Positions 1-15,409 are shown, counted from the stretch's first letter. The stretch: 15,409 nucleotides of DNA from Pseudobdellovibrionaceae bacterium (GCA_041288045.1 JBGGMM010000066.1:1-15409); one strand, 5' to 3'. Program-made: numbers and translations. Notes: generated by a model not told the origin, from the letters alone.

Positions 1-2
1 GA

Positions 3-59
3 CTCCTCCATCGCAATCACTTATCAAACGAGATTTTAAAGACTCAAAAATACTGTCAA
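3..59 (-). promoter_or_regulatory. Putative sigma70 promoter and Shine-Dalgarno for a minus-strand gene starting just left of the window
   Basis: Minus strand: TTGACA (59-54), 15 nt, TAAAAT (38-33), then GGAGGAG (9-3). The spacer is shorter than the canonical 17 nt. Confidence 0.45.
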
Positions 60-503
60 ACAATTCAAAAAAATATTTTGAAGAGTAAACTCTGCGCATT
101 AAAATTCTTCAAACTCATCCCATAGACTTATTCGTGTGAAGAGCGGCGAGCAAAAAACAAAAGGACTGCGTTTTCAAGCAGCCATTTTTGATATCAGTCT
201 TTTTTAAATTCCAGGGATTTGAAACGTTAAAATTTTTCGACACCGACTGGAAGGGGAGAGCCTTGTGGAGAGCTTCAATTTTCAGTTCCATTGATAAATC
301 TGGCGACAAAGTCACTGAGCCATTTCATCGAACTTAAATTGGAGTGACCTCCATCTTCTGCAGATATTGCCGATATCTTCCGGTGTCAGATTTTTTTAGT
401 ATAAAATTTGCCTGGCTCAACTATGGACACTGACGATTTCTTCAAATGTAACGGTTTTAGAAAAGTCATCAGTTTAAAATAGCACCTTGATCGTGAGCGA
501 AGG

Positions 504-1706
504 TTAAATCACCACTTCACGCGGAAACCCAAACAGATTGTACTGGCTCGCCATCGCAGCTCCGTAAGCGCCAGAGTCAGCAATGCAGAGCCAGTCACCT
601 TCGTTCACTCCAACCAGATGGCGGTTCTTTCCAAGAAAATCCGAAGATTCGCACACCGGTCCCACAACATCGGCGACGAGGTCTTCGCCGGTGGACTTGT
701 TTTGCAGAGGCATGATTCGGTGTTCGGCTTCGTACAGGGCGGGGCGGATCAGATGGTTCATTCCTGAATTGCAGAGGATGAAATTTCTTTCTGAAGTTTT
801 TTTGATGTACTGGATTTGAGTGAGAAGGACTCCGCTTCTTGCGACCAGATAGCGGCCGGGTTCGAATTGGAGTTGGCCTTCGAAGTTTGCGAATTCTTCT
901 TTCAGGATTTGGCAGTAGCCTTCTAAAAATTCGAGATCTACAGCTGCGCTTTTCGAGTAATCAATACCGAGCCCCCCGCCGACGTCCAGCGTGGTGAGTG
1001 GGTAGCCTTGGGATTTTAGGTTTTGGTAGAGTTTTTTGGTTTTTTGGACCGCTTCTTTGAAAGCTGCGAAGTCGTGGAGTTGTGAGCCGATGTGGAAGCT
1101 GACGCCAATCAATGACAATTCTGGCGAGACATTGAGGATTTGCAGGCAATCTTTGATCAGGGCTTCTTCCATGCCGAATTTATTTTCGCGAAATCCCGTC
1201 GCAATGTAGGGGTGAGTTTTCGCGTCCACATCGGGATTGAATCTGAGGACCACGGGGATTTTTTTTCCTGTGGGGTTTTGGGCTGCTAACGCCGCAATTC
1301 TTTTTAATTCCGAGGGGCTTTCCACGTTGAATTGCCGAATCTGCGCTTTGAAGCACTGGCGGATTTCTTCTTTGCTTTTGGCGACGCCTGAGAAAATAAT
1401 TTGTGAGCCGGTGAAGCCGGCCTCGAGGGCGCGTTTTAGTTCGCCGCCGCTGACGATGTCGACACCGCAGTTTTGTGATTTGAAAAGTTTGAGGACTTCC
1501 AAATGCGAATTGGCTTTCATGGCGTAGTGAACTGTGAATCTTTGCGTGAGCACTTTGGCGATGGCCGATTGAAACAGAAAAAGCCGATCCATCAGGCCTT
1601 TTCGTGAATAGACGTATGTGCCCTCTTGCTCTTCTTTGACGAGGGATAAAAGACGCACACCATCGAGTTCCAATTCTTGATTTGAATTGTATTCGAGTTT
1701 TGACAC
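504..1706 (-). CDS. lysA: Diaminopimelate decarboxylase
   Basis: 400 aa. Fold-type III PLP decarboxylase motifs YAMKAN (PLP lysine), HIGSQ, DVGGG, EPGRYLV, GPVCESSD, GAYG, plus the LysA-typical THPYIATG...KFG. GTG start with AGGAG at 1723-1719. Confidence 0.95.
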   Translation of the reverse strand: MSKLEYNSNQELELDGVRLLSLVKEEQEGTYVYSRKGLMDRLFLFQSAIAKVLTQRFTVHYAMKANSHLEVLKLFKSQNCGVDIVSGGELKRALEAGFTGSQIIFSGVAKSKEEIRQCFKAQIRQFNVESPSELKRIAALAAQNPTGKKIPVVLRFNPDVDAKTHPYIATGFRENKFGMEEALIKDCLQILNVSPELSLIGVSFHIGSQLHDFAAFKEAVQKTKKLYQNLKSQGYPLTTLDVGGGLGIDYSKSAAVDLEFLEGYCQILKEEFANFEGQLQFEPGRYLVARSGVLLTQIQYIKKTSERNFILCNSGMNHLIRPALYEAEHRIMPLQNKSTGEDLVADVVGPVCESSDFLGKNRHLVGVNEGDWLCIADSGAYGAAMASQYNLFGFPREVVI

Positions 1707-1728
1707 GAGTTCGCTTTTCTCCTACATC
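1700..1728 (+). promoter_or_regulatory. Putative sigma70 promoter of mpaA-dapD, possibly giving a leaderless mRNA
   Basis: TTGACA (1700-1705), 17 nt, TACATC (1723-1728), 8 nt, ATG at 1737. No SD on the plus strand. The -10 box is imperfect. Confidence 0.5.
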
Positions 1729-1736
1729 TGATGGGC

Positions 1737-2414
1737 ATGAATCAAACTTTCGTCTTTGGCAAAAGTGCCCTGAATTTGCCGATCGCAGCCTACCGATTTT
1801 CCAATGGCGGTGCAACGCCTTCGGCAAAAGTTTTGATTCTCGGCGGAGTGCACGGAGACGAAATCGAAGGCGTGATCGCCGCCCACGGACTTTTAGAGTC
1901 TTTCCTCCAGAATTTTCCCTTCCGTTTGGATTTGGTTTTGGTCCCAGCTTTCAATATCGACGGAGTCCTTCACCGCACGCGCACCAATAGCCGGGGAGTG
2001 GATCTGAACCGCAACCTCCCCACCAAGGATTGGTCCCCGGTGATAAAGACCCCCAGGTACCACCCAGGCACTGCCGCCAACAGTGAGCCCGAAAACCAGG
2101 CACTTTCTCGTTTCATCGAAACAGAAAAGCCAAATTTTATTTTAAGCCTTCACTCCTGGCACCCGGTTTTAAATGTGAACGGCGATTGCCTGAAAGAAGC
2201 CGAAGTGCTTTCCAGATGGACCGGATACAAAATCGATTCCGACATCGGCTACCCAACCCCAGGCTGCCTGGGAACCTATGCTGGCATCGAAAGAAATTCC
2301 CCGACACTGACTTACGAAATCGAAAGGGGACTGGCGGCTGAACCGATTTTACGAATCCATGTTCCCGCCATTTTAGAAGCGCTCAAAGAAACCGAAAAGC
2401 GAGGTGGCCAATGA
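1737..2414 (+). CDS. mpaA: M14-family zinc carboxypeptidase, murein peptide amidase A (MpaA)-like
   Basis: HxxE zinc motif (GGVHGDE), RTNSRGVDLNRN, LSLHS, GYPTPG, terminal catalytic Glu (TYEI). About 225 aa, no signal peptide. Alternative ATG at 1731. Confidence 0.8.
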   Translation: MNQTFVFGKSALNLPIAAYRFSNGGATPSAKVLILGGVHGDEIEGVIAAHGLLESFLQNFPFRLDLVLVPAFNIDGVLHRTRTNSRGVDLNRNLPTKDWSPVIKTPRYHPGTAANSEPENQALSRFIETEKPNFILSLHSWHPVLNVNGDCLKEAEVLSRWTGYKIDSDIGYPTPGCLGTYAGIERNSPTLTYEIERGLAAEPILRIHVPAILEALKETEKRGGQ

Positions 2415-3235
2415 ATTCTCAATTGATCGATCAGCTCTACGCCGATTTGCAGAGCAAAAGAAAAATCGATGATCTCACCTCAGAAGAAATCGCCTCCGTT
2501 GAGCAAACCATCGCAGCCCTGGATCAGGGAACTTTACGGGTCTGCGAAAAAACCCCGGCCGGTTGGGAAACGCATCAGTGGGTGAAAAAAGCGATCTTGC
2601 TTTATTTCCGCATGAAGAAAATGCACCCAGTGCAAGCTGGCGATCTGGAATTCTACGACAAAATCCCTCTCAAATCCTGGTCCCCAGAAATGGGAGTGCG
2701 AGTGGTCCCTCACGCCATCGCTCGCTACGGATCCTTCTTGGAATCCGGCGTGATCTTGATGCCTTCTTTCGTCAATATCGGAGCCCATGTGGGATCTGGC
2801 ACCATGGTCGACACATGGGCCACAGTCGGAAGCTGCGCTCAAATTGGAAAAAACGTGCATCTCTCTGGCGGTGTCGGCATTGGCGGAGTTCTCGAACCAT
2901 TGCAGGCCAGTCCCGTCATCGTTGAAGACAATTGCTTCCTCGGCAGTCGCTCCATCGTCGTTGAAGGTGTGATTCTCGAAGAAGGAACTGTCCTCGGAGC
3001 TGGCGTGGTTCTCACTGGCAGCACAAAAATCATTGATGTCACGGGGTCTGAGCCTCGCATTTTGCAAGGCCGAGTGCCGGCCAATTCGGTGGTCATCCCA
3101 GGCACGCAAACAAAGAAATTTCCAGCTGGAGAATTCGGTGTTCCCTGCGCTTTGATCATTGGAAAAAGAAAACCCAGCACGGATTTAAAAACGTCTCTCA
3201 ACGATGCTTTGCGGGATTTTCAAGTCAGCGTTTAG
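2411..3235 (+). CDS. dapD: 2,3,4,5-tetrahydropyridine-2,6-dicarboxylate N-succinyltransferase
   Basis: 274 aa. WVKKAILLYF, DKIPLK, hexapeptide repeats and VDTWATVGSCAQIGKNVHLSGGVGIGGVLEPLQA. ATGA overlap with the mpaA stop and SD GAGGT at 2401. Confidence 0.95.
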   Translation: MNSQLIDQLYADLQSKRKIDDLTSEEIASVEQTIAALDQGTLRVCEKTPAGWETHQWVKKAILLYFRMKKMHPVQAGDLEFYDKIPLKSWSPEMGVRVVPHAIARYGSFLESGVILMPSFVNIGAHVGSGTMVDTWATVGSCAQIGKNVHLSGGVGIGGVLEPLQASPVIVEDNCFLGSRSIVVEGVILEEGTVLGAGVVLTGSTKIIDVTGSEPRILQGRVPANSVVIPGTQTKKFPAGEFGVPCALIIGKRKPSTDLKTSLNDALRDFQVSV

Positions 3236-4025
3236 GTTCGATATGCACGACTTCAAATTGATGAATTTCAAGTGGCTTAAGGATCTGCTCAGCTAAAGTT
3301 TGCGTGTGAACCGAAAGATCAGTCGCAAGAATATGCATTTCGCCTTTGTCTTTGCCAGTACGCGAAAGCTTTCCCGATTGAAAAATCAGTTCCAATTGCT
3401 CAGCAATCGCTTTGCCTGAATCCACTAGCTGGACCGAATTGCCAGCTGCTTTTTGAATTGCCGATTTCAAAAGCGGGTAATGAGTGCAACCCAAAATCAA
3501 AGTATCAATCTGATAAAGCAAAAGCGGCTGCACGTAGCGATAAGTGATCAAATTGGTGATTGGATCTTCCCAGAGACCCTCTTCGGCCAGTGGCACAAAC
3601 AGCGGACAGCTCTGCGAATAGACTTCAGCATTTTCTGAGAGTTTTTGAATGGCCAAGGAATAAGCTTGGCTGGCAATGGTGGCTCTGGTGCCAAGCACTC
3701 CGATTTTTTTGTTTTCACTGGTTTTAAAAGCTTGCTCGGCACCCGGTTCAATCACATTGAAAACAGGAATCCCCATCCACTCTTTTTCCGCCACTTGCGA
3801 AGAAGCGGTGTTGCAAGCAATGACGAGAGCGTCGACTTTTCGATCCACTAAGAAATTGAGAACTTGTTCTGAATAAGCGCGAATGGTGTCGGGAGATTTC
3901 GTTCCGTAAGGAAGCCTGGCAGTGTCGCCGAGATAAATGAAATCTTCGCCGGGAAAATGGCTCGCCAGTTCGCGAAGAACCGTCAATCCCCCCACGCCCG
4001 AATCAAACACTCCGATTTTTGCCAT
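3225..4025 (-). CDS. murI: Glutamate racemase
   Basis: FDSGVGGLTV, GDTARLPYG, ACNTAS and LGCTHYP (both catalytic Cys). Start moved to ATG 4025 (MAKIGVFDSG). The 3' end overlaps the dapD 3' end by 11 bp. Confidence 0.96.
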   Translation of the reverse strand: MAKIGVFDSGVGGLTVLRELASHFPGEDFIYLGDTARLPYGTKSPDTIRAYSEQVLNFLVDRKVDALVIACNTASSQVAEKEWMGIPVFNVIEPGAEQAFKTSENKKIGVLGTRATIASQAYSLAIQKLSENAEVYSQSCPLFVPLAEEGLWEDPITNLITYRYVQPLLLYQIDTLILGCTHYPLLKSAIQKAAGNSVQLVDSGKAIAEQLELIFQSGKLSRTGKDKGEMHILATDLSVHTQTLAEQILKPLEIHQFEVVHIEPKR

Positions 4026-4033
4026 GTCTTTTG

Positions 4034-4062
4034 ATGGTGAAGGGAAATGACGTTGAAGTAAA
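4034..4062 (-). promoter_or_regulatory. Putative murI promoter (leaderless)
   Basis: TTTACT (4062-4057), 17 nt, CACCAT (4039-4034), 8 nt, ATG at 4025. No SD. It lies just downstream of a strong terminator, so murI needs its own promoter here. Confidence 0.4.
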
Positions 4063-4067
4063 CCCAG

Positions 4068-4099
4068 AAAAAACAAAACCCGCTGTTTCAGCGGGTTTT
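4068..4099 (-). terminator. Rho-independent terminator, possibly bidirectional
   Basis: Perfect inverted repeat AAAACCCGCTG-TTT-CAGCGGGTTTT (4075-4099). The minus-strand tail reads UUUUGUUUUUU. Confidence 0.88.
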
Positions 4100-4238
4100 A
4101 TCGAAGTCTTTTCAGTTCAATTCACAAAGAACAACTTGGGAATCCATCGAAAGAAAGGCTCTCAAGCTAAAATCAGATTACCGGTTTCAAAGTGTGGGGT
4201 CAAAAATACCAAGGTCCAGTTTCTTACATCGAGAAATG
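4068..4238 (-). ncRNA. Candidate intergenic small RNA, or long 3' UTR of the guaB-like gene
   Basis: About 170 nt with no credible ORF, bounded by a promoter-like TTGACT-19-TAAAAT (4274-4244) and the strong terminator. No known family recognised. Confidence 0.3.
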
Positions 4239-4291
4239 CCTGTATTTTAAGCACTCACCAGTGCAATGAGTCAAAATCAGGGCCCAACTAG

Positions 4292-5338
4292 CTATCGGAC
4301 TCCATGGGCTCGGGACTCGCTGTATCCAGCCGAACTCATCTCAATGAGTCGGGCTTTGTCGCGAATTTCAGAAATGCTCGTTGCATTGATATAACTCATG
4401 CCGCTACGAATTCCTCCGGTGAGCTCCATAATCACGTCTTTGACGTGTCCTTTGACACTGACAAATGTCGACTCCCCCTCAGGAGCCATGCCTTCTGGCA
4501 GGCCTCCTCGCCAATTGACCTGGGCCGACCTCGAGGCCATTCCCCGGTATTGCTTGCGACCGTTTTGAATTTCACCGGGAGTTTCAATGGTTCCAGCCAG
4601 CATGGATCCAAGCATCACAGTGCTGGCTCCAGCTGCAAAAGCTTTGACGATATCACCAGAAGTTTTAATCCCACCATCGGCAATCACGGGGACTCCGTAA
4701 TCCTCGGCCACTTCCGCACAAAGAGCGATGGCCGTGAGCTGCGGAACTCCAGCTCCAGTGATGATTCGGGTGGTGCACATCGAACCTGGTCCAATACCCA
4801 CCTTGATGGCGTCAGCCCCAGCTTCGATCAATTCTTTCGCAGCCTCGGGCATGGCCATATTGCCGGCAATGATTTCAATTTCAGGTTGAGTGTCTTTGAG
4901 CCATTTCATCACATCGATCATGGCGGAGGAATGTCCGTGAGCGATATCGATGGTCATGACATTCACTCCGGCTTTGATCAATGCCAGAGCTCTTTCTTTG
5001 TAATCGCCATTCACGCCGATGCTGGCTGAGAGAATTTTGGCTCCGCTGCTTTTCACTTTTTGCACGAAAGCCACTTGCTCGTCGATTGTGACAAAACGGT
5101 GCAAGATTCCAACTCCACCTAGCGAGTTCATGCTGATGGCCATTTCCGCTTCGGTGACAGTGTCCATGTTGGCAGAAATGATGGGTGTTTCAAGGCTCAG
5201 TTTTTTGGTGAGTTTGGAGGAAAGGCTTGGATCTCGTCTGGAGCGGACTTCGGATTTGCTCGGAACAATCAAAACGTCGTCAAAGGTCAGGCCTCGGCCC
5301 CGAGTTTTAATGTCTTTCCATTGAAAGAGAAGATTCAT
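4292..5338 (-). CDS. IMP dehydrogenase / GMP reductase family protein lacking the CBS domain (possibly GMP reductase)
   Basis: 348 aa. [27 protein letters not shown], catalytic loop [39 protein letters not shown] upstream. Confidence 0.9.
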
Positions 5339-6017
5339 GTTTCATCCTCCTAATAAACAATCGCCAAAGAATTTGAATAAAACAAAATTGCACCAGCATT
5401 TCAAGCAAACAAATGAAAAGCGCTGAGACAGGGGTTTTCCAGATCATTTTCCATTCATCAAAAACAGTGAAAACACCCGGGATGAAAATTGAAAAAAGAA
5501 AAAACAAAACCAAGAGCTTCAGAAGCTGCCCTTTGGCCAAAGCTCGAGACGTCTGCAAAGCATCCCGATCACCCACTTGGTAGATCGAATCAAAGCAAAC
5601 CACAAAGGGGACAAAGAGAAGCTGAAGAAAGCGGTAAAGACCAGGCAGGATCAAAAGAAAAGACCACAGCATAATCGATCCCCAAGAGCGCATCTGTTCA
5701 ATCAAGCTCTGCTCAAAAAATCTTTTTAGAAACCGCAATGGAGATTCTTGGGTCGATCCCGAAAGTGCCACCAAGCTGCTGGCCAATGGATACATCAAAC
5801 TGAGGAGCAAAGAAAAAGCACCATACAACCACACCAGAGGGCTTGTGCCTTGCGGGGCCATGAGCATGGATTCCATCTTCATTGTGATCCACTGATCAAG
5901 GCTGGTGCCAATCAAAGTAATGATAAAAAGAGGGAGGGCGACTTTGCGCAGAGCTTGCCAAAATTTCATCAGCAAATTGAAGTCCATAGCCGAGTGCTTG
6001 GCAATCTCTCTTGACAT
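5307..6017 (-). CDS. Hypothetical polytopic inner-membrane protein
   Basis: About 5 hydrophobic segments. The pattern 'LLILPGLY...LFVPFVV...ALQTSRAL.KG' resembles DUF975-like membrane proteins. The stop overlaps the next gene by 32 bp, so they are probably co-transcribed. Start uncertain (6017 or 5987). Confidence 0.7.
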   Translation of the reverse strand: MSREIAKHSAMDFNLLMKFWQALRKVALPLFIITLIGTSLDQWITMKMESMLMAPQGTSPLVWLYGAFSLLLSLMYPLASSLVALSGSTQESPLRFLKRFFEQSLIEQMRSWGSIMLWSFLLILPGLYRFLQLLFVPFVVCFDSIYQVGDRDALQTSRALAKGQLLKLLVLFFLFSIFIPGVFTVFDEWKMIWKTPVSALFICLLEMLVQFCFIQILWRLFIRRMKHESSLSMERH

Positions 6018-6038
6018 CTTTCTGCGTTGCTCTAAGGT
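6011..6038 (+). promoter_or_regulatory. Putative sigma70 promoter of the MipA/OmpV gene (leaderless)
   Basis: TTGACA (6011-6016), 16 nt, TAAGGT (6033-6038), 8 nt, GTG at 6047. No SD. Confidence 0.55.
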
Positions 6039-6046
6039 CAAAGACC

Positions 6047-6931
6047 GTGAAATTTCGAATCTGCTTGTTTGTTCTTTTTTTCAGCTTTGTATTTCTCAGT
6101 CAGGCCCAAGCTGAAAATTCACAGGAAAAATCTCTTTGGGAGTACGGGGTTGGCGCCGGCTTCGCTCGCATTTCAGATTATCCAGCTTCTGATGAATCCC
6201 GAGATTTTTTCTTTCCCTTTCCCACATTTCAATACCGAGGCGATATTCTAAGAGCTGATGACCGAGAAGGAGCTAGAGCCTATCTTTTGCGCTCAGCCAA
6301 GCACTCTATCGAAATTGGTGGCAGTGGATTTGTGGCTCTCAAGTCCGATGACAATGAAGCGCGAAAAGGCATGGAGGATCTGCCGTGGAATTTGCAGTTG
6401 GGTCCGCAGTGGGTGTATCGCCCCATGGATGATTTTGAATTCAAATGGGGGATTTACCGATCCATTCTGGCCAATGAGCGAATGACCCGGCTTGGTGGTT
6501 GGGTGTCTGAAATGCAGGGGATTTGGCATGTGGATCAGTGGTTGCAAAATTCGGGAGCTTTTGGGATTTCGACCATGCAAGGGCGCTTTTCGCTCACTCT
6601 CAAAGGTGGGGATCAGGATTTTCACGCCCTCTACTTTGATGTCAGTGAAAAGGACGTGACTCTGGCTCGTACCTTCTATGAATCCAGAGAGGGTTTTTTA
6701 TCCGCTACTTTTTCTTATTATCAGTCCGCCAGTTTTCGCAGATGGAGCATCTATACTGGAGTTGCCGATTCTCATTACCAGTATTCGGCCAATCGAGAAT
6801 CGCCACTGCACAAAGCCGATCGCAATTTTTCTTTTTTCGCTGGGGTGACTTACAGATTGAGTGAATCGGAAAGCAAATCTGTGCCAGTGGAGTCGCCTGG
6901 CGGGATTCTCAAGCGCTTTCAGCCCAATTAA
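6047..6931 (+). CDS. MipA/OmpV family outer-membrane beta-barrel protein
   Basis: GTG start gives the signal peptide MKFRICLFVLFFSFVFLSQAQA. Family-like N-terminus WEYGVGAG...DYPASDE...PFPTFQYRG, LYFDV, ANRESPL and last strand FFAGVTYRL. Confidence 0.8.
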   Translation: MKFRICLFVLFFSFVFLSQAQAENSQEKSLWEYGVGAGFARISDYPASDESRDFFFPFPTFQYRGDILRADDREGARAYLLRSAKHSIEIGGSGFVALKSDDNEARKGMEDLPWNLQLGPQWVYRPMDDFEFKWGIYRSILANERMTRLGGWVSEMQGIWHVDQWLQNSGAFGISTMQGRFSLTLKGGDQDFHALYFDVSEKDVTLARTFYESREGFLSATFSYYQSASFRRWSIYTGVADSHYQYSANRESPLHKADRNFSFFAGVTYRLSESESKSVPVESPGGILKRFQPN

Positions 6932-7926
6932 GATTTATCCGCCAAATGTTTTTTATTGATGATGTTTTTCAGCGCAAGGAAAGTTTGTTTGTTGAAGGGC
7001 TGACCCAAAATATCATCGATATAGGTCACAGCCTCATCAGGAGTGAAGCTTTTGCCTTCTGGTTTTTGATTGAAAAGAAGTTCTGAAAAAAGATCGGCAA
7101 GGCCGACGATTTTCCCCAGTGGGCTGATTTTGATGTCCCTTAATTTTTTTGGAAAACCAGTTCCTTGGGCATTTTCATGGTGTTCGGCGACGATGAAGAG
7201 CACGTCTTGAGGCACGTCTTTGATGTCTCTGAGCATTTCGACGCTTTTGAGAGGATGCTGTTCGTAGATTTGCACTTCATCCGGAGTGAGAAGATGTTTT
7301 GGTTTTTCCAAAATTTCTTTAGGAACGAATTTCAAGCCGACATCATGGAGAAGTGCTCCCATCGCAACTTTTTCCTGAGCCTGTGGCAAATTGACATTCA
7401 TTTCTTCGCAAAGAAGCATGGCGATCATACAGGTGGTCATCACGTGCTTGGCGTCATCATTGGGAAGAGATTTTAAAATATCCAAGATGTCGTTAAAGGC
7501 ATTTACCTGCTGGCTCATTTGAGTGACCAGCTGAGAGACTTTTTGGATTTTAGCCACAGATGAAAAGCCACTGGTTTTCAGCGAGCTCATGGCGTCATCG
7601 GTGAGGCTGGTGAGAAATCTCACTTTGACTGAATCAGGAATGGTTTTCTGCTCCAGCACTTTGCTGGTGATCAGAGTCACTTGTTGGATGAGCACAGCGT
7701 ATTCGAGCTTGTTGACGTAAACGCCAAATTCATCTTTTTTAAAAGCATGTAAATTGGAAAAAGCGGCTTTGTCGCCCTTTTTTCCAATCAATAAATAATT
7801 ATTTGGATTCATTTTGATGTAGATATTGGCAGGCAGGGTCATGCCTTCAAAGAAAAAATCTTTGGAGACTTCAATCACCTGATCATCTGAGGGGCTTTCT
7901 GTCGCCCTATTGCTTGCGCTTGACAT
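6928..7926 (-). CDS. HD-GYP domain protein (putative cyclic dinucleotide phosphodiesterase)
   Basis: ALLHDVG, HP, HHENAQGTGFP (GYP position reads GFP) and LADLF. Start set at ATG 7926, downstream of the sigma28-like promoter. Stop overlaps the MipA stop (TTAA). Confidence 0.88.
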   Translation of the reverse strand: MSSASNRATESPSDDQVIEVSKDFFFEGMTLPANIYIKMNPNNYLLIGKKGDKAAFSNLHAFKKDEFGVYVNKLEYAVLIQQVTLITSKVLEQKTIPDSVKVRFLTSLTDDAMSSLKTSGFSSVAKIQKVSQLVTQMSQQVNAFNDILDILKSLPNDDAKHVMTTCMIAMLLCEEMNVNLPQAQEKVAMGALLHDVGLKFVPKEILEKPKHLLTPDEVQIYEQHPLKSVEMLRDIKDVPQDVLFIVAEHHENAQGTGFPKKLRDIKISPLGKIVGLADLFSELLFNQKPEGKSFTPDEAVTYIDDILGQPFNKQTFLALKNIINKKHLADKS

Positions 7927-7934
7927 CACTTTAC

Positions 7935-7961
7935 TTATCGGTTTTTTCGACACTGGGCTGA
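7935..7961 (-). promoter_or_regulatory. Putative sigma28 (FliA) promoter
   Basis: TCAG-N15-ACCGATAA versus consensus TAAA-N15-GCCGATAA, followed by 8 nt and the ATG at 7926. Confidence 0.6.
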
Positions 7962-8036
7962 AGAGAAGCTTCACACAAAGTGACTCAAACTGAGATGCGA
8001 AAAGAGCTCAGGACCTCAGTCTTGATTTGCTGTCCC

Positions 8037-8065
8037 TTGCTTTGTGGATCTCAAGTGTTTAGGTT
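8037..8065 (+). promoter_or_regulatory. Putative sigma70-type promoter of the LEA_2 gene
   Basis: TTGCTT (8037-8042), 17 nt, TAGGTT (8060-8065), then SD GAGGT at 8074-8078. Confidence 0.35.
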
Positions 8066-8082
8066 GAATGGCAGAGGTGAGG

Positions 8083-8520
8083 ATGAAAATTTTTTGGATC
8101 ATTATGATTGCAGGGGCTGTTTCGGCCTGCTCAGGTTTGCACAAAGATCTGATTGAACCCAAAGTGAATTTACAAAACGTTCAGGTCACGGATCCGACTT
8201 TTTCAGAGGCCACTTTGGTTTTTCATTTTCAAGTCGAAAATCCCAACACAGTTCCTCTTGAAGTGGACAAAGTGAATTACAATCTCAAACTCAATGGCAA
8301 AGCTTTCACCAGCGGGGTTCTGGATCAGGGTTTGAAAGTGGATTCGAAATCCTCCGCTGTGATCCCGCTGCCAGTTCGTGTGAAGTATGCGGATTTGGCT
8401 TCGTCCATCACCACCCTTCTCAGTCAGGGGAGCACTCCCTATGAATTGGATGGCTCGGTGAAAGTGGGCTGGTTTTCAGTTCCCTTTAAAAAAGATGGCG
8501 AAGTGAAATTGCAAGAGTGA
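8083..8520 (+). CDS. LEA type 2 / WHy domain lipoprotein
   Basis: Lipoprotein signal MKIFWIIMIAGAVSA-C, P-x-V start of domain, conserved V-x-NPN motif, and C-terminal YELDG...VPF...G. Confidence 0.87.
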   Translation: MKIFWIIMIAGAVSACSGLHKDLIEPKVNLQNVQVTDPTFSEATLVFHFQVENPNTVPLEVDKVNYNLKLNGKAFTSGVLDQGLKVDSKSSAVIPLPVRVKYADLASSITTLLSQGSTPYELDGSVKVGWFSVPFKKDGEVKLQE

Positions 8521-8536
8521 AATCAGCTGACGAAAT

Positions 8537-9316
8537 TCAGCCTGGTGAGGTCGCTGGCGGAGTTTTTAGATCGGCCGAGGCGGGACGAGAAAGTTCTTCG
8601 TCAAACTCATCCAAGGAATAAATTTTAAAAGCATGACGAATCACGTGCTGAGCGACGTTTCGAACCGGCACTCCGCCTAAAGTCACCCCGTGCTCAGTGC
8701 CTTTATGGGCATGGCCATGAAAAGCCACATTGGCGCCGCCATCATCAATCGCTTCGGCGAGCAAGTAGCTGCCAAGAAAAGGATAGATTTCTTTTTTTTC
8801 TCCTAACAGTGTTTGCGCTGTGGGGGAGTAGTGAAGAAGGGCGATTTTGTAATCTGTTTGAAGTGCCAGGAGTCCTTCTCGCAGGTCATCGGCCATTTGC
8901 TTGGTGTGACCCACGAAGGCTTTCATTTCTGGCTCGCCAAAGTCGCTGCAGCAGGCACCCATAAAGCCGCCACCAAATCCTTTGAGACCGTAAATCCCAA
9001 TGGAAGTGTCTTGGGATTTTAAAATGGTGCCACTGTGATCGAGCACTCGGACTTTGGCGGCCTCGAGGATTTCTTTGACCTCGTCTTCGCGGTCTAAGTG
9101 GTAATCGTGATTGCCAAGCACAGCGATGACTGGGACCGGGCATTCGCGCAGATCATCGGCGAGAGCTTTGATTTCATCGGGGTGGCCCACTTGGGTCAGG
9201 TCACCGGCAATCAGAAAAGCGCAGGCTTTGCCTTCAAGCTCAGGCCAGTAGCGGCTGAGGCGCCCGCGCGAATTTCGATCAAAGTGAACGTCTCCGACGG
9301 CGGCGATTCGAATCAT
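8537..9316 (-). CDS. Calcineurin-like metallophosphoesterase (Icc/CpdA-related)
   Basis: All five motifs present: GDVH, AGDLT, GNHD, LLHY, HGHAH. The ATG at 9316 overlaps the upstream TGA (ATGA). 259 aa. Confidence 0.92.
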   Translation of the reverse strand: MIRIAAVGDVHFDRNSRGRLSRYWPELEGKACAFLIAGDLTQVGHPDEIKALADDLRECPVPVIAVLGNHDYHLDREDEVKEILEAAKVRVLDHSGTILKSQDTSIGIYGLKGFGGGFMGACCSDFGEPEMKAFVGHTKQMADDLREGLLALQTDYKIALLHYSPTAQTLLGEKKEIYPFLGSYLLAEAIDDGGANVAFHGHAHKGTEHGVTLGGVPVRNVAQHVIRHAFKIYSLDEFDEELSRPASADLKTPPATSPG

Positions 9317-10281
9317 TGCAAAGCCTCGACATCGCCAGGGGCCTTCCATTCAGCCACATGCAGTTGATCTTCGATCTTATGTTCCGGAGCCATTTCGCGA
9401 ATCAATTCTAGAATCGCTTTGTGCTGGTCGACGGATTGGATTTGGCCGCGGACCAAGATGTGTTTGTCTTGCAAAAGCACATCAATGCCAAGGCCACCGA
9501 TTTTTTCACTCTTCACCAGAGCCTCGCGGACTTTGGCGGCTAAATATGTATCTCCCATTTCAGTTCTCACTTGCGGCCTTGGGCCCATCTGTGGATTTTT
9601 ATCATGGCTGCGATAATCTTTTCGGGTGCTGCCATTTTCAAACACGGTTTCAAAAATTCTTTGGATGGGACCATTGGGAACCCAGATGTCTGAAGATTGA
9701 GCGTAGAGAAGAAGTGCCAACAATCTTCGCGGCGCTTTTCGCGAGCGGTGAACCAGATAATCCCAATTGAGCTTGGCTTGTGAAAGCACAGACAGAGCGT
9801 CGTGCCAGTGGTGGTGGCCTTCTTCGGAGTGCACGGCGCATTTAATCAGAATGAAATCCTCAGGGCTGACCATTTTCACTTGTCGACCGTGATAATTGAC
9901 AAGGACCGAGTGATCCTTCATTTCATCGTCGAAATAAAAGCCGCCTTCGGATCGAAAAATGATGTCGATCAAAACATTTTCTTTGTAGGCTTTAAAAATC
10001 CAAGAAGGGTTGAAACGATTGGTTTCAAAGCCATATTCTTTGAGGACCTCCAGCAACGCATCGGCATCTTCAGGTCTGACAAAGAGATCAATGTCTTGAG
10101 TGGGTCTGGGGCGACCAAGGCCGCTGGCTGCGACTCCGCCAATCAAAGCGTAGTCGACTTTTTTTTCTTCAAGTGCATCGAGAGTGGCAAAGAGGGCCGC
10201 ATCAAAGCGTCGGCTCTCCTCTGTGTTGATCGAGCTGGATTGTCCTTTGGAATCATCATGAGGCCGTCCCAAAACCAACAT
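9313..10281 (-). CDS. Pol-beta-superfamily nucleotidyltransferase with C-terminal BON domain
   Basis: IGGVAA...GRPRPTQDIDLFV (GG plus DxD) and a third Asp in LIDIIF. C-terminal BON: DTYLAAKVREAL...IDV...ILVRG...IEDQLHV (~9552-9355). SD AGGAG (10293-10289) lies 7 nt before ATG 10281. 322 aa. Confidence 0.87.
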   Translation of the reverse strand: MLVLGRPHDDSKGQSSSINTEESRRFDAALFATLDALEEKKVDYALIGGVAASGLGRPRPTQDIDLFVRPEDADALLEVLKEYGFETNRFNPSWIFKAYKENVLIDIIFRSEGGFYFDDEMKDHSVLVNYHGRQVKMVSPEDFILIKCAVHSEEGHHHWHDALSVLSQAKLNWDYLVHRSRKAPRRLLALLLYAQSSDIWVPNGPIQRIFETVFENGSTRKDYRSHDKNPQMGPRPQVRTEMGDTYLAAKVREALVKSEKIGGLGIDVLLQDKHILVRGQIQSVDQHKAILELIREMAPEHKIEDQLHVAEWKAPGDVEALQ

Positions 10282-10315
10282 TGCAGATCTCCTTTTTTGG
10301 CTCATCGCTCTCGCC

Positions 10316-10335
10316 AGAAAAAGGCATTCTGCCCC
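10316..10335 (-). terminator. Weak terminator-like hairpin in the NTase 5' leader
   Basis: GGGGCA-GAA-TGCCTT followed by TTTCT. Only 4 Watson-Crick pairs plus 2 G-U pairs. Confidence 0.2.
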
Positions 10336-10369
10336 AACTCTGACGAATACTTTGCTCAATGTTAAGGAG

Positions 10370-10385
10370 TGCAAGCGACGTTCCA
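10370..10385 (-). promoter_or_regulatory. Sigma54 (RpoN) -24/-12 promoter
   Basis: TGGAACG-TCGC-TTGCA versus consensus TGGCACG-N4-TTGCW. GG-N10-GC spacing is exact, the site is intergenic, and it points toward the NTase gene. Confidence 0.78.
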
Positions 10386-10390
10386 AAAAC

Positions 10391-11788
10391 CTAATGGAAA
10401 CTGATGGTGTGGCCGACCCATTGGGTGATGGTATCGATAGTTGTCGATGGGGTGTAGGTGCCTGTGCTGGAGACGACTTTTTCAATCACACTGACAGAGG
10501 GAATGTTGCCTCCAGTGACGACATGTTTGTAGCCACTGGCCATAGAAACTGTTGCAGCTCCTCCGTTGAGGGTCATTTGAAATCCTAAAATCAGTTCATT
10601 TGCGTAGGTCGTCGTGACCGCGCCACCACTAATTGTCGTAGAAAATCCCGTGGCACTTGCAATTTGATCCACAGGACTGACGGGATCAAGGCCCTTGTAT
10701 TCCATGATGTTCAAATGAAGTCTCACTGCGCTGCCACTGATATTGGCTGTGACAATGTTCTGACCTGCAGTGGCAGCAACGATATTTTTAGCATAATAAA
10801 TATATTGAGTCGTGCCTGTGCCGCGGATGGGACCGCTGGCCAAAGTGTAGGTATTTCCCCTGGTATCGGAAATGGAAGTGACCGTTGCGGTGCTGTGATC
10901 AAATCCCACTTGGGCGATGATCAGATTGCCAGCAGTTTGTGGAGAGGTAAATGCTGTGCTGATTGTCGTGTCTGAAGTGTCGTAGGAATTGCTTTGAACC
11001 CGGCGGATGGTGGTTTCGCTGACGGCTCCAGAATTCTTCTTAAAGGCTGCCACTTCCAAAACCCAATCCGAGTTGTTCGCATCTTGAGTGGCCGTGGCGT
11101 TGTAATTGCCAGTGCTGGTGACCACTCGGTGCTGGGAGAAATTTCCAGCAAGATTTATAGCCGAAGAATAATTGGTGCCGTTAGCAGCGAGGCTCCAGGC
11201 CGTGTAGCCAGCTGAGAAAAGCAGACTGCAAGCCTGCGTGGTGGTGAGGTTGGCTGTGGACATGGCTGTCGAACTGACGCTGCCCGATCCTGAAGCGGCC
11301 ACTTGAAAGGGACTGGCAGTATCGAGACCCTTGTATTCATGTGCGAGGAAATTGATTCCATTCTTACTCGCTGAAAGATTGACAGTGATCGTATTATTTG
11401 CCGAAGCGGCAATGTTTTTTGCATAGTAGATGTACAATGTGCTGCTGCTACCGCGAATCGGACCAATCGCCAGAGAGTAAGTGTTTCCAGCTGTGTCGCC
11501 GACAGAAGAGACTGTTCCTGTCGCGGTATTCCAGCCAATTGAAATGATATTTAGATTTCCGGCTGTCTGAGCGGCTCCAAAAAAGGCCGAGATCGAACTG
11601 ACCCCGGCATCGATATTGCCAGCGTGTTGGACGAGCCCTGCTGTCGAAGTGTCACAGGTGATCACTCGTCTTCTCATCATGAGGGCGTTGAAAAAGGCAT
11701 CGGTCTCAGCCATTGGAAAGATCAAGGCCAAAAGACAGAGTGAAATCTTGAAGTTTGAATTCCATCTTCTTTTCACACCAGACCTCAC
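10391..11788 (-). CDS. Secreted protein with two tandem ~200-aa beta-rich domains; putative fibre-associated adhesin
   Basis: Signal peptide-like N-terminus (KRRW...ISLCLLALIFPMAETDA), then FFNALMMRRR, then two homologous domains. The GTG overlaps the fibre stop (TAGTG). Alternative GTG at 11776 with SD GAGGT. Confidence 0.78.
   Translation of the reverse strand: MRSGVKRRWNSNFKISLCLLALIFPMAETDAFFNALMMRRRVITCDTSTAGLVQHAGNIDAGVSSISAFFGAAQTAGNLNIISIGWNTATGTVSSVGDTAGNTYSLAIGPIRGSSSTLYIYYAKNIAASANNTITVNLSASKNGINFLAHEYKGLDTASPFQVAASGSGSVSSTAMSTANLTTTQACSLLFSAGYTAWSLAANGTNYSSAINLAGNFSQHRVVTSTGNYNATATQDANNSDWVLEVAAFKKNSGAVSETTIRRVQSNSYDTSDTTISTAFTSPQTAGNLIIAQVGFDHSTATVTSISDTRGNTYTLASGPIRGTGTTQYIYYAKNIVAATAGQNIVTANISGSAVRLHLNIMEYKGLDPVSPVDQIASATGFSTTISGGAVTTTYANELILGFQMTLNGGAATVSMASGYKHVVTGGNIPSVSVIEKVVSSTGTYTPSTTIDTITQWVGHTISFH
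10394..11635 (-). repeat. Intragenic duplication of a ~200-aa domain (~11635-11040 and ~11006-10394)
   Basis: QTAGNLNI...VSSVGDTAGNTYSLAIGPIRG...YIYYAKNIAA...HEYKGLDTASP versus QTAGNLII...VTSISDTRGNTYTLASGPIRG...YIYYAKNIVA...MEYKGLDPVSP. Confidence 0.9.
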
Positions 11789-14700
11789 TACTGCAGATTA
11801 TCAATCATGTTGTAAATAACGGTGTTGTTGAAAACGGTGAAAGTGAAAAGCACATCTTTCGAAGCCGTTGGAGCCACGTTGCCGCCGGAAGCTTTGAAAG
11901 TGTAACCGCCAGAGGCAAAGTTACAGACGCCAGAGTGTGCAGCGGCGCCTGAGATGTAAAGAGTGTAAGCGGCGCCATCTTTGAGATTGCTGAAGGTGAT
12001 GATCTTCGTTCCATCGCAGAGGAAAGTGGCCAGTTCCTGTTGGTTTCCGTTGGCCCAAGAGATCGTGTTGCTGATGTTGCTGGTTGTGAGGTAAGTGGAA
12101 CTGATCGCCAACTGACCGCGATCACCGGCAGTGCCTCTTGTGGCCTGTGTTCCAAGCGTGACGTCACCAGAAGTCGTAATATTGCCAGTGAATTTCGAAG
12201 CGCCGACAACATCCAGTTTGACGCTAGGGCTTGAGGTTCCGATTCCCACAGATCCATCTTGGGAAATCGCCAGTCGAGTCGTGTTGTTGGTCATAAAAGC
12301 CAAAGGACGGCTGTCCGTGGTTCCCAGAGAAGCGTTTGAGCCGAAGGCATTCCCGCCATTCACAAAACCAGTGGTCGAAGTCAGCGGCGTGATCCAGTAG
12401 AGAAGACCAGAAGCGTTGGTAGCCAAAGCCTGACCGCTGGAACCATCAGCCGAAGGAATTGTGAAAGTCACATCTGAAGCAATATTATCTGCAGCTCGCA
12501 AAGTGACTGTGTTGGTGCCATTCGCAACCAGTTCTCGCATGAGAATTTGACCCGTATTTCCAGTCGAAGTTCCATAAGGACGTGAAGTGATCGCACCGCT
12601 CACATCCAAGCTTGTGCCTGGAGCATTTGTTCCGATTCCCACATTTCCGGAACTCATGATTCTCATTCGTTCTTCAGGCTGGGCATCTGAGGTTGTGCTA
12701 CGAGCTCCGAAAATCAAATCACCTTTTGATTGCCCAGCACTGCTGCTTTCCTGGTAACCCATATAGGCCGGAGAATAAGTGTTGGATGGGGTGGTGTATC
12801 CAAATCCAATCAAGCGGTGACCGTTGGATGTGCTTTCATTACCACCGATTTGCAAATAAGTATTGGCATTGTTAATGGCTGAGATCATTCCTGGATAGGC
12901 GATTTGAACGAATGAAACTGGATTGGTGGTGCCAATCCCGACAGAGCCGTCTTGAGAGATGGCCATGCGAGTGGCATTGTTCGTCATGAAAGCCAAAGGC
13001 CGAGTGTCTTTGGTTCCCAAGGTCGCATTGACGCCAAAGGAATTTCCACCATTGGAATAAACATCTGTACTGGCAGAACCACCGGCAGACATGTCAATCC
13101 ATTTCCAAACACCAGAACCGTTGGTTGAAAGCACTTGTCCGTTGGATCCATCACCAGAAGGCATTGTGAAGCTCACATCAGCTGCGAGAAGATCCGGCGC
13201 TTTGAGAGTGACAGTGTTGGTTCCGTTTGTAGCAAGTTCGCGCATCAGGATTTGACCAGCTTGGCCAGCGCCTGTGCCGTAAGGACGAGACGTGATCGCG
13301 CCAGTTACATCGAGACTTGTTCCAGGAGAACTTGTACCAATGCCAACGTTTCCAGAAGACAAGATGCGCATTCTCTCACGGCCTGTATTGTCAAGTGTGG
13401 TTGAAAAGTAGAGATCTGCATTGAAATTGGGATGAACATGATTTGTCACGACACTGTTAATTGAGGACTGTTCAATTTTTTGTGAGTTTGTCGACGTCCC
13501 TTGGAAAAGCAACGAAGTGGCGCTGCCGGTGGCTGCTGCTCCGTTGTTGTCAAGACGTAATGGGATTGCGATGCCGCCGGAATTGCCAGTCACAATGCGA
13601 GTGGATTCGCCAGCAGGGTTGCGGATATCTAAAAAGTTTTCCGGAGTGTATCCGCCAATACCGATCTTACCATCTTGATAGATCTTGAGGCGTTCAACAG
13701 CGTTTGTTTGAAAAACCAGAGCGCCCTCAGCCGCGTTTGGTGACGAAGGTTGACCTGCGGAAAAGAAAATATTACCACGCTGATTGGCGCTGGCTGAATA
13801 AGAGTTCCCACGAGCTAAGAAATAAGGACCATGGGCTTCGGATCCAGAACCAAGTCCAGCAGCAAAGAATCCCATGCTGGCATCAACAGCTCCTGAAGAA
13901 GTTGAGCGCAAATAAATCAAATTGTCAGTCGAGCCTGTTCCCTGGTTGAGCAAGAGTCCACCAGTTAAAGTCAGTCGGTTGCTGACAGACATAGTTCCGT
14001 CTTGAGAAATCGCGACACGAGTGGTGCCGTTGGTTTGCAAGTTGAGTGGCTGACCATCATTGGTTCCAAGATCAGCGGCTTGGCCGAAAGAATTTCCGCC
14101 ATCGACAAAGCCTGAGCTTCCGCCGCTGGCATCAATCCATTTCCAAACACCAGAACCATTGGTTGAAAGAATCTGTCCGCTCGATCCATCACCAGAAGGC
14201 AGAGTGAAGCTCACATCAGCAGCAAGAACATCTGGGGCCTTGAGAGTGACTGTGTTCGTTCCGTTCGTAGCAAGTTCGCGCAAAAGAATTTGTCCGGTGT
14301 TGCCAGTTGCAGTCCCGGTCGGTCGAACAGTGATTGCGCCACTGACATCCAAGCTTGTGCCTGGAGACGTGGTTCCAATCCCGACGTTCCCAGTGGCTGA
14401 ATCCAAAAGGAGAGTGGTCGGCGACCATGAAGTTCCATTCCAAAAAGAAAAGCCCAAATCATTCTGTTCGGCTGCAGTCGCCCAGGCGTTTCCGCGAGCA
14501 TAAATGTTCCAACCTTTTGCCGTGGCCTGACCGACATAATCAGAGCCATTGCTCATGGTTTGCAGATTGAGAGCGACCTGATTACCACCGGCCGATCCAG
14601 GAGTGACATAACCCATGCTGGTGGCGGCCCCGTAAAGAGTGAGGGCGTATTGCGGATTGGTGGTTCCGATCCCCACATATCCGTCTGTCTTGATGGTCAT

Positions 14701-15409
14701 TCGAGAGCTGCCGTTGGTTTCAAAGTTCAAATTGAAATTGTCATTGGTTCCCAATGTGGCATCGGCAGAGAAAGAGTTTCCGTTTTGAGCAAAATTAGTT
14801 CCGCCTAACACTGCAGTGGCAGCATAACAACCAGCAACTCCTGAAGCATCAAAGCTCACCAATTGATTGAGACCGCAAGTCAGAGAGGTCAAAGCACTGC
14901 CAGTTCCATTCGCCACAACCAAAGCGTTAGAGGTGAATGAGGTTGCTGCAGTCCCACCCTTGGCAATCGGAACTGTGTTCAGGCTTAAGATCCCAGCACT
15001 GGTCATCGTCGCATCACCAGAAACCACTGAATTGTCCCAGCTGGTGCCATTGTAAATCATGATCTGGCCAGTCGCCGTACCTGCAGTGATTGTTTTGCCC
15101 TTGAGCTTATCAACAGAATTCGAATTGGAAGCTCCACTGACATCACCACTGAGGTTCGAACTCGCACTCAGGGGAGTGAAACCTAAAGCTGTGGTGATAT
15201 CACCGCTGACAAGATTGGCTCCTGTTGTGACTCGGCCTTTGGCATCGACTGTAACTTTAGTGTAAGTGCCAGCAGTGACTCCGGTTGTATCCAATGCCAA
15301 AGTGCCAGCACTTGAGATCGTCGCATCGCCAGAGACGATGCTATTCACCCAGCTCGTGCCATTGTAGATCATGATTTGGTTGGTGGCAGTCGCTGCCGTC
15401 ACCGCTTTG
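11788..15409 (-). CDS. Large phage-tail-fibre-like surface protein (mosaic adhesive trimer-like), 5' end truncated by the window edge
   Basis: More than 1204 aa, with the frame open to the edge. Rich in T/G/S/N/A, with repeated G-N/S-VGIGT-x-x-P motifs, GVTAGTYTKVTVDAKGRVT and TLPSGDGSSGQILSTNGSG. No S74 chaperone motif recognised at the C-terminus. Confidence 0.88.
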   Translation of the reverse strand, partial: KAVTAATATNQIMIYNGTSWVNSIVSGDATISSAGTLALDTTGVTAGTYTKVTVDAKGRVTTGANLVSGDITTALGFTPLSASSNLSGDVSGASNSNSVDKLKGKTITAGTATGQIMIYNGTSWDNSVVSGDATMTSAGILSLNTVPIAKGGTAATSFTSNALVVANGTGSALTSLTCGLNQLVSFDASGVAGCYAATAVLGGTNFAQNGNSFSADATLGTNDNFNLNFETNGSSRMTIKTDGYVGIGTTNPQYALTLYGAATSMGYVTPGSAGGNQVALNLQTMSNGSDYVGQATAKGWNIYARGNAWATAAEQNDLGFSFWNGTSWSPTTLLLDSATGNVGIGTTSPGTSLDVSGAITVRPTGTATGNTGQILLRELATNGTNTVTLKAPDVLAADVSFTLPSGDGSSGQILSTNGSGVWKWIDASGGSSGFVDGGNSFGQAADLGTNDGQPLNLQTNGTTRVAISQDGTMSVSNRLTLTGGLLLNQGTGSTDNLIYLRSTSSGAVDASMGFFAAGLGSGSEAHGPYFLARGNSYSASANQRGNIFFSAGQPSSPNAAEGALVFQTNAVERLKIYQDGKIGIGGYTPENFLDIRNPAGESTRIVTGNSGGIAIPLRLDNNGAAATGSATSLLFQGTSTNSQKIEQSSINSVVTNHVHPNFNADLYFSTTLDNTGRERMRILSSGNVGIGTSSPGTSLDVTGAITSRPYGTGAGQAGQILMRELATNGTNTVTLKAPDLLAADVSFTMPSGDGSNGQVLSTNGSGVWKWIDMSAGGSASTDVYSNGGNSFGVNATLGTKDTRPLAFMTNNATRMAISQDGSVGIGTTNPVSFVQIAYPGMISAINNANTYLQIGGNESTSNGHRLIGFGYTTPSNTYSPAYMGYQESSSAGQSKGDLIFGARSTTSDAQPEERMRIMSSGNVGIGTNAPGTSLDVSGAITSRPYGTSTGNTGQILMRELVANGTNTVTLRAADNIASDVTFTIPSADGSSGQALATNASGLLYWITPLTSTTGFVNGGNAFGSNASLGTTDSRPLAFMTNNTTRLAISQDGSVGIGTSSPSVKLDVVGASKFTGNITTSGDVTLGTQATRGTAGDRGQLAISSTYLTTSNISNTISWANGNQQELATFLCDGTKIITFSNLKDGAAYTLYISGAAAHSGVCNFASGGYTFKASGGNVAPTASKDVLFTFTVFNNTVIYNMIDNLQ
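12253..14391 (-). repeat. Three dispersed copies of a ~132-136-aa module (14391-13996, 13353-12946, 12648-12253)
   Basis: Each reads GNVGIGT.SPGTSLDV.GAIT.RP.GT...GQIL.REL..NGTNTVTL.A...AISQDG. A 26-nt exact match TCAATCCATTTCCAAACACCAGAACC occurs at 13094-13119 and 14132-14157. Confidence 0.93.
14980..15402 (-). repeat. Two copies of a ~36-aa repeat in the fibre's proximal part
   Basis: TAATATNQIMIYNGTSWVNSIVSGDATISSAGTLAL versus TAGTATGQIMIYNGTSWDNSVVSGDATMTSAGILSL. Confidence 0.88.

Follow-up and report, generated by a model that had tools for sequence, protein, structure and literature searches.

A conserved, stress-linked nucleotidyltransferase-phosphoesterase gene module as a candidate writer/eraser system

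A 15,409-nt stretch of DNA from a Pseudobdellovibrionaceae bacterium (GCA_041288045.1, JBGGMM010000066.1:1-15409; hereafter the window) carries two translationally coupled genes, encoding a nucleotidyltransferase fused to a BON domain (NTase-BON, P0001) and a calcineurin-like metallophosphoesterase (MPE, P0002). The two genes form a conserved, self-contained and stress-linked module, occurring in the same genomes of the phylum and always side by side. Whatever their substrate, we consider it probable that the NTase and the MPE act as writer and eraser, with the MPE reversing what the NTase makes.

Most of what a preliminary description of the window had reported for these genes was confirmed (Table 1). 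The Shine-Dalgarno sequence is a good one, the ATGA overlap couples the phosphoesterase gene to the NTase gene, the GG/DxD/D catalytic motifs are intact (G48-G49, D63-x-D65 and D106 of P0001), and all the metal ligands are in place in P0002 (D9, H11, D39, N69, H70, H162, H202 and H204). Reading of the sequences likewise found that a hydrophobic N-terminal signal sequence is absent from both enzymes, in agreement with the claimed lack of signal peptides. An alternative in-frame ATG for P0001 exists at 10305, and close homologues begin at the Met equivalent to 10281. The fused BON domain scored above its Pfam cut-off (30.1 bits, cut-off 27), as did DUF2204 (52.7 bits, cut-off 20.3), NTP_transf_5 (48.7 bits, cut-off 31.2) and Aminoglyc_resit (29.2 bits, cut-off 21) on P0001, and Metallophos (53 bits, cut-off 21.5) on P0002. 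The AlphaFold model of P0001 shows two confidently predicted domains with a disordered linker (residues 218-240) between them (mean pLDDT 81.9, pTM 0.62), and the predicted structure of P0002 is confident (pLDDT 92.7). Each gene is single-copy in the assembly. The operon has a G+C content of 50.6%, against 46.5% for the genome, and flanking coding DNA is similar to the operon; recent transfer of the operon was considered and rejected, with no sign of it.

Table 1. Features of the operon, with positions counted from the first nucleotide of the window
Feature	Coordinates	Strand	Basis and remarks
Sigma54-type -24/-12 promoter motif TGGAAC-N5-TTGCA, TGGAACGTCGCTTGCA	10385-10370	-	Motif scan; also upstream of L001 and L002
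Shine-Dalgarno sequence AGGAG	10293-10289	-	7 nt before the ATG at 10281
NTase-BON fusion gene, 322 aa (P0001)	10281-9313	-	ORF, Pfam, predicted structure
MenT1-like nucleotidyltransferase domain, residues ~22-214	9640..10218	-	G48, G49, R59, T61, D63, D65, W94, K97, D106, K147, D161
BON domain, residues 244-310	9352..9552	-	Family-specific Tyr246 (codon 9546-9544), then a conserved P-x-x-x-E tail
ATGA stop/start overlap (translational coupling)	9316-9313	-	Sequence; kept in relatives
Calcineurin-like metallophosphoesterase (MPE) gene, 259 aa (P0002)	9316-8537	-	Icc/PptH-like branch

Profile searches of 301 genomes drawn from the phylum gave strong NTase-BON matches (E<=5e-19) in 30 and weak ones (1e-10 to 2e-15) in 12 more, or 42 in total at E<=1e-10, the strong/weak split being drawn after seeing the data and related genomes not being independent. 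An MPE (E<=3e-94) was present in exactly the 30 genomes with a strong NTase match. The two genes were adjacent in all 32 loci read in the phylum, that of the window included, with 29 pairs co-oriented and three divergent, and the ATGA-type overlap was kept in 28 of the 29 co-oriented loci. These results bear out the self-contained module that had been proposed. The closest named orthologous loci belong to Bdellovibrionales MAGs (78% and 73% identity), and none of seven genomes of the same genus, three of them at least 90% complete, has the module, which is accessory and patchily distributed in the phylum. Identities of the NTase and the MPE were correlated (Spearman 0.54), as expected from kinship, and were not counted as evidence.

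Beyond the phylum, direct tblastn of P0001 against plasmids gave no match, because the plasmid orthologues, which were reached through the MPE, are only 23-27% identical. Searches of plasmids and megaplasmids with the MPE and with the R. etli NTase matched 128 and 127 records, respectively, and six plasmid regions were opened. In the Streptomyces region, NTase, BON and MPE are encoded by three separate genes; two Rhizobium regions and those of Azospirillum and Sphingobium have the NTase followed by the MPE, and no BON; and the Nonomuraea region (L039) contains BON and MPE only, with no NTase nearby. The pair therefore recurs in Actinomycetota, as three genes, and in Alphaproteobacteria, without BON.

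Scanning 6 of 64 metagenome parts yielded 563 confirmed MPE stretches, against an estimated total of about 6,900 pattern matches; the best 80 of the confirmed stretches were kept. Within 1.5 kb of the MPE, these best 80 loci had an NTase in 56 cases and a BON in 66, the counts for loci with at least 1.3 kb upstream being 29/35 and 28/35, and the BON stands directly before the MPE in most metagenome loci. The other six of these 35 loci, like that of Nonomuraea, have an MPE without an NTase nearby. In a set of 82 near-complete NTases, 30 are fused to BON, 38 go with a separate BON protein of 80-90 aa, and 14 have no visible BON, some of these lying on short contigs. Of the NTase-BON-phosphoesterase synteny that the preliminary description had singled out as a check, the NTase-MPE pairing is kept, but the BON fusion is only one of three architectures. 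Apart from BON, no third gene is conserved from lineage to lineage; the neighbours that recur do so within particular lineages, and include SigB-type sigma factors, STAS, CBS, YflT and DUF892 proteins, topoisomerase IB, SDR and Zn dehydrogenases, which are typical stress-cluster genes.

Motif searches with promoter consensus sequences supported the near-consensus sigma54 promoter motif claimed earlier, but for this lineage only, the loci of other phyla having EcfG/RpoE2 or SigB/F-type promoter motifs. The pattern TGGMAC-N5-TTGCW had a single match in the window, with 0.06 expected and 10 of 200 shuffles having one, and the same -24/-12 motif precedes the two closest named orthologues. A relaxed motif, TGG[CA]-N7-TTG[ACGT], occurs upstream in 23 of 30 phylum loci against 1.33 expected; the pattern was relaxed after inspection, and comprises six loci with canonical TTGC and 17 with a variant, mostly TTGA, that sigma54 may also use. 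In the genome of the window, a stricter sigma54 motif also precedes other genes, which we take to be flagellar (flgF- and fliL-like). The assembly, which is 83% complete, lacks rpoN, present in 5/5 relatives tested, and contains 10 GAFTGA-type activators. No terminator separates the promoter from the upstream gene, whose stop is at 10391, so that read-through transcription is also possible. The EcfG motif GGAAC-N16-YGTT lies upstream in four of five alphaproteobacterial loci, with GCAAC in Azospirillum. A SigB/SigF-type motif precedes 10 of the 39 loci from metagenomes and Streptomyces, where 0.61 would be expected. The putative promoters of the module thus appear to differ by lineage, being of sigma54, SigB/F or EcfG type.

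In Sinorhizobium meliloti 1021, the orthologous pSymB ORFs 93442-94260 and 92735-93445 are, as matched by coordinates, SM_b20082 and SM_b20081 (PMC7268258). Overexpression of the general-stress sigma factor RpoE2 raised their expression by log2 4.0 (about 16-fold) and log2 2.2 (about 4.6-fold), respectively, according to Data Set S1 of PMC6180224, and neither gene appears in the promoter data set of that source. With both motif and induction, the S. meliloti orthologues belong to the EcfG/RpoE2 regulon, an assignment that applies there and not to the window's own promoter. Both genes are non-essential in LB, with 80 and 86 transposon insertions, respectively (PMC7268258), and a second S. meliloti Tn-seq study gave no rows for them in the 12 of its 18 supplements covered. 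Since 86 insertions were tolerated in LB, the MPE is probably not a standing antitoxin. RpoE2 acts mainly in stationary phase and under stress, which qualifies this dispensability in LB.

When the predicted NTase was compared with 48,161 solved chains, MenT1 (8an4) was the top match (Z 18.1, rmsd 2.3, 170/195 aligned), at 16% identity. It was followed by ANT(2'')-Ia (Z 13.0), TM1012 (12.6), LnuA (11.3), MenT3 (11.3) and MenT4 (10.4), with CCA-adding enzymes (Z 7-8) and the CD-NTase CdnE (Z 6.4) more distant. The predicted fold is bilobed with a C-terminal helical lobe, as in MenT/AbiEii (DUF1814) toxins, and P0001 has their motifs I-II (GG; R-x-S/T-x-D-x-D). A profile alignment placed R59, T61, D63, D65 and K147 on MenT1 R37, T39, D41, D43 and K137, and D161 probably corresponds, by its spacing, to D152. 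Structurally, the model is that of a MenT1/DUF2204-type enzyme, far from CD-NTases, and we liken it to MenT without filing it as a MenAT member. The Pol-beta-type writer of the preliminary description is thus retained as MenT1-like by fold, but its second-messenger branch is now among the weaker readings, because the fold matches MenT1 and is far from CdnE.

Across the 82 NTases, G48, D63, D65, W94 and D106 are invariant, and K147 and D161 are present in 78 and 81; R59 and T61 are each found in 63, one clade having neither, and the region around D161 (motif IV) differs between clades. By sequence profile, LnuA is a better match than MenT1 (E 7e-06 against 7e-04), over the N-terminal third only (the first 65 profile positions, against 126 for MenT1). 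Pfam AbiEii reached 17.9 bits on P0001, below its gathering cut-off of 22.5, and the Lnu/ANT(2'') NCBIfam models reached 13.6-18.5 bits, with cut-offs of 325-350. These sequence matches, the absence of R59 and T61 in one clade and the variation around D161 count against a MenT1-like role on tRNA. PADLOC gave no match for the NTase and a single partial match for the MPE, and membership of the NTase in a defence system was rejected. In net charge, the 82 NTase domains range without exception from neutral to acidic. Because a hand count showed the aligned portion of MenT1 to be net acidic too, charge was discarded as an indicator of RNA binding.

The metal ligands of the MPE are invariant in all 118 family members gathered, and its DxH, GD, GNH, H and GHxH ligands, together with its fold, place it in the calcineurin-like superfamily. 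The motifs KGFGGGF, GE and EI[YF]PFLG, near-invariant in the 118 sequences, are specific to the family. The closest structural matches were aq_1956 (Z 19.9), PptH (Z 19.2, rmsd 3.8, 228 aligned), MPPED2 (19.2), TT1561 (19.1) and Rv0805 (18.1), with Lmo2642 also found; on the predicted structure, these top five lie within about 2 Z units, are not separable and name no substrate. PPP-type Ser/Thr phosphatases were absent among the 50 matches listed, and the MPE may still have activity of that kind. GNH metallophosphoesterases are capable of both diester and monoester cleavage. PptH is a diesterase inactive on pNPP, which strips phosphopantetheine from carrier proteins, opposing its transferase (PMC8557913). 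As modelled, the MPE falls into a group of phosphodiesterases that includes PptH and Rv0805.

Of 96 aligned BON domains, 11 have a gap at the position of Tyr246, and 82 of the other 85 keep the Tyr, a count made with a profile built from an alignment with invariant Tyr, which favours finding Tyr. G279 is present in 95/96 domains and E319 in 99% of 78. At the Tyr246 column the residue is Ala in OsmY and Met in a further BON from the same genome. A C-terminal C[RQ]G extension occurs in eight NTases that lack BON; six of these have Tyr at a matching position, and the two from R. etli have Phe. Prediction of an NTase-BON/MPE complex scored 0.45 against 0.00 for the best control, with runs agreeing in at least 84% of contacts and partner pLDDT of at least 90, and gave no interface. 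The mark was reached by 116/157 solved complexes and 2/215 mismatches, but with scores <=0.60 by only 18 of the 157 and by both mismatches; the prediction is a weak hint of a complex.

Our preferred reading, held tentatively and at clearly less than an even chance, is stress-induced, reversible tailing of tRNA 3' ends by the NTase, with removal by the MPE. A stress sigma factor would switch on both enzymes; the NTase would add nucleotides to tRNA 3' ends, braking protein synthesis, and the MPE would take them off and restore the tRNA, with the BON domain as the sensor or brake deciding between the two activities. We infer the tRNA substrate, the reversal and the role of BON, and chose this reading on two grounds: tRNA is the target of the one characterised close fold and of its family, and the MPE belongs to a diesterase branch. 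MenT1, which depends on D41, K137 and D152, adds pyrimidines to tRNA 3'-CCA ends, and its antitoxin silences it by inducing auto-phosphorylation at T39 (PMC11375011); both MenT1 and MenT3 tail tRNA 3' ends (PMC11375011, PMC10435456). Host ribonucleases have been proposed to repair tailed tRNA (PMC10435456), which would lessen the need for a dedicated eraser; a statement that Orn reverses MenT3 tails was looked for in PMC11541572 and not found. Other points against tRNA tailing are that function does not follow from a common fold, that the S. meliloti MPE gene tolerates insertions in LB, and that some MPE loci lack a nearby NTase.

The mark might instead lie on a protein. The NTase would then put an NMP on a hydroxyl, likeliest that of the BON tyrosine, and the MPE would hydrolyse the phosphodiester, by analogy with GlnD/PII or PptT/PptH. 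We regard this as somewhat less likely, its arguments being the conservation of Tyr246 where OsmY and another BON of the genome have Ala and Met, the frequent existence of BON as a separate protein and its closeness to the MPE, the tyrosine in most C[RQ]G extensions of BON-less NTases, and the removal of a phosphodiester-linked group from carrier proteins by PptH, tied near the top of the MPE matches. Yet the profile alignment biases the tyrosine count, Tyr246 may be an interface residue, some loci have no visible BON (in part on short contigs) or, in R. etli, a Phe in the extension, and the nearest characterised fold of the NTase acts on tRNA. Less likely again is a MenT-type tRNA toxin: the NTase would silence itself by auto-phosphorylating Thr61, perhaps at the prompting of BON, and the MPE would be its dedicated phosphatase and thereby its activator. 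T61 aligns with the auto-phosphorylated T39 of MenT1, the GNH motif of the MPE is compatible with monoesterase activity, loss of the MPE is harmless in LB, and the complex prediction is weakly in line with contact between the proteins. Phosphorylated AbiEii and MenT3 are, moreover, dephosphorylated in vitro by host phosphatases, the in vivo activator being called unexplored (bioRxiv 10.64898/2026.01.19.700257; PMC11541572). Against this, 15 of the 82 NTases have no Ser/Thr at position 61 yet have an MPE with unchanged active-site and family motifs, which is not decisive, since many of them have a Ser/Thr one position earlier; and the best structural matches of the MPE are diesterases. Because its nearest folds include the diesterase PptH, an NMP-O-X diester is favoured over a phospho-Thr monoester.

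Equally improbable, in our view, is that the MPE hydrolyses a small nucleotide product of the NTase, either a signal molecule or a metabolite or antibiotic that has been nucleotidylated. ANT(2'')-Ia, TM1012 and LnuA are the next folds of the NTase, Aminoglyc_resit is over its cut-off, there are weak Lnu matches far below cut-off, and the MPE has Rv0805 and MPPED2 among its top matches. Against this, the LnuA alignment is confined to the first 65 profile positions, the C-terminal helical lobe with K147 and D161 appears to follow MenT1, and CdnE is remote. No receptor, effector or transporter gene recurs beside the pair, and an eraser would make little sense for antibiotic inactivation. We give little credence to a classical addiction or anti-phage toxin-antitoxin system, or to two co-regulated stress enzymes without a shared substrate. 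The MenT/AbiEii relatives are toxin-antitoxin and abortive-infection toxins (PMC11375011) and the distribution is patchy, but PADLOC did not match the NTase and matched the MPE only in part, no DNA-binding antitoxin gene was found, and both S. meliloti genes are dispensable in LB. Phage or viral carriage was rejected as well: 73 pattern matches to the MPE in viral contigs yielded none confirmed, neither the MPE nor the R. etli NTase was found in phage records, and viral matches by fold were distant ones, to proteins of the LicD and poly(A) polymerase kinds. As for unlinked enzymes, a shared process is favoured because of the one-to-one co-occurrence and the kept ATGA coupling.

Several known systems come close to the module. 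MenT1 (Rv0078A, of MenAT1) shares with P0001 the predicted fold, the R-x-T-x-D-x-D motif and probably the Lys of motif III and an Asp of motif IV, but differs in its low sequence identity, P0001 falling below the AbiEii cut-off, and in its partner, which is a MenA helix or an AbiEi-type regulator, whereas here an MPE enzyme and a BON domain stand under stress sigma factors. PptH (Rv2795c) and the Icc/Rv0805/MPPED2 group, which come closest to the MPE in structure (Z 18-20), share its full binuclear metal site, and PptH is itself the eraser of a writer/eraser pair acting on proteins (PMC8557913); identity is only 15-21%, the MPE has invariant motifs of its own, and its partner is an NTase, whereas that of PptH is a phosphopantetheinyl transferase. 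ANT(2'')-Ia and LnuA have the same N-terminal NTase lobe, LnuA with a profile match too, but no aligned C-terminal lobe and no eraser partner, and P0001 reaches 18 bits where their models demand 325-350.

The BON-DUF2204 fusion was catalogued by Bryant et al. 2020 in Table 1 (80 proteins, 77 from Actinobacteria; PMC7806268); this same fusion is there a table row, and the section that holds it gives no function, MPE partner or regulation. A full-text search, with most subscription journals and supplements outside it, found no functional study of the NTase-MPE pair, in keeping with the earlier statement that no characterised function is known for it. A MenT-like enzyme that is paired with a second enzyme and controlled by stress sigma factors would appear to be new. 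More broadly, and with a little less than even confidence, we suggest a core part of the general stress response shared across phyla, in which a MenT-like NTase domesticated from toxin-antitoxin systems and its own phosphodiesterase would provide a dedicated, fully reversible nucleotide mark, carried by the ends of tRNA or by a tyrosine in a small cytoplasmic BON protein. The mark would move cells into and out of dormancy, and the system would be wired to three different stress sigma factors in three phyla. Many genes of general-stress regulons are still 'hypothetical', and SMb20082 and SMb20081, both strongly induced by RpoE2, would gain a concrete, testable biochemistry in a tractable laboratory species. 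If tRNA is the substrate, a MenT-type enzyme would have a dedicated enzymatic eraser for ordinary stress physiology; if the MPE is a phosphatase, it would answer how a phosphorylated MenT/AbiEii toxin is reactivated in vivo; and if the BON tyrosine is the target, cytoplasmic single-BON proteins would be modification acceptors.

A gene for a small hydrophilic protein lies divergent from the NTase gene in 12 of the compared loci (L009-L012, L015, L018, L019, L024-L027 and L040), and at seven loci it is served by a separate sigma54-type motif on the opposite strand. The C-terminal end of this protein, which has no Pfam call, is presumably a KGG-like stress repeat. Elsewhere in the genome of the window, contig C113 contains four sigma54-type motifs, at about 7360, 9920, 15058 and 15472, three of which precede genes for small unknown proteins; these may represent a stress regulon of the lineage.

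Features in the window and in two other genomes
Feature	Coordinates	Strand	Assignment or remark
MipA protein gene	6011-6931	+	Pfam
HD_5 (HD-GYP-like) protein gene	6928-7974	-	Pfam
LEA_2 domain lipoprotein-like gene	8068-8520	+	Pfam
Long protein, 465 aa	10391-11788	-	Gly/Thr/Ser-rich, internal repeats
Long protein, 1204 aa	11788-15402	-	Gly/Thr/Ser-rich, internal repeats
Small hydrophilic protein (example)	L024:1023-1343	-	divergent from NTase
Second NTase copy	G254:C5:15134-15781		internal TGA

Upstream of the operon, the gene for the 465-aa protein ends 6 nt ahead of the sigma54 motif of the window. Searches of Pfam and NCBIfam returned no family for this or the 1204-aa protein, both of which we take to resemble Bdellovibrio fibre or adhesin proteins. 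On the other side, the LEA_2 gene is convergent to the MPE gene, with a gap of 16 nt, and was not seen among the neighbour genes of the orthologous loci L001 and L002. LEA_2 is a stress-associated family. The stop regions of the HD_5 and MipA genes overlap. Window positions 504-5338 presumably hold housekeeping genes, recognised by motif, for diaminopimelate decarboxylase, murein peptide amidase, DapD, glutamate racemase and an IMPDH/GMP-reductase-like protein.

Genome G254 has a second NTase copy, probably a decaying duplicate, and the MPE search found no second MPE there. In Nonomuraea (L039:6680-8738), topoisomerase IB, BON and MPE genes are consecutive, and no NTase was found within 8 kb. 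Finally, in three genomes of one family (L031-L033), the NTase, of the BON-less alphaproteobacterial type, and the MPE are transcribed divergently, and a canonical sigma54 motif is present.
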